Origin: Oikopleura dioica
Lineage: Eukaryota; Animalia; Chordata
Assembly (NCBI GenBank): GCA_907165135.1
Contig: OU015567.1
Coordinates: 14,570,001 to 14,634,000, forward strand
Direction: 5' to 3'
Length of the DNA stretch: 64,000 nt
This document shows, in pieces, positions 1-64,000 of this stretch (positions are counted from its first letter, which is position 1; the number at the start of each line of letters is the position of its first letter). The position numbers and the translations under genes were made by a program. A model generated the notes under the pieces. That model did not search any database. It worked only from the letters and a program-made list of their open reading frames with translations, and was not told where the DNA came from.

Positions 1-224
1 AAAAGGACAGAAACTCTTTTCCCTCAATCATTGAACAGCGGTTGTGCTTTCGGGCCCTCTCAAAGGAACTCGGACTAAAGGTCAAATCTATTTGGCTGGG
101 TCTGAAGTTGCGATGAGGGGCAACCCGAGGGGCGGAAGTTGTTTGCTGGTTGGGGAGAAAATTGGGTTGAGAAAATATGTCAAATAATAGCGGAAATGTT
201 ATTTAGAAGGTTTCCCGGGACAAT

Positions 225-1313
225 ATGCCACCCAAGAAGAAACAAGCGGTGAAAGAAACCCCATATGTATCACCAAAAGCCCCAACACCAGAATATACCC
301 AACCAAATGTTGGGGAAGATCAAAAAGAGGAAGAAGAAACGGAAGTGATGGAGAAGTCGGGAGACAACAAGACCCTTGAGCGAATGGAGAACGATATAGT
401 AGAACTTCACCGAAGAATGGCCCAACTCAACCGCAAGTTGACCTTGACGAGTCAGTCTGCAGATCTAGTATGTCCGGGGGAAATCATCGAAGCGTTAGCG
501 AAGGTAGAGGAGGAAACCGACAGATTCAAAGGGGAGAAAGAGGTATCGGTATACCAAGCGATTGCAGCCCAACAAGCATACACGGAATCCCTCACGTTGA
601 CTTTTGGACCCCCAGCGGGAATGTTGTACAAATTGTTGCGATTTTCCATCCAATCCGAGTTCCGACACTTGTCAAGAGTGGAGCAATCGGCGAAAATGTT
701 GTCACCAAACCATCATGTTTACAAGGAACTTCGAACAGTTTCAGCGTTGGTATGGGAGGTGATCAGCGACAGGAATCTGGCCTCGGATTGGGTGATAAGC
801 ATTCGGGAAAGCGTCCGGATCACCATGGAAAAAGGCTACAAGTTGGTGTTTTCAGAGCTCCTGGAGATGGTGGTTGGGGATGAAATGGTTTCGAGAAAAA
901 CAATGGAGATGAAAGTGCGGAGAGCAAGAAACTTGCTACAGCGTTTGTTTTCGGACGAAATGTTGGGAGTCAAACGTCTTCAAGAATGGATGGATGCAGA
1001 AAAGTCACCAAAGTTTACACGACGTCAGGCAATCGTGAAATTACGGGAGGTTTTCCCCTACCGAATGGAACTGCATGCTGGGAGCTACAAACTGTTGGGA
1101 TTGAGAGAAGCGGACAGAAGAATCGAAAATGGGGAGATCGAGAATTGGCCATCGGCATCGCCACCTGGATACTCCTCAGACGAGGAGCAATTGGAGACCG
1201 AGATGGAATTTGGGCGAAAGCGGCAGCGTTACGACGAAATGCCTGCCGGGAGAAGTTTGGATCAGATGTACGAAAGCCTCAAGATGAAAAGATCGGAAAA
1301 TTTGCGTTTCTAA
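225..1313 (+). CDS. Retroelement ORF1, putative Gag-like protein (362 aa)
   Basis: Long ORF directly upstream of RT, with a coiled-coil-like segment (LERMENDIVELHRRMAQLNRKL). No diagnostic motif, so the Gag call rests on position only. Confidence 0.55.
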   Translation: MPPKKKQAVKETPYVSPKAPTPEYTQPNVGEDQKEEEETEVMEKSGDNKTLERMENDIVELHRRMAQLNRKLTLTSQSADLVCPGEIIEALAKVEEETDRFKGEKEVSVYQAIAAQQAYTESLTLTFGPPAGMLYKLLRFSIQSEFRHLSRVEQSAKMLSPNHHVYKELRTVSALVWEVISDRNLASDWVISIRESVRITMEKGYKLVFSELLEMVVGDEMVSRKTMEMKVRRARNLLQRLFSDEMLGVKRLQEWMDAEKSPKFTRRQAIVKLREVFPYRMELHAGSYKLLGLREADRRIENGEIENWPSASPPGYSSDEEQLETEMEFGRKRQRYDEMPAGRSLDQMYESLKMKRSENLRF

Positions 1314-1431
1314 AAGATTCTGTCCCCCAACAATTCCTGTTAAAGCCTGTACTTAATCGTCAGAGACATCACTGAACAAGGGGAAATGGATTTTAGGCGA
1401 CATATTAGGAGCTCACATTGCATATGTTTAG

Positions 1432-3866
1432 ATGGGAAAATCGGAGAAAGATGTGGAAGTGGAGATGCAGCGTCGCTTGCAACAAGGAGAATTCAACCCA
1501 ACAGAACACCCGACAGTGGGCGCGAACCAGTTTGACCCAACACATCCAGGTGATCTGAATTTCAAAAGCGAGCAATGGGAGTTAGAGAGATGGTTAGAGT
1601 ACGGAGCCGTAGCGCTAGAATTATTTGAAAAGCTTAAGAAGGGAGAGGTTGAACCTAGTTGGGAGATGGTGAAGTTCCGAACAGAGTCGGAGTTTGTGGC
1701 AGGATCCTTTTCGAACCACCCCCAGATCTGGTTAATTTTGATTAACCAAATGCCACCGGAAGCGCGAGCGGAGATTTATCACTCAGTCTGGGAAGGAGTG
1801 AATTTATTTGATAACCTCCAGGAAGTTAAACTGTCAAAACCGGCAAGTTACAAGAGGGTAGAGTTTGGTACGTATTTCGAGCGGAACCCGGATAATAAAA
1901 ATCGTAGTCACCTACACCCAAAATCCAAAACGGATCGAACCTCCAAATATTACCCTAAAAACGTGTTGGTTCCGGTGTTTGCAAAGGGACCGCAGAGGGG
2001 TCAGCCGTTGAAGTTCAAAAACCCTGCATCGTTAATTAACCTTCATGAGTTTGTGGTGAAGCAGATTGTGGATTGGACTAAAAAGGGAGCGCTAGAAGTG
2101 TTGGGGAATCACATGCCGACACCGAGACTAACAAGTTCCATCATTGTGGTTCCAAAAAGCGGAGAGGAAAAATGGAGAGTCTGTTTTAACGGGGCACCAT
2201 TCAAGGAGTTGGAGAAGTTCTCCCAACCCTGCTCCATGGATGACTGTGCCACGGTTCTGCCTTTTTTGGAAAAAGGCATGTTAATGATGAAGGTAGATGA
2301 TAAATCGGGTTTCCACCACCTCCAGCTCGACCAATTTTCGCGAAATATGGCGGTTTGTGAATATGGGGGGATTAGTTTCAGATACAAAGCGGCTCCTTTT
2401 GGAATACCCAAAGTGCCAGGAATTTACCAAACGGTAAATTCAGTACCGGTGAATGCCCTGCGAAAGGCGGGCCACATGTGTTTTCTTTATTTGGATGACA
2501 GGTTGTTTTTGGTGAAGCCGGAGAGTAGAAAGCAAGAGCAAGAATGGAGACGAGGTGTTACTGCCCCAAAAGGTCCGATTATGGGTTTACTGCTCATGAC
2601 GGCAGTCGGTACATATATTAATCGGAAAAAGAGCGAATTAATCCCAACATCCAAGATTGAGTTCCTGGGTTTCGAGTTCAATACGGTGAAAGGAACGGTT
2701 AAGATTCCCCATGCAAAATGGACGGCATTTGTTGAGTTGGCTAGTGGGGTGAGAAGACGAAAAACCGTCACCTTCAAAGAACTAGAGAGATTGAGGGGAA
2801 AAATGTGCGCGTTTGCGATAGTTGCTACCAACATGCGGCTTTTCATCAGGCGCATTACGCAAGTATTGGTGGAGAATGAAGGAAAACAACATGTTAAGGT
2901 GACTGAGGAGTTGAGAGATGAGTTGAAAGTGTGGCTAGACTCTAAATATGTGAAGAAAGAAAGATCTTGGGTGAAAAAGGGCATTACTACGGTCGAGACC
3001 AGAGTGTACACCGATGCCAGCAACTATGCGGCAGGGATCTACATTGAGACAGAAGGGCTGGAGGTAAATGTACCCTGGGGCGAGGAGGACGCGATAAGTA
3101 GAGATTGCATTTTCCTGAAGGAAGCATGGGCAGTTTACCACGCCCTGGACGCATATGGTCACCTTCTGAAGGATAAGCGGGTTCATTTTCTTAATGACAA
3201 TATGTGTGTGGTGAGCTGTTTCGAACACGGGAGTCGCAAGAGCCCAGCCCTAACCCGACTTATCAGAATGATACACCAAAAAGCATGCGACCAAAATGTA
3301 GAAATGATGATGTCGTGGGTGAGTACGAAAGACCAATTGGCGGACGAGGCGTCCAGGGAGGTAGACGTGAAAGAAGCAATAGTAAGGAGAGCAGTGTTCC
3401 ACCAAATAGAGACCATCGTTGGTTTTCCAATGGAAGTGGATGGAATGGCGGCAGTAGGGAATGCGAAATGTGAAAAATACATTTCGATGAGAAGAGAACA
3501 CACGGCATGGAAACATGATTTTTCCGTGCTCACGATTTCGAGGGTAAAAACCTTTGGATTTTCCCTCCCCAAACAATTCTTAATGAAACCTACAAACATC
3601 TTGCAGAGTTTGCACAAAAGGAGAAGTGGGCGTTGTTGTTGTTGGAGTACGAGACTATATCACCAATCTGGGCAGATGTAGCAGGAAAGGAAAGTTTCAC
3701 TCGGGTGGAGTTGGGAGAACTAGAAGTACCAGTGCTGTTTCCAGCAATGGAGGAGCACCCGGAATGGGGCTACTGGAAAATACCAGAGCGAGCTAATCCG
3801 ATTCTTTTAGTGCACAAGCCGCCACAACACCCCCAACGACGAAAACGCTTGAAGAAGCTATGGTAG
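1432..3866 (+). CDS. Reverse transcriptase - RNase H - DNA N6-adenine methyltransferase-like polyprotein, frame break near 3519-3523
   Basis: RT motifs KVDDKSGFHHL, PFGIPKVPGIY and FLYLDD. RNase H motifs VYTDAS, LKEAWAV, LNDN and QLADEASR. The MT-like EVDGMA..NAKC..YIS continues in the next frame as LWIFPPQ...WALLLLEY to TAG at 3864-3866. Confidence 0.88.
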
Positions 3867-4036
3867 ATATGGAGACAATCAGGAGACAGCTCTGGAGAAT
3901 TTGGTGTGCTGAAAAGCAATATTGCGGAAATTGACAAACCACTAAAACACCCAACTATCCTCATTTTATTTCGCTGATAAGCTGGCGGAACGAGTAAAAA
4001 ACAGTAATGTTTTAGACTGATTTGGTGAAAAAAGAA

Positions 4037-4520
4037 ATGGAGGAAGTTCGGCGGATCGCGGCGCAATACTCGCGCACCCAACGACAACGAATGATTGATC
4101 TGCACAATGATGCTAATGTGGTGATTGAGAAGATGGACAGGGAGATTCGGGGCAGATGTCGGGAGACTGAGCTGATGGAATTGGCGGAAGAAGGCGTGAA
4201 AAGATTTACGAGCTTCGCAAATAAATTCTGTGCTAGCTTTCCCATGTATTTTCCCCTGTACAACGAAATGATCTGGAGTTTGCGAGAGGCCACTGCGGCA
4301 CGGCGGGTAGAATTCTCAAAATACCAAAATCTCTCCCGTTTCAACAAAGAAGTATTGAGGAGTCTGGAGATTTTTACCACCACTCATGTATCCGCCTCGA
4401 TATGTTCGATTTGGGAGTTGGAGATTTTAGGAGAGATCTAACTCGCATGAGGGAAGGCCGAACCCTAATTCCACCAACACTAGACTAAAAAGAAACCACC
4501 AAACTGCCAAACAAAAATAA
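4037..4520 (+). CDS. Retroelement ORF3, unknown helical protein; predicted intron 4388-4430
   Basis: ATG 4037 follows an acceptor AG at 4014-4015. Unspliced, the ORF ends at 4441. Removing the 43-nt GT-AG intron extends it in frame to TAA 4518-4520. Confidence 0.6.
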
Positions 4521-4555
4521 GCCGCCAAAATTGCTAACCCATCGCCTTTTTAGAC

Positions 4556-5851
4556 ATGAGTTTCGGAGAAATGGTACGGACATCGAGTTTCCACGCGAAA
4601 GCGTCAAAAACGAATGTGAAAAGAATGGAAGTTGGGGGAACCACCACCGCCAAGATCGCGCAAGAACAATACGAAACCATCATGGCGAAAAATATGGAGA
4701 ACAACCATTTTTCAACGCTGTACCGACGAATGAAGGAGATGGAGAGACGTTGCCAGGTCATGACGGAGCAGGGCCTAGAAAATCAAGACGAACTAGACAA
4801 CTTAAGAGCGCTCCGCAAGGAAAGAACTCGAATAGCTGGTATTTTGGAGAATGGGGGCAAACCGTCACGAAATGAAGAACTGGCGTACGCCAAGTCCAAG
4901 AACATCGATGAAGATATCAAAGAACTACAGCGGCAAGATCTGGCTCTTATGGTGGAGAATGAGAAGATGTTTGAGAAGGTGGAAAATGCCAAAAAATCCC
5001 TCAAAGACTATGCCCTAAACAACATGAAAACCACCTATGCATACAAACAAAATGATGAATTCTACAAGGTCGGGTCGGGAAGCTGCTTGCTACAAATGGA
5101 TCGTGAGGATGAGAGACAGGTGGGAGCGGCGTATGTGGCGTTTTTCAAAGAAGCAGACCTACGAAAGCTCACCCGAGAAGAAGTGACCCCCATTGTCAAA
5201 AGATACGCCGAGGCAATCCCTCCTTCGAACCCAGACCGACAGAAAGTCATGGATTGTTGGAATTTGTTGCGAGACCACCCAGACTGCCCACGCTTCCAGT
5301 TCTACGAGAAGGTTAAGCACACGCTTACGGATCGACATCGGGATGAATTTGTGGAGAAGTTCAACACGGTGTACGATAATGAGGAGCATCGGGCGGACCT
5401 GCAGAATAGTATGGATGAGAAAACCTGTGCCCGACAATTACTAGTCCAAAAAAGGACAACATACCACCTCTCGGACGCGCTAATGAAGGAGTACAAGGCT
5501 TACAAGGATCGAATGCCAAAAGATGAATTGGAGAAGTTGGGGATAACGGACGAGATGATCCGGACGTATGAAAATGGTCAGAAGAAGAAGAAAGAAGGGA
5601 AGAAAAATCACCAAAGGGATCGTCAACACTACAAAGGAAACCGACGACACAATAGGGGCGACCGTGATGGTAGGGATAGATATTACGACCGACGGCAAGA
5701 CCGACGAGATGGTGGGGGAAGGAGATATTATGACAAGCCGTACGACCGCCAAAGAGACTACGGGAAACCATACTGGAAGGAAGGAAAACAGGACCGAAAG
5801 GACTTCCGATCAAACCATGTTGGAAAAGGAGAAAATGGAGGAAAAAACTGA
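4556..5851 (+). CDS. Retroelement ORF4, unknown 431-aa protein with coiled coil and an R/D/Y/G-rich basic tail
   Basis: Uninterrupted ORF. The tail RHNRGDRDGRDRYYDRRQDRR suggests nucleic-acid binding. Confidence 0.7.
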   Translation: MSFGEMVRTSSFHAKASKTNVKRMEVGGTTTAKIAQEQYETIMAKNMENNHFSTLYRRMKEMERRCQVMTEQGLENQDELDNLRALRKERTRIAGILENGGKPSRNEELAYAKSKNIDEDIKELQRQDLALMVENEKMFEKVENAKKSLKDYALNNMKTTYAYKQNDEFYKVGSGSCLLQMDREDERQVGAAYVAFFKEADLRKLTREEVTPIVKRYAEAIPPSNPDRQKVMDCWNLLRDHPDCPRFQFYEKVKHTLTDRHRDEFVEKFNTVYDNEEHRADLQNSMDEKTCARQLLVQKRTTYHLSDALMKEYKAYKDRMPKDELEKLGITDEMIRTYENGQKKKKEGKKNHQRDRQHYKGNRRHNRGDRDGRDRYYDRRQDRRDGGGRRYYDKPYDRQRDYGKPYWKEGKQDRKDFRSNHVGKGENGGKN

Positions 5852-6006
5852 ACCCGACACAAAGGAAGAAACCAATTGTCTGTATACATAAAAAATCTGT
5901 GAATCTGGTGACCCAACACACTGTGCTTCCCACCACGTTATTATTGTAAAATTGGAGTACTGTAAATCTAGTGAAAACAGAATGATATCCAGCAATATTT
6001 AGATTG

Positions 6007-7140
6007 ATGGGGCGGAAGAAAAAACCAAACGCTTTCTCCAAAGACTCGGACAGGATGGATTGGATGGAGAAAAGATGGGGAACCTTCAAAAAGGAAAGGA
6101 AAAAGCCAGTCATCAACGCCAAGACGGTCAAACAATTCCTGGAAGTTGTGGACGTCCCAACACCAACACGACCAGCAGTTTATGGACAATGGGGAGGTAC
6201 CATCACCCGAGTGTTGGAGGAGGAAAGAGGAATACCGATGACAAAACAGGCGGCGATGGAGATATCCAGGTGGGCAAACACTCAGTCACGAGCATTGGCC
6301 AAGACTCAGCTGTTTGAGTCCAAATCAAGTCCCACCATGAGCCAAGAACGTTTTCTGAGAGTCTGCAAAGAATTTTGGAACAAAGAATGGAAAGACAACA
6401 CCTACAAAACGACCGCGCTGGCGGTTTATCTGGCGGGAAGTACTGGAGCGAGATTGGGGGAAGTGCTGGGACTGTGGATTGAAGATTTGGAGAAGTCGGT
6501 GGACAACGGCTGCACATTCATACGATTCCCCCTACGAGTATCGAAAACCAACGCGAACAAATCACGGCCCGAAAGCCTAATTCTCAGTGTGAGTGGAAAA
6601 GAGGAGATCCCGATACTGCGATGGATGACTGGCATCTTGAATGGACGAGAGAAAGGACTCTTGTTCCCAGGCACCACCAATGCGAAAATCAATGCTCATC
6701 TGAAAGCTCTTTACAAGAAGATGAACTGGAAGAACCCCCCAACTGGACACGGGCTCAGAGGCACGTTTGTGGTGAATAGTTTGGACGCTGGGGCGAGCAA
6801 GACAGACATTGTAAATCAATGCAGATGGCAGACGTTCCAAATGATTGACAGATACAGCAACCAGCACAGACAATGCACCACCAAAGGACCAGCACATGTT
6901 ATCGCAGAGCTGAAACAAGTGGAAGAAGGGAGACGAATCGAAGAAAGGAATAGGGAGCACAAAAAGAGATCCGAAATGCTTGAGGCATTGCTTCCAAAGA
7001 AACCGACAATCCAGTTGGCGATTCGTGCCCCAACAAAGACGGTGGCGTGTCAAACGGACCCGGAAGTGACAGAAGATAAGAAGGTCATGGAAAATGATCC
7101 GTATTACCAGCGATGGCAAAAATATTTTGAAACGCACTAA
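6007..7140 (+). CDS. Tyrosine recombinase (YR)
   Basis: Catalytic set R (TGARLGEV), K (SKTN), HxxR (GHGLRG), W (CRW) and Y (MIDRYS) in the expected order. Confidence 0.92.
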   Translation: MGRKKKPNAFSKDSDRMDWMEKRWGTFKKERKKPVINAKTVKQFLEVVDVPTPTRPAVYGQWGGTITRVLEEERGIPMTKQAAMEISRWANTQSRALAKTQLFESKSSPTMSQERFLRVCKEFWNKEWKDNTYKTTALAVYLAGSTGARLGEVLGLWIEDLEKSVDNGCTFIRFPLRVSKTNANKSRPESLILSVSGKEEIPILRWMTGILNGREKGLLFPGTTNAKINAHLKALYKKMNWKNPPTGHGLRGTFVVNSLDAGASKTDIVNQCRWQTFQMIDRYSNQHRQCTTKGPAHVIAELKQVEEGRRIEERNREHKKRSEMLEALLPKKPTIQLAIRAPTKTVACQTDPEVTEDKKVMENDPYYQRWQKYFETH

Positions 7141-7201
7141 AAAGCTGTTGGGAGATTAAAAATGTGGAGATAGGATGTTTTTTCAGGGGAATTATTTTAG
7201 A

Positions 7202-8264
7202 ATGATCACATTCCAAGTATTCGAAAATCATGAGTCGGTGTACACGTTGGGGGCCCAACTGAGAGCCGGAATGGTGATGAAAGTGGTGGGACAAGATGGG
7301 GATGTGCAGAACGCAAAAGCGAATGAACTCATGAGAGCAGCCATTCACCCAATCACCACGTCGCTCATTTCTCAAATCCTTCAGGACTGGAGAAGATGCA
7401 AGGCAGACCCGCACGTGCTGGCGGAACGGAAGTGGACCAAAGCGGTGAAGGAAGCAGCTATTACGAGATGGCTGGAGAACCCCGAATGTCTGAGCAAAGA
7501 AGAGAAGCGTTCATGGTTTGGAAGGGTGATGGAAACGGTGACAAAATCAGGAGTAGCAATCGCGATCGGAGATAGGGAGACATCGTGGGCGAAGCATGCC
7601 ATGGAGTCCACGTTCATCGAGTACGTGGAAGATGATAACGCAAATAGGGCCATCCCCGGTAAGAAGCTCCGAGAGAGACTCAAATACCTGACCCTACACA
7701 CCCATCTCTACACGAAGGCGATAAAAGAACAGACCGCGTCGGTGAGATCGATCTGGAAAGTGGTGGCGACAGCAGAGCCCTTGAAAAATAATGAAACCAT
7801 CAAATGCTTCTCCGGAACGTTCTCGGAGATCAATGATGTGGTGGCGAAAGCGCTGCCAAGAGCAGAGGCAGCAGGGAGAGTAGGGATGGCGTACTTGTAC
7901 GCAGAAGAAGTTCCACCGGCGTACAAACCCCTAGTAATCACCTACCGAGCGGGCCACTTCATGCGACTGAATGTGAGAAACAGAACGTGGACTTGGACAG
8001 CCATCGAAGCAGGTAACACTAGGCTTAACCCAGCCCGGTAATAAAGCCATCCTAGGACTAACGGGAGGCATAGAAAATTTGGTTGAAGGAGAAAGAGGAA
8101 GCCACATCCATTTCCGAAAGGCAAACGAAGTTGTGATTCTGGCAGTTGGGAGCGCTGAGGACAAAACAACAATTGAACAATGGTGGCAACAGCAAATTCA
8201 ACGTGATCCTCGACTCCTGGAAAAACCAATTATGTACCCTGCAAGCCTGTACTCGGACGAATAA
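7202..8264 (+). CDS. Retroelement ORF6, unknown ~339-aa protein; predicted intron 8013-8055
   Basis: ATG 7202 lies 1 nt after the acceptor AG at 7199-7200. A 43-nt GT-AG intron joins it in frame to the 8056-8264 segment. AATAAA follows at 8270-8275. Confidence 0.65.
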
Positions 8265-8363
8265 GTTTGAATAAATTGAAAATAAGGTGACAAAAACACT
8301 CCAAAACGCATACTTTGAGTCATGAACCAGACCAGGGATATCCAACAACGGAGTAAGGTAGTA

Positions 8364-8868
8364 GAAAAATTGTATCCAACTGTTGTATTTACGTCGATTA
8401 CTATGATAATCGACGTAATTATGAATACAATAAAATATATTTCCCAGAATAACCATCAAACCCTACAGATCCAATACGTGACCCCACTAGCCCGAGCGTG
8501 AGAACGAGTGTGGAAAGTTGGGGGAAAAAGAAGCAAAAGTTTCTAGAACGAGTGTTGTTGAGAGGGCGCCCGCGCAGTGGGGTGTCAGTTTCACTTTTAC
8601 GAAGATGACGAAAAGGTAAAAAATAGAAAAATTCCTCATTCCGGCCAGTTTAGTAGAAACTGAGCTGTAGAATTCGAGAAGTCAAGAAGGCAATTCTAAA
8701 ACCCACCCGCAAAGAAACAGGGAAAGGGAATGGTTGTAGGGCGATCGAGCAGGAGTTTCTTTGCTTCACCCAACCCCAGAAGAGCGTATAGGAGTATTTT
8801 TGCGTAGTAAGAGACGGTATCCGAAAAATTGTATCCAACTGTTGTATTTACGTCGATTACTATGATAA
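8364..8868 (+). repeat. Split direct repeats B1 (8364-8409) and B2 (8823-8868) around a putative A2 segment; 12-6-12 palindrome at 8389-8418
   Basis: Identical 46-mer gaaaaattgtatccaactgttgtatttacgtcgattactatgataa occurs twice. B1 continues into the right arm taatcgacgtaa and B2 does not. Confidence 0.85.
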
Positions 8869-9016
8869 AACACCGCAAATTTTCCCTCCATTTTCAAAAT
8901 TCAAAATTAGTAATTTTTATCTTTGGCTTTTTGAACTTTCAAAACGAGGCGTTTATACAAGGCTTCGTACAGAAGAAGAAGAAACATGTGTGCTTTGAGA
9001 TTTTGCATAGTAGGGT

Positions 9017-11410
9017 TTAAAAATTGCCGGTAAATTCTGCGAGCGTGACTCGGACGGATCCATCATCTTCGTAAAGAAAGTCGATGATGAAGGTGTCCTC
9101 GTGGCAATAGTGCTGGATGATGTTGTCGTCCATGTTCACGAGAATTCCGCGTTTTTGCTTTTTATAGACCTGAAAATGAATTGAATGCTTGATAACTCGT
9201 CTCTCCAGCGGAATCTTACTCTTGTGATTTTGTTCGCATCAAACGCGTACTTTTCCGCAATCGCATTCGTCAGGCCTCTGACATTTGGCTGGCGGAGCAT
9301 TAGCGCGTCGAAAATTTCCTCGGTCGATTTTCGAACATACAGGAGTATTTTGGAAGGAGGCTCCTGTCTGGGGCATTTGATTGTTGGCTCATCAGTTTCG
9401 GAATCAGGCTGGTTCAATGACGACGGTGCTGTTTTCGGATTGAAAAAAATTAGATTCTCTTCCTTGATTTCAACAAAGAATTCGAACCCGGTCCTGATGT
9501 GGGCGTAACAGTAATTCCAGAAGAATTAGAGGGAAAATAGAGATTCCGAGAGCTCGGAGGGCGAGTTGCAGCGTTGAGGGTTTCGTTAGAGAAGGAGGCG
9601 AGTTCTGAGAGGGCGCCGAAGATTGAGGACGTGTCCGCTTCGGAAACGGACAGTGAAGAATTTCGTGTTTGGAAAAAGGGCTAAAAATAGGCTCCTTGCG
9701 TCAATAATTGTTCATACCATGGTCTCGACGGCTGAATTACTAATTTCCGGCTGAAAGTAAACCGGATTTATCGAAGTGTCATGCATCGTTCTGTAATAGA
9801 CAATGTCGTGCTTTCTGCCGGTTGACATTATTGAGCCCTTGACATCTTGCGGCTGGAGCATCGTGTATTGTCCTGATTTTTGGCGCTTGCGGAGGGCTTT
9901 GCGTTCTTCGTCGCGGATTTTACGCTCAGCGCCCTTGTCGCAGAAGACTTTAATCTGACAAGCGCCGCGGTGGATCGGCTCGTCCGGTTGGTTCTCGTCG
10001 AAGGTGTCAATTTGGATCAGCAAAGGCATTCCCTTTGCTTCGATTAAAATTCTTTTCTGTGGAAAATATCTTACCTTGATGCCCTTTTGCGCGGAAAAAT
10101 CCGTAGATAAGCAATTTACAGCAATGTAAATTTTTGCGACTGTATTGACATCCCAGACAAACGAAATCGCATTGTGAGAGAACTCGGAGATCTCTCTGAC
10201 CATGGCGGATTCTTTGTAATCAGCAATGTCGATTACCCTCTGCTTTGCAGTATGCTGCCTGAAGAAAACCTTATCAAGGCAACAATTAGATGGTTTACCT
10301 CGAGTGCCAATACTTCCAATGCTTGAGCTGTTCTTCATCTGGTTTTGTCTCTCCAAAGACGACGGAGATGATTGACTTGACTCTTTCGATCCCCATCATC
10401 AGATTCTTTTTCGAACCTTTCAGCGTGATGCAGTAAAAGTGACCTTTATTGATGTAACTCATCGTTGGTTCATCTCGTTTTTGCTTGAGACTCTTTGGAG
10501 CTTCCATCGAGTAATGGAAGTCGTCATCGGGGTTTTCGGAGTTATGAGCAGCAAGATTCGCGAATTCTTCATCTTCCTCAGCGCCAAAGTTGCAAGTGAG
10601 AGGAGATCCTTGTCGATATATTTATTGATTTAATTGACTTTGGCAAACCTTTACTGGTGTCGGAATAGGTTGAGTCCGGGGATCTCCTGCTGATGAAGGT
10701 ATTTGAATTAAAGTTCTCGATCGTAATTGCCTGGCCTGAAATAACTCCAGGTATCTTTCCGACGGAAGTGTTCGAGTCTTCATCGGGCTCGTTTTTAACG
10801 GGAATGGACTGACTCAAAGTGGAAGGCTCAGTCTTGACCAGGGTAATCGAGCGGGTGCTGCTTGAAGATGCATGAAGTTTCACACTTTTTGTTGGGCTAA
10901 AAATAATGAGAAACTTTCTTCTTTATGAAATTTATTTTCAAACCTGGAATTATTCTTATTTAGATTTGAAGCTGGTCCGAGCTTTGTGCGTTTGTCGGGC
11001 GGGACTTTATAATATTCGTAAAGAGTCGCTTTTTAGATTTTATCAAAGATTCTTCTGCAATTACTCAACAATGTCATTTTTTGCTTTGAACAAAATTTCC
11101 TAATGCCCCAGCAGTGTCCTCATCGTTGGCTGCGATAGATAAGCCCATTGAAGGGTTTTCTAAGTAGGATCTCCAAGCCTCGTCTTCTGAGGTGAATTGG
11201 CCGGGCGTCTCGTCTCTCTCATCCTCTTTGTTATCTTCAGGTGGTTCGGCGGTTTTGGACGCGTCTCCACTGAAAAATGCGTCAAGAGCGTTGCGAAATC
11301 GCGCTCAGAGTTTACCTGCTCATCGGGTGCGTCGAGCTGCTCCGGATTCACGTGCTCTGTCGTAAGTGCGCTCTGCTCGAATTCTTGCAGTTCGGGTAGA
11401 GCAGGCCGAA
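9017..11410 (-). CDS. grh: Grainyhead-like (CP2 domain) transcription factor, multi-exon; 5' end approximate
   Basis: [95 protein letters not shown] and [12 protein letters not shown]. Stop at 9017-9019. Confidence 0.93.
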
Positions 11411-12432
11411 CGGGTCAAACAACCTCCACAGGGCGCGCCAGGTGAACGCCGTCTCCTGTACATTCTCTGGGCCAAGTTCGTCGCGGCCGGTCGCGCCCAA
11501 CAGGGCCAAGTCGGGCCGGGCTTTTTATCGCACCGAGAGGGATCAGCCGGGTCATGTCCGACTTCTCGCCGGAGCCCGATCAAATCCGGAATGTCAATGT
11601 CGACGCGACTGGGCCCCGGGGCGATTCGCGATTATACTGAAGTACAGAGAATACCTTCTACTCTACCATCACTTTTCCAAATTGGGATGATTTCAGTCAA
11701 TTTTGAAGTAAACAACGACTCTTTGAAAGAATGCATATGCTTTGCTGGCGCCCTTTTTTATCGTATTTTGGGATAAACATTAAACAAGCGAGAGGTAAAC
11801 TGAGCTTGACTGCAAGGTGAAAGGCTGATTTTGAAATGGATGTTCATGCGGAAATCATACGAAAGCATAAATTGCATACGCTGTATAATATACAGTGTAT
11901 ACTGCTCTACTTTATCCGCCAACTCAAATGCGTATTTTGAACAGCTGATAACTGACCCAATAAGTCAGCTGTTTCAGGTGGCCGTGGTATTTATAAACCG
12001 TGGTATTTATAAAAGAATCTTCGTGACTGTGAAAAATTTTGCAAAAATGAATCGAGAGCCAGTTTACGTTATAAAATTTTGCTTCAACTTGTAGTATTTT
12101 TACAGTGTAGAAAAATACTGTCTACTGAGATTTTATTCTGTTTCTGATTTTAAAATATTTATTCAAGGCACATTATCGAAATAAAATAACAAGGAAGTAA
12201 GGAGCAGATGAGGTAAAACGGATTTTCAGCATTTCGGAAACGTAAGAATTGGCGAGAAAGAGAATGAAGAAATAAATTAATGTTGATTCGAGCGAAGTAT
12301 GGTTTCTGTAGGTCAATTAATGTACACTTTCTTATAGTTACTTTGAAATTGAATTTGAAATTCTACGAAGGTCTTCGGCGCTTTTCTGGCCACGAGCGCG
12401 TACTTTGATAAATAATTGAATTTTAAATGGCG

Positions 12433-15400
12433 TCAAGGGTTCTTTAAAACGCAGCGTCTTTCGTTGATCCACGTCTGTTCGTCGTGGACTTCCCAGAACT
12501 CGTCGTACCGTACGGGCTTGTTGAGGTGCTCTTTGCAGAAGTTGATTGCTAAAAGAGAGCTCAAATCATTTCTTAAAGAAACAGAAGACTTACAAGTCTC
12601 ATCTTGTTGATCGCCGACAAGAGAAATACACGTCAGTAGCGATGCGTTTTCCACTTCAAAATCAGAGTAGTAAAACACTATCAGCAAAACGACTGTCATC
12701 GCTAGCCAGGCAGCAATGGAGGTCAAAGCTTGGAACATCTTTCGTCCTTGGTCGAATTTTCCTAAATTCAAAACATTTACGAGGATGAAAACTCAAGATT
12801 TTTTACCGAAAACAATGTAGGGCAAAAGAGCAAAGGACAGAAGAATGCCGGAAATGAAGCCAAAGATATGAGCGTAGTTGTCAACCCACGGCAAGAGTCC
12901 GAATAAAAACAGGAAAATTGCGATAACGGCGAGTTTCAAAACTGCATGCTAAATCAACAGCTGATTACTCAAGTCAATAAATTGAAACGCATACCCAGGG
13001 TTGATCCAAGAGCTGCCAGCTTTGGATGAACTCGACAAAGAGGCACGCAATAAGTCCATATTGCGCGCCACTTGGTCCAACATCAGGTTTGTAGGGAACG
13101 AAAATCGCAGACGCAAGATTTCCAACCATGCCAGAGAGAATGTAAATCAACGCTATTCTCCACCAGCCTGCTAGTTTTTCCAAATCTCGTAGCACCACCA
13201 TCTGAAAAACGTCTCTAAAATCGACTTCAAAGAATATTCTTACCTGGAAGAAGAGAGTTATGCAAAGATGAAGAATTCCAGCGTGGATGAAAAGTGACAA
13301 ATGAAGTCGATAAATTTGATCGGGAACGAAGGGAGTCAGGAAAGGAATCAGCCCACATGTGTCCTTCAAACAATCGACTTGGGAACATAAAAATGCATCC
13401 CCATGCCATTTTCCCTACGAGAATTAATAATGCCGAAAGAATAACTCCTCTCACCTCCATTGTATCGCAGTATTCTTTCGACACAATCTTGCATTGTCCT
13501 TCAGTACCAATGCAACAGGGTCTAGCGTTGACATTACAGGTCATCCATGGTGGAGCGTCGCGGCTATTTTTCCTTCCGATTTCGAGCATTTTCTCGGGCG
13601 AGGCGGAGCATTTCGGCCAGCGAGTGATATCATCCGGAGTGCCGCTTCTCCATTTTGGTGTGTGTCTCCGGGAAAAGCTTTCGTTTTTGTCTTTTTCGAA
13701 TTCCAGGTTGAACAGAACTTCGGTATGGGTTTCGTCGCTATAAGTTTTATGAAATTGAATCTCCTTTTTAGAGAACTTACCAGAAAAATGGGTCAAGTCC
13801 ACAAACAGAGCCGGTTTTGAATTCCTGATAAGCCGAGTGCCAGTTGTTGTTACCCCCGGTCGAGCCCATCCAAGTAGAATCATTCAACGTCATGAACTGG
13901 TACATGTGGTGGTCGCATTCGGCTTTCGAGGCTTGAATACATTTGTTTCCATATTTGCAACAAGCAGTTTGTTGTTCTTTCTGCTGCTCGCAACCGATGA
14001 TGTCCATGATTTTCCGATCCCTTCTCATACAAGGTGCATATTTTGCGCCTAACAAAAAGTTATCAAAAATGTTAGATAAATTTAAACCTAGTCTGATGAG
14101 ATCTGCGAATTTAGGTCCAAAGTAGAAGTTTCGTTTTTTAACAAGTTTGATATTTTTCGGCGAAAATTGATACTCGACTGTCTCTTGAGCATGTTCATCT
14201 TCTAAACCGAAACTCGCCACGCCAAAAGATGCGATTCCCACAAGTAGAACCATAACCTGCACACTTGAGACGTACCAAGTAAAGAACGGCCTACAAATAG
14301 AAATTATAAGAAGCCATTTTCAGACGAAAAAACCTGTGGTCCTGCCACTCATCGAGTTGTTGCTTCACTTGGCTGTCGACTCTTGACTTTCTCGCTCTAC
14401 CCATGCATCTCGAAACAAATCCCAAGCCTGGATATCTCTTATCCCTTCTCGAGAAAACTTGCGACATTAATCTCTTCATCTTTGGCTTCGGCTGGTCTGT
14501 ATGAGGATGAGGCGAGACAGGCAGTGGCTCGTTTACTTGAATTGAAACTTTTCGACCTAGTTGTTCTTTTTTCATTCCGGAGAGTTCGCCTAAAGTTGGC
14601 CTGCGCATACTCTGTCGGGTTGGCTGCACGACGGGGTCGGGATGATCGAGAAGAGTGTCTGCAACTTGGTCATCTTCCTCATCCAAGTCGTCCTCATCAT
14701 CAAGCTCTCGTGAATCGGGTTCTGGTTGCTCTGAGATCGTTCCTTCTCCGGGGCCGAAACTCAATCCCATTCCATCGTCTCTGTGGTCGATCGTCCCCTC
14801 CGATGGTCGGAAAACATCATGATCTTCATCCTCGTCGTCCGGTTGTGGAATGAGCTGTTTTATAACTGAGACGCCAGAAATCGTCGCCTTCAGCGCTTTC
14901 CAACCGATGGCAGCAACAGATTCCTTTCCATAGGGTTGGTTCATTGCGCTAAAAACATGGTAAAATGAGAATCCGAAGCATTTGGAATCTTAATTAGTCA
15001 TGGAATGAAATCAAGCAGTTAAAATTTTAGCGAGAGCTCGAATGATTCAATTACTTCATGCTTGCGTCTGAAAAAAAAAACTGAGTTCCGTGGTCATGCA
15101 AGGTCAAGGTGAAAACGTTCTTTATTTTTTATATTACCCAGCGGCGGATATTTCCGATTGACCGGATTGCCGAATTGGCGGTCTCATAAACAGGCCTGAC
15201 TGGCCGAGAGTATCATTGCGATAGAATTTACTGAAAAGGCCTTTCAGTAAAACGTCGACAAAGTTAGAAGTTTTAACTTAGAACACCAGTTCAAGTAAAA
15301 GGGAGGGAAAATACCTGGCCGTTGTATGAGTGGTGGTCTGGCGGTTGAAAGGAACGGAGATGGAGTCAGCATGAGTCCTGCCGCTTGGAAGAGTGTCTGG

Positions 15401-16368
15401 CTCAAGTTGGCTCGGGTCGCGGAAGGTTGGGCCGCGAGAAGAAGGATCATGCTGAGGTGGGTAGTACTGATCAGTACTCGGGCCTCCTAGCAGTAAATTC
15501 GGCTATTCGTTAATGATTGACGGCGACTCACCTCTGAACTCGTCAAGTCGTTCTTTCTTGACGGGACCTAGGAGCGCTCCAATGAGCCGTCCGCGTGTTT
15601 GCATACGCTTGAGCGTCAACTGTCGAAACTTGTCTTCCACATTTTCGCCTTCGACCGTAGAGTCGTGGATCAGAACTTCTGTTTTCCGGCGCATGAGCGC
15701 TTTCGTTTGCTGCAAATGTAAAGTTATCGTTTGTCTCCTATGCTACCCGGTCAACAACTGCTTTACGTCAGAATTAAGTGCTTTCATTAAAAACTAAAAT
15801 GGACCGTAACTTTCTGCTAATTGACTGTTCCACCCATCGGGAAACAACGAGAGGCGCTTAGAGCTAAAACGCCCGGCGCAGTTTACGGATGAACTGGTCG
15901 ACGTTCTATCCGAGCTTTTGATGCGATTTTAAAGCCAAAGACTAAAGAGAGATATCTTGAGCAAAGAGAAAAATCGAGCCTTGATGTGGTACTTCGCCAA
16001 TGATTGACGAAGCCACGGAGCGAACTTGAATAGCGAGTTGATGCTCTGAGAATTCAAGTTCAGGAAAATACTTTTGGAAAGAAAATGGATTTTTATCAGC
16101 AAGATTGCTTGGATATTTCTAGTAAAATAATCGATTCGAACTTATTCCTTGAAGTTCTAGCTGAATTCGAGTGCCCATCAGCCTCCGGAACATCATCTCT
16201 TATCAGTTTTCTGGAGTGATAGCCGGACAAAATAGGCGCCCGCTTGACCGTGGCATGTCGCCTGTAGGGAACAGGAGAGAACTCCTTGTCCTCTTCTATG
16301 ATTTCATCCTGGACGCTCTGGGACAAGGAAATTTCTCTTTCGGGCTTTTCTTGTCCACTCGTGTTCAT
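12433..16368 (-). CDS. RHBDF: Inactive rhomboid (iRhom/RHBDF), multi-exon; start approximate
   Basis: Long cytosolic N-terminus, Cys-rich iRhom homology domain ([10 protein letters not shown]; [11 protein letters not shown]), [33 protein letters not shown] and PWVDNYAH. Confidence 0.9.
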
Positions 16369-17194
16369 TTTGGTGAAAATAGGTTTCAAGTGACTGAGAA
16401 GACAAATATGGGGATGGCGTTGGGCGGGTGTGTCGATAAAGCACACAGTCGATTACCAAGCTACTGTAATCACATTGAACGTTTCAGCGACAGATCTGCA
16501 TATTTTATCGCAAACTATGGCGCATCGAAATGCTAATGCACCATAGGCTATGGTCCATAGCCAATATCCCAATCACTTATTTACGAGAGACAAAATATAA
16601 GAAAAGTGAACCAGAAGCCATGATAGTGCTTATCGTAATTACAAAAACTGAACACCGGCCTGAGATAGTCTCCATTATAGAGATAGCTTCTTTTATTCTC
16701 TCTGACATTCTTTTTTCTTTTATTTTTTTGTCTAGTAGAAAATATATTCTCTCCCCAATCGTTAATTTTCAATATAAATAATTGAAAAATCCGCAAAGTA
16801 GGGATTAAGACATTCGCTTTTCCGAGCACCGAATTGACAACGGCGCAAAATACTGCGGCAAGAGCGATCCTTATGCACTGCGGCAAGGAGCAGTATTGTA
16901 TTTAATTTTAACGGGAAATATGTAGCAATATACTGAACTGACAAGGCGAAAGAGGACAAATTATGTTGAGATTATAATAAATTCCTAAAGAGGCCCTGTT
17001 AGAGATTGACAGAAGCGCGAATGAAAGTCGATGAAGAAGAATAAGGGTCAGGAGGTACCGTTACTAACAAAATATAAAGTGCTCGTAAGACTCTTATACT
17101 GGTATGTCTTAGAGATGGACAATCTTTAGAGCCTTAGATTCGAGCCACGGTTGAGACTGAGAACTCTAAAGGGGGTCCGAGGGGAAGCCTCGTG

Positions 17195-17260
17195 GTTTAG
17201 GGCTTCGATGGGGGTCCCGGGGTTAGGGTTAGTTCCCTGGGTTAGCTTTAGGGTTAGGGG
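17195..17260 (+). repeat. Short degenerate TTAGGG cluster
   Basis: tttaggg...ggttagggttag...gggttagctttagggttagggg. Confidence 0.4.
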
Positions 17261-17932
17261 CAGCTCGAAGGATAACCCCAACTACCAAATAAGTCTAGGA
17301 CTTTTGTTGACAATAGGATTATAAACATTAAGCGTTGACACCAATACAAAGGATATCTCAGTATTTTTTCTTTACCTGAGCAAAGGATAGATTCTGCTTC
17401 ATGGCACCAACTGCCTGAATCTTGCGCGCGGTTTGTTGCCATCGCACATTCGCCTTTCTCTCTGCCATTTTTCGGCAATTTTACGAATGGGATTTTTTTC
17501 AAAGTTGATTTTCGCCTCTTTACAACAATTATTCTTTTTTTACGACTCCTCTCTTGTCAGCGATTCCTCTGCGGGCTCCCAAAGAGCGCCCAACTATTTT
17601 TTTATCCGCTACTATTAACAAAACTTATCCCCAGCAATTACAAGGGATAAAGGTAGGTAGGGATAAACGCAAAAAGATACAGGCCACTTTATTTCGCGTC
17701 GCCTTGAAGAGCGGGTAATTTTTGCGCAAATACGAGTCCCTAAATCACTGTTGCTCTGTTATAAAAAGAAGCGCTTGCAAGAAGTTAATTGTTAACGCTG
17801 TGCGAGAATTAATAATTTCGCGTTATCTGTAAATCTGCTACGGAACGTATGCAATCACGACCGCATTATTAATATTTAAAGTGTGATGGATAGAGAACGA
17901 ATAAAAACCGAACTTTAATGGCTCAGGTAAAA

Positions 17933-18026
17933 ATGAGCTCGGCAACCTGAGAAGAAAACCTGACTCAGGAGCTGAATGAGCTCTTCAGATCCTGGCTCAG
18001 GTTTTTACACAGGTTGCAGAGCTCAG
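17933..18026. mobile_element. Palindromic MITE family A, short copy
   Basis: gagctcggcaacctg...caggttgcagagctc inverted ends. Confidence 0.75.
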
Positions 18027-21000
18027 GTAAAAATGGTGGTAAGATTTTCTATGTAAAAAAATATTGGTCGAATACTATCTCAATTTTAGACAGGAGCCGT
18101 ATCTTTTGAATGTCGTAAAAAAGGCAGGGGTTGAAAATTGGTATCCCAAGCAGAATAAAAAATAAAGTCGAATGCGCTAGTGAATGACAACGACACTGGA
18201 TCGGCTTAACTCATCGACTATCTGATCCTCTTTAGAGTCAGGGAAAGACGGAGGCTCTCTCAATCTGTCTCTACTCCTCTTTTGAAAAAAAAAGAGAGAC
18301 ACTCGCAAAAAGTTATAGCTGCTCCCGGCTTTTCATACAGAGAAGATTAGACTCCGGCAGGGGAACAATGAAAGGTCGACGGATTAGATTAGTGGATCGC
18401 CCAAGCTGGGTCTTTGGTTTTGATAAATGAAAAAAAGAATCTTCGATGCTCATTACAAAACCCACAATTACCAAGACTTACCATAAGGGGCGTACTCATC
18501 GCGGACTCGCTCGGAAACTCGAAAACCCTCGGTAGCCCCAGAAAATTCCTATTTTCTTCTAATCTACTCAAAGTAGGAGAAGGATGAGGAAAACTCGCAG
18601 TGTAATCGAGAAGCTTTTTACGGGGCAATTGCTCCGATTTGGAACCCCTTCGATTTCTTCCGCCATATTTGAAATTCGGCTCTACACTTTTTACTCTTGA
18701 AAGTGAACTTTTCATTATTTTTTTCTTTTTCGAAAATGATTTTGAAGAAGGCCAAGTAATGAAGGGAAATATGATGGGTAGGTGGAATAATGAAAGCACT
18801 GGGCAAAGTGGTAATCGATACTCTCTTGAGAAAAAAAAAATCTTTCTTACCTGAACAGTCCTGGAAAGGGTAGATTCCTGGCGCTTGAAAGGAGGAGGAG
18901 CACGATTTACAGAATGCGAGCCGGTAAGAATAGGCTTAGATGATGACTCTGAAATTTATAAATTATGATTTCATTAAAAATTAAAAACCAGCTGTTGAAA
19001 CTTTTTACAAATGAGGCTACTGATACTGAGCTTGCGATGTGAACTCCTTTTACTAGGTTCTGATCATTTTACGACACTGCATTTATGATAAAGAATGAGT
19101 TCTTACCGAGAAGATCGGAATGTATTCGCTGCTTGGTGCCCATAGATGAGAGACTTTGTCTCTTGAAGAGCGGCTTCGACATGCCACTTTTTCCGACATT
19201 GAGAGACACTTCAGTTTGGTATTTCTAGGATCTGAGATTATTTACAGTCATTACTAGTGGGCAACCTCGTGGCTGACATTATGAGAGTGTTGGTAAGAAA
19301 TGACTCTGTAACTGTCCCGGCGACGGGCGAGATAGCTCTCGGGCCTGATTTCTTTCTGCTTCGGTGGTTCCTTTTTATCTTTTTTGGGGTCAAAAATGAA
19401 AATCGCTGTAATGGCTGTCAAGGGCAGCTGAATGTATATTTGTACCCGTGTCAAAACTGGCTTGTGGAGTGTCAGAGATATGGGCATCTTGCCGAGATAA
19501 GCGACGCTTCTTGGCGGGAGATGACAATTTACGGTTTATTTTTCGGTACATAACACGTCGCTCAAAAAATACTCTCTTGTATCAACAAAACTTGGACAAT
19601 GATTGAGTATCCATCCGTTAGACTTGAGTTCTGCCTCGGGAAATGATTTAGATGAGTGTTTGGATTTCTAATTATTAATCGGATAAATAATCCATTCGAT
19701 CCAAGATCACGGGCTATCGATGATTGAAAACTTAATCTAAATTTACCAGAGAAAAGAAAAAAATAATCAGTTTCTTAAAATTTCTTCATAGAAAACGATC
19801 AATTGATCAACTTTTTTAAAGAAATTATTTGTCAAAAAGAGCACCTTTTGCCTTTAAAATTTGATACTTTCTATCGGAAGCTTGAGCCAGGGAATTAGCC
19901 CGTGTGTTTCGGATAGTACTGTTTTTCTTCCTCGAAAATTCTAGAGGATCGACTGAATCAATCTCTGAAGACCACCGGGTCAAAATAACTTGATAGGACC
20001 TTCGTCGATTTATCATTTCAAAAAAGAGGGTATTTCTGAAAGGCACTTTCTGAAAGTAACTCGACCGTTCTATTCAAGTAACAGACGACCCGGTGAAATT
20101 TGATATGCAAGATCCGCTTATTTTGGCATCTTGACGTAAGAGTAACTTGGCCATCAATTTTCATTTTCCATTTAATAATTTCTGTCAACTCAGCTTGAGA
20201 ATTCCTTGTAGCGGAGGTTCTGCCATTTCTCTATTGTTTGATCAAGTTGAGGCTGACCTCAATCAAAAATACTCATCCCAGCTCCCAGGCTAGTCACAAT
20301 AAAGTTCTTATTAACCAATATTCTCTCTCAAATCGCTAAGAGTAGCTGGTCGTAGCGTTTTGCGGCCGTAATGGTTCCCTTTTCAGGGGGAAATTCGAGT
20401 TCAAATATTGTAAATTATCTCGAGCCCTTTGTGCCAGATAATAGTATCATATTTAGACAATATGGCGGACGGTAGAAATAATTGTTAATTTTTTTTTGTC
20501 GCTTTTCTCTTTTCTCAAGAAATAGGCGAAATCCAGATGGGAAACAGTGGTCGCCTGATTAATTTAGTAGAAAAGTACTTTGGCGCAAACTCGCGATGAA
20601 TTAGGCAACTAAACTGAAACGATAGATGTTGCTTTTGAAGAGAAAATGGCGAAGGTGGAAATTGGGAGAGGATAAAAATTGTACTGATCTGAAATTTATG
20701 AGGTTTTTGATTGACGCTGTTTGATTAAAAAACATGTCTGAAAGCGCGATAATTATATATTTTAGCGAAGAAAGCTCTTATGTTTAATAAATTGGATAAT
20801 TAAAAAGCTGTTATAAAGGAAAAAAGCACAATTTCAAAGCCCATTTTCGGTTAATTTAGCTTACTATTCTGAGTTGGCTTTAAATAATATTTATGCCAGA
20901 AATATTTCGAAAAAATCTTGAAGAATTAGCAAAAACTTTCAACTTTTCTGCCTTATTTGACCGAAAGTAGAGTGAAAATCGCAGATCTTACTGCATTTAC

Positions 21001-21678
21001 AGTGAAAAAATGCTCGAAAGGAAATTCCGTTGAACCATGAAATAAATACTTCCATGGAAAAAGATTCCTAGTAGTGAAAAGGCTTCCCATTGTCTATTTT
21101 TTCTTGAACATATATCAAGGAACATTTTAAAATGAACTACTGTAACAGTACTATGTCTATTGAGTAGCACCTGGTCCCCAGAAGAAAGAAAGTTTAAATA
21201 TTCAAGATCGAAAAGAGAAGTATCACGGACCACTTCGAATAATTATCCAGATTTGGCCAGTATGCTAAAAGGTTCTTTGCCACGTGTTCAAAGACAAATT
21301 GCAGTCATTTTCGCACCAACTTTCTCACTTTCATAATTCAAAGAATCATCAATTGAACGAACTGACCTTGAAGTTCTGTAGATTCGGCTTCTTACTCGGC
21401 TGATTACTGCTCATTATCTTCTATTATTAACTTCTTTCAGTCTTCTATCTCTTTCTTTCTTTTTCGTTTCTAAAAGTATATATTCAGAAACATTGTATAT
21501 TTGCTTAGAAAAGTTATAAAAGCGAAAGTGCCCAACTAGTAGTATCGGGGAAGGGTGGTATTGGCAGACGGTAATTATCTCCACTTTGGGTTATAAAAAC
21601 AGCAGCCCAGTTAGATAATTAGGCCCAATCTTTTCTGTTCTTGAACTAGCAATCAATCATCTTCATAAGACTTGTAGC

Positions 21679-21804
21679 CTGAGCTCGGCAACCTGTGTAG
21701 AAAACCTGAGTAAGGGTCAGAAAGAAAATTGATTGGATAGGTAATTTCGCGAAGCCGCTATCAGACCCTGACTCAGGTTTTTCTACACAGGTCGGCGAGC
21801 CCTG
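21679..21804. mobile_element. MITE family A copy
   Basis: ctgagctcggcaacctgtgtagaaaacctgag...ctcaggtttttctacacaggtcggcgagccc. Confidence 0.8.
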
Positions 21805-22166
21805 CTCGTAGCGATTCTTTCATGTCAGGAGTTCTCTTTTACAATTAGAATTACAATTTATAAAGAAGAAAATTAAAACTGGATTTTGGAATTTGGCGCT
21901 GAGCAAATTCTCTCGTGGAAAAAGCAAAAAAACGCGCTTCCGGACAGAAAAGAAGCGTCATTTTTTTTATTTTATTTGAGGTGACGGCTTATATAAGCCT
22001 TTCTTCGAAGAAAATGGGCAAGAACATTATAGCGTGAATAAATGAATAATAAAAGCGAAAACCGCGAATTCAGGGACTCTTGAAATTGAGGCATTCTTCA
22101 GCCTTTCCAAAATCTCCTTATTCAAATATGCTCTTGACTTTCCACAGTTTATTTAAATTTAAATTA

Positions 22167-22390
22167 GGGGTCACCTTTCTAACTGGCAAATACTTCTGGG
22201 ATGTCTTCATGATAACTGATTCTATATTCAACAAATGGGTCCCCATTTTAACGGATTTTCTAATTTTGTTACTTTTGTACATAACGTTCTTTGGGCTAGA
22301 GAATCCGTTAAAATGGGGGCCTTTTGAGGGATATAGAATCAGTTATCATGAAAACATTACAGAAGTATTTGCCTGTTTAATTGCTGACCC
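22167..22390. repeat. Foldback/MITE-like inverted repeat (~77-bp arms, ~44-nt loop)
   Basis: 22181-22257 is an imperfect reverse complement of 22302-22377. Outer ends are GGGTCA/TGACCC. Confidence 0.75.
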
Positions 22391-23116
22391 TAACTTTATA
22401 ATTTAAAAAACTCACAACTGAGCTATTTTTAATGAATTAACATTTACCTATTTTGTACTTTTCGGTCAGTAAAACCTATTCTTCTTGAATTTTCTCTGTA
22501 TTCTTGCCTTCTTCATGTTCCGTGATAAGAATTTTTCAGGCCGAGTTCTTTAGCTTCGGGGTGATTCATAATTTTCTCCTCGAGCGGCCAATCCCAAATT
22601 TGCAAAAATCACTTCTGCCTCCCAAAAAATAAGAGAAAAGGCCTAGTCATAAATTCTGTTAATTAATTTTTACTTATTTACTCAACAAAGAAAACTATTA
22701 AGGGTATCTGACAGGTGTCTGTCAGTAAGAAAATAACTTGTCGAAAATCACCATTTCCTTATTTCAGAATGGATTCTCTGAACAATCGTTCACTTTCGAC
22801 AGATTGCGCTCAAAGCCAAAGTTCTGCTGCTTTCTCTAAAGCTTCTGAAGCCACCAGAAGTTTTCACATTCAAAATCGCTCGCCCGAACAGGTAAATTCG
22901 AAGATTACCGACTCTCAATTCTCTCTCTGAAAGACAAGTCTGAATACAAGTGCAGAATTGAGAGAAAGAACTGAACAATGAGGAATGCATTTTTCTTAGA
23001 TTAATTTTAAACGAACTAGGTATTACAAGATGAACCTCGGCCCAATTGGACAGAACTGATCCGATTTTATGTGGGTCATTTTTAATGAACGAACTTAAAA
23101 AAAGAAGCAACACAAA

Positions 23117-23309
23117 CTGGTGTTGGTAACCTGTGTCCAAAACCTCAGTCAGGGCCTGAGAGTGCTTTAATGAAATGCTGCGTAGCGGCTTTTCTAAAAG
23201 AGAAGCCGCAAAGCGCATTGCGGCTACATCAAAAAAGCCGCTACGCAGCTTTTCATTCAAGCTCTTTAAGGCCATGACTCAGGCTTTGGACACAGGTTTC
23301 CGAGCCCAG
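23117..23309. mobile_element. MITE family A copy
   Basis: aacctgtgtccaaaacctcagtcagg...ctcaggctttggacacaggtttccgagcccag, with internal aagccgc/gcggct hairpins. Confidence 0.8.
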
Positions 23310-23750
23310 AATACGAAATCATTAGTTTTCGTGTATTCTCTTCTCTTTGGTTGCTTCTTTTTCTCTTAAAAAGGGGGTAAAAGAAAAGAGGATTAATTGC
23401 CAGTTAATCTCATTATTTATCAACTTTAGCAGTCTATATACCGCGAGAAAGAACGGATATTGTCGCCAAGTATACGATCTGTCCATCTGATCAATTGAGA
23501 ATCGATAAATATTCAAAATCCCATTTGTATTCAAATGAAATGAATGTTTAATTACTAATAGACGCCTCCCTGGCCTCAGGCGCGGGCCGAGGGATCAGTC
23601 TCTTGAAATATCGATTGTCTTTATTTTTCTCTTGTTTTTTGGATTTTTATGCTAAATAATGCACTTTCTTTGTTAACGAATAAAATCAAGTTGAATTGTT
23701 AAAATTACGGGTATCAATCACCACAATAAAAATATCAAATTTAGCTCCTG

Positions 23751-26700
23751 ATGAGCGCTTCTGAAGATGATTGTTGTTCGTCTTCAATTGCTCCTACCGT
23801 GACCACCGCGGGGGTCGGCCCAGGAGGAGATGAGAAGCAGCACGACGAAGTCGCTCGTGGACACAGGGTTGAATGCGCTGTTTGCAATGTCAGGAGCGGC
23901 TCCTTCTTTCTCTCTTAGCACAGGGGTTCCTAAGGGAGTAAGAGTTAGGAAGAAATGATCTTTTTTCTATTCGAGTCCATACTTTCAAATGAAAACTTAC
24001 ACTTGAATGACGCCTTGTTCTACACTTGAACAACCCGATGAACACGTGAAATCTGTAAATAATTGAATTTGAGCCTGATTTGAGACTTGGCCCGCAAGCG
24101 ATGACCATGCACTTGCAAGGAAAACCGCACCTCAAAAAGGTTGAGCACTATCTAATGGAAGATTCGAAGCTTTCCTGGTGCCCAATTTGCTCCGTCCCGA
24201 TGAGCTCGCTGAAGCAAGCTTACTCGCACTGCATGTCGAAGCAGCACTGCGAGAAACTCGTCCGTTCCCAGCAAAGCTCTCAAGAATCGAACTCGCACCA
24301 GCAGCATTCAGGAGGAAACAAGCGAAAGGTAAAACACGAAATTGAAATTAAAAAAAAGAAACGCGTGATTCATATTTTGATTCTTTGAAATCTTGAAAAC
24401 GTTCGGTTGAGTTTGAATTGATAATTCTTTGCAGTATCATAAAAGAAATGATCATCAGCCAGGTAAGAAATCTACGATTTGTCACTTCCTTCCTCTTTCA
24501 TTACAAGCTGGGCTCGGTAATCCTGCGTGGAAGCCTGAGTGAGGGTTCTAAATGAGCTTCTGTAGCGGGCTTTAAAAAGCCGTTATCGAAGCCCTTCCGG
24601 GACCCTGACTCAGGTTACTTGACAATCTACCGAGCCCAGATTACAAGGCCCTGCAGACTCTCGTTTTTTTTCTATAAAATTCTAAAAAAACGAGCTTCTG
24701 TAGAATCCCCTTCTCTCACCCAGTAGATTATTCAAAGCAACTTTGCGCCATTCAGTAAAATTTCAAGAAAATTCATCAAAATTTTACTGACTGGCCGAGA
24801 AAGCGCTGGTGAATCACATGATTTTTCGAGAAAATGAAGCAATAGTAACAATTTACGCTTGCGACATTTTCTCGAAAAAAGCTTATTTAGCTTTTGTGCT
24901 TGAATTCGCGCTAAAAGAAAGAATCTTAGCGAATGATCGGATGCGACAGAATCAGCACATTACTGGCAATCCAGTCAGATACAACAACAACCAAAACCGG
25001 GGAGGGAACCAAAATGACTATCCCGGATCCTCTCATCCTCCTCCTCCACCACCGCTTCAAAAGGTTAGTTTACGGGCACGATAACCTGCGTAGAAATCCG
25101 GGGTCAGGTTTTAGAGTTCAGTAATAGAGTTAAGTTGGTTATGTTGCGAAGCCGCTTCGCGGCTCCGTTTCTAAAAAAGCCGCTACGCTACGCGGCCTTT
25201 GGTTTAAGCTCTTCAAAATCTGACCCAGGTTTTGACGTCAGTCAACTCAAGCTAGTTGCAAAAAATGTCCAAAAATTTCTAAAAATGACTTCAGAAACAA
25301 AACAAATTCGCCTGCTCTGTGTGCCAGGTAACGATGAACTCGCAAAAGCAATACGAAAACCACATGCTTTCGCCGCGCCACATCAACACGAAGAATTCGC
25401 TGGAGAAAGTTGGCGGGGTCGGAATGGCCAACATGGCGCTCCAACAAAATATGACAATAAGCGAGGCAATCGGCCCCAAACGCCCTAAATTTCACGATCC
25501 TTACGCGTAAGTCCTTGATCGACACCTTTATTCGTTTTCTATCATTGTAAGTGGAATAAGCAGTGGATTTGAAGCGTGCAGTTTTTCTGTGTTATTGTTT
25601 TCTTCTTATTAGTTCGTGATTATCGTAAGTCGTTTGGGTCCTTTGCTCCTTGCTGCCTATTTATCGGCGTCCAGTGCGAAATCGGTTTATTTCGAGGAGG
25701 AATCTTTTTCAGGCTTTTCATATGCTTTTTGCTACGTTTTTCTAAAAGCCTTTTTTTGTGAAAACTTGGCATGGTTGTTTGTGTCCATCGGCTGAGCGGA
25801 ACCGAAGGATACTTTTGCGACTCGGACTTTTTCTTGATCATCATTCTTTGGCGAATCGGATCGTCGTCGTAATGGAAATTGTCAGGCACACTGTTGACTC
25901 GAGCACTAACGGGGTTTTCAACCGGGGGCTTCTTCCTTGGCTCTGGGTTTGGCAGGGCGACCCAGACAGATTTCACTGTCTCTTGTGGAATTACGAGCTT
26001 TATAGGATTTTTTTGGTGCATCAATGCTACCTATTTCTCTTTCGAAAATACAAAAAAGAACCTTTCCTTTTCGTCGATGAAGCGTTCATCCTGTTTCGTT
26101 GGATATTTTGCCAGATTGAATCCCTCTAGTTGTCGTAGAACCGGCGATATCGTCTCCAGAATCGGTTGATAGTTAGTTTTTCTATATCGAATTTGTTGAT
26201 CACCCAAGGCACTCGTTCTCTCTTTGCGCCACTTTTCCACGGCCGCCCAGTCAATTGGCTGGCGATCTGGGTTTTTCGGCGATTCGAGAGTGTTTTTTGC
26301 CACTCGGTTGATGACTTCTGCGAATTTCTCGAGCCCTTCGTTCGAAAGATGCAGTCCATCTGTGTGATACCATTTTGGATCCTCGTCAAAGTACGAATCG
26401 TAATCCAGGCCTTTGTTATCGCGAGATGGGCATCTCCGAATTTTCTATTTGAAATTTTGAAATTCCGATTTGTGGAGAAAAGCTACCTCGTTTATCTCTT
26501 TCGCTCGCTCAGCAAACTGATCCTGTCGAGGTACACACAGTGATCGTAAAACAAAGCAATCTTTGTAGATAGTTTCCAGCTTCTGAATGAGGTTTCGGTA
26601 AGCCCAGCTGATTTGCTCGATCGTCTGGAAGACTCTTTCTGTCGACGCATCGTTTGTTCCCACGTGGACGATCACTCCGTCGATTTCATCAGGACTTTCC

Positions 26701-27117
26701 GCCAGGTTTTAAGATTTCGATCAATAAGCAAGTTGTCGAAAATGAACAGATTTTTAAAAACCGGGGCTTGGTAGAACTTCTATGTCGAGAATTTCATTGA
26801 GCTGCCATGTTTGGATTCCCGGATACGAAATCTAAATCATATTTTTTAGCTTGAATTCTTGTTTAATTTCACTCTACCTTTATAATCAAGTCTGGATCTT
26901 CGTCAATGTGACTCAGCATACTGTCTCCAATCAACAGTACTTTTCTCCCGATCTCACTCATTTTCAATGTCTAAAATTAAAATACTTAAATTCTAGTGGC
27001 TATCCGCCGCAGTTCGCCATCGCTGCCGCAGCTCTTGAAAATTTGAACTACGGAGCAGTCCTGGCCGATTCGATTCCGTCAGAAGCGATGAAGCAAGACG
27101 CCAACAATCCTTTCTGA
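23751..27117 (+). CDS. Three-finger matrin/U1-type C2H2 zinc-finger protein (ZMAT/ZNF385-like), multi-exon
   Basis: ECAVCNVR|LGPQAMTMHLQGKPH (joined by a GA-AG intron 23894-24084), CPICSV...HCMSKQH and CSVCQV...HMLSPRH. Donor GTAAGT at 25507 splices in frame to a terminal exon 26997-27117. Confidence 0.8.
24508..24639. mobile_element. MITE family A copy (intronic)
   Basis: ctgggctcggtaatcctg...ctaccgagcccag. Confidence 0.8.
25073..25237. mobile_element. MITE family A copy, degenerate (intronic)
   Basis: gggcacgataacctgcgtagaaa..., with internal gaagccgcttcgcggctc and aaagccgctacg. Confidence 0.7.
25620..26961 (-). CDS. SGNH/GDSL hydrolase, multi-exon, nested antisense in the last intron of the zinc-finger gene
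   Basis: Block I VLLIGDS (exon 26961-26878), block II SYPG (after a 46-nt intron), block III VIVHVGTND and block V DGLH. One exon junction (exon 2 to 3) could not be resolved. Confidence 0.8.
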
Positions 27118-27588
27118 AAGGAAGTCGATGTTTCCTGCCGACTAGAAATCACTGTAGAATCAAAAAAATGACAATCTCGCTCTTCCAAAAAATAAAAATT
27201 GTTTCTGATGCGTTCTGTAACTAACTGTAACTGTAGCTCACTACCTATTTCCCCTTCTTCACTATTCTATTTAAAACTTTAAAAGGTAACATGACATTCA
27301 TTTTCGCTCATTTTCTAGAAATTTCAAACTGATAGATGCAAAAAATAAAACAAACATTGAATTCGTAAAATGCTCTTTTTCGTGTCAAAATTAAAGGATT
27401 TCGGTCGTTTATATAGGCACCGGAAATCGGTGTATGTCTTTTTCGCGAGATTTGATTGGCTCAAATTCATGTGATAGGTTCGAGCGCCCCACCCGCGCCG
27501 ATTTTTCAGCGCCCCTCACACCTGATTTCGGGCAACTGCTGCTTCTCGCGAAAGAGACTGATTTTTCACCAATTCGTATCTTTTAGAA

Positions 27589-30500
27589 ATGAAAGGGAAG
27601 AGAGGTCGGGATCATCTGGAAATCTCCAGTGGGAGATCGGGCAGCGTGCCTGTCGAGGAGGAGACTTTGTACAGCGCTGTTCTTAGTGGAAAGTTTCCGA
27701 TGAACACACTGGCCGGCGGATGGATTGAACGGTATCAGGAAAAGGGTTTAAATCGAGGCTTGCCAACCTGTGTAGAAAGTCTGGGTCAGGGTCTTGAAAA
27801 ACGTTAGTTAATGGCGGGTAGCTTTTTCAGAACCCTGACTCAGGTTTTCGAGCACAAATTGAAATTTATTTTTTCTTTGGAAAAATCTTTGTTTTCAACC
27901 TTTCTATCAGCGAGATCGAGACACTGCTCTGCTCGAGATCATTCAATTCTTCATCCACGCATCTGGATGCCGAGGAAAAGTGACAACCGAGCTCTACCAG
28001 GGAATCGGCGGGGGATTCCAAGAAGTCCTCAAAGCAATGACGACGGAATTCGGCGAAGAAACGAGCGAGTACCCACTGATCATCTCGACGAACCAATTTC
28101 GTCGCTTCAAAAGCTGCCTGTCAGAGATCATCACTCAAATCGCCACGAAATGCTACGAAGGCGAACTTTTGTACGACGAGTTTTTGATGGACTACGTTCT
28201 TCAACTGTTGATCGAAATGTCGCAGAGTTTTGTCCGTGCTTTTAGGCACACGGGCACATTTTGCTCGATGAAGTTGATGTCTTCTCTTGTCCAGGTAAAC
28301 TGATTTCAAGATCTTCTGAATTTCTTATTATAATGATTCTAGGCCGCGTTGAACGTCAATAAAGAAATCGAAGACACTTCGAAGCAATACGAGATCGAGT
28401 ACTCCAAAATGGGCGGCGAAAGATCTCAGGACGCACTGGATATGTTGAGCGACAGGAAAACAGAGCTCGAAGGGCATCAACAAGAAGTCGAACAGTTTCT
28501 CAACAATGTCTTCAAAGATATCTTCATCATGCGCTACCGAGACATTTGCCCAGAAATCCGAGTCATTTGCATGGACGAAATTTCCGTGTGGATGAAGACT
28601 TTTCCCAAGGTCTTTCTATCCGACCAATATTTGAAATACGTCGGCTGGTTGTTGAACGACAAGTCAAAGGAAGTCCGACGATCGTGCTTGACCGCTCTGG
28701 GCGCGCTGTTCAAAGATCGAGAGCTGTGCCAAGATTTGGCTCTTTTCACCAAACGATTCAAGAAGCGGCTAATTTCTATGACCTGCGATGTGGATCAAGA
28801 ATGCGCCGTTGCCGCCATCAAGGCTCTCACAAATGTCCTCGTCAATCGCCTTGAGCTGAGCCTCGATTTCTCTGACGAAGATTGCGAAAGTATTTACCAA
28901 CTGGTCTTCCACGTCCACCGCCCGATCGCTGTGGCAGCTGCTGAGTTTTTGAACAAAAATCTGCTCACAGGAACTGGCTATGAAGAAAATTCGTTCACAA
29001 GGCGGGGAAAGCGACGATCAAAGAACGCACCACATTTTATCAATCTCGTCCAGTTCTACACAGACGCAGACATTCATCAGCACACGACGTATCTGGTCGA
29101 CGCGCTTTGGGACGTGAATCCGAGTTTGCTAAAGGACTGGGAATGCATGACGCAACTTTTGCTCGATGACGACAGCGCACTGAAGCATCAGGACGAAACC
29201 GCGCTTGTTGATCTTCTCGTCCGAACTGTCAAGCAAGCTGCCAGTGGCCAACCACCCGCCGGAAGAACAGGCGGTCACCAGAAAAAGCACACTGGCCAGA
29301 GCGCTAGAACAAAAGTCGCAGAAGACCGATCGTTGCTTACCGACGAGCTCATTGAATCGCTGCCCAAGCTTTTCGCCAAGTTTGGAACTGATCGCGAGAA
29401 GATTATTTTACTGCTTCAAATCCCGCGATTCTTCGATTTGGACAGCTACACGGTGAACCGAGGGGAGAAGTTCCTCGACGAGCTGCTTCACGAATTGAAG
29501 CAGATTGTTAAAAAACACGCTGTTGAAGAGATTCTAGTGGAGGTTTCAGAAACGTTCGCGTATTTGGCAAATCCTGACGCCACGATCTGTACAAAAGTGC
29601 ACTCGGCTGTTACTCTTCTTGTCGATCATTTGAACGATAACTTTGTCCAGACGATCAACTTTATGCAGCAGAATGAAAATGAGTTGAGTGGAGAAGATAC
29701 AGCCGTTCTTGGAACTCTTGCCCGGCGACTTTCATTGCTTTCTGGAAAGAATGATTTGACTCACAAGGGATTGGGAATGACCGCGATCGAATTGTTGAAG
29801 TCAAGAATCATGGCGAATGAAAATGGAATGAATTTTATTCAGCTTGATGCTGGGCTAACAAGGTAAGAAAATGCTCTTTAGCTTTTGTCTTGAGAAACAT
29901 TTTAGTTCTCTGATGAACATGATCTTCACCGACTGCTGCTGGTGGAAGATCAAAATTGAAGAAGGTCAAATCGACGATCAAGAAAGAGTCCTTCGAAATC
30001 TCCGATTCATGGTCGACCAAATGCTTGAGTACGCAGAGATTTTGCTCAAATCTTCATTGCCTAAGGAAACGCACGAGTCAGTCTACTGCAATACTGTCGA
30101 TGTTCTCCAACTCTTTGCGCCACAAATCGCTCATAATCCTATCTTTGAGCCCGTAAGACTTTTTATACATGACAAAATAAAAAGTGAATGTTTTATAGCT
30201 GATTACCTCTGCCGGTGACAGTCTCATCGAGTGCTTCAAAATGTTCTTGGGCACTTACGTATTTGAACCAGCGATGAATGGATCCGCCAAAAATACGACC
30301 GAAAGCCGCGCTGACAAAAATCAGGATCTCGTCAAGCGCCGACGTTTCCTTGCGGCTTATTGCAAGCTTTTTGCGTGGAAGTATGGCGTTTGTTCAATTA
30401 CTTTTTCTTACAGAAATTTAGGTGGATCGACATGGTTCACGGAGCCGAAGTGTTGATGCACTACTTGAAATGTTACCAAGATTACGGAGACATAATCAAA

Positions 30501-33500
30501 GAAGCAATTTCCAAAACTCGAAATATCGATCAAGGAACCTCTGCCTATACGCTCGTTACTGCCCTCCAAAAGATGTACCTCAATCTATTGGATCAGAATA
30601 ATGGTGTCTTGGACAAGTCATCCCAAGACTTTGCTCAGTTGAAAGGTATAAAATTCAGAAAAATATTCGACCTTACCGAATGATTAAGAACTTGCCCGTC
30701 GTTTTGCTCTCACATTCGGCCTCGATACAAACCGAACTCGCGATGCTGTCAGTGAACTTCACAAATGGGGCATTGAATTTGCATGCAAGGTCTATCCTGG
30801 AGAGAATTTGCCTCGCTACATGAGCTTCTTGGACGTGCTGACCGAATTCTCGACGAAGCTCATCAAACAGGATCGACCAGTCATCGTTAATCACCTCAAA
30901 CGAAGACTTCCTCAAGGGGTCGAGCCTGCTGAAGAAGAGGAGTACTGGATTCCTTTCGTCACTTACCGGTAAAGCCAGGAATTGAACATCAGGTTCAACT
31001 CTTTTAGGAACACTTTGGTCCCAACAGAAGGAAGGCTGCGCAATGTCCCGGCCCGAGGAGCTCATCGAGTCAACCAAACACCTCAATTTGTCCCTGCTCA
31101 ACAACAGTCTATGCAGAATCGTCAACGGCGTCTATCCAATAGTTCCATCATGTCCAATGATTCCGTAGGAAACGACTTTTTTTTATAATCAATTAACATG
31201 ATTCTAGGCCGCATCGGATATTACTGCTGGTATGTCAACCCACCATAGCTACATGGAATCCACTGCCATTCCTCGGCAACAAAATCAGTCCTCAAGGTAC
31301 AGTAACGTGACGTCAACTCCCGGGTCAGCAGCATCAACAGAGACTCCTGCAACAAGATCAAGCACCCTCACTAAAAGTTCGAGCAGTATTCGAGGAGTTC
31401 TAAAGCCTCGCAAACGGCAAATTCAAGACTATACTCCGCCTACCGCAGAAATAGGCGCACTTTCGATTTCGACTCCGGCGGTAGAAATAAGCGCCAAAAA
31501 GCCGCGTAAACTAAGAGGCGTTCCCCAGTCCACACCAGCAGGCCAAGGCATCGACCCCGAAAAAGGCCGGGGAACCTCGTCCCGTAGAGTCCGCTTCCAA
31601 GAAAGTCAGAAAGAGAGTACTACCGGAAGCTCAGTCGGTAGAGGGCTTTTTAATGATAAAAGCAGCACAGATAATGCAACTGTCAGTCCTTCTCAGGATA
31701 ATAGTGCAGGAAATACTCAGTATGAGAATGTTGCTGACAGAAACGACGGCGAGACTACAGATGAAGACATGGAGGACATCAACAACCGCCTCCAGCAGTC
31801 CGAGATTCATGGAAACACCGAATCTGAAGCGTCGGAAGTGGAAGAAGATTTCAAACCCCGAGTTAGCCAGATTCAAGCTCAGAAAAACGATTCACCAACC
31901 GCAACTGATTTTAGAGACTTTCTCGCTGAGGAGCAGACTCAAACTCAATCTCCTAAAATTCCTATTATCAAGCCGGTTTTAAAGAAACGCGCAAGGTTCA
32001 CCAACCGGCCAGATAGTGAAAGCGAGGAGGGTCAAGAAGAAGATGATTCTGGAAGCGCAACAGAGACGGAAGCACCAGAAACTCCAAAAGTCAAATCAAA
32101 AAGACAAGGCGGACACCGACGATCTAAGAGTCAGAATTTGTCTCATCGTGATAGTAAAGATACATCTGATTCGGACTCAGGAAGTGCGACCGAAACTGAG
32201 GCCACGCAAAAGACTCCGGTGATCAAAAGACTTGGTCGGCCTCGATCCCGTCATCACAGATCCATTGTTTCAAAATCTCCTGAAACACAAAATTCCGAGC
32301 CAGGTCCGAGCGGTCTTCAATCTGATCCCTCGGAGCCAATCTTAAATCGACCTGGTCGACGAAGAATTCGAGATAATATCTCGACCTCGGAATCCGAAGA
32401 TGAGCAATCCCAGGTCGAAGAAGCTCCCGATGTTTCTCCAGAAAAATCCGAACCAACTGTTATTCGACGAGGACGAGCTCGACGTGCTCGTAATGAGGAT
32501 CCATCCTCGGAATCTGCTCTTGAAACGACGATGGAAGCTAAATCGGATTCCGAAGACGATTCTGATAAAAAGAAAGACAGCGACAAGGAAAACGCTCCAG
32601 CTCCGGTACAACGCGAGCCTACTACACCAATAGTAAAGGCGCGCCCTGGTCGACGACGCAAGATGCATTCGTTCGACACTTCTGACTCAGAAAAAGAACA
32701 GACACAAGAAATTGTACCGGATAAAGAAAAGCAAACTTCTACTTGGTCTACTGGGAATTCCTCTCTTCAGGAAACAATAATCGCTTCCGCTGAAATGTCA
32801 CCAGAAAGGGCTCGTGGTGCCCGGAAGAAAACTCAATTTCAGAAGCCACCTGCAATGTCTCCCCGGAAGAGTCAGTCCTCCCATCGAACTGCCTCACAAG
32901 AACGAGTACAGATGGAAACTGGGTTTGAGCTTGAATCGCCATCAGATGATCACGTAAGTTCGTCTGTGGGAGAGCTGCAGATTGTTGAAAGCGAGTCGGA
33001 GAAGAATGATCAAAGTGAGAAGGAAAATAACGAGCCGAACATGATGGAAACTGAGGGAATGGTGACTCCCACAAATTTTGTTCGAGCTCAGGGTATTCGA
33101 AGAAAGAAAGGCTCTCAAAAGAATCCAGCGAGAGATAGTGTTCTTAGCTCGGATACGCGACACATAGAGTACCCACAAACTCCTTCAACGACGGTTGCGA
33201 CTACGTCTACGTCCTCCAGCTCCCAGAGCCCTGTTGTCTCCCAGAAGCGGACTCGCTCCTTCCGCCGCCGTTCCGAAGTCGTCCCAACTGCTCAAGAGCC
33301 ACCTACACCGACTCCCGCTCGTCGACGTTTGAAGCCAGTGCCTGAAAACGACGAAATCAGCATTGGAGGCTCGGATAGAATGCATGTCGATGAACTGCGA
33401 ACTAATCAGCAGTCGCAAAGAAAGTCTCTGGATGCCAGAGTTCATTTGGAGATCAAGGAAGAGTCCGATTCGGAGATGTCAGAAGCCTCGGCATTCTCTT

Positions 33501-33532
33501 CACAGGAAAGCGGTTCAACTTATAATATATAA
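27589..33532 (+). CDS. STAG: Cohesin subunit SA/STAG (stromalin) with a ~775-aa low-complexity C-terminal exon
   Basis: WIERYQ|[56 protein letters not shown] and [13 protein letters not shown] phase-0 intron 31165-31207 joins the long terminal ORF. Confidence 0.93.
27754..27856. mobile_element. MITE family A copy inside STAG intron 1
   Basis: ggcttgccaacctgtgtagaaagtctgggtcagggt...accctgactcaggttttc. Confidence 0.75.
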
Positions 33533-33614
33533 ATATATAAAGTAAATACTTTTTTTACGTCTTCTATTCTTGTTGACCCTTGAAAAGTCTCGCGCGTCTA
33601 CCGCGGCATATGAT

Positions 33615-34178
33615 ATGGAGAATCCAGTTGATACTCAGTATCACTCTCCACAAGCTGAGAGCGACGAGTACGGTACACCCGATGAAGAATTGGAAGAGCA
33701 AAGACCAACTGAACGTATTCTTGAGAGCCAAAGTATTGCGATCTCAACTGATAGAAGCAGTAACATGCGCACCTATTCTTCTTCTTCACGAGCTGTCAAT
33801 ATGTCGAATCCTTCAACGAGACCACGGACATACTCTTCTTCTAGCCGAGCGATAGAACGAATGTCCGAAGATGAGTCTGAGTACAGCGATGCTGGAAATG
33901 CGAGCTTTCAAGCTCACACGGGAATCGGACAATGCGCTTCCTCCGATATGATCTCAGACATCGGCACCGTTTGTTCTCCGCCAAGTCGCTACATGCGAGA
34001 GCGAAGGAAGGGTTTTTATTTTTCGGGCATAAAAAGAAAGGCTTCTCATTTGAGAAAAGATTCAAACCTAGCTAAGAAAACAATCAGACTCGATGACCGG
34101 CAATGCAAGCTCAACCAACTCGCGCAAGAAGCGATAAAAAGCAAAATTAATAGAGTTCACAAATGCAGCTCCACATAG
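33615..34178 (+). CDS. Orphan S/E-rich ORF; separate gene or alternative STAG exon
   Basis: ORF of ~187 aa from ATG 33615 with a repeated RTYSSSSRA. A plus-strand GTGAG..TTAG intron at 34386-34429 suggests further exons. Confidence 0.35.
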   Translation: MENPVDTQYHSPQAESDEYGTPDEELEEQRPTERILESQSIAISTDRSSNMRTYSSSSRAVNMSNPSTRPRTYSSSSRAIERMSEDESEYSDAGNASFQAHTGIGQCASSDMISDIGTVCSPPSRYMRERRKGFYFSGIKRKASHLRKDSNLAKKTIRLDDRQCKLNQLAQEAIKSKINRVHKCSST

Positions 34179-34643
34179 TTCAAATTACTTTTCACATCCC
34201 AAAATTGATAAATTCAAATTCTGCATTCCAAGCATTGCCAGCAGCCAGCAATTTTTTTTACGTGTAACCAAGAACCCATAATCTTCAATTGAAGGAGTAC
34301 CACTTATTTTCATTGTTTCAGATTTGATGAGACAAGCCACCACCAGTACCAAAACTCGCAGCAACAGTTTCATTCAACGAACCAGGTGAGTTCAACAAAA
34401 TTCGACTGAAAATTACCTTATTCCGTTAGTCGTACCAACAGCATTAACACTACATGATGAAAAACGAAACCTTTCTTCCAGCAAAATACTGCCAAAAACC
34501 TGCTCCCAGAAGAGTCAGCTCCTAGAACTATTCCTTACTGAACTTTCATTATCCTTATTCATTATCCTTTCTTTCCCTCTTCTTTCCGAAACTTCCGAAA
34601 GGACTTCTCAGTGAACTTGCAATAAATTCAACATTCAGAAAAA

Positions 34644-35619
34644 ATGCTCAGAGCTCCAATAAGTGGAAATAAGCGCATTTGGCTTGATTTTTCGATTTCA
34701 AACTCGCCGGCAAAGCGCGTCAACATTTCCTTATTCGATAACGCTTATCAAGGATCGTTTTTATGTTTTGTCACTTAGACCTGAAAGCTTTAGGCGAAAT
34801 TAACGCATTTCAAAAACATGCAAAAGCCCCGACTGCGAAAATCTTTGAAAAAATAAAATCGGAACCGGGATGGATGATCGGCCCGATAAAAGGGATGGTC
34901 GAAAAAGATTTTTTACTCACAGGAAGCAGGGAAGATCCGAGATCCGCTGGAGTTATTAAGTTTATCGATTATGAGAGGCTGATATTCGACTCGTCAAGGT
35001 TATTTCGAATTTTTGATGAAAAAAAAAACTAATTATTCAAGTGATTCTCATCCGAATTTCTTCTTGGGTCATCATAACTCCGGTCTGGTGTCGATTGAAA
35101 AGGATAGTGCTGGCGTGGAGCTGTTAGTATCCCTCGGCGCGTGCCCCTATTTCGACCGCGAGCCCCTTGGAAACCTCCCTTCCTCACGTGAACGGGTTGT
35201 GCTTGGAGTTGTCGAAGACCTGAATAGCATTCAAGATTTTCACGGAATGGTAGTAGCCGAAGAAACGGGCCTGCCGGTCAGTGGTTCAGTTGAAGTTATT
35301 AACGCCGGTGTGCCAAATGAGGATTTATCCGAAGCCGAGCTGAAAGAGCTCAACAAAAGAATATCAAACTATCAATTTGAAGATTTGAAGCCGAGGTAAA
35401 AGAGCTTTTCTCATTTCGCCGAATAAAATCACCTTTAGAAATCGACTCTTTTACAAAGTTGTTTCTGGAAGTTTGGATTTAATTACTTTCCGAGACATTT
35501 ATAAATGGACTACCTCTTGGGGAATCATTTACGGATTCATCATTTTCCTGATTTATTCCTGGCAAAAACAATCTAAAAAGTTCAACAGAATCGACTGGGC
35601 CGCAGCCACGGCCAGATAA
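34644..35619 (+). CDS. Divergent cyclophilin-like protein with a C-terminal hydrophobic anchor, multi-exon
   Basis: By-eye alignment to the cyclophilin fold: KRIWLDFSISNSPAKRVNISLF, NFFLGHHNSGLVSI, ERVVLGVVEDLNSIQDF and VEVINAGV. Ends in WGIIYGFIIFLIYSW. Confidence 0.6.
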
Positions 35620-35649
35620 ATTAAAAATAATGATTTTTGAACTTTCAGA

Positions 35650-38600
35650 ATGTCAAAAAAGGCGAAAGCCTTAGATAAGTCGCCGAAATCGAAAGTGGCA
35701 TCGAAAAAACAAGCCCAGAAGAAAGCGTCTTCGATTACAAAATGGGGAGTCGGTTGTTTTCTTCTCGCCCTGGTCAGTGGTTTGCTGAATAAATTCCATG
35801 TGGAAGTCTTGTTTGAAAACGAAAAGCACTTTTCGCATCTGTCGACGATGGAGCGCGATATGGCCTTTCGAACAGAAATGGGGCTGTATTACTCTTACTA
35901 CAAGGTTTGTTTTCAGTAAAAATTCTATCCTAAATATTCATTGATTACAGGACATGGTCGACGCAGAATCTTGGTGGGCCGGCTTCAATGGAATGATCAA
36001 TGACGACGTCAGCGAGCATCCAAAAACCATCAATGTTCTCAAACGGTTCAACCTTTGGCCGGAGCTTTTCTGGGGCACTGTGAAGCGCGTTTACAACCAC
36101 GTGACCAAAACGCTCAAAATCAAGACCCAGGATTGCTGGCAAATCAACCGTGGTGAAGGCAAGACGCCCGTTCAAAGCTGCGAAGGTCTAGGAGATGATC
36201 ACTACTTCTATATCTGGCCGATTTGGTGGCTGACTGGCTTCTTGATGTTTGGCGTGTTCGTTTACGGTAAGATACCCTTTCAAAAGGGCCACGATTATTA
36301 TCATGAATTAGGCGCAACTGTGTCCGAAAGTCTCTGGGGTGGCATCATTTCTGTCTGCTGCTACTTTTTCAACCATGGCGAAGCGACGCGTGTCATGTGG
36401 ACTCCGCCACTCCGCGAGAGCTGGTCCTTTCCCTTCCTCATCATTCAACTTTTACTCGTTACGAAAATCATCAAAGCTCCATCCACCAGTTCATGCTTGT
36501 TTATTCCCCTTGTCGTGCTCACTTCGCTATTTATGATCACTTGGCAATTTGCGCAGTTTGCCCTGCTCACTCAGGTAGAAAATAATAGATTGTCAGTGTT
36601 GACCTCTCATAATGATTTGATTCGTAATTTATTTGGGATACGCGTTTCGGCGACTATTGTGCCTTCATCAGTCCCTAGTACAGATATAAATTTCACAGCT
36701 CAGAAAAAAGAAAGAATACTCTCACCTAGAGTTGGACAATTTCGAATGAGATAGAAAGTTGAAAACAAAAGATGAAAACTCGCTTTCGCGGCAGATGTAA
36801 TGGAGCGCCAGAGAAAGCGAGTTTCATTCCTATGTTCTTCCACACTTTGAGGTGTCCAAAATTCAGGGAACTCTTTGACAAATATTTAAGTGAGCCAGAC
36901 ACTCCTAAATACAAACCTACGACTTCTAGAGCTAGAATTAAAACAAATTTCTGCTTCAAACACAAACTCGTTTCTGTTATCTCCAATCAACCGTACTACA
37001 AAGACCGTACTCTATGTGAAGCGTTTTCAATCAAATTAAAAGATCCAAGCTTAAATAAGCAGATCAAGTTCGCTGAAGTTAAATTTCTGTAATGGAGCAT
37101 TTGAAACTCGCTTTCTCTGGCGCTCCATTACATCTGCCGCGAAAGCGAGTTTTCATCTTTTGTTTTCAACTTTCTATCTCATTCGAAATTGTCCAACTCT
37201 AGGTGAGAGTATTCTTTCTTTTTTCTGAGCTGTGAAATTTATATCTGTACTAGGGACTGATGAAGGCACAATAGTCGCCGAAACGCGTATCCCAAATAAA
37301 TTACGAATCAAATAGAAAATAATAACTTGAATTACGAGATTAAACATATTCTAAGACGGCATCCGTTATGGCTACTTACTTGCTGGGCTTCATTGGCACC
37401 GGCAAAATGAGTCTCATCGTCAAAGGCCAGGCAGCAGCTCTAGCAATCAATTACGTTCTTCAATGTGGAAATTCTATGCTCCTTACTTCGTTCTTCGCGT
37501 CTTCTCTTCTATCTGTAAATTTTAATTGAGTATCAATTAGCTTCTATTTCTTTCTCAGGTCATTATTCTCCTTCACTTCGACAGCAAGTTCGAAAAGCTC
37601 AACATCTTCCTGCGAATCCCAATTTGGCTCGTCCTCTGGGTTGCCGGCACCCTCTCAATCAAATATGCAATCGCCTCCGCTTTGCAAGTCACCGATGATT
37701 CGCATATCTTCGACATCTTCCGTGCAAAGTTTTCGACATACAAGAACTTCCACACTCAGCTCTACACATGTGCGAAAGAATTCGACTTCTTGGAGTGGGA
37801 AACTGTCGAGAAACTGACAAAAACTGCTTTGATTCCTGCTGTCGTTGCGGTTTTAGTTGTTTTAGGAACGACTATTTTATACAGGTAAATTTTCTGAAAA
37901 TGCTTCCATTGACCGTTTTTGAAGAGAATACTCCTGGTGGAAAAACCCTGAGTCTACTCCAGCAGAAGTTGTATCCACTGGCTCCGAAAAGTCAAAGCCG
38001 CTAGCCGCGGAACTCTACACATGCATCCAGGGCCTTGCTTTCACAAGTTTAGCAATTATGATCATGCGTCTCAAGCTTTTCATGACTCCGCAGCTCTGCA
38101 TTGTTGCCAGGTATATCCTCACTTTCAGATCATTTTTCAACTATTTCCCAGCCTTCTCGCCTCTCAGAAAGTCTTTTCTTTCATTCCCCGTGAGCGCCAA
38201 GTGTCTCTTCTTATTCTTTTCCTCGCTATTGGTGGCTTCACCGGTGTCAGTAACATTCAAACGCAATGGGGCAAAATCGGCGAGTACGAAAACCCGCAGC
38301 AAGAAGACCTCCTCGAGTTCATCCGCGATTCCGGTAAAATTGCCAAGGATGCTGCTTTTGCTGGTTCGATGCCAACCATGGCCACGGTTAAGCTAGTCAC
38401 GAAGAGAAAAATTGTCAACCACCCGCATTACGAAGACACCGAGCTAAGAGAAAGAACCTATCAAGTCTACACGATGTTTTCAAGACGACCAGCAGAGGTA
38501 ATCTTTTTCCTTCTTTCAGACAACTCATTTTTTCTTAAGCTTGTGCACAAAGCCCTAATGGACTTGCAAGTCGACTACTTCATCCTCGAAGAAGGCTGGT

Positions 38601-38782
38601 GCGTGCGCGGAAAGGGCACACCATGCTCCCTAGCAAACATGTACGATATCGAAGATGTAGAATTCCGAGGCAATGAAGCTGTCTGTCACGCTATTCACAA
38701 AGACCCCGCTCCCTATTTCAAGCGCATCTTCAGAAACCCAACGTATCACATCTTAGAGGTGGTCAAAAATCCCAAAGTTTAA
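35650..38782 (+). CDS. DPY19L: DPY19-like C-mannosyltransferase, multi-exon
   Basis: [75 protein letters not shown] and [13 protein letters not shown]. Confidence 0.95.
36635..36675 (-). ncRNA. Minimal hammerhead ribozyme (inverted copy)
   Basis: Exact reverse complement of 37253-37293. Confidence 0.85.
37253..37293 (+). ncRNA. Minimal type I hammerhead ribozyme
   Basis: GGGA-CTGATGA-A-GGC(acaatagtc)GCC-GAA-ACGCGT-A-TCCC: stem I, conserved core with an extra A, stem II, palindromic stem III and a GUA cleavage triplet (predicted cut after 37289). Confidence 0.85.
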
Positions 38783-39046
38783 TAAAGTGTTCCACGAAAA
38801 TGAAAAAAATGCTGTTCTGAAATGCTAAAAATCCTAGATTTTTCCGTACTGACCTTTCAATGCCTTCCAACTTTATGAAATTTCTGACTTCCCAAACTTG
38901 TGCTTCCTTTATTTATTACACTGACACGGAGAGATGCAATAAACCTAAAATGTGCCTGAATTGGAATTGAATGATTGGATTTCACATTCAATGGTTCTTC
39001 CTTCATAATTTCTTTATTTATAAGCTCGAATGTATAATAAGAATAT

Positions 39047-40505
39047 CTAGTTCCAGTTGAATGGGTTTGTCAGTGGTTTTAGCGGCTTGGGTCCCGCCCA
39101 AAGTCCTCGCATCATCAATTGCCAGTAGATAAAAGGTATCGCTGCTTTCTACAAAGATAAAAAAGTTCGGATGAAAGTGAGCGTTGTATCAAAATTACCT
39201 TTGTCAGGTACATAGAGTAGCGATTCTTTCCCTGATTCAAAAATGTAGATTCCATCACTTCGCCGCCAAAGCCGAACTCGGCCATTATACACGTGTTTTG
39301 ACTCGTTACCAACGGACAGCTAAGGTGTTTTAGTATGTAAAAGAACATAAACTAGTACCTAGTGTAACCGTCGTAATCTTCACTAAATTTTTCTTTATTG
39401 AAAAATTTCTCCAAGTTCTCACAAAGAATAGCGTGTTGAGAAGTAATTGCAGCAGCAGTTTTCGACGTTTGGATAGAAGTACAGTCGCCGACACCAAAAA
39501 TGTTTTCGTAAACAGTGTGCTGTAAGCTTTTTTCATTTACAGACACCCATCCAGCAGCGTCAGTAAGTTGCGACTCATCGTCGCGGAAGAGTTTTAGCGG
39601 CCGCTGGTTCGGAGTTATATGCAGGAAGTCGTAATTTGTTTCGTACATTTCTCCATCCGCTTTTTTGAACTTTGCCAGATTGCTCAAATGATCCACTTCG
39701 ACCAAAGTGTGTTGTCGATTCAAGTTCACTTTCTCCGATTCCACCAGTTTCATCAACGCTTCGGCGTATTTCGGCACACCGAAAATGACAGGCAAAAATG
39801 TATTGAACTCAAGCTCGTATTTTCCAACAGAAGAGTCGTTTTTCCAAATGTCATTGGCGATCCACATGATCTTCTGAGGGGCACCAGGGCATTTGATCGG
39901 CATTGGGGGAAAAGTAAAGACTGCTTTTCCTCCTTTGAAGCTCTTGATTGCTAATTGAAATGGTTCTACATTAGGGGCCATCTAGGAGCGCATTTTTGAT
40001 CTGCGTGAACCACTCTCCTGGGAAGGTCTTGAGCACGTAAGCCGGCGAATAATTCGAGCAAACCTTCAAATCTTCCTTGAGTGCTTCTTTAGCGCCTTCC
40101 ACCCCGGCATAATTCAGCTCCAGCCCAGTTGCCAAGACAAGTGCATCGTAGTTCAGCGTGCTTCCGTTCTCTAGAGTTATTTTGTTGTCTGCGGGTTGGA
40201 AAGAAGCGACGTTTTCTTTGACATGAGTGGCCGATTTCGGCAACAAGGATGAGATCGGTTTGCCAGAGTCGGAAAGATTGAACTGACCACCGCCGACGAG
40301 AGTCCAAAGGGGCTGGTAGTAGTGCGTTTCTGCCCGGTCAACAACCTGAAATAGAAAAAACAAGTCCCGGGAAATGACTTACTGTGATGTCATAATGCCC
40401 TTTTCTTGCCAGCCTAGCGGCTGTAGACATTCCACCGCTTCCAGCACCGACAATGACGACTTTCGGCCTCAGTGTTTTCGCAATGTTCAGCGTGGATAAC
40501 TTCAT
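39047..40505 (-). CDS. SQOR: Sulfide:quinone oxidoreductase, multi-exon
   Basis: VVIVGAGSGG, HYYQPLWTLVGGG, FTFPPMPIKCPGAPQKI, GDCTSIQTSKTAAA, YDGYT|SCPLVT and YWQLMMRGLWAGP. Confidence 0.95.
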
Positions 40506-41463
40506 TTTTCTCTATTTTTCTACCCGCTCCTTTGATTTTCTCCACTCGATGACTTTATAACTCTTCTCTAGGGTGCGCCCTAAAAGACAAATTCCAACAA
40601 GACAGTCTGCAAAAAACACACAGAAGATTCCAGAAGCCTCCGGGCGAATCGAAGCTCAGGAAAATCAACGAAGAGTACTGTAAATGGCAAAATCGTAAAA
40701 TCGTCTCGTAAAATCGCGAAAAAAGGCTCTAGATTAGAGAAACATTGACTGTTTTGGCTGTTTGATTTGGTCAGTTTTGTGTGTTTAGTTTGCGTCCAGC
40801 ACGATTTTTTTTTTTGAGGCGCGAGGTGGGCGGATCCTCTGGAGATATTTTCATAAAGAATGAGCCAGAGGAAATTTGTACCTCTCCCTGAAACAGAGGC
40901 GATGCCGGAAGTCAGAAAAGAGATTCTTTTGTTACGAGGGCCGTCTGGCTCGGGAAAGAGCACGCTAGGGACAAGGTTAAACTCCAAGTTCGCACCCTAA
41001 TCTCCCATCACACCCACTTGGACTTTTGAAAAGTGGGTTTCGAAATTACCAATTTGGAAATATGATCCATCTTAGTTGTCCCGCTTTATTATCTCATAAA
41101 AATCTGATCTTCTATTCTTCTTATTTTAACCTTTCAAAAGCACGACAGTTCCAGTCCGATTTTTCACGCAAAAAGCTCCGCGTCGCACTCTTATCCGCCG
41201 ATGATTTCTTCATGAAAAACGGCCAGTATTGTTGGGACCCTAAAAAGCTCTCGCTGGCGCATTCTAATTGCAGGTTTCGATTTTGATTAATAATATATTG
41301 AGTAAAGAAGGTTTTTACTAAAGAGAACGAGTGCGGCGAGCCATGGAAAATGGGCTCGATAGAATATTAGTAGATAATACAAATATGAAGGATCAAGGAT
41401 ATTAAACGCTCTTCAAGCAAAGGAATTATATAATTTTAAATATCCTTGTGAAAGATAATAGAA

Positions 41464-42046
41464 ATGGTGCCATATGCAAAGCTCGCGCTGGAATTCAAGT
41501 ATTTCATCAGAATTGAAGAAGTAGCCCTTCCAAAAGGCTTTAAAAATTGGTACGGGATGATTCCAGTTCTCGAGGAAAGAAATGCGCATAATGTAAATGG
41601 CGAAATTCTAAAACGGCAAATCGGCAACTTCGAGAAATGTACAGTTAGCCAGCTTGTCAAAGCAGCCAGGAACGGCTCACTATTTTAATTTCCTTCGGAA
41701 GACCCCCGTACTAATGATCAAATTCTTGAGCTTTTGCAGAAACCCAGGCGACGCGAGGTCGAATCCTCAGAGTCCACCTCCAGCCGATAGAAACAACAAC
41801 CTTTCAAATCAACCCTCAACCTCAACTTCCTCAAGTCCCTCTACGACCGGTCTCTTCGGAAAAAACTACGAAAAACTCGTTTTATACTGCGAAAAAAACA
41901 AAATGCGGCTGGAAATTGACTCTCAGGAAAATAATATAACTGTGCTGAAACTTTCCTATCCAAGAGTCAAGCCCATTTTTGAACGATTGTTCAAAGGGAA
42001 CTCAGTCGAAAACGCTGCAAACAACACACTCCAGCAAATTCAATAA
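41464..42046 (+). CDS. Hypothetical multi-exon gene; C-terminal segment may be a degenerate dsRBD
   Basis: ORFs 41464-41688 and 41654-42046. The end reads NYEKLVLYCEKNK...FKGNSVENAANNTLQQI. Confidence 0.3.
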
Positions 42047-42115
42047 ATTCTATTCTTCAACACACAAGTGGTGGCTCAAGTACTTTTTCACGTATCCATT
42101 ACACTCTCCCGGGGG

Positions 42116-44972
42116 CAGGGGTGGATATTTTGATATCAAACCAGTTTTTCAAAACTGTCGAATCATTTATTTCATCGTTTCAAAATTTGAAATTTCAATT
42201 GAAATTGCAGGAAAAAGCCGATGAAATGACTGAAATCTATTGAAAATGAAAAAAAAGCGTTTTCAAAAGATAAAGCTTCGTGCGGAGTTTTGAAATGAAT
42301 TTGAAACTGCAATAATTGACATTTCAATCAGTTTTTCTTGTTTAGCGACTTGAAAAGAATTTGAAAAATGTAATTGAAAAAATGAATCGTTGCAAATTTG
42401 AAGAAGGCGCAGAAGGAAAAACTCAGCGCGCCTGCCATCCCTTTTTGACTCCCGCATTTCCCAAAATCCCGTATTTTTAAAATCCTAAATTTCTGAAAAT
42501 CCCGTATTTCTCAAATCGCCAATTTAGGATTCTGCCGATTCAGGATGATGGGAAATGCGAGATTTTTTTTTCTTTTGAGTTAGTTGCTTCACCAAATTTT
42601 CATTTATTTATCATATAACTTTATTTTCTTGGCTTCTCCACCGCTAATCCCGGCTTCACCAACTTTCATCCCGGTTTCAAAAACTTCGATCCTCGCTTTA
42701 CATACGTCAATCCTGGTGGCTCAAACATCAATTCGGGCGTCACTTTCTTCAATCCTAGCTTCTCAGATGCCAGTCCCGGCTTCTCAGTTCTCTATAATTG
42801 CTTCTTGAATATCGATCATGGCTTCTCCAAGATTAGGTTGGCGTTGGTAAAACCTAGATTGAAACTAATGAAGCCGGGATTGACGTCGAAGAACCTGGGA
42901 TTGACATTAGTGAAGCTATGATTGAAGTCGGTGAAGCTAGTTTGAAAAGTCACAAATTTTGACTGAGCATGAGCACGGCTGAGCACGGAGAGCTCAAATT
43001 TTGGCCTTGAGCCTGAGCACAATTGAGCATCAGCGTGCTCAAATTTGCTGAATAGGAGCACGACTGAGCAACGGCGTGCTCAAATTTAGCTGAGCCTGAG
43101 CATGATTGAGCACCCGCCTGCTCGAATTTCGATGAGCCTGATCACGCTGAGCATGCTCAATGCTCATGCTCAGAGCATGCTCAGGCAATCTTGCCACATA
43201 AAAGAATAAATAACTCAAGTTTTCAATTAGAACCATAAATAAACTAAAAACCAAGAGAATTTAGATTTTTGAAACGATGGGTGTGGGTTGGGTTGGGGAC
43301 AAAACTGAAATTGATTATCACAGTGTTCCAAGCCTTTGTCAAGCCCCAAAAATCAAGGAACGGGGCTGAGACGGCCCACGCTCAGACTTTTCAAACCCTG
43401 GCTAGGATTGAAGAAATTATTCCAATTTTCGTCGAAAGAATGGTGAGCTGAGCGAACGGCCGCGCGGTCGACCGCTCAAAATTTTTGATTTTTCTGTAAG
43501 AAGTGTTTTGAACAATTATTTCTAATAATTTCTTTTATTATTTTCTTCATTTACTCACCAAAAACACTAAAGAAAGTGTTGACTTACCGCTCAACCGCTC
43601 ACTGATCTCAAGTTGAGCGAGCGGCTGAGCGGTCTTAAGAAATGACGGTAATGCTGAGCGAGCTGACGGGCCGCTCATTCCTTTACCTTTCGACAACAAA
43701 CACCGACGACAATGTGTCATATATGACACATCTCCTTCACTGGCCTCTAGACTCTAGAGTCTAGAGGCAATTAAAGAAACCAAAATTAGACTCTGGAGTC
43801 TGGAACAGAATTCAAGCCTCAACTGTAACCCGAACTCGAACCTAGGGTCGGCGCCGACCATCGACCAAATCGACATTGTCGGGTGTCGGGTCGGGTTCTG
43901 GTCGGACCGACCCGACCCGACATTGAGATTTGTCGTTGGTCGGTCGATGGTCGGGTTTTTGTCGGGTCTGTGGTCGGTTTTCGCTCATTCTCGGGCATGT
44001 TTTCTGACATAAATTCACTTCTGTTATTCGATAATATTTTCATATTTTAATGTCACTAGCGCCAAACCATTTAGAATTTAGGACATTTATAAAATCGAAA
44101 GTTTCATAACCCCCATCTTTCGATTTTGAAGCTTTTTCATCATTCTCATTGGTTAAAAAAAACCGACCACCGACCCGACCAAAAGGCCGACTCGAAAAAG
44201 TCTGCTCAGCTCAGTTACCTCCGAAATAGGCCAGCTCCGCTCAGCTCAGAGAACTTTTTACTCGGGTCAGCTTAGCTCAGCTCAGCAAAAATAAAGCAAA
44301 ATTTGCAACTCTGCAGATAAGGGCCCTATCTTTTTAAAAAGCATTAGCTGAGCTAAGATAGCGGAGCTGAGAGGAAAGTTTAGCTGAGCGTAGCGGAGCT
44401 GGCGAAAATTTATTTGGCCGTAGCAGAGCTGGTCAGAATTTTCTTCACTGTAGCTGAGCAAAAACTTTTTTTCCGTAGCGGAGCCGTCAGCTCCGCTATC
44501 TCCGCTACGCAAATTTGCAACTGTGGCCCCACATGTCCCAGTGTGTAGCTCAGTCTATGACGGTAATTTTGAGCGCAAGAATTCCTTGTCCCGGAAGGTC
44601 TAGGAGGTGGAAAGTTCGGGAAGGCGACCAAAAATTGGTACTTTTGAAGAAAATTTTGCTTTTTTCTATAATTTATGAGTCTCACTTCACTTTTTATACC
44701 TCTTCAACGCATTGTGTCCTCCAGTGTCCTCCAAGGCTCAGCAATTTGAAATTGATTTGAAAAATGAAAAAAGATTGAAAAATCTGTCCAGGTTTGAAAA
44801 CCTTTCGCAAAATGCAAAATGAAACAGTTGAAAATTTCAAAAAAGGCTTGGCGTCATTATCATTTGAAATAAATTTGCAATTGCGAAAATGAGTTGAAAA
44901 AAGGATTATCTTTTGAAATTTCAAATCAAAAACGGTTGAAATAATGATTTGATATCAAAATATCCACCCCTG
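42116..44972. mobile_element. Non-autonomous hAT-type element filled with nested repeats
   Basis: TIR caggggtggatattttgatatcaaa at both ends, a perfect 8-bp TSD cccggggg (42108-42115 and 44973-44980), and ttgaaa/tttcaa subterminal repeats. No transposase ORF. Confidence 0.88.
42631..42945. repeat. Degenerate 21-bp minisatellite in two opposed blocks
   Basis: Units resemble ggc ttc acc aac ttt aat ccc. About 10 are on + (42631-42840) and about 5 on - (42835-42945). Confidence 0.7.
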
Positions 44973-47327
44973 CCCGGGGGAAGCGAACTTGCCCTTGGGC
45001 CACAGTCGAGCTTCACGCTCGGGCACATTCCTAAACGAGCACTTTTCTCACAAAATTTTCCCACTTGAGCGCGTTTTCAGTGGCATATATGTTCGACTAT
45101 TGTTCAGTTAATGGAGAGTGGAAGTTTTTAGAGCTACTCCAAGTAACTACTCGGATGTCGCCAAAATTCTTTTTTTTTTGTGGAACTTATCGAATACCAC
45201 GGTAGTCATCATTGACAGTTTATTCAGTAATAACGTCAAAGAATGAAATTCTTATTTTTACAAGAATCAAATCCTTTAATGGAGCTCAAAAAGCATGAAG
45301 GCATAAAATTGTTAATCCTCCCTTTTATGAATCATAATCACGATTTCTACCTATTTAGCGGCGGATCAAAGCGCCGCCCCTAAACGAGGCTTCTAGGGTT
45401 TGCCTTAGAATTAAGGAGGTCACCATCGACGGTGCACCTGACGACTTATTCTAGCGCAGCTTATCAATCTCGACCATCACTTGAAAATATTTAAGCTTAT
45501 CGCATCAGCAGATCGCATTTTAGGGTGCCAGTTTCGGGAAATTGCAGCAACGCAGATAACGGCACCAAGAAATTACGATTTGGGGTCGTAACTTCGAATT
45601 TCAGACAATATAAAATCATGGGAATATATTTTCCCAGCGCTGAATCGATGAAATCAAGGAAGAAAAAAAATGTATTAATTAAAAAACGAAGATATTTTTC
45701 TTTATCTAAATAAATCATTTTCTAATAAAGAAATAGCAATAGTCAAATATTATCAAATTTCCTTTGAGTCTTCAACTTTCCATGAGAGCGAGTAAATTGC
45801 TCTTGATCTGCTATTTTCTCGGTCCTTTGATGCTATTTTTATTTTGGCTCAGGCGTTGAGCTCCTATCCAGGGATTTTTTGAAGTTAATAATAAATTTCC
45901 CCTTTGTTTATAAAATCCCAGCGAAAATTAATTGACGATTTGTGAAATTACGCAAAAATTGCCCCTCCCTGTGAAGTGCAATTCGTAAAAGAAAAATAAA
46001 TTTAGTCTTCCCAAGGCGACTCACGTGATTGATTGGCTGAGGATAATCTTGGAGGACGACGTTTTCTCAGATTATTATTAACTTTCGGTTGTTTATGAAT
46101 CAGGTTATGATATTCTGGGAACAGAAAAGTATTAAAATATTCTCATATAAAACTAGAACTCTGATGATTCGGAATCAAAGGGCCCAATTTATCTTCATAG
46201 GCCAATATTTCCTAGATAAAATATTAGCAGAAGCTGAATACTACATAGTCCGTACTCATCAAAGTTCTGAGCAAATTCTGGGCGATTATATTTGTGTATA
46301 AAACCTGGCAGGCAATTACTGGCTATTCAATAAAGGAATTTCCACTTCTTTGAAGGTCCCATTAGTTTTATTTATATCAAAACTTGGCTCTTTCATAAAT
46401 TTATGACGCAAAATTGCTTTGATGTCGCTTTCGATAAAAGAATAAATAATTTATTTATGATAATAATTCTGGAACTAACCGTCGAACTTTTTGATAAATT
46501 TCTTCGAATAAAATATATTGAGGGTTGATAAGCCGTCTATTTTCCAGTGAGTAGCTGAAGACAAAGACCAGGAAAATCGCCGCAAAGGGTCTATCTGTAG
46601 TTGGGATCTGGCGACTTTTTCGTAAAAGGTTGAATGATCCCACAGGCGGAGATAACAAACGAGCGCCAGTTGGATAAACCCTCGTTTTTGTTACGCGGCG
46701 GGTGATCAAGAAACGATTTTGAAAAAGGGGATTTTGAAAAAAGTTATTTTTATGCTTCAAATTATGAAAATCACGGTTTCTCGACCAGTCTTGTTCAAAA
46801 TATATTTGATAAGGAAATATTTTTTATCAAATTTAAAGCTCATCACTCCTTGCTGGAGAAAATTAAACTCCTTGGGATCATTCTCGCGTAATTATTTTAT
46901 GATTCTGTAACTAAATATAATCTTCAGTGTCTTCAGTGAGGCATGAAACAATTAAGTTTCGAAATATCTTCAGCGATTTAATCGAATATACCGTCAAGCG
47001 TTTCAGGATTAAACTCGACAAGTTAACCAATGCGTTGTTCACCTGAGGGCCACTTCCAAGAATTCGTCGATGGAGTTGAAGATGGTCGAGGAAGTTAACC
47101 TCGAGCAGCTGTGATACGCTCTCGCGATAAACGGAGAAGGGGCGCTATTCCTGAAAACTGAGGAATCAGCGCGGCCGGCGGGTGGCGCTGCCCGTTCTAT
47201 ATTCCCTCGTAAAATGTTGAATGTGGAAATCACTTAGCAAGTTACTCCTCCTCGCTCGGTTAATCGAGAGAAACGAATCGTGAACAAATTATAACCGCCA
47301 AGTGTGAGAACAACCCGTAACGCAGCA

Positions 47328-50297
47328 ATGGAACGTAACAACGGACCAGTCGCAAACTGCGAAGTCAGAATCGGCGACTCGAACGCCTTCCCCTTCGCCA
47401 ACTCCAACAGAGCCCACAACATCGAAGTCTCCCAAGTCAAGATTCTCGAAGCCAACCAGGCCATCCAATTCGACTGGAGCGGAAACAACAACTACACTAG
47501 AGCATACAATGACGAGAACCAACAACAGGAGTCCCAAACAGTCCCCATCAGCGGTAAGTCAAGTCAAAATTCAAAGCTACCGTACCCTTTTCCGCCCTAA
47601 CACTTGTTCCCTTTGTGACCTCGGCGAGGTCACTCATTTCCCGCCCAAGAGACCCTCGTCAGAAGCACCTTGTCATCTTAGGCGAAATGCTTGAAATGCT
47701 AAAATAAGCTAAATCATCTAGCGCCATCGCTCAAAGATTCCGCGATGGAGGAAGTTAACTTGAATTGAAAATTGAATTCTTCATTTATTTCAAATTTTAT
47801 TTACTAGTTGCTGTTTCTGAACCAAACAGAGGAGAGCAAAATCGACACCGACAAAGCCCGCCCAACGGCTCTGACAGTTCCGACAGTGGCTCCCGCGAAG
47901 GTAAGTCCAGAACAAAACCGCTAGCTTTCGGAAAACACCTAAATTAAGAGGATTATTCTCCTCCGATTTTCCCCCGTCAGAGTTTTTTTCCCGGCGGAGA
48001 GTCCCCATAGAAGTCAGATTTTGTGCATCGCTGCGCATCAGGACATAAACAAAGTCCCAGCTCTGTTTTTCAGAAGGAAATTCGGGCCAAGTTGATTGAT
48101 AAGATTTTCGAGTTACGCTAGAATGCCCATCTAGGTTCACTAAGGGCCTGAGTTTTTTATGACCGACAAACAGAACAACAAACTTCAGCTGATGTAAATA
48201 AACAACTCGGAATAGTCCATCGGAATATCAGCTATTTTTGGACCTTCTTCAAAATATTTTTTTCGTAAAGAAAATTAATATTTTTCAAGTTCAAGTTTTA
48301 AATCGGTGGCAGTCCCTCATCTTTACGTCGTTTTTTTATTATTTAGCCGGTGAATAATGCACCCTTTTCTTCAATTCTAATGTCTCTCTCTATCAAAAAG
48401 CTGCATGAATTTGCACAGACCGCCTTTCATCTCGCCCTTTTTGATGAATCTTCAAATTCAATAAAAGTTTTTATCCTCTTCTCGCGGCCCAGTTTAACAA
48501 TTTTTTATACTTTCATTTTTCACTTTTTGAAATTTTTTTCTTCAATTTTAAGCTTTTGAAATTTAGAGAAATGTAATTTTAACCTTCTTAGATTCTCTTT
48601 TTTCTAATCTTTTATTTAAGGAAATGGTGGTGTTAACCAACTCGGTGGAATGTACGTAAACGGTCGACCACTTCCGGACCCCGTTCGGCAACAAATCGTT
48701 GATATGGCCCAGCGGGGGGTCCGTCCATGCGATATCGCAAGACAACTCAGAGTCAGCCACGGATGCGTCTCCAAGATTCTCGCCAGGTAAGAACTCCCTG
48801 TTTTGTCCAGCGTAATGACTGTAATTCTGCTGGTAATCGTACATAACAATCGCTAATTAGTAATTGCGCTAACTAGGCTAATTCTGAGGCTCATTCAAAA
48901 CCTTTTCTTCCTGGCTCGAGTCAATACTAAGTGCGAAAGTTTCCACGCGCAATGTCAGCCATTGTTATTGCTTTATGGAACCTAGTCCCCTTTGTCTCTT
49001 TTCTAAAGTCCTCATTTTCAGATTTTACGAAACTGGCAGCATCCGGCCGGGCGTAATTGGCGGCTCCAAGCCCAAAGTAGCCACCCCTCACGTCGTCAAC
49101 AAAATCTGCGAGTACAAGCGAGCAAACCCGACAATGTTCGCCTGGGAAATTCGCGACAGGCTCCTTTCAGAAAACATCTGCAGCCAGGAAAATGTCCCAA
49201 GCGTGAGCTCGATCAACAGAATCGTGCGAAACAAGGCGGCTGAGAAGACAAAGATGATGAGTCAGATGCAAACGAGTATTCCTGCCTATCCAAATGGAAT
49301 CCAGATCCCAACTCATCCCGACATCGCTTCTATCCATTTGATCAGCCCGCACCATCTCCAGCATCCTCAGATTTCAATCCAACAGAACTTCCATGTTCAG
49401 CCTGCTCCGATCACGAGTGTTCCAAGCAGAACTCATCACCAGCAAAAGGTAAAACAATCTGCCAATAGTCTGGCATGTCTTCCATGTCTTCTCTATCAAA
49501 TCTAACGTTTCTCTTTAGCAAGTTCACCAAGAACAGCCCAACTACGTCCAAGTGTGCGATTTGGCCGAGCTTGGCGACATGGCTGAGCTTGCCAACTCGC
49601 CGAACTCCCTCAGTCCCACCTCCGTGGACCACTTCGCCCAAACCGCCCAGCAGCAACAAGCCAACAATATCGACGCTCAAAAGTGGAGCAAAACTCCAGA
49701 CAACCTCAGTCCACCCGTCACTTTTGTCGCCAAGGCTGAAACCGAGAGCTCACGCGACCACAATGATGTCAACGCTACTCCTCTTCAACTTGAGAGTCAG
49801 CCTCATCATCAGCAAAACGGACAACAGAACGAGTCTCCTATTCGCGATCAGACTGAGCAATTTATCATGACTCTCGAGACGAAACCAGAGTCTGAGATCG
49901 CCGATGACGGAGCTATCACAGTCCATATACCTCCACCAAATGGTGAAGCATCCCCGCCACAGTACACTATCGGTAAAAAATCGAATAAAGCATCAAAGAT
50001 ATTAACTTTTACTTTTCAGATTTGTCTACTCCCAACAATTACTTCGCGCAAACTAGTCTTGGCTCCGTCATTCCTCAACTCATGACATGGAACACTGAGC
50101 AAGGTAGCTATTTTTAACAAAATAACGAAAAAATAATCGATCTTTTCTTTCAGAAAACGACTATGGCACCAGCTACTTTGACTACAGATTCAACCATGTC
50201 CAGCCTAAATTGGAGCGTATGACTTTACCAAGGTAAGAATCCTCAAAAAAAAGCAATAAACTAATACTTTGTTTTCAGTGAAGCTGGCCAAATTTAA
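47328..50297 (+). CDS. Pax2/5/8: Pax2/5/8 paired-box transcription factor, multi-exon
   Basis: [18 protein letters not shown]...[12 protein letters not shown]|[22 protein letters not shown]...[14 protein letters not shown]. Upstream exons 47328-47553 and 47808-47900 splice in frame to the paired box at 48621. Confidence 0.92.
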
Positions 50298-50516
50298 CTC
50301 ATCGTGAGTCTAACTGTATTTAATTTATCCCCGTGGAGAAAATTCATTCAACTTCCTTCGCAACTTCTACTCAGCTCAAACGCTCACTTCTGTAAATACG
50401 AAAGCCTACTAGCCTGCAAAAACATCAAAAAAAGTATCAATTCTATTTTTTACTCGCTGTACAACGAATTTGAAATAATTTAAATAAAAAATCTTCTAAA
50501 AAGAAAAAGCGCTGTA

Positions 50517-50652
50517 CAGTAAAAACCGCTGGTTTGGGACACCTAAAAATCCTTCTGGTTTGGGACAGTCGGGCGAATTAACGATCAAAGGCACTTTCTA
50601 GTTTGGGACACGTGGGTGGACTAGGGGTGTCCCAGACCAGCGGTTTTTATTG
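50517..50652. mobile_element. Tc1/mariner-type MITE
   Basis: 27-bp TIR cagtaaaaaccgctggtttgggacacc (2 mismatches) flanked by TA on both sides. Internal gtttgggaca occurs 3 times. Confidence 0.85.
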
Positions 50653-50797
50653 TATTTTACGAAAATATGAAAGTATATCTTGAATGTGAGAAGTTCACTC
50701 AGCCGTAAAGCGACAAAGATATAATTTATGATAGACGAATATAAAATTGAGTTTCTTACTGAAGTTTTACTTTATTACCCGCTTCTTACTCAGAAAG

Positions 50798-50979
50798 CTA
50801 GGCTCGGCAACCTGCGTAGAAAACCTGAGTCAGATTTTGAAGAGCTAAAATGAAAAGCCGCGCAGCGGCTATTTTTAAAAACGAAGCCGCAAAGCGGCTT
50901 CGCAAATATTTACATTAATCTATCAAAAATTCTGGCGAATACCCTGACTCAGGTTTTCAACACAGGTTGCCGTGCCCAT
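50798..50979. mobile_element. MITE family A copy
   Basis: ggctcggcaacctgcgtagaaaacctgagtcag...ctgactcaggttttcaacacaggttgccgtgccc. Confidence 0.88.
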
Positions 50980-52115
50980 TCAGAAAGATATTAAATAGGC
51001 TTAACTTTACCCACTATTGAGCATTAACTTATTGACCCTTTTTGCAGCAGAAGCATTAATAATGTAGCATCGGGACATGGCGATTTAAGCTGCTTAGATC
51101 TCATTAACTCGCCTTTTAAAAGTTTAATGTCCATCAAAATCGACCTTGTTCTACTTTCCATGTCTCAGGCAGTGATGACTGTTGCTTCGTACTGCATGCT
51201 CGCATCCGATTAATTAGCAGCAGAGAAGAGGGATTAATATTTGACCGTGCTGTCAATAATTCGAAAGCGTATTCAAAATTTATGGAGCCGAACTTGTCAC
51301 ACACTCGCTGACCGGCCCCCTTCTTTCTGTGCTCTGCAGATAGAGCCATCCAACCAAGAGAGTCAAGAATTCATCGAAGATGTTCGCAGCTGGTTTGATG
51401 TCTAACCGAGTGACGAAACGCTCGGGCGAGAAAAAAAGGTTTGATTTTCAGGACTTTCAATCGGACAAACGGTTTCCTATCGAGGTTCTTTCAACCTGCA
51501 TTAGATTCATTCCATGATATTGAACATATTTATCGATGCGATAATATTTAGCTCGTTACGCGGGCAACTGTCTTCTCTCAAGAGAGTCTTCGTGTTCATA
51601 TAGAGCAGCTATTATTATTGAAATCGAGATTCGAAATTGAAAAAATATTTTTCTCAGAGAGATGGTATTTGTAGCTACAAGAAAGGGTCTCTTTCAAATA
51701 CACAGTCGAGTCTGATTCAGTGGTAATTACCTTATTCCATACTAAAATTTCTAGCATAATGAGGCTTATGTACCGGCTTATGTAAACTAAAAGAATATTA
51801 TTTCCCGAATTCCCTAATGACGAGCAATTAAAAGATAATATTCATGAGAACCCTGAATCAAGATATAGGAGGCTTAGTAGAGATGCGAAAGTTATCGAAG
51901 ATGAAATTAAAAAAGAGAGGTTTCGACTAGCAAATCTTTTAAAAAAATTATTTCAAAAAATCTTCTAAAAAAGACTTTCAGAAAACAGACTGGAGACATT
52001 CGGAGCAATTTCTATCTCTTTGTGAAAAAAGGAAATGTGGATCTAAAATGCGTGTCTACGATATTCGTCATTTTAGGTAAACTACCTGCGGTTCAATTAG
52101 TGCAGTTCGTTAGGG

Positions 52116-52643
52116 TTGATCATCGTTTGCCTGGGCACATGGACAACATGGTTCAACGGATTCGCTAAATCGCCGTATTCAACTCGCGCTGGACCTATCT
52201 TCATGGGCACGGGCTTTTTTGTCCTTCTTTGCGGATTGGCGAACTTGCTCGAAGCGAGAGATGGAAGAAATAGGCACTTCATCGTTGGCGATTGCTACAT
52301 GAACGCTATTTACAACAAAGACAGGCCGAATGGGGGCGGTTTCTTGAAAATGCTGCCGTTTGTTCTGACGACGCAGCAGTCGGCATTGGACCAAGTTGAT
52401 CACGACCACTTGATTAGAGAAAAGATTTATATGGACAGCCCAAAGGAATCAATGAAGACTAAGAAGGCCAAGTCAGGTTGGATTAACCTAGTCACATCAG
52501 ATTTCGGTCGATTAGCAGTAAAAAAAACTGAGAATACTTTAGACCACCACAAAACGATAGAATGGGCGGATAAGCACTGCCAAAAATGCATGGAGCAGAG
52601 TAAATACGCCGAAGAAAAAGGTTTGCGGAATTTTCCTCTATGA
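52116..52643 (+). CDS. Small two-TM membrane protein of unknown family; first exon probably near 52030-52078
   Basis: Hydrophobic LIIVCLGTWTTWF and AGPIFMGTGFFVLLCGLANLL, followed by a polar tail. Confidence 0.5.
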   Translation: MIIVCLGTWTTWFNGFAKSPYSTRAGPIFMGTGFFVLLCGLANLLEARDGRNRHFIVGDCYMNAIYNKDRPNGGGFLKMLPFVLTTQQSALDQVDHDHLIREKIYMDSPKESMKTKKAKSGWINLVTSDFGRLAVKKTENTLDHHKTIEWADKHCQKCMEQSKYAEEKGLRNFPL

Positions 52644-52979
52644 TTTCACTGTTTTTAGGAAATGCGGGTATCTTACGATTGCGAACACTCGATAAAGACG
52701 AACCTAATTCTCCTGCTTCTGTTAAAGATTTTACTATTAGCACGACAATTGAATAAATAAGCTTGTTATCTTACTATTATTAGGCTCAATTAATGAACTC
52801 TCGGTAAAAAATGTCGGTTAGCGATCGTAATCGGGCGCCAGACAGATTTTTTTCAGCATTTGAAAAATAACCGGTTTTGCGCCATCTTCGAGCATAAAAA
52901 CCGACCGTCAACAACACTTTTTCCCAGTCCAAAAAGAGCAATAGCGCGAGTTAAAGCCTTTTGAATTTAAAAAATTGAG

Positions 52980-54197
52980 ATGAGCAAAGCAAAGTCACCG
53001 ACTCAGGTAAGGAAGTTTAAGTTGAAGAAGAGATGAGGCTTGAGTTCTTGAGAAAAAGGTTGATAAGCTAGCATTTAGGATCTGAGCAATTATAAGCGTT
53101 GCGAGAAAGTAGGCGAGGGTACGTACGGAATCGTCTACAAGGCAAAGTACAAGCCCACTGACGAGTTCGTCGCGCTGAAAAAGATCCGTCTCGAGGGGGA
53201 GGAAGACGGCATTCCGCCAACGAGTCTGCGCGAGATTTGCGCGCTCAAGGAACTCGCCCATCCCAACATCGTCAAGCTGGTCGACGTGATCCTCGAGAAG
53301 ACGAGAGTCTACCTGGTGTTTGAATTCCTCTACATGGACTTGAAAAAATACATTGACAACCAGAAAGAGGAAAGCAGCCGGATAGACAAGTCGCTCACGA
53401 TGAGCTACTCCTACCAGCTATGTCAGGTACTAAAGATCCACTTTAGAAGCATTCTTACTCAATTTTCTTCAAGGCTCTTGAGTTCTGCCATGCGCGGAGA
53501 ATAGTCCACCGGGACCTCAAGCCTCAGAACCTGCTGATCGACAAGCAAGGGCTGATCAAAATCGCCGATTTCGGGCTGGCGCGCGCATACAAAATCCCGT
53601 TGCGCCAGTTGACCCACGAAGTTGTGACGATGTGGTACCGCGCGCCAGAGATTCTGCTTGGAAAGGAGGTCTACTCCACTCCGGTGGATTGCTGGTCCTT
53701 GGGAGCTATCATCGGTGAAATGCTAACGAACGTTGCCGTGTTCCCGGGCGACTCTGAAATCGACCAGCTTTTCAAGATATTCAGAGTTCTCGGGACACCG
53801 AATGAGTCCATCTGGCCGGGAGTCACTGATCTTCAAGGTGAATACTAAAATAATGAGAATTATTTAATGTTCATTTTCAGAATTCAACTTGAACTTCCCG
53901 ATCTTCCCGAAAGGCGAAATTCCGAATCCAGATCGCTTCGACTTGCCCTCCAAAGCATTAGATCTGGTGCTGAAGATGCTCGTCTACGACCCAAAGAAAC
54001 GGTTGACTGCGACTGGCGCACTCCGTCATCCCTTCTTTGAAAAGTAATCAGTTCAATAATTCTGATTCGAGTTCAGATAATATTTCAGGCTGGACAAGAC
54101 GATCTTCCCTGGATATCATTGTCCAGCAGTTCCTCCTTTTGACGAAAAGGCTTCGAAGGCAAATGCTATCAGAGGTCTTGAAATCGTCAAATCATGA
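52980..54197 (+). CDS. CDK1: CDK1-family kinase paralog with PPTSLRE in place of PSTAIRE
   Basis: [54 protein letters not shown] and [12 protein letters not shown]. Short GT-AG introns. Confidence 0.93.
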
Positions 54198-54462
54198 AGA
54201 ACCAACATCACCAATTTCATCATCATCACGAATACCACACTACAAATCTCTTCATCTCCACACTTCTTAAATTCTGTAAATAATAACTCAATTTTCCACT
54301 GCTCACAATTTCATAACAACAATACACAACAAGATTCATTCAAATACTTTTGTATCTTTTTAATTAGATTTGAAAGATATCAACACGGCTTCGCGGAACA
54401 ACCGGTCTTATCTATTTTAAAAGTCTACCGAACCCGGTACCCGGCTTTCCTTAGAGGCCTTT

Positions 54463-54491
54463 CAGACCCTGACACAGCTTGCCGAGCCCAG
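54463..54491. mobile_element. MITE family A, right-end fragment
   Basis: cagaccctgacacagcttgccgagcccag. Confidence 0.55.
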
Positions 54492-54875
54492 CAGGCGGAG
54501 TTGTTGTTGTGAAGCTTGGGTAGCGCTCCCGGTTCGAGCCGAGTGGTCGGTGCTGGCTCGGGAGACTCTCCGACGTTGGTCGGCACGGGCATGATGAAAA
54601 AAGCGTAGTCACGAACCCGTGCCACCCACTGACGAATCAGATGTCAATCACGGACACCTTTGCCTTCGAGATTTGATTTTCTCCACTTCGAGAATTGCCG
54701 TACTCACTGCAGAGAATTTCAAGATTTTCTCCTGAAGCGAAAATAAAGAGAAACATTTGAAAACTCCTTCTGAAAACTGCCTCTCTTCGAACAGTTACTG
54801 TTTGATACAGTCTTTTTCTTTTTGTAAAAATTTTCAAGAAGGATAATTTTTCAGATAAATAAGGACTCGGACACC

Positions 54876-57800
54876 ATGGCGGAAAAGCAACCTCCTCGTG
54901 GGCGAGGTCGAGGCCGTCGAGGGCCGACAACTCAAATCCCTCAACCTCCAGCAGCGGAAAGCACCTCCTCTGACGAAGGAATCTCATCTCAGCCGGCCCC
55001 ACAGCAGAGGCCTGCCGCTACTTCAACCTCAAGCTCGAGCGGTCCTCCGAGAGCTGGACGCGCTTCATCACGTGGTCCTGGACGTATCGCCGGCCGCGGT
55101 GCGTCACGTGGACGAGGACGAACCGCTGCTATGGCAAAGAGTGCCACAGAAACCAAAAAGGAAGCTGAGGACTCTACATATGCCGCTTCCAGCGGTTCTC
55201 AGCTGATTCCTCAGACCAACACGAAATCTTCCACCTCTGACGAACAGGTTCCTCACGCTCAAGGAATGACCCCTCAAGACCACCATGTCTATCTCGCCCG
55301 CCGCCCAGGTTATGGAGTGAACTCTGTAGCGAAGCTCGACGTCGCCTGCAATTTTTACAAGTGCAAGGGATCACCGTAAGTCCTGAAATTGACTAACTCG
55401 TCTGTTATCTCCCTTTAGACCCAAGAAAATCTACCTCTATCGGCTCCGTTCTGAACTCACTGAGGAGCGTGACGGAGCAAGAGCTCCAATTTTGGACTAC
55501 GAACGAGCTATGGAGTTCTTCGGGATATTCGAAAAGGTGTTCTTCGATCAAAGTTCCAGCTCTTCTTCTGACTCTCTTGAATCCACCTCTACTGACGAAG
55601 TGCGCCCAAGCACTGGACCTGTGGCCTATTACGATGGCAAGACGCTCTTCTACTCAAATGTAGACAATTTAGCACAGATTCAGGTACAATATAGAAATCG
55701 TATTCGTCCACAAGTTAAAATGTAATTTAAGGAAAGCATTGATTACGACGTCGACTATCCCAGTTGCCGATCGATCCGGGATAAAGAAAAACCATTTCCA
55801 GTTACCGTCACCAAACTGAAGGTGCTTTCCGATATTGTCGAAATCTTCCGACAACGACAAGGGCAGCAAATGGACCCGATCCTTTTGCAGTACTTTGAGG
55901 TGCTTTTGAAGCATTCGCTTTACCGAAAGGTAAGAGTAGTTTGACTTTTCTCTTCCTTGATTTCATTTCTAGCACTACACCCGAGTCGGCACATCATTTT
56001 ACATGCTCAACCAAAACATCCGACCGCTCAACTGCGTAATTCCTGCGAAAGAAGTCTTCACAGGTTTTCACCTTCAGATGAAGCACATCTCTTCTGGCTT
56101 GGCGATCCAAGTGAAGGACAAGTGCGGCGTCTTCTACAAAAGCATGCCGCTTCATCAGTTCCTCGTGAGTGCCACACTATGAGCTTATGAAAATTAAGAA
56201 ACTTTTTCAGTGCGATTATTGGAACAGCGAGGATCCACTCTACCCTGAGTTCTGGAGGAACTCCTACAATCTGGTCGAGTCCAACAAGATCGTCAGGAAA
56301 TTGAAGGTCAACATTGTCTCCAAGACCGGCTCCAATGGCAGAACCAAGGTCATCAAGGAATTGACCGATCAAAGTGCAGCGAACCTCTGCTTTGAAGATC
56401 AAAATGGCCGAAAGATGAATGTGGCAGATTACTTCATGAAGAAAGGGGAGGTTCTCAACCACCCCCAACTTCCATGTGTTTCCACGGGCAACAAGCACTA
56501 CCCTGAGTATTACCCGATGGAATGCTGCCACGTGGTTGCAAGACAACCAGTGAAAGGTTGGTTAAATGAATTGATTTCTTTTTTATATCTTTTCCGAGAA
56601 AATATTTCAATTAACAAATTCTTTAGGACTCTTGGATCCAAACGCCATCTCGGCATTGATCCGCGTTGCTGCCAAGCCTGCTCCTGAGACCTTCAACGCA
56701 ATCAAACAGAACATGCATACGGCGATGCAGGCAATTGGAGAAGATATGCAGAATATCGACATGAGCGTCGACAAAAGCATGGTCAAAACGCCTGCACGAG
56801 TTCTTCAAGCTCCAGACATGCACTATGGCAATGGGAAGCAACATCCAAATAATGGAACGTGGCACCCTAGAAGTTTCATCACTCCGAAGAAGATCGACAA
56901 TTGGGGCGCCTGCATTATCTCCCGCCGCGGTCATCGAGGAGGGCAGGACACCGTTCGTAGAGCCATCGATGTTCTCTATAACGCTGGACAAAAACTCGGC
57001 ATGGAAGTGAACTTCCTCGCCGATCGGTCTATGCCGTACGAACTCCAGCCTCATCAATTGGACGAGTTCTTGAAGCACTGCTCTGATAGCAAGTACGAGC
57101 TAGTCCTTGTTGTTCTCGACGGCAAGAACACGGAAGAATACGCTCAAGCGAAATTCCTCGCCGAGCGAAAATACCCTGGTCTTCTGACGCAGTGTGCACA
57201 AATGAAGACCCTTCAGCGCATCAATGAGCAAAGCGCGACGATGATCCTTATGAAGATCAACGCGAAGCTCAACGGTCAGAACGCTGAATGCGATTTGACG
57301 CTGGCGAATCCGACGGGCGGTGTTTTGTTTACCCACGACCACCCGGTCCTTGTTCAAGGTAAACTTTTTTCTTTCTTTGCAGTCGAAATAATCTTGTTCT
57401 CAGGTCTCGAAATGAGCGTCCTCCCTGGCCAGGAATCTTTGGTCGGTATGGCTTCTTCTTACGACCAGAACGCATCGATGTACACGATGCAATCTCGAAT
57501 GACGAGCAGCAACGCTCACTGTCTTGAATTGTTCGATATGCAAGTACAGAGCATCAAGACCTACTACAAGATGACCGGCAGGAAGCCCAAGTCGATCATC
57601 TTCTTTCGCCCGGGTGTGAACGAACACCAAATCAGCTCGACCGCCGGTTATGAGTGCACCAAGATTCGAGAAGCTTGCGAAACTCTCGAAGATAACTACC
57701 GGTACGTTCATTTTCTTTTATTTCAGTATCCTATTCTATGTTAGGCCGAAGATCACCTACATCATGGCCACCAAGATGCACGCGACCCGATTCTGCGCAA

Positions 57801-58337
57801 TGGACAAGATGTACCAGATCGGCAAGTCCCAAAATGTGCCTGCTGGTACTATCGTTGACACCGACATTGTCGATGTTGAGAAGTGGGACTTCTACTTGAC
57901 ATCGAGCCAGGGAATTCAAGGTTATTTCAATTACTTCATCTACTGATTAATAAAAAATATAGGAACATCGATCCCAACAAAATACACGATCTGCGTTGAT
58001 GACAACAAGCTCACCGCAGATTCAGCAGAGGCGCTTTGCTATTATCTCTGCCACGGGTTCGTCCGATGCAACCGTGCGATTTCCATGCCAAACTGCATGA
58101 AATACGCCAAGCTCGCCGCCGACCGTGGTCGAAACCACTTGAAGGGCGCTGCCTACGCCATCGAGCGGGTATGATTTTCCTCAATGATTACTGATTCAAT
58201 TACAAAACATTTAGGACGTCCTTAACGAGGCGAAGAAAGATGAGATTCTGAATCTCAAATATGTCGTCGATTGCAGCGGTGAAGCTCAGGCGGCAAGAGT
58301 CGTCAATCCTCTGTACAGGCGAATGTTCTTTACATAA
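54876..58337 (+). CDS. AGO: Divergent AGO-clade Argonaute lacking slicer residues, multi-exon
   Basis: RG-rich N-terminus, PAZ (VADYF...LPCV...YYPMECC), MID (YAQAK, TQCAQMK, KINAKLNG) and PIWI (NVPAGTIVDTDI, SQGIQGTSIP, LCHGFVRC). Confidence 0.93.
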
Positions 58338-59599
58338 AGAACAAGCTTTCTCCTCCCTGCCTGATTTCGTGCTGCCTTTTGGAAGAAGACTTCTTCTGAA
58401 TCCGCCCTGATTTTAATACCCCTCCCTCGTGAAAAAGTTCCCCTCCAAAAGTTCAGACCTGAAAAATAAACTTACTTGTGACCATGAACAAAGTTTCGTA
58501 TGATTTTTGCAGACTTACCAACTTTATCAACCTAAAACTTGACGAAGAAATGGCTCAAAGACACAGGTTATCATCACGCTTTTTCAGTAGTTAAGAACGC
58601 GTGTGCTTCTCATAATCCCTTTTAGAATATGGCTTATCTCTGTGAAAACTGGACGACTCTTTAGATAAGACAGTCGCTTCCATTATGCGCGAGAGGAAAT
58701 CTGGCATCGTGACTCGTCGGCCAAGTACCTCCTATTATGTAAGAGGCGCAAGCCACAGCGACCGAAAACACTTGAAATTATTATTTAGCGCATATTGACA
58801 GTTGTCATTCGGGTTGCTTTTGTTTTTTCTGCTTTTTTACAGGAAAAAATTTCAAATATCGATCTGATCAACTATTATTCGCAGGAGTCTTATACAATTT
58901 CCGATACGAATTTACAATGTCAATCTTTTAGAATCTCCAAAAAGGATCCTCCAAAAAAGCCTATCGCGATGTCAATCAATTTTGAACATGTAGAATTTTT
59001 TGAAAATTTTCACGAGGATGCCTTGATATTACGCCTCGGAAGTATTTATCGCTCAGTTGCGGTCGACAGTGGGGATATTTCTCGACCACTCTGGCGTGTG
59101 TTTAATCTTTCAATTAGCGACTTGTAGCGGACGTGTTTAGAGGTGGATATCATCTCCTGTGCCAAAGTGTCGACTTATCTACCAGTGTTGGAAAAATGTT
59201 ATCGGCCAATCATCTTGGTGGCACCGTTTAGAACATCAAAAGACGCCGGATTGACAAAACTCGACCATCAAAAACCTCTAGAAAGGGCCCTTGCAACGTT
59301 CGGTAAATAAGGGAAGTTTCCTTGCATCTGAAAATAAGGCAACTGGTCTTGCTTTCAAGCTCAGATTCATTTGATTTCGAGCATTTTTTTACCTTTGACT
59401 CAAAGAGTTAGGGCTAGGGTTATGGTTCAAAGGCTTTGGGTTTTAATTTTAATCAATCGACGAAGTATATTTTTAGTATCCAAATGTCGGAAATATTTCC
59501 GCCAAAAGCAGCGAAGCTTTTTACACCATCCCTCGGAAAGCAAAGGGCTACGACGCTGAGGAATGAGGATGAGTCTTGGGAAGCGCGCGGCTCACTCGT

Positions 59600-60897
59600 C
59601 TCAAGAGCTGCTCAAATCATGTGGAAACAACAGGGGCGCATGGGGGTAAAAGCATAATGCTCCGAACTCCATCCGCCAGAGGGCGCTCGAAAAAAGAGGT
59701 GGAAGAGCGGAAAAGACGCTGAAGAGCGCTCTTTGCAAGGAGCCGGAGGAGAGTGCGCTGAGGAGCGCCGAGGGAGAACCTCCGGAGAGTACACACCGGG
59801 TGAGCAAGTACGGAAGGGAGCGCGAAGCCAACTCATCCCAGCGTGAAGTGTGTCAATCTCTGTTCAAACACCGCTATCATTTCTGATCGCGTAGTACCCC
59901 CTGAATGAGCTTAATTTCGCTAAACTGATTTTTCACGCTCTTTTTTTTGAAATTATTTATATGCTAAAACATCTTTTTTAGAGTGAAATTAGTGCGCTGA
60001 ATCTAAATAAAGGGTCAAAAACACTAAATTTTGATGATAAATTTAAAAAACATAACTCTCAGGCTCAGGGTGGCACAACTTGTCGAATTTAAGTTTGATA
60101 ATTAAAGTTTAATTATTAAACCTTTCATTTAAAATTTATTGAATAGGGGCATGAGATTTTGGGTCTCATTTTTAAGGGGTTCACCAATCTAGGAACACTT
60201 ATCATCGATCACAAAATGAAGGAAATTGAATTATGTTCGGTTAAAAATTTGGCTTTCACTTCTAAAAATCTCCTTGACTTCAGCGGGAAGGGCCTTTGCT
60301 CCTATTTTATACGCTTGTTTTCCTCATGAATTTTTAATTTCCAATTGGAATTGGATTGGAAAATATGAGGAATTTCTTTGACCCGGCGTCTTCGGGAATA
60401 AGGTCAACGTTTTCTTTCAATTCCGTAAAATCCATTTTCTGCTCGAAAAGAGCTTTCTTCTGATATATATATGCCCAAAGAAACAACGCCATCATTCTTA
60501 CTCGCCTCTAGAATTGATAATAAAGTTGATACTGGCATGGGTAGAACAAAAATATCCCCTCCGCCCCTGCTATGCTCACTCCCAGGTGTTACGTTCGAGT
60601 AGCGTATTGAGGGCTTATCGCCAACTCATCAGCTCTCCCTGGACTCGCAATGTTCGGAGGATTCAGAGTCCTCCGCGCACCTTGCGCCCTCATGCGAGAA
60701 GAGTTCGGAGCATTGTGCTCGACATCCGGCGCATGGCATGTTTGAAATTTATATTTGGACTCGACACGCGTCAGAAGTGATTGATTTTCCCACTTATGGG
60801 GAATTTTTGGGGATGAGAATGAGCCCTTTGTAGATTTTACTCTCAAGGTCGGGATTGATTGAGTGTTTCGTTTTAGCGCTATTTTCTTGGGGTCCAT
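59600..60897 (-). CDS. Possible multi-exon gene of unknown function
   Basis: ORF 60897-60589 (MDPKKIALKRNTQS...) and further coding-like blocks, but no recognisable domain and no firm exon joins. Confidence 0.25.
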
Positions 60898-60985
60898 CTT
60901 GGAAGATCTTCTATTGAGTCCGTGATTTTATCCGAGTGACAGATATTAGCTTTTAGAGGGTTGAACTATTTCTTCAGTCATCGTT

Positions 60986-61930
60986 AGGCTTACCGGACTA
61001 AATTTCGACCCATTTTTCTAATAAAGCTGAGGGGTCATATGATGCAGTTTTAGAAAGCCCAGAAGCTGGGCTTTCATTTGGGCACCATATCAAGGGGTCT
61101 TGGTCATGCCCGCAAGGCAATTTATTGGACCTGAAGTTCCAAAATCGGCACTAGAACTCTTCTAACTATTTTTCGAAAGCGGGCCGGCCTCGAGAGCCGT
61201 CAAGACTCATATATTTAGAAAGCTCAGGCTCTGAGCTTTCAGTAGAGCCGCAGAAATCTTAGTGCAAAGCCGTCTTTGGCCACCTAGGGGCGCTAGAAGT
61301 TCATTAGTTGAAACCGGAAGTTCTGGAAAACTCGGTTTTAGAGCCCTAAACTCTTTTATTTTGTTTATAAAACATATATTTACAATAATTGAGGCTATAA
61401 AAAGCTAGGAAACCGCAGACAGACCGGATGGTCAACCAGGTGGTTGATCGCGGTTCAACTCTAGAAATCTTCTGAAACATGACAATATGGGTATTTTTCG
61501 ACGAGAAATCAAATAAAAATTGAAATGGAAGATGAATTGCGGCCGAGCCACGCAATTGACCTCCCGGTTAAGAACTCTTAATCAGAGTTTACCCGAATTT
61601 CCGGTTTCTCACCCAGCTTCTAGCACCCCCAAGTGGCCAAAAACAACTTTGCACTAAGATTTCTGGGGCTCTTCTGAAAGCTCAGAGCCTGAGCTTTCTA
61701 AATATATGAGTCTTGACGGTTCTCGAGGCCGGCCCGCCTTCGAAAAAATAGTTAGAAGAGATCTAGTGCCTATTTTGGAACCTCATGTCCCATGAATTGC
61801 CTTACGGGCATGACCTTGACCCCTTGATACGGTGCCCAAATGAAAGCCCAGCTTCTGGGCTTTCTAAAACTGTATCATGTGACCCCTCAACTAAGCTAGA
61901 AAAATGGGCTGAATTTAGTCCGGTAAGCCT
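60986..61930. mobile_element. Non-autonomous Mutator/foldback-like element with long TIRs
   Basis: Imperfect inverted arms of ~330-350 bp starting aggcttaccggactaaatt and ending aatttagtccggtaagcct. Perfect 10-bp TSD agtcatcgtt at 60976-60985 and 61931-61940. Confidence 0.9.
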
Positions 61931-62869
61931 AGTCATCGTTCTTTCAGTGAGTCAAAAGTGAGGGCTAGTTCCGTTTTGTGGTCGAATTGCGTTTAATTTA
62001 GAAGTCAATGATCTATTCAAGCTCGTTTCGGTAATCAGTTATGAAAATTGGCGAGGCGCCCCTTCACTTCTCTTTTTCCTTTTTCCTTATTTTGCCATTT
62101 AATTACGCAACCACTTCTTAATGCGGCCAGATAAGCGTTCTAAAGCAAGAAATAAATTTCAGATATTTTACTCCATGAATATTGCGAGGGAGGCTTTTGC
62201 TGGCATAATTTGTACCTAAAATACCCCGATGAATGTTTCTGCCTCTGTCAGGGACGCGACATGACGGTGATCTTGGAAATGGCAATGATTTCTAATGCAG
62301 ACGAGGAAAAAGTCAATCCCGCGATTGCTTCCCACTCCAGTAAAGATTTCACACTTTCAGTAACAAAAATAAGAACAAGAAGCATTCTAATTGAAACTAA
62401 AGCCATTATCAAATAGCTGTCGTGTTTTGTAATAAGAGCAGCTGAGTTGAGATATCCTCCGCATAAGAAACTTCGAGCACCCGAAACTTTATCATTGTGG
62501 TTTAGTCGCTCTTTGCTTAATGATGAGAAATCATGAGAAAATTAAAATGAAAGAAGTTTAAATAAAACTTTTGCATAAAAGTCTTGATTGCCCAAAATGA
62601 ATTTTCTGAGGCTCGTCTGGCTTCCGGTTAAATTTGGATGCGCCAAAATACCAATTTGCGTTGTCCTTTGGCTTTTTCTCTCCATTGGAAAGCACCAAAA
62701 CTTCCGGAAACGTGCCACAGTATTACGCAAAAGAAGCTTCTAACTTTGTTCATCCTTGAAAACACTGTTAGCCGAATAGAATGCCAACTTGCTATCTCGA
62801 AATTGCTATTTCGAAACTCCTTATGAAACTTCCTCTAAAGATTCTCCCTTTGTAAGTTCCAAATGAACT

Positions 62870-63094
62870 CCGGGCTCGGCAGGCTATGTAGAAAACCTGA
62901 GTCAGGGTATAAAGAGCTTAAATGAAAAGCCGCGTAGCGTTTTAAACGAAGCCGCAAAGCAGCTTCGCAAAATTACCTTTTCACTCAATGTGAAAATTCT
63001 AGCGAAGCTGCTTGGCGGCTTCATTTTTACGCGGCTTTTCAATTTAGCTCTTTAGACCCTGACTCAGGTTTTCTACACAGGTTGCCGAGCCCAG
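62870..63094. mobile_element. MITE family A, near-complete copy
   Basis: gggctcggcaggctatgtagaaaacctgagtcagggt...accctgactcaggttttctacacaggttgccgagccc. Confidence 0.9.
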
Positions 63095-63501
63095 GCCATA
63101 CGAATCATATGATACGATTTCAACGAGAACTGCTTATTCAAATAGAACCCCCACCCGGTCTTGTAGAAATGTCTAAAAGCCCCACTTCCTTGACAAGTGT
63201 AGAAAACTGGCTTTAGGTTCCATATCAATAGAACCTTTTCACTCCTCGAGCTCGCTTCTATCAAATAATCGCCGCTAATTAGCATTTACTGGTAAAATTT
63301 ATGCAACTACGTGGTCGCCGGGCTAATTTTTCGGACTGTTTAGGAACCAGCGGGGCGGTTCAAGGTTAGAGGATCCATCCCCCGGATTTCCGCTCAGCCA
63401 AAAGATAACAAAAGAGCAATCCGGAAGTTCAATTTCAAAGCGTTACAAATTCGTTATTTTTTATCATTCGCGAAAGAATTTTAACGATAAACATGGAAAA
63501 A

Positions 63502-63739
63502 CTCGGCTCAACAACCAGTGTAGAAAACCTAAGTCAGGTTTTAAATTTCTAAAATGAAAAGCCGCGTAGCGGCTTTTAAACGAAGCCGCAAAGCGGCTTC
63601 GCTAATATTTTAAAATAGATAAGAGTAATCGTGCTGCGAAGCCGCTTCGCGGCTTCGTTTTGAAAAAGCCGCTACGCGGCTTTTCATTTTAGCTCTTCAA
63701 ACGCTGAATCAGGTTTTCTACACAGGTCGCCGTGCCCAG
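63502..63739. mobile_element. MITE family A, near-complete copy
   Basis: Almost wholly palindromic, with nested aaaagccgcgtagcggctttt and gaagccgcaaagcggcttc hairpins on both arms. Confidence 0.9.
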
Positions 63740-64000
63740 TGGAAAATAGCTTGATTCAAAGCTGGAAGTTTTTCATTTTCTGTTTTATCATTTATTTTTG
63801 GAGTTTGATATAATTTCCTGAAAGCAGCTCTTCGATTTTCCCATCAATCGAGCAGCAGGTGTTTGTTAATGATTTCTATTATATTGTTTTGGCTTTTGGT
63901 GACTTGCGGTGACGGTTATCAGGCGGAAGTCTGGTTCAGCTCGTTATTCTACTCTCAAAATAATCATTTCTGTGACGGGACGAGCCTTCCGGTTGCTAAT

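Follow-up and report, generated by a model that had tools for sequence, protein, structure and literature searches.

A 15.6-kb Ngaro-like retroelement of Oikopleura dioica carries seven separate genes, each preceded by a host-type splice-acceptor-like motif

The window analyzed here, a 64,000-nt stretch of contig OU015567.1 (chr2 of O. dioica OKI2018_I69), contains part of a tyrosine recombinase (YR) retroelement at positions 1 to 8868 of the plus strand. Positions upstream of the window are given in the numbering of locus L026, to which the window is identical from offset 9776. A comparison of direct repeats placed the left end of the element at L026:3086, 6.7 kb before window position 1, and the total length is 15.56 kb (15,559 nt). 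The initial annotation had taken positions 195 to 8275 for the whole element, a span that covers only part of it. The repeats are split direct repeats in the order A1...B1-A2-B2: A1 (L026:3086-3380, outside the window) is 99% identical to the 295-nt A2 (8402 to 8696), and the 53-nt repeats B1 (8357 to 8409) and B2 (8816 to 8868, the right end of the element) are 94% identical. No inverted terminal repeats were found at the element. A perfect palindrome at 8389 to 8418 (i.e., TTACGTCGATTA, the 6-nt spacer CTATGA, and TAATCGACGTAA) spans the B1/A2 junction; its right arm opens the left end of the element, and its left arm and spacer close the right end. The palindrome is a candidate site for recombination by the YR, as a circle junction.

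Pfam searches detected both a reverse transcriptase (RT) and a tyrosine recombinase, the pair by which YR (DIRS-order) retroelements are recognized, with the recombinase in place of an integrase (Phage_integrase, 41 bits versus a cutoff of 27). Judged by its domains, the element is a YR (DIRS-order) retrotransposon, and judged by its layout (split direct repeats, nonoverlapping open reading frames [ORFs], and no detectable methyltransferase domain), it appears Ngaro-like. No Pfam match to a methyltransferase was obtained in 1432 to 3681 or in the precomputed Pfam record of a full-length relative (P0001). Ngaro-type elements have no methyltransferase domain, and their ORFs usually do not overlap (PMC3266345); the separate ORFs, previously thought unusual by comparison with the overlapping ORFs of DIRS/PAT elements, are thus normal for this type. 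The DIRS1-like subgroup, whose members are under 6 kb (PMC3266345) and have inverted terminal repeats, an internal complementary region, and three ORFs with pol/YR overlap, was ruled out by the direct rather than inverted repeats, the seven separate ORFs, and the 15.6-kb length.

The insertion is recent and the element complete in structure, with seven nonoverlapping genes on one strand, in the order ORF0, ORF1, RT/RNase H (RH), ORF3, ORF4, YR, and ORF6, with stop-to-ATG spacers of 415, 118, 170, 114, 155, and 61 nt. The separateness of the ORFs had been recognized correctly, but their number rises from six to seven with ORF0, an orphan of 1751 codons upstream of the gag-position ORF. ORF0 carries short introns, and its public gene model (g8095) has two TTTAGA acceptors. 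The public annotation presents the element ORFs as five separate genes (g8095-g8099). Exact-match look-ups with the proteins led only to the genome record. ORF1 (225 to 1313; 362 amino acids [aa]), which occupies the usual gag position and is a separate public gene, matched no Pfam domain, and its homologs lie upstream of RT in loci L001, L006, L011, L012, and L013. The RT/RH ORF (1432 to 3681, frame 1) matches RVT_1 above the gathering score (E value, 3e-9) and RT_RNaseH below the cutoff (E value, 0.013). Its frame 1 homology to relatives ends at ~3522, and homology of the C-terminal part lies in frame 3 (3519 to 3866). In this copy, the ORF is not a single uninterrupted frame: the frame changes between ~3516 and ~3556, where every relative is continuous. 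The element is apparently single copy in the assembly, and this appearance, together with the disrupted RT frame, indicates that the copy may be inactive.

No function was assigned to ORF3 (4037 to 4441; 134 aa), of which a weak homolog follows RT in locus L001; a candidate intron at 4388 to 4430 (43 nt, GTATCC...TTTTAG) would shift its stop to 4518-4520. ORF4 (4556 to 5851; 431 aa) has an Arg/Asp/Tyr/Gly-rich tail and no family match, and its public model begins at ATG 4625 (408 aa). The YR gene (6007 to 7140; 377 aa; Phage_integrase E value, 2e-10) is also a separate public gene. ORF6 (7202 to 8264; 339 aa without the annotated intron), likewise of unassigned function, has an extra in-frame ATG upstream of its start, at 7175. 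Its annotated intron (43 nt, 8013 to 8055) reads GTAACA...CCTAG, and both exons are matched at 100% by P0014 and P0013 (g8099.t1/t2). The AATAAA reported after the last ORF is present at 8270 to 8275, between ORF6, whose stop it follows by 6 nt, and the terminal B1-A2-B2 module. Further copies occur at 1894, 4220, 8040, and 8429, and an ATTAAA lies at 7155 in the spacer before ORF6; AATAAA is absent from the internal spacers of the element.

A host-type TTTAG/A motif precedes the start codon of all seven genes, 0 to 21 nt away. In the window, all on the plus strand, it is found at 202 to 207 for ORF1 (AG at 205-206; ATG at 225, +18), 1427 to 1432 for RT (AG at 1430-1431; abutting the ATG at 1432, +0), 4011 to 4016 for ORF3 (AG at 4014-4015; ATG at 4037, +21), 4549 to 4554 for ORF4 (AG at 4552-4553; ATG at 4556, +2; CTAAC at 4534-4538), 5998 to 6003 for YR (AG at 6001-6002; ATG at 6007, +4), and 7196 to 7201 for ORF6 (AG at 7199-7200; ATG at 7202, +1). 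Upstream of the window, ORF0 is likewise preceded by TTTTAG/A-ATG, with its predicted junction at L026:4085. Rereading of the sequence found the six coordinates of the initial annotation, including CTAAC, to be correct throughout. The AG is followed by A at 7/7 sites, and the first ATG after each AG is the ORF start. AG followed by A is also present at two cis-intron acceptors and is therefore not a mark specific to trans-splicing.

The placement of this acceptor-like motif before each ORF is nonrandom. The plus strand of 195 to 8275 has nine TTTAG copies, of which six end no more than 22 nt before the six ORF ATGs (binomial P = 1.5e-9); just 3 of 191 other ATGs have one equally close. TTTAGA occurs exactly six times on this strand, always at an ORF start; in the whole element (15,559 nt), its nine copies comprise the seven before ORFs and the two intron acceptors of g8095 (binomial P = 3e-13). 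T-rich spacers combined with a TAG stop at the opening of an ORF could mimic acceptors by chance or artifact, and TAG is indeed the in-frame upstream stop at three of the seven sites. Since it opens the frames of ORF1, RT, and ORF3, these three sites are partly an ORF-boundary effect. At 4/7 sites, however, TAG is out of frame; the rest of the 15.6 kb is free of TTTAGA apart from the two intron acceptors, and six of the seven TTTAG copies in the window spacers fall within the 20% of spacer sequence adjoining an ATG.

Distant relatives bear on the same question. We found 12 RT homologs, all in YR-containing loci; the relatives from marine metagenomes are 31 to 60% identical in RT and share the motif syntax, and some carry at least 13 same-strand ORFs. 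In the pooled relatives, TTYAG/TYTAG lies within 22 nt of 43% of ORF starts, compared with 9.6% of other ATGs (P = 4e-20) and 11% of minus-strand ORFs (P = 3e-6), which share the boundary effect. Enrichment was seen per locus in five RT families. When the motif is defined loosely, background is high and most loci fall short of significance, as a chance origin would have it; no enrichment was found in L006, a decayed Y-region relative in O. dioica. The motif keeps its position at the RT start (tttagATGGGA in L012 and ttctagATG in L011), and TAGAATGG is invariant in one family in which the adjoining spacer drifts. Conservation of the motif against drifting spacers, as anticipated, thus holds in these distant relatives. 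Retention of the motif across families this divergent further disfavors chance, which we consider very improbable.

The syntax is that of host genes in the window, for which the examples cited previously are present at 27579, 35641, and 23737 (Pfam confirms Dpy19 and STAG). A host operon junction (35620 to 35650) reads TTTCAG/A-ATG, and the DPY19 acceptor does lie 29 nt past the stop of the preceding gene, as reported. By a published rule, a spliced-leader (SL) acceptor of O. dioica is an unpaired AG, in most cases with adenine next (PMC6389100). The upstream cistrons of Oikopleura operons were reported to be without AATAAA (PMC1488885), like the internal spacers of the element. Operons of this species have been defined by intercistronic distances of ≤60 bp (PMC7986045), and a ≤500-bp definition has been applied to this assembly (PMC11067885); the element spacers (61 to 415 nt) are over the former limit and inside the latter. 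As all seven sites fit the published rule of an unpaired AG followed by A, SL trans-splicing is the best reading, and we give a probability of about 0.5 to a Ngaro-like element whose seven genes would be expressed from one RNA resolved by the host SL machinery. Transcription from a promoter within or close to A1 would give a genome-length RNA, and an unprocessed fraction would serve as the reverse transcription template, a role that the short introns retained in ORF0 and ORF6 fit. The remaining RNA would be cut at the unpaired acceptors by SL trans-splicing, as in host operons, into capped monocistronic mRNAs with the AUG of the ORF first, the final one ending at AATAAA 8270. The earlier proposal of six proteins from one transcript through the SL therefore stands in its syntax, conservation, and agreement with the acceptor rule and falls in its ORF count; SL use itself is a prediction from sequence.

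No GTRAG-type donor occurs in the spacers before ORF0, ORF1, RT, ORF4, and ORF6 (5/7), and the 112-nt spacer upstream of the ORF4 acceptor has no GT at all; on sequence grounds, most of the putative acceptor sites are without a plausible upstream donor. Candidate donors do exist in the leader, in or near A1 (L026:3182, 3300 [AAG/GTAAAA], 3514, and 3624), and in the YR spacer (5946 and 5962). They would permit retrovirus-like alternative cis-splicing, in which one 5' leader donor serves seven acceptors and yields nested subgenomic mRNAs with a shared short leader exon. As 3' splice sites, the acceptors are unremarkable for O. dioica, TTTAG/A being used by the two annotated cis introns of ORF0, and the O. 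dioica element Tor3a makes its env mRNA by cis-splicing that joins the long terminal repeat (LTR) to an acceptor ahead of env (PMC4402516). Against this, the leader donors are weak (GTAAAA and GTGAGA) in comparison with the GTAAGT donors of the annotated introns of the element, and ORF0 and ORF1 bear an acceptor as well, although a first gene of the gag type could do without one. Where SL is abundant, an acceptor thousands of nucleotides from the nearest donor is a textbook SL substrate. We regard cis-splicing from a leader donor as unlikely.

Internal promoters for each or several ORFs, with the T-rich-AGA-ATG block acting as a promoter, initiator, or translation-context element, would also yield separate mRNAs. 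Such promoters start the env RNAs of O. dioica Tor3b/4b (PMC4402516), and host operons contain cryptic ones, where SL acceptor AGAs in some cases overlap with TCTAGA, a male-specific element (PMC6389100). AGA-ATG moreover puts A at position -3, and the ORFs are publicly annotated as separate genes. The TCTAGA element, however, is placed 40 to 50 nt upstream of the transcription start (PMC6389100), and a start at that distance past the present motifs would lie within the ORFs, whose ATGs would then be left out. In the element the motif reads TTTAGA, with no TCTAGA before any internal ORF, and the two TTTAGA copies that precede no ORF serve as intron acceptors. These points make internal promoters improbable, and trans-splicing to the SL is retained as the preferred reading.

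Among known systems, Ngaro-/PAT-like elements share RT/RNase H and YR, the A1...B1-A2-B2 layout, RT before YR, nonoverlapping ORFs, and no detected methyltransferase; they measure about 4 to 7 kb with three or four ORFs, compared with 15.6 kb and seven ORFs here, and the O. dioica element further differs in its 1751-codon ORF0, its short introns, and an acceptor motif before every ORF. SL operons of O. dioica share same-strand cistrons, a T-rich AG/A by the start codon, and upstream cistrons without AATAAA, whereas the element has mobile cistrons and spacers of 61 to 415 nt rather than the usual ≤60 nt (median, about 31). A precedent for SL use by a retrotransposon is the Ty3/gypsy element Cer1 of Caenorhabditis elegans, whose 2.4-kb RNA is SL1 trans-spliced (PMC3315495). 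As in the proposed model, the host SL is added to a subgenomic RNA and the genome-length RNA must skip splice sites; unlike the present element, Cer1 has its one SL site close to the 5' end and encodes a single gag-pol ORF, with no operon-like resolution into many cistrons.

The Tor elements (PMC4402516) share the host, an extra gene on a subgenomic RNA, and, in Tor3a, an acceptor upstream of env, but they are LTR elements of the Ty3/gypsy type with env as the one extra gene, expressed by cis-splicing from the LTR or from an internal promoter, and no SL was reported for them. The trypanosome elements VIPER/SIRE (PMC6681497) are YR retroelements with A1...B1-A2-B2 repeats in a host that makes every mRNA by SL trans-splicing; they differ in their three ORFs and protist host, where trans-splicing is obligatory and therefore implies no special adaptation. 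Terminons of bdelloid rotifers, as cited in PMC5408684, are likewise very long retroelements with many co-oriented accessory ORFs, but their RT is Penelope-like, they are not YR elements, and they are telomere associated. The layout shared by the distant relatives suggests that the strategy may have let the clade gather many accessory genes. Bdelloid rotifers also use SL trans-splicing.

A retrotransposon normally has one RNA crowded with two or three genes that overlap, and it expresses them through frameshifting, through polyproteins, or from one subgenomic RNA made by splicing. If our reading is correct, this would be the first mobile element organized as a eukaryotic operon, which could explain how it came to have seven or more independent genes, the 1751-codon orphan among them. 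More tentatively, and at slightly less than even odds, there may be a clade of giant YR retroelements in marine, probably appendicularian, genomes that are built as SL-resolved operons; its coding-capacity limit would then be lifted, and families could swap accessory genes. Some annotated O. dioica "operons" would in that case be mobile elements; the five gene models of this element, g8095-g8099, fall under the ≤500-bp operon definition applied to the assembly.

Pfam searches identified RVT_1 in the second (E = 3e-9) and Phage_integrase in the fifth (E = 2e-10) of the six ORFs that lie within the window, which assigns the element to the tyrosine-recombinase (DIRS-order) retroelements. The window is identical over 11,313 nt to two loci (L025 and L026), which places it at chr2 OU015567.1:14,570,001-14,634,000, and on this basis we placed the upstream part of the element. 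The complete element spans 15,559 nt (L026:3086-18644), starting 6.7 kb before the window and ending at window position 8868. The initial annotation had described six ORFs within 195-8275; this extent was revised on the basis of the terminal repeats and a seventh ORF (ORF0). The A1 repeat (L026:3086-3380; 295 nt) and A2 (window 8402-8696) share 99% identity. A2 is flanked by the 53-nt repeats B1 (8357-8409) and B2 (8816-8868), and a leader of ~700 nt, located in L026 upstream of window position 1, separates A1 from ORF0. Ngaro, PAT, and VIPER-like elements have been reported to carry such an A1...B1-A2-B2 arrangement of split direct repeats (PMC6681497). The element resembles the Ngaro type in both repeats and gene order and differs from DIRS1-like elements in having neither inverted repeats nor a pol/YR overlap; with direct repeats and no overlapping ORFs, its earlier subgroup placement was corrected accordingly. 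A perfect palindrome lies exactly over the B1/A2 junction (window 8389-8418), with 12-nt arms (TTACGTCGATTA and TAATCGACGTAA) around a 6-nt spacer (CTATGA). Its right arm opens the left end of the element, and its left arm and spacer close the right end; judged from the sequence, this is the arrangement expected of a circle-junction core site for a tyrosine recombinase. An Rfam scan over the window gave no match.

The six ORFs in the window are all on the + strand and, as originally proposed, do not overlap: ORF1 (225-1313), RT (1432-3681; RVT_1), ORF3 (4037-4441), ORF4 (4556-5851), YR (6007-7140; Phage_integrase), and ORF6 (7202-8041 before intron removal). In the public annotation, separate genes correspond to ORF0, ORF1, ORF4 (begun at a later ATG), YR, and ORF6, and there is none for RT or ORF3. 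The five annotated element genes (g8095 to g8099) share a strand and are spaced by <500 bp, the exception being the interval where RT and ORF3 are unannotated; by the operon criterion applied to this assembly, parts of the element would count as a host operon. At ~3516-3556, the RT/RNase H protein leaves frame 1 and is read on in frame 3 to 3866. The shift is confined to this copy, and all ~20 relatives are continuous and collinear, indicating a frame disruption in the RT of this copy. An intron at 3544-3606 was considered and ruled out because the relatives are collinear there without a gap. Two 5-nt homopolymer runs fall within 3516-3556, so the disruption may be either real or an assembly error. 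A 43-nt GT-AG intron (8013-8055) is annotated in ORF6, whose end is at 8264 (339 aa); searches with ORF6 recovered gene g8099 on chr2 of O. dioica OKI2018_I69 (protein records P0013 and P0014), with both parts of ORF6 100% identical. ORF3 may likewise contain a 43-nt intron (4388-4430) ending in TTTAG, a candidate whose removal would yield the 33-nt ORF3-to-ORF4 gap reported initially. ORF1 and ORF3 had no match in Pfam, and ORF4 and ORF6 had none in Pfam or in PDB sequence searches. The C-terminal ~85 residues of ORF4 (window 5590-5850) form a low-complexity tail rich in Arg, Asp, Tyr, and Gly, with no family match; this composition suggests a nucleic-acid-binding (nucleocapsid-like) role.

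ORF0 lies between A1 and ORF1 (L026:4086-9338) as an open frame of 1,751 codons, corresponding to g8095 (1,727 aa; P0015), whose model has four predicted short introns. Its first ATG stands in the context ccTTTTAG-A-ATG. In the related locus L001, ORF1 and RT are preceded by a large ORF homologous to ORF0 (26% identical over 645 aa; E = 4e-54), a weaker match occupies the corresponding position in L006, a decayed relative from the O. dioica Y region, and L011 matches the ORF0 C terminus. ORF0 therefore belongs to the element. Its relatives number only 12 among 1.84 billion representative proteins, and Pfam and PDB sequence searches gave no match. For the ORF0 core, AlphaFold gave a poor model (pLDDT 48), with no Foldseek match below an E value of 0.01; the top-ranking matches were RNase-H-fold proteins, a weak lead.

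A T run followed by AG ends at window positions 206, 1431, 4015, 4553, 6002, and 7200, at distances of 18, 0, 21, 2, 4, and 1 nt from the first ATG of the respective ORF, and A follows AG at all six sites. These positions, read directly from window 1-9000, agree with those first reported. On the + strand of 195-8275, six of the nine TTTAG copies end ≤22 nt before the six ORF ATGs (binomial P = 1.5e-9), vs 3 of 191 other ATGs with an equally close TTTAG, and TTTAGA occurs there exactly six times, at the six pre-ORF sites. The whole element carries nine TTTAGA copies, seven of them before the seven ORFs (binomial P = 3e-13 for 7/9 within pre-ATG windows). The other two (L026:4334 and 9355) are acceptors of two g8095 introns in the public model, with GTAAGT donors 72 to 76 nt upstream; this assignment is partly circular, since the gene models are predictions. 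No other ATG lies between the AG and the ORF ATG at any of the seven sites. At ORF1, RT, and ORF3, the motif's TAG doubles as the in-frame stop from which the reading frame opens; at the other sites, it is out of frame. Thus, the signal is partly an ORF-boundary effect. Spurious minus-strand ORFs, which are subject to the same effect, showed no enrichment (11% vs 43% of ORF starts in pooled relatives). A loose motif (any YAG ≤12 nt upstream) had a background of 17 to 30% and did not discriminate, and the specific motif (TTYAG/TYTAG) was therefore used in the per-locus tests.

RT searches recovered only a small clade of 12 proteins, including one O. dioica Y-region copy and marine metagenome contigs, and 14 further related loci were obtained from JGI metagenomes. 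Among relatives with 50 to 60% RT identity, the RT starts at tttagATGGGA (L012) or ttctagATG (L011), with ttcag preceding other ORFs. Families with 31 to 39% RT identity have long same-strand runs of ORFs (18 in L007), most of which open with a T-rich AG, A, and the ATG in immediate succession. In L002, 13 ORFs of at least 90 codons extend from position 6900 to a B-x-B module resembling that of the element, and nine of them abut a T-rich AG motif (P = 9e-13). TTYAG/TYTAG ≤22 nt upstream of ORF starts was enriched per locus in five RT families; L006, the decayed Y-region copy, showed no enrichment. Across five aligned loci from one of these RT families (family E), TAGAATGG is invariant and the upstream spacer drifts with indels, as the conservation check proposed at the outset required. 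The acceptor-before-ORF pattern is confirmed and strengthened, holding for 7/7 ORFs and being retained in relatives. Three of the five family-E loci (L016, L022, and L019) also share a CCCTAACTGA block with a branch-point-like CTAAC, ~50 nt upstream of the RT acceptor and the invariant TAGAATGG. One of them has a 177-aa ORF and a truncated RT twice in tandem, 2,870 nt apart (L019:590-5741). The 3' module of the distant family that includes L002 (RT 36% identical; L002:21166-21546, also in L003 and L005) contains direct repeats of 55 nt at a distance of 326 nt. The 21 kb upstream of this module in L002 yielded no A1 copy, which leaves the left end of that element undefined; it may be longer than 21 kb, or its contig may lack part of the sequence.

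The SL trans-splice sites of O. dioica are AG acceptors that are unpaired and usually have adenine as the next base (PMC6389100). According to PMC1488885 (quoting Ganot 2004) and PMC7986045, monocistronic genes and operons share one SL, AATAAA is missing from upstream operon cistrons, and the regions between cistrons are short. A host example lies at window 35617-35650, where an upstream stop, 29 nt including ATTAAA, and ctttcag-aATG of the Dpy19 gene follow one another, in keeping with the initial claim that host genes share the acceptor form. In the element, AATAAA is absent from the five internal spacers within the window, and the ORF6 spacer contains ATTAAA. The AATAAA reported after the last ORF is present (8270-8275) and is not unique to the 3' end, with further copies at 1894, 4220, 8040, and 8429. 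For five of the seven acceptors, the upstream spacer holds no plausible donor, and the ORF4 spacer lacks any GT. SL trans-splicing of the element RNA into monocistronic mRNAs is a plausible interpretation of these sequence features, and the most economical and best available one. SL trans-splicing would convert part of a genome-length transcript into monocistronic mRNAs, and the unprocessed fraction would serve as the template for reverse transcription; that ORF0 and ORF6 retain introns is consistent with a transposition intermediate that was not spliced. At 61 to 415 nt, the spacers exceed typical host operon junctions in length, an argument against calling the element an "operon" in the strict sense. 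Exact-protein look-ups for SL-bearing transcript contigs returned the genome record only, or nothing. A provisional pattern for the SL 3' end matched neither the window nor the loci; this result is uninformative, the pattern being unverified and the loci genomic.

Two main rivals to SL trans-splicing have precedents in the same host. Cis-splicing from a leader donor onto the acceptors is the route of Tor3a env (PMC4402516), and candidate leader donors occur at L026:3182, 3300, 3514, and 3624, all of them weak. Internal promoters, which could drive the ORFs individually, are used for Tor3b/4b env (PMC4402516). It is unlikely that the acceptor-like motif represents the male-specific TCTAGA promoter element: TCTAGA precedes none of the internal ORFs and lies 40 to 50 nt upstream of the transcription start, so that initiation would fall inside the ORFs. 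Within the element, this spermatogenesis core-promoter sequence of O. dioica occurs only in A1 (L026:3226; A2 copy at window 8542) and in the leader (L026:3902 and 4045). From the A1 copy, a start within A1 would be predicted, which the split-repeat replication model requires; the copy at 3902 and a TATA box (TATATAAG; L026:3927) would both predict a start at approximately L026:3955.

ORFs of Ngaro and VIPER-type elements are usually non-overlapping (PMC3266345), and their separateness alone is therefore not novel. What is unusual here is the length (15.6 kb, vs under 6 to 7 kb), the seven genes, the orphan ORF0, the introns, and the conserved acceptor before each gene. Caenorhabditis elegans Cer1 provides a precedent for SL trans-splicing of retrotransposon RNA, with one site only (PMC3315495), and rotifer Terminons, as cited in PMC5408684, are giant multi-ORF retroelements. 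We found no description of operon-like resolution of a retroelement in the open-access text searched.

Other host genes in the window include STAG and Dpy19, and the opposite strand immediately downstream of the element encodes a CP2/grainyhead factor. A host exon ~48 kb from the element (window 56632-57744) encodes domains of the Argonaute/Piwi type (ArgoL2, Mid, and Piwi).

Follow-up and report, generated by a model that had tools for sequence, protein, structure and literature searches.

A 30-bp palindrome in the Oikopleura dioica genome lies exactly on the B1/A2 join of the split repeats of a retrotransposon, hereafter W. The join is very probably the crossover site of the element. The palindrome itself is probably the internal B1/A2 copy of the joined right (B) and left (A) ends, serving as W's recombination site, and it is about equally probable that both of its 12-bp arms are recombinase-binding sites of a lox-like core. 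From comparison with related elements we conclude that the B-side half-site and the crossover region form the putative conserved functional core, and that the perfect right arm of W is apparently lineage-specific and dispensable in the family. In W, the right arm may plausibly be a second strong binding site of its tyrosine recombinase (YR).

Structure and gene content of W

The window analysed here is the whole 64-kb stretch C5:14570001-14634000, and positions without a contig name refer to it. W, the YR retrotransposon carrying the palindrome, spans about 15.55 kb (C5:14563315-14578865, or 14563310-14578868 including ambiguous overlap bases; Table 1). A genome search with 8357-8868 returned one other match, 6.7 kb upstream of the window, where C5:14563310-14563599 equals 8402-8691 at 289 of 290 positions. 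The sole mismatch is 8406, the last spacer base, which is A in both B1 and B2 and T at the left end of W. The repeats have the layout A1...B1-A2...B2, with a unique 131-bp segment, U, between A2 and B2. Because the 285 bp shared by A1 and A2 and the 46 bp shared by B1 and B2 hold no differences beyond the boundary, the insertion is very young.

All long ORFs of W lie on the plus strand and encode 1756 (no Pfam match), 368, 749 (reverse transcriptase, RT), 141, 437, 384 (YR) and 293 amino acids. The Pfam match of the RT domain (1432-3678) exceeds the gathering score, and that of the YR ORF to PF00589 has an E value of 2e-10. All catalytic residues of the YR are present (R in TGARLGE, K180, H248-x-x-R251, W274 and Y283) and are invariant, where aligned, among nine relatives; the recombinase is apparently intact. 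Pfam found no rve-type (DDE) integrase domain in any W ORF, and no methyltransferase-like domain at E ≤0.01, a search that divergent domains could escape. PAT and DIRS1 elements carry such a methyltransferase-like domain and Ngaro elements lack it. W combines an RT, a YR in place of a DDE integrase, A1..B1-A2..B2 repeats and the absence of target duplication, all features of the DIRS order, and on these characters is classed as a DIRS-order retrotransposon with split direct repeats (PAT/Ngaro type).

There is no second copy of W in the genome, where the 512-bp end region and the YR are both single-copy. The exact YR is absent from public assemblies, a word-based protein search recovered the query alone, and a PDB sequence search gave nothing at E ≤1. 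Metagenomes held no exact match to the empty site or the palindrome. Since W is single-copy, neither a second insertion nor an empty site could be read.

Table 1. Coordinates of W and of its repeats, genes and palindrome in the window.
Feature	Position	Strand	Remarks
Part of W inside the window	1..8868	+	A1 (L005:315-599) and the 1756-aa ORF (L005:1295-6562) lie upstream of the window
RT-domain ORF, 749 aa	1432..3681	+	PF00078 RVT_1, E 3e-9
YR gene, 377 aa (384 in ORF listing)	6007..7140	+	PF00589; catalytic residues
B1, internal copy of right-end repeat	8364..8406	+	final 18 nt are left arm and spacer; 46/46 with B2 when 8407-8409 are included
Extended dyad	8383..8430		ttgtat 8383-8388 pairs with atacaa 8425-8430; additional ttatga 8419-8424 on the right
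12-6-12 palindrome, candidate core recombination site	8389..8418		arms 8389-8400 and 8407-8418, spacer 8401-8406
A2, internal copy of left-end repeat A1	8407..8691	+	285/285 with A1
U, unique 131-bp segment	8692..8822	+	no copy at the left end; similar layout in V, E6 and E5
B2, right end of W	8823..8868	+	left arm and spacer to 8865, then TAA 8866-8868

The palindrome on the repeat join

The palindrome reads ttacgtcgatta-ctatga-taatcgacgtaa, a perfect 12-6-12 arrangement with an asymmetric spacer (its reverse complement is tcatag). An earlier reading of the window, made from its sequence only, had described these perfect 12-bp arms and the asymmetric 6-bp spacer, and both hold on direct reading; none of 500 shuffles of the junction region matched the inverted-repeat score. 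Two palindromes in the 64-kb window have arms of at least 12 nt and a spacer of at most 12 nt, this one among them, against 0.1 expected. The 30-mer occurs once in the 64.3-Mb genome with up to 3 mismatches allowed, and A1 and A2, which are separated by 15 kb, each carry the 12-nt right arm.

The symmetry extends outward to ttgtat-12 nt-ctatga-12 nt-ttatga-atacaa, giving 18-nt arms, the right one of which is split by 6 nt similar to the spacer. This extended dyad is the second-best inverted repeat of the junction region in the shuffle analysis. As a single-stranded DNA hairpin, the palindrome folds at -10.7 and -11.4 kcal/mol on the two strands (z -5.8 and -6.5). A search of Rfam found no family match for it, returning sub-threshold hairpins only, the best at 27.5 bits against a threshold of 75 bits.

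Elsewhere, the window holds further perfect palindromes of 13-0-13 (43743-43768), 10-0-10 (43712-43731) and 10-12-10 (43885-43916), a 42-bp tandem repeat at 43008-43153, and four hairpins of the form gaaagcYcag-NNN-ctgRgctttc at 61053, 61218, 61676 and 61842 (region 61053-61864).

Ends of W in the host DNA

The left end, at C5:14563310, reads host/tatgT-TAATCGACGTAA, slashes here and below marking joins. With its flank it is ...cttggtttcga/tatgT/TAATCGACGTAAttatg..., that is, it begins with the right arm and continues as a copy of 8407-8691. Both integrated ends are halves of the palindrome sequence, and the break lies at the spacer/right-arm border, between 8406 and 8407. The sequence-only reading had predicted that the left end would carry the right arm and then a copy of the A side running to 8822. 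The arm, tatgT-taatcgacgtaattatg, and an A copy are found upstream as predicted, but the copy comprises 8407-8691 only and does not reach 8822. The A1..B1-A2-B2 layout proposed in that reading likewise stands in part: A1 equals A2, B1 equals B2 and the palindrome is on the B1/A2 join, but U separates A2 from B2.

At the right end, the proposal of a half-site with a short host microhomology is borne out (arm, spacer and TAA). B2 is cut after these bases, as had been described, and aacaccgc... beyond them is unrelated DNA. The terminal TAA is common to the right arm, its source being either the element or the target. The host flanks, ...cgatatgt/ and /taaaacacc, show no target duplication, and only tatg.taa is common with the junction. 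The inferred target sequence of W is ...ggtttcgatatgttaaaacaccgc..., and the empty allele is expected to read ...ggtttcgatatgt/taaaacaccgc....

In the host DNA, the right end of W lies about 270 bp past the last coding exon of a CP2/grainyhead-like transcription factor gene, whose exons fall within 9139-10395 on the minus strand (PF25416 GRHL1_C, PF04516 CP2).

A sister element in marine metagenomes

An exhaustive HMMER search identified P0002 as the nearest YR, 47% identical to that of W and encoded by a 15-kb element, hereafter V, on contigs from several marine samples (metagenome and SRA: L054, L051, L053). V has the gene order of W, with nine ORFs of 1769, 146, 232, 808 (RT), 172, 487, 385 (YR), 306 and 71 aa. 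It probably comes from another Oikopleura lineage, because its host flank, including a Laminin_B gene, is 68-81% identical to C4:3115434-3123807 of the O. dioica genome. The junction of V reads ...tgtatTTACGTCACTTA-CTACAT/taaataacc..., and its A and U segments measure 287 and 115 bp. The right flanks differ in L051 and L053 (gaaatc... and aaaaaa...), and both start directly after the CTACAT of ...ttacgtcacttaCTACAT. The left end was not located because the contigs break at the A repeat.

On another contig (L059:1100-2500, Logan SRR33541869) the order is 71-aa ORF, B, A, 5′ leader and giant ORF. This was not counted as a circle or head-to-tail tandem junction of V, as an assembly path through the 287-bp A repeat gives an equal order. 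The YR relatives P0003-P0011 come from short contigs or from samples without DNA, and their junctions were left out of the comparison.

Paralogous elements in the O. dioica genome

The YR of W has about twenty weaker matches in the genome, at 33% identity or less. We read six of the paralogous loci (E1-E6), of which E1, E3, E4, E5 and E6 gave usable families (n = 5); the E6 family has ten matches in the genome. E4, E5 and E6 show a W-like architecture over 15-18 kb, with A1 far upstream and then B1-A2. U and B2 are also seen in E5 and E6, and B1/B2 in E1 and E3; a search for B2 in E4 found none. The length of U is 131 bp in W, 115 bp in V (L051:4624-4738), about 157 bp in E6 and about 2 kb in E5. 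With U present, the joined form would carry two B-A sites in direct orientation.

The B module, roughly 45-70 nt long, is alignable across all families and detectable with a profile, among recombinases that are only about 30% identical. It ends in ..tta-CTATGA in W, E3 and E4, in ..tta-CTGTAA in E1 and E5, and in ..tta-TGATTA in E6. Left arm and spacer (consensus ..cgtc..tta-CTRTRA) are conserved across YRs only about 30-47% identical.

E2 (C3:1067568-1092567) was rejected as a comparison element, because no B module was found in it and it contains a 5.9-kb duplication. Around the YR gene of this locus (L031-L033), 5,871 bp recur with 99.97% identity at an interval of 14,434 bp, which may reflect a tandem or segmental duplication of a YR element. 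C3 is a 2.9-Mb scaffold that carries five of the nine best genomic matches to the YR; its size and repeat load are compatible with the repeat-rich Y-specific region of OKI2018_I69 (PMC8008620).

The 5′ leader of W contains, at C5:14563807 (window position -6193; L002 about 1990-2010), the sequence agtcgcCTTTACTGTAA, which is the B-end motif of the E1/E5 subgroup and not W's own. Three loose repeats, ggctcattcct...gtagaattYgtagcg, precede it, and the chance probability of the motif in the leader is about 0.01-0.02. A B-end-like motif as a general feature of 5′ leaders was rejected; W alone has one, and it is absent from the leaders of the other elements.

A fixed break point and a target preference

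With the boundary defined as the aligned end of CTATGA, CTGTAA, TGATTA or CTACAT, the same aligned base, at the spacer/right-arm border, is broken in all eight independent insertions (W, the five paralogous families and V twice). The break falls at the boundary in the four left ends that are readable (W, E4, E5 and E6) and in seven of seven right ends (W, E1, E3, E5, E6 and V twice). Where the sequence-only reading had allowed for copies ending at unrelated positions, related elements end instead at one aligned position. None of the eight insertions has a target duplication, and exact identity at the joins is 0-3 nt, with W sharing 8 nt with one mismatch.

When the 8 host bases next to each of the nine ends of the O. 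dioica elements are set against the missing half of the junction, 40 of 72 positions match, compared with 12-20 of 72 for outward-shifted controls (binomial P about 6e-6 at a match rate of 0.3). Counted by hand, the two right flanks of V match at 4/8 each. No target similarity was found farther than about 8 bp from the ends. At the place of the spacer, a hand count of host bases gives 4/6 matches to the spacer in W, 3/6 in E4, 4/6 in E5 and 3/6 in E6. As the targets resemble roughly a 16-bp junction core, they fit a sequence-reading recombinase of relaxed specificity.

The 6-nt spacer stays with the right end in all eight insertions, and host bases fill its place at the left end. Random resolution of a heteroduplex overlap would give eight of one kind with a probability of about 0.4%. 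Because the right end always keeps the spacer, this 6-nt segment may be something other than the overlap in which strands are exchanged. The options are a very short overlap lying no farther than about 3 nt from the border, biased resolution, and exchange of a single pair of strands; the last would be in keeping with a single-strand mechanism of the attC/CTX kind. Exchange at the other spacer border would be traceless, because B2 always retains the spacer.

Conservation of the dyad

We tested the geometry of W (12-nt arms and a 6-nt spacer ending at the boundary) in six relatives. Complementarity of the right arm is 6/12 in V (6 of the inner 8), 4-6/12 in E3, E4 and E5, and 4-7/12 in the relatives overall; what recurs most consistently in the symmetry is the inner tta/taa. 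Summed over the six, 32 of 72 positions are complementary; 28 of 29 slid registers give 16-27, and register -5 gives 33/72. Searches for an inverted partner of the B arm elsewhere in the relatives returned chance-level matches only.

Dyads of other sequence are present at two of the junctions. That of E1 is 8-4-8 (tactgtaa-taat-ttacagta; 6/500 shuffles) and that of E6/E7 is 11-16-11 with one mismatch (gatttttcgtc-16 nt-gaccaaaaatc; 8/500 shuffles); the E1 and E6 palindromes are both out of register with that of W. By the same shuffle analysis, E3, E4 and E5 have no junction-spanning inverted repeat.

Because the symmetric right arm is unconserved even in V, with its YR at 47% identity, a two-armed lox-like site is not a feature of the family. 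As a family feature, then, the loxP/dif-like two-arm site of the sequence-only reading does not survive the comparison: the left arm is conserved and the right arm is not. The A-side half-site of the relatives is weak or degenerate, and therefore the B-side half-site and the crossover region would be essential and the perfect dyad a lineage-specific elaboration. The W right arm pairs with the left-arm variant found in W itself, even at two positions that differ in V, as would be expected both from selection for symmetry and from a recent inverted copy; that the symmetry reaches 18 nt favours a copying origin of the right arm.

Proposed mechanism and alternative readings

In the mechanism that we propose, a joined DNA copy of W, circular or end-bridged, would carry the full B-A site, and W's own YR would recombine this copy with a look-alike genomic sequence. 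Strand exchange would take place at, or within about 3 nt of, the spacer/right-arm border, leaving left arm and spacer on the right end of the insertion and the right arm on its left end. Each arm would, in W, bind one YR monomer, as at loxP, FRT or dif.

It is unlikely, though not remote, that only the B-side half-site and the crossover region matter and that the right arm of W is a neutral, recent inverted duplication of at least 18 nt of the B end. The copy might, for instance, have formed when cDNA synthesis switched template or snapped back, and would have been passively inherited within one young lineage. Such an origin would agree with the lack of the right arm in V, E3, E4 and E5 and with an inverted copy that reaches 18 nt with a 6-nt interruption, like a copying event. 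It would also agree with W being single-copy and its repeats being identical over 331 bp (285 + 46), because of which selection on the right arm would have had little time to act. Significant dyads of other sequence nevertheless span the E1 and E6/E7 junctions, the relatives show a weak excess of complementarity in the fixed geometry, and W did integrate with this junction, breaking at the usual position. A very unlikely reading is that the palindrome does not work as duplex DNA but as a single-stranded hairpin, either as an RNA or single-stranded cDNA stem-loop guiding priming or template switching at the B/A boundary, or as a folded single-stranded YR substrate like integron attC or CTX-phage attP(+), in which one fixed exchange is resolved by replication. 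The fold is stable on either strand (-10.7 and -11.4 kcal/mol), with an extended stem bearing a 6-nt bulge, and a fixed exchange point, minimal homology and the absence of heteroduplex segregation are traits of single-strand exchange; moreover, the cDNA intermediates of DIRS-1 are single-stranded (PMC7192593). Against a hairpin, the 12-bp stem amounts to one YR-binding duplex and not two boxes around the crossover, and Rfam has no match (27.5 against 75 bits). The relatives, too, keep the left-arm sequence without a pairing partner, which argues that it is the sequence that is conserved and not the structure.

That the palindrome is a chance coincidence or an assembly artefact without relation to transposition has a negligible probability. 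A single copy is all that is seen, but no shuffle out of 500 reproduces it and 0.1 is expected per window; it sits exactly on the repeat join, both ends of W are its halves, and its right arm recurs in A1 and A2, 15 kb apart. A bolder proposal, which we rate as distinctly unlikely, is that YR and palindrome form a self-contained chordate lox-like pair that accepts pseudo-sites, or that a folded single-stranded cDNA undergoes an attC-like single fixed exchange. The latter, if true, would account for the constant retention of the spacer at the right end. We know of no evidence for single-strand recombination in eukaryotic elements, in which an attC-like mechanism is, to our knowledge, unknown.

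Comparison with known systems

Simple YR sites such as loxP (13-8-13), FRT (13-8-13) and dif (11-6-11) recombine with partner sites that need an identical spacer. The site of W, as known from its sequence, is like these in having inverted arms within 11-13 bp and an asymmetric spacer within 6-8 bp, and its break point is a spacer/arm border, where the loxP, FRT and dif enzymes cleave. It differs from them in that the target does not share the spacer (3-4/6 matches), that the spacer is always inherited by one product, and that only one arm is conserved among relatives. In behaviour, W appears closer to Tn916 and CTnDOT, with partial target similarity and tolerance of heterology. The joined ends of these elements, and the secondary att sites of phages, likewise involve a circle junction with imperfect inverted ends about 6 bp apart, heterology is tolerated, and targets are only partly similar to the junction. 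In Tn916, however, the 6-bp coupling sequence is variable, being taken from the flank at the previous host site, whereas the spacer of W is encoded by the element and copied from B1, and W, E3 and E4 all have ctatga. The DNA copy of Tn916 and CTnDOT arises by excision, that of W by reverse transcription.

The junction of retroviral 2-LTR circles is also a palindrome formed by the abutting inverted termini of a reverse-transcribed element, but retroviruses use linear DNA and a DDE integrase and duplicate the target, whereas W has a YR and no duplication. Integron attC and CTX-phage attP(+) resemble W in their palindromic DNA, fixed crossover and minimal homology, and single-stranded intermediates are known for the DIRS class; the stem of W, unlike theirs, is too short for two binding boxes.

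Among the split-direct-repeat elements, PAT, Ngaro and VIPER are like W in an internal B-A join that equals the joined ends, in having RT and YR, and in a crossover identity of 0-3 bp (TAA in W). The PAT/Ngaro class measures about 5-6 kb, whereas W has about 15.5 kb and seven ORFs, and in textbook PAT/Ngaro elements A2 abuts B2, whereas in W U lies in between. Unlike in descriptions of PAT and Ngaro, the join in W carries a perfect 12-6-12 palindrome and a conserved B-side half-site. The split-direct-repeat or DIRS1 circle-junction model goes back to Cappello 1985, Goodwin and Poulter 2004, and Poulter and Goodwin 2005, as recounted in PMC3266345, PMC4157794 and PMC7192593. In the published model, elements integrate by way of the circle junction, share about 3 bp with the target and leave it unduplicated (PMC3266345, PMC7192593), and our break-point and target data, read from aligned insertions, agree with this junction-trinucleotide model and sharpen it. 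DIRS-1 cDNA intermediates are single-stranded, and the YR specificity of DIRS-type elements was uninvestigated as of a 2020 experimental paper (PMC7192593). The open full-text literature that we searched describes no split-direct-repeat junction with a palindromic or otherwise defined YR-binding site, although an earlier mention in reviews is possible.

Discussion

The published model of how the YRs of DIRS, PAT and Ngaro elements choose and cut their targets is based on a 3-bp junction motif. The W locus combines an apparently intact YR, a 30-bp candidate site whose halves are the ends of the element, a fixed crossover, a conserved half-site and a measurable target preference. Because enzyme, candidate site and crossover come together at one locus, the question of YR specificity is directly testable with oligonucleotides and purified protein. 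If the YR acts on the duplex site, W would provide a compact recombinase of eukaryotic origin together with its site, a combination that the sequence-only reading saw as a possible genome-engineering tool. The family does not depend on perfect dyad symmetry, and this constrains any model of how these elements integrate.
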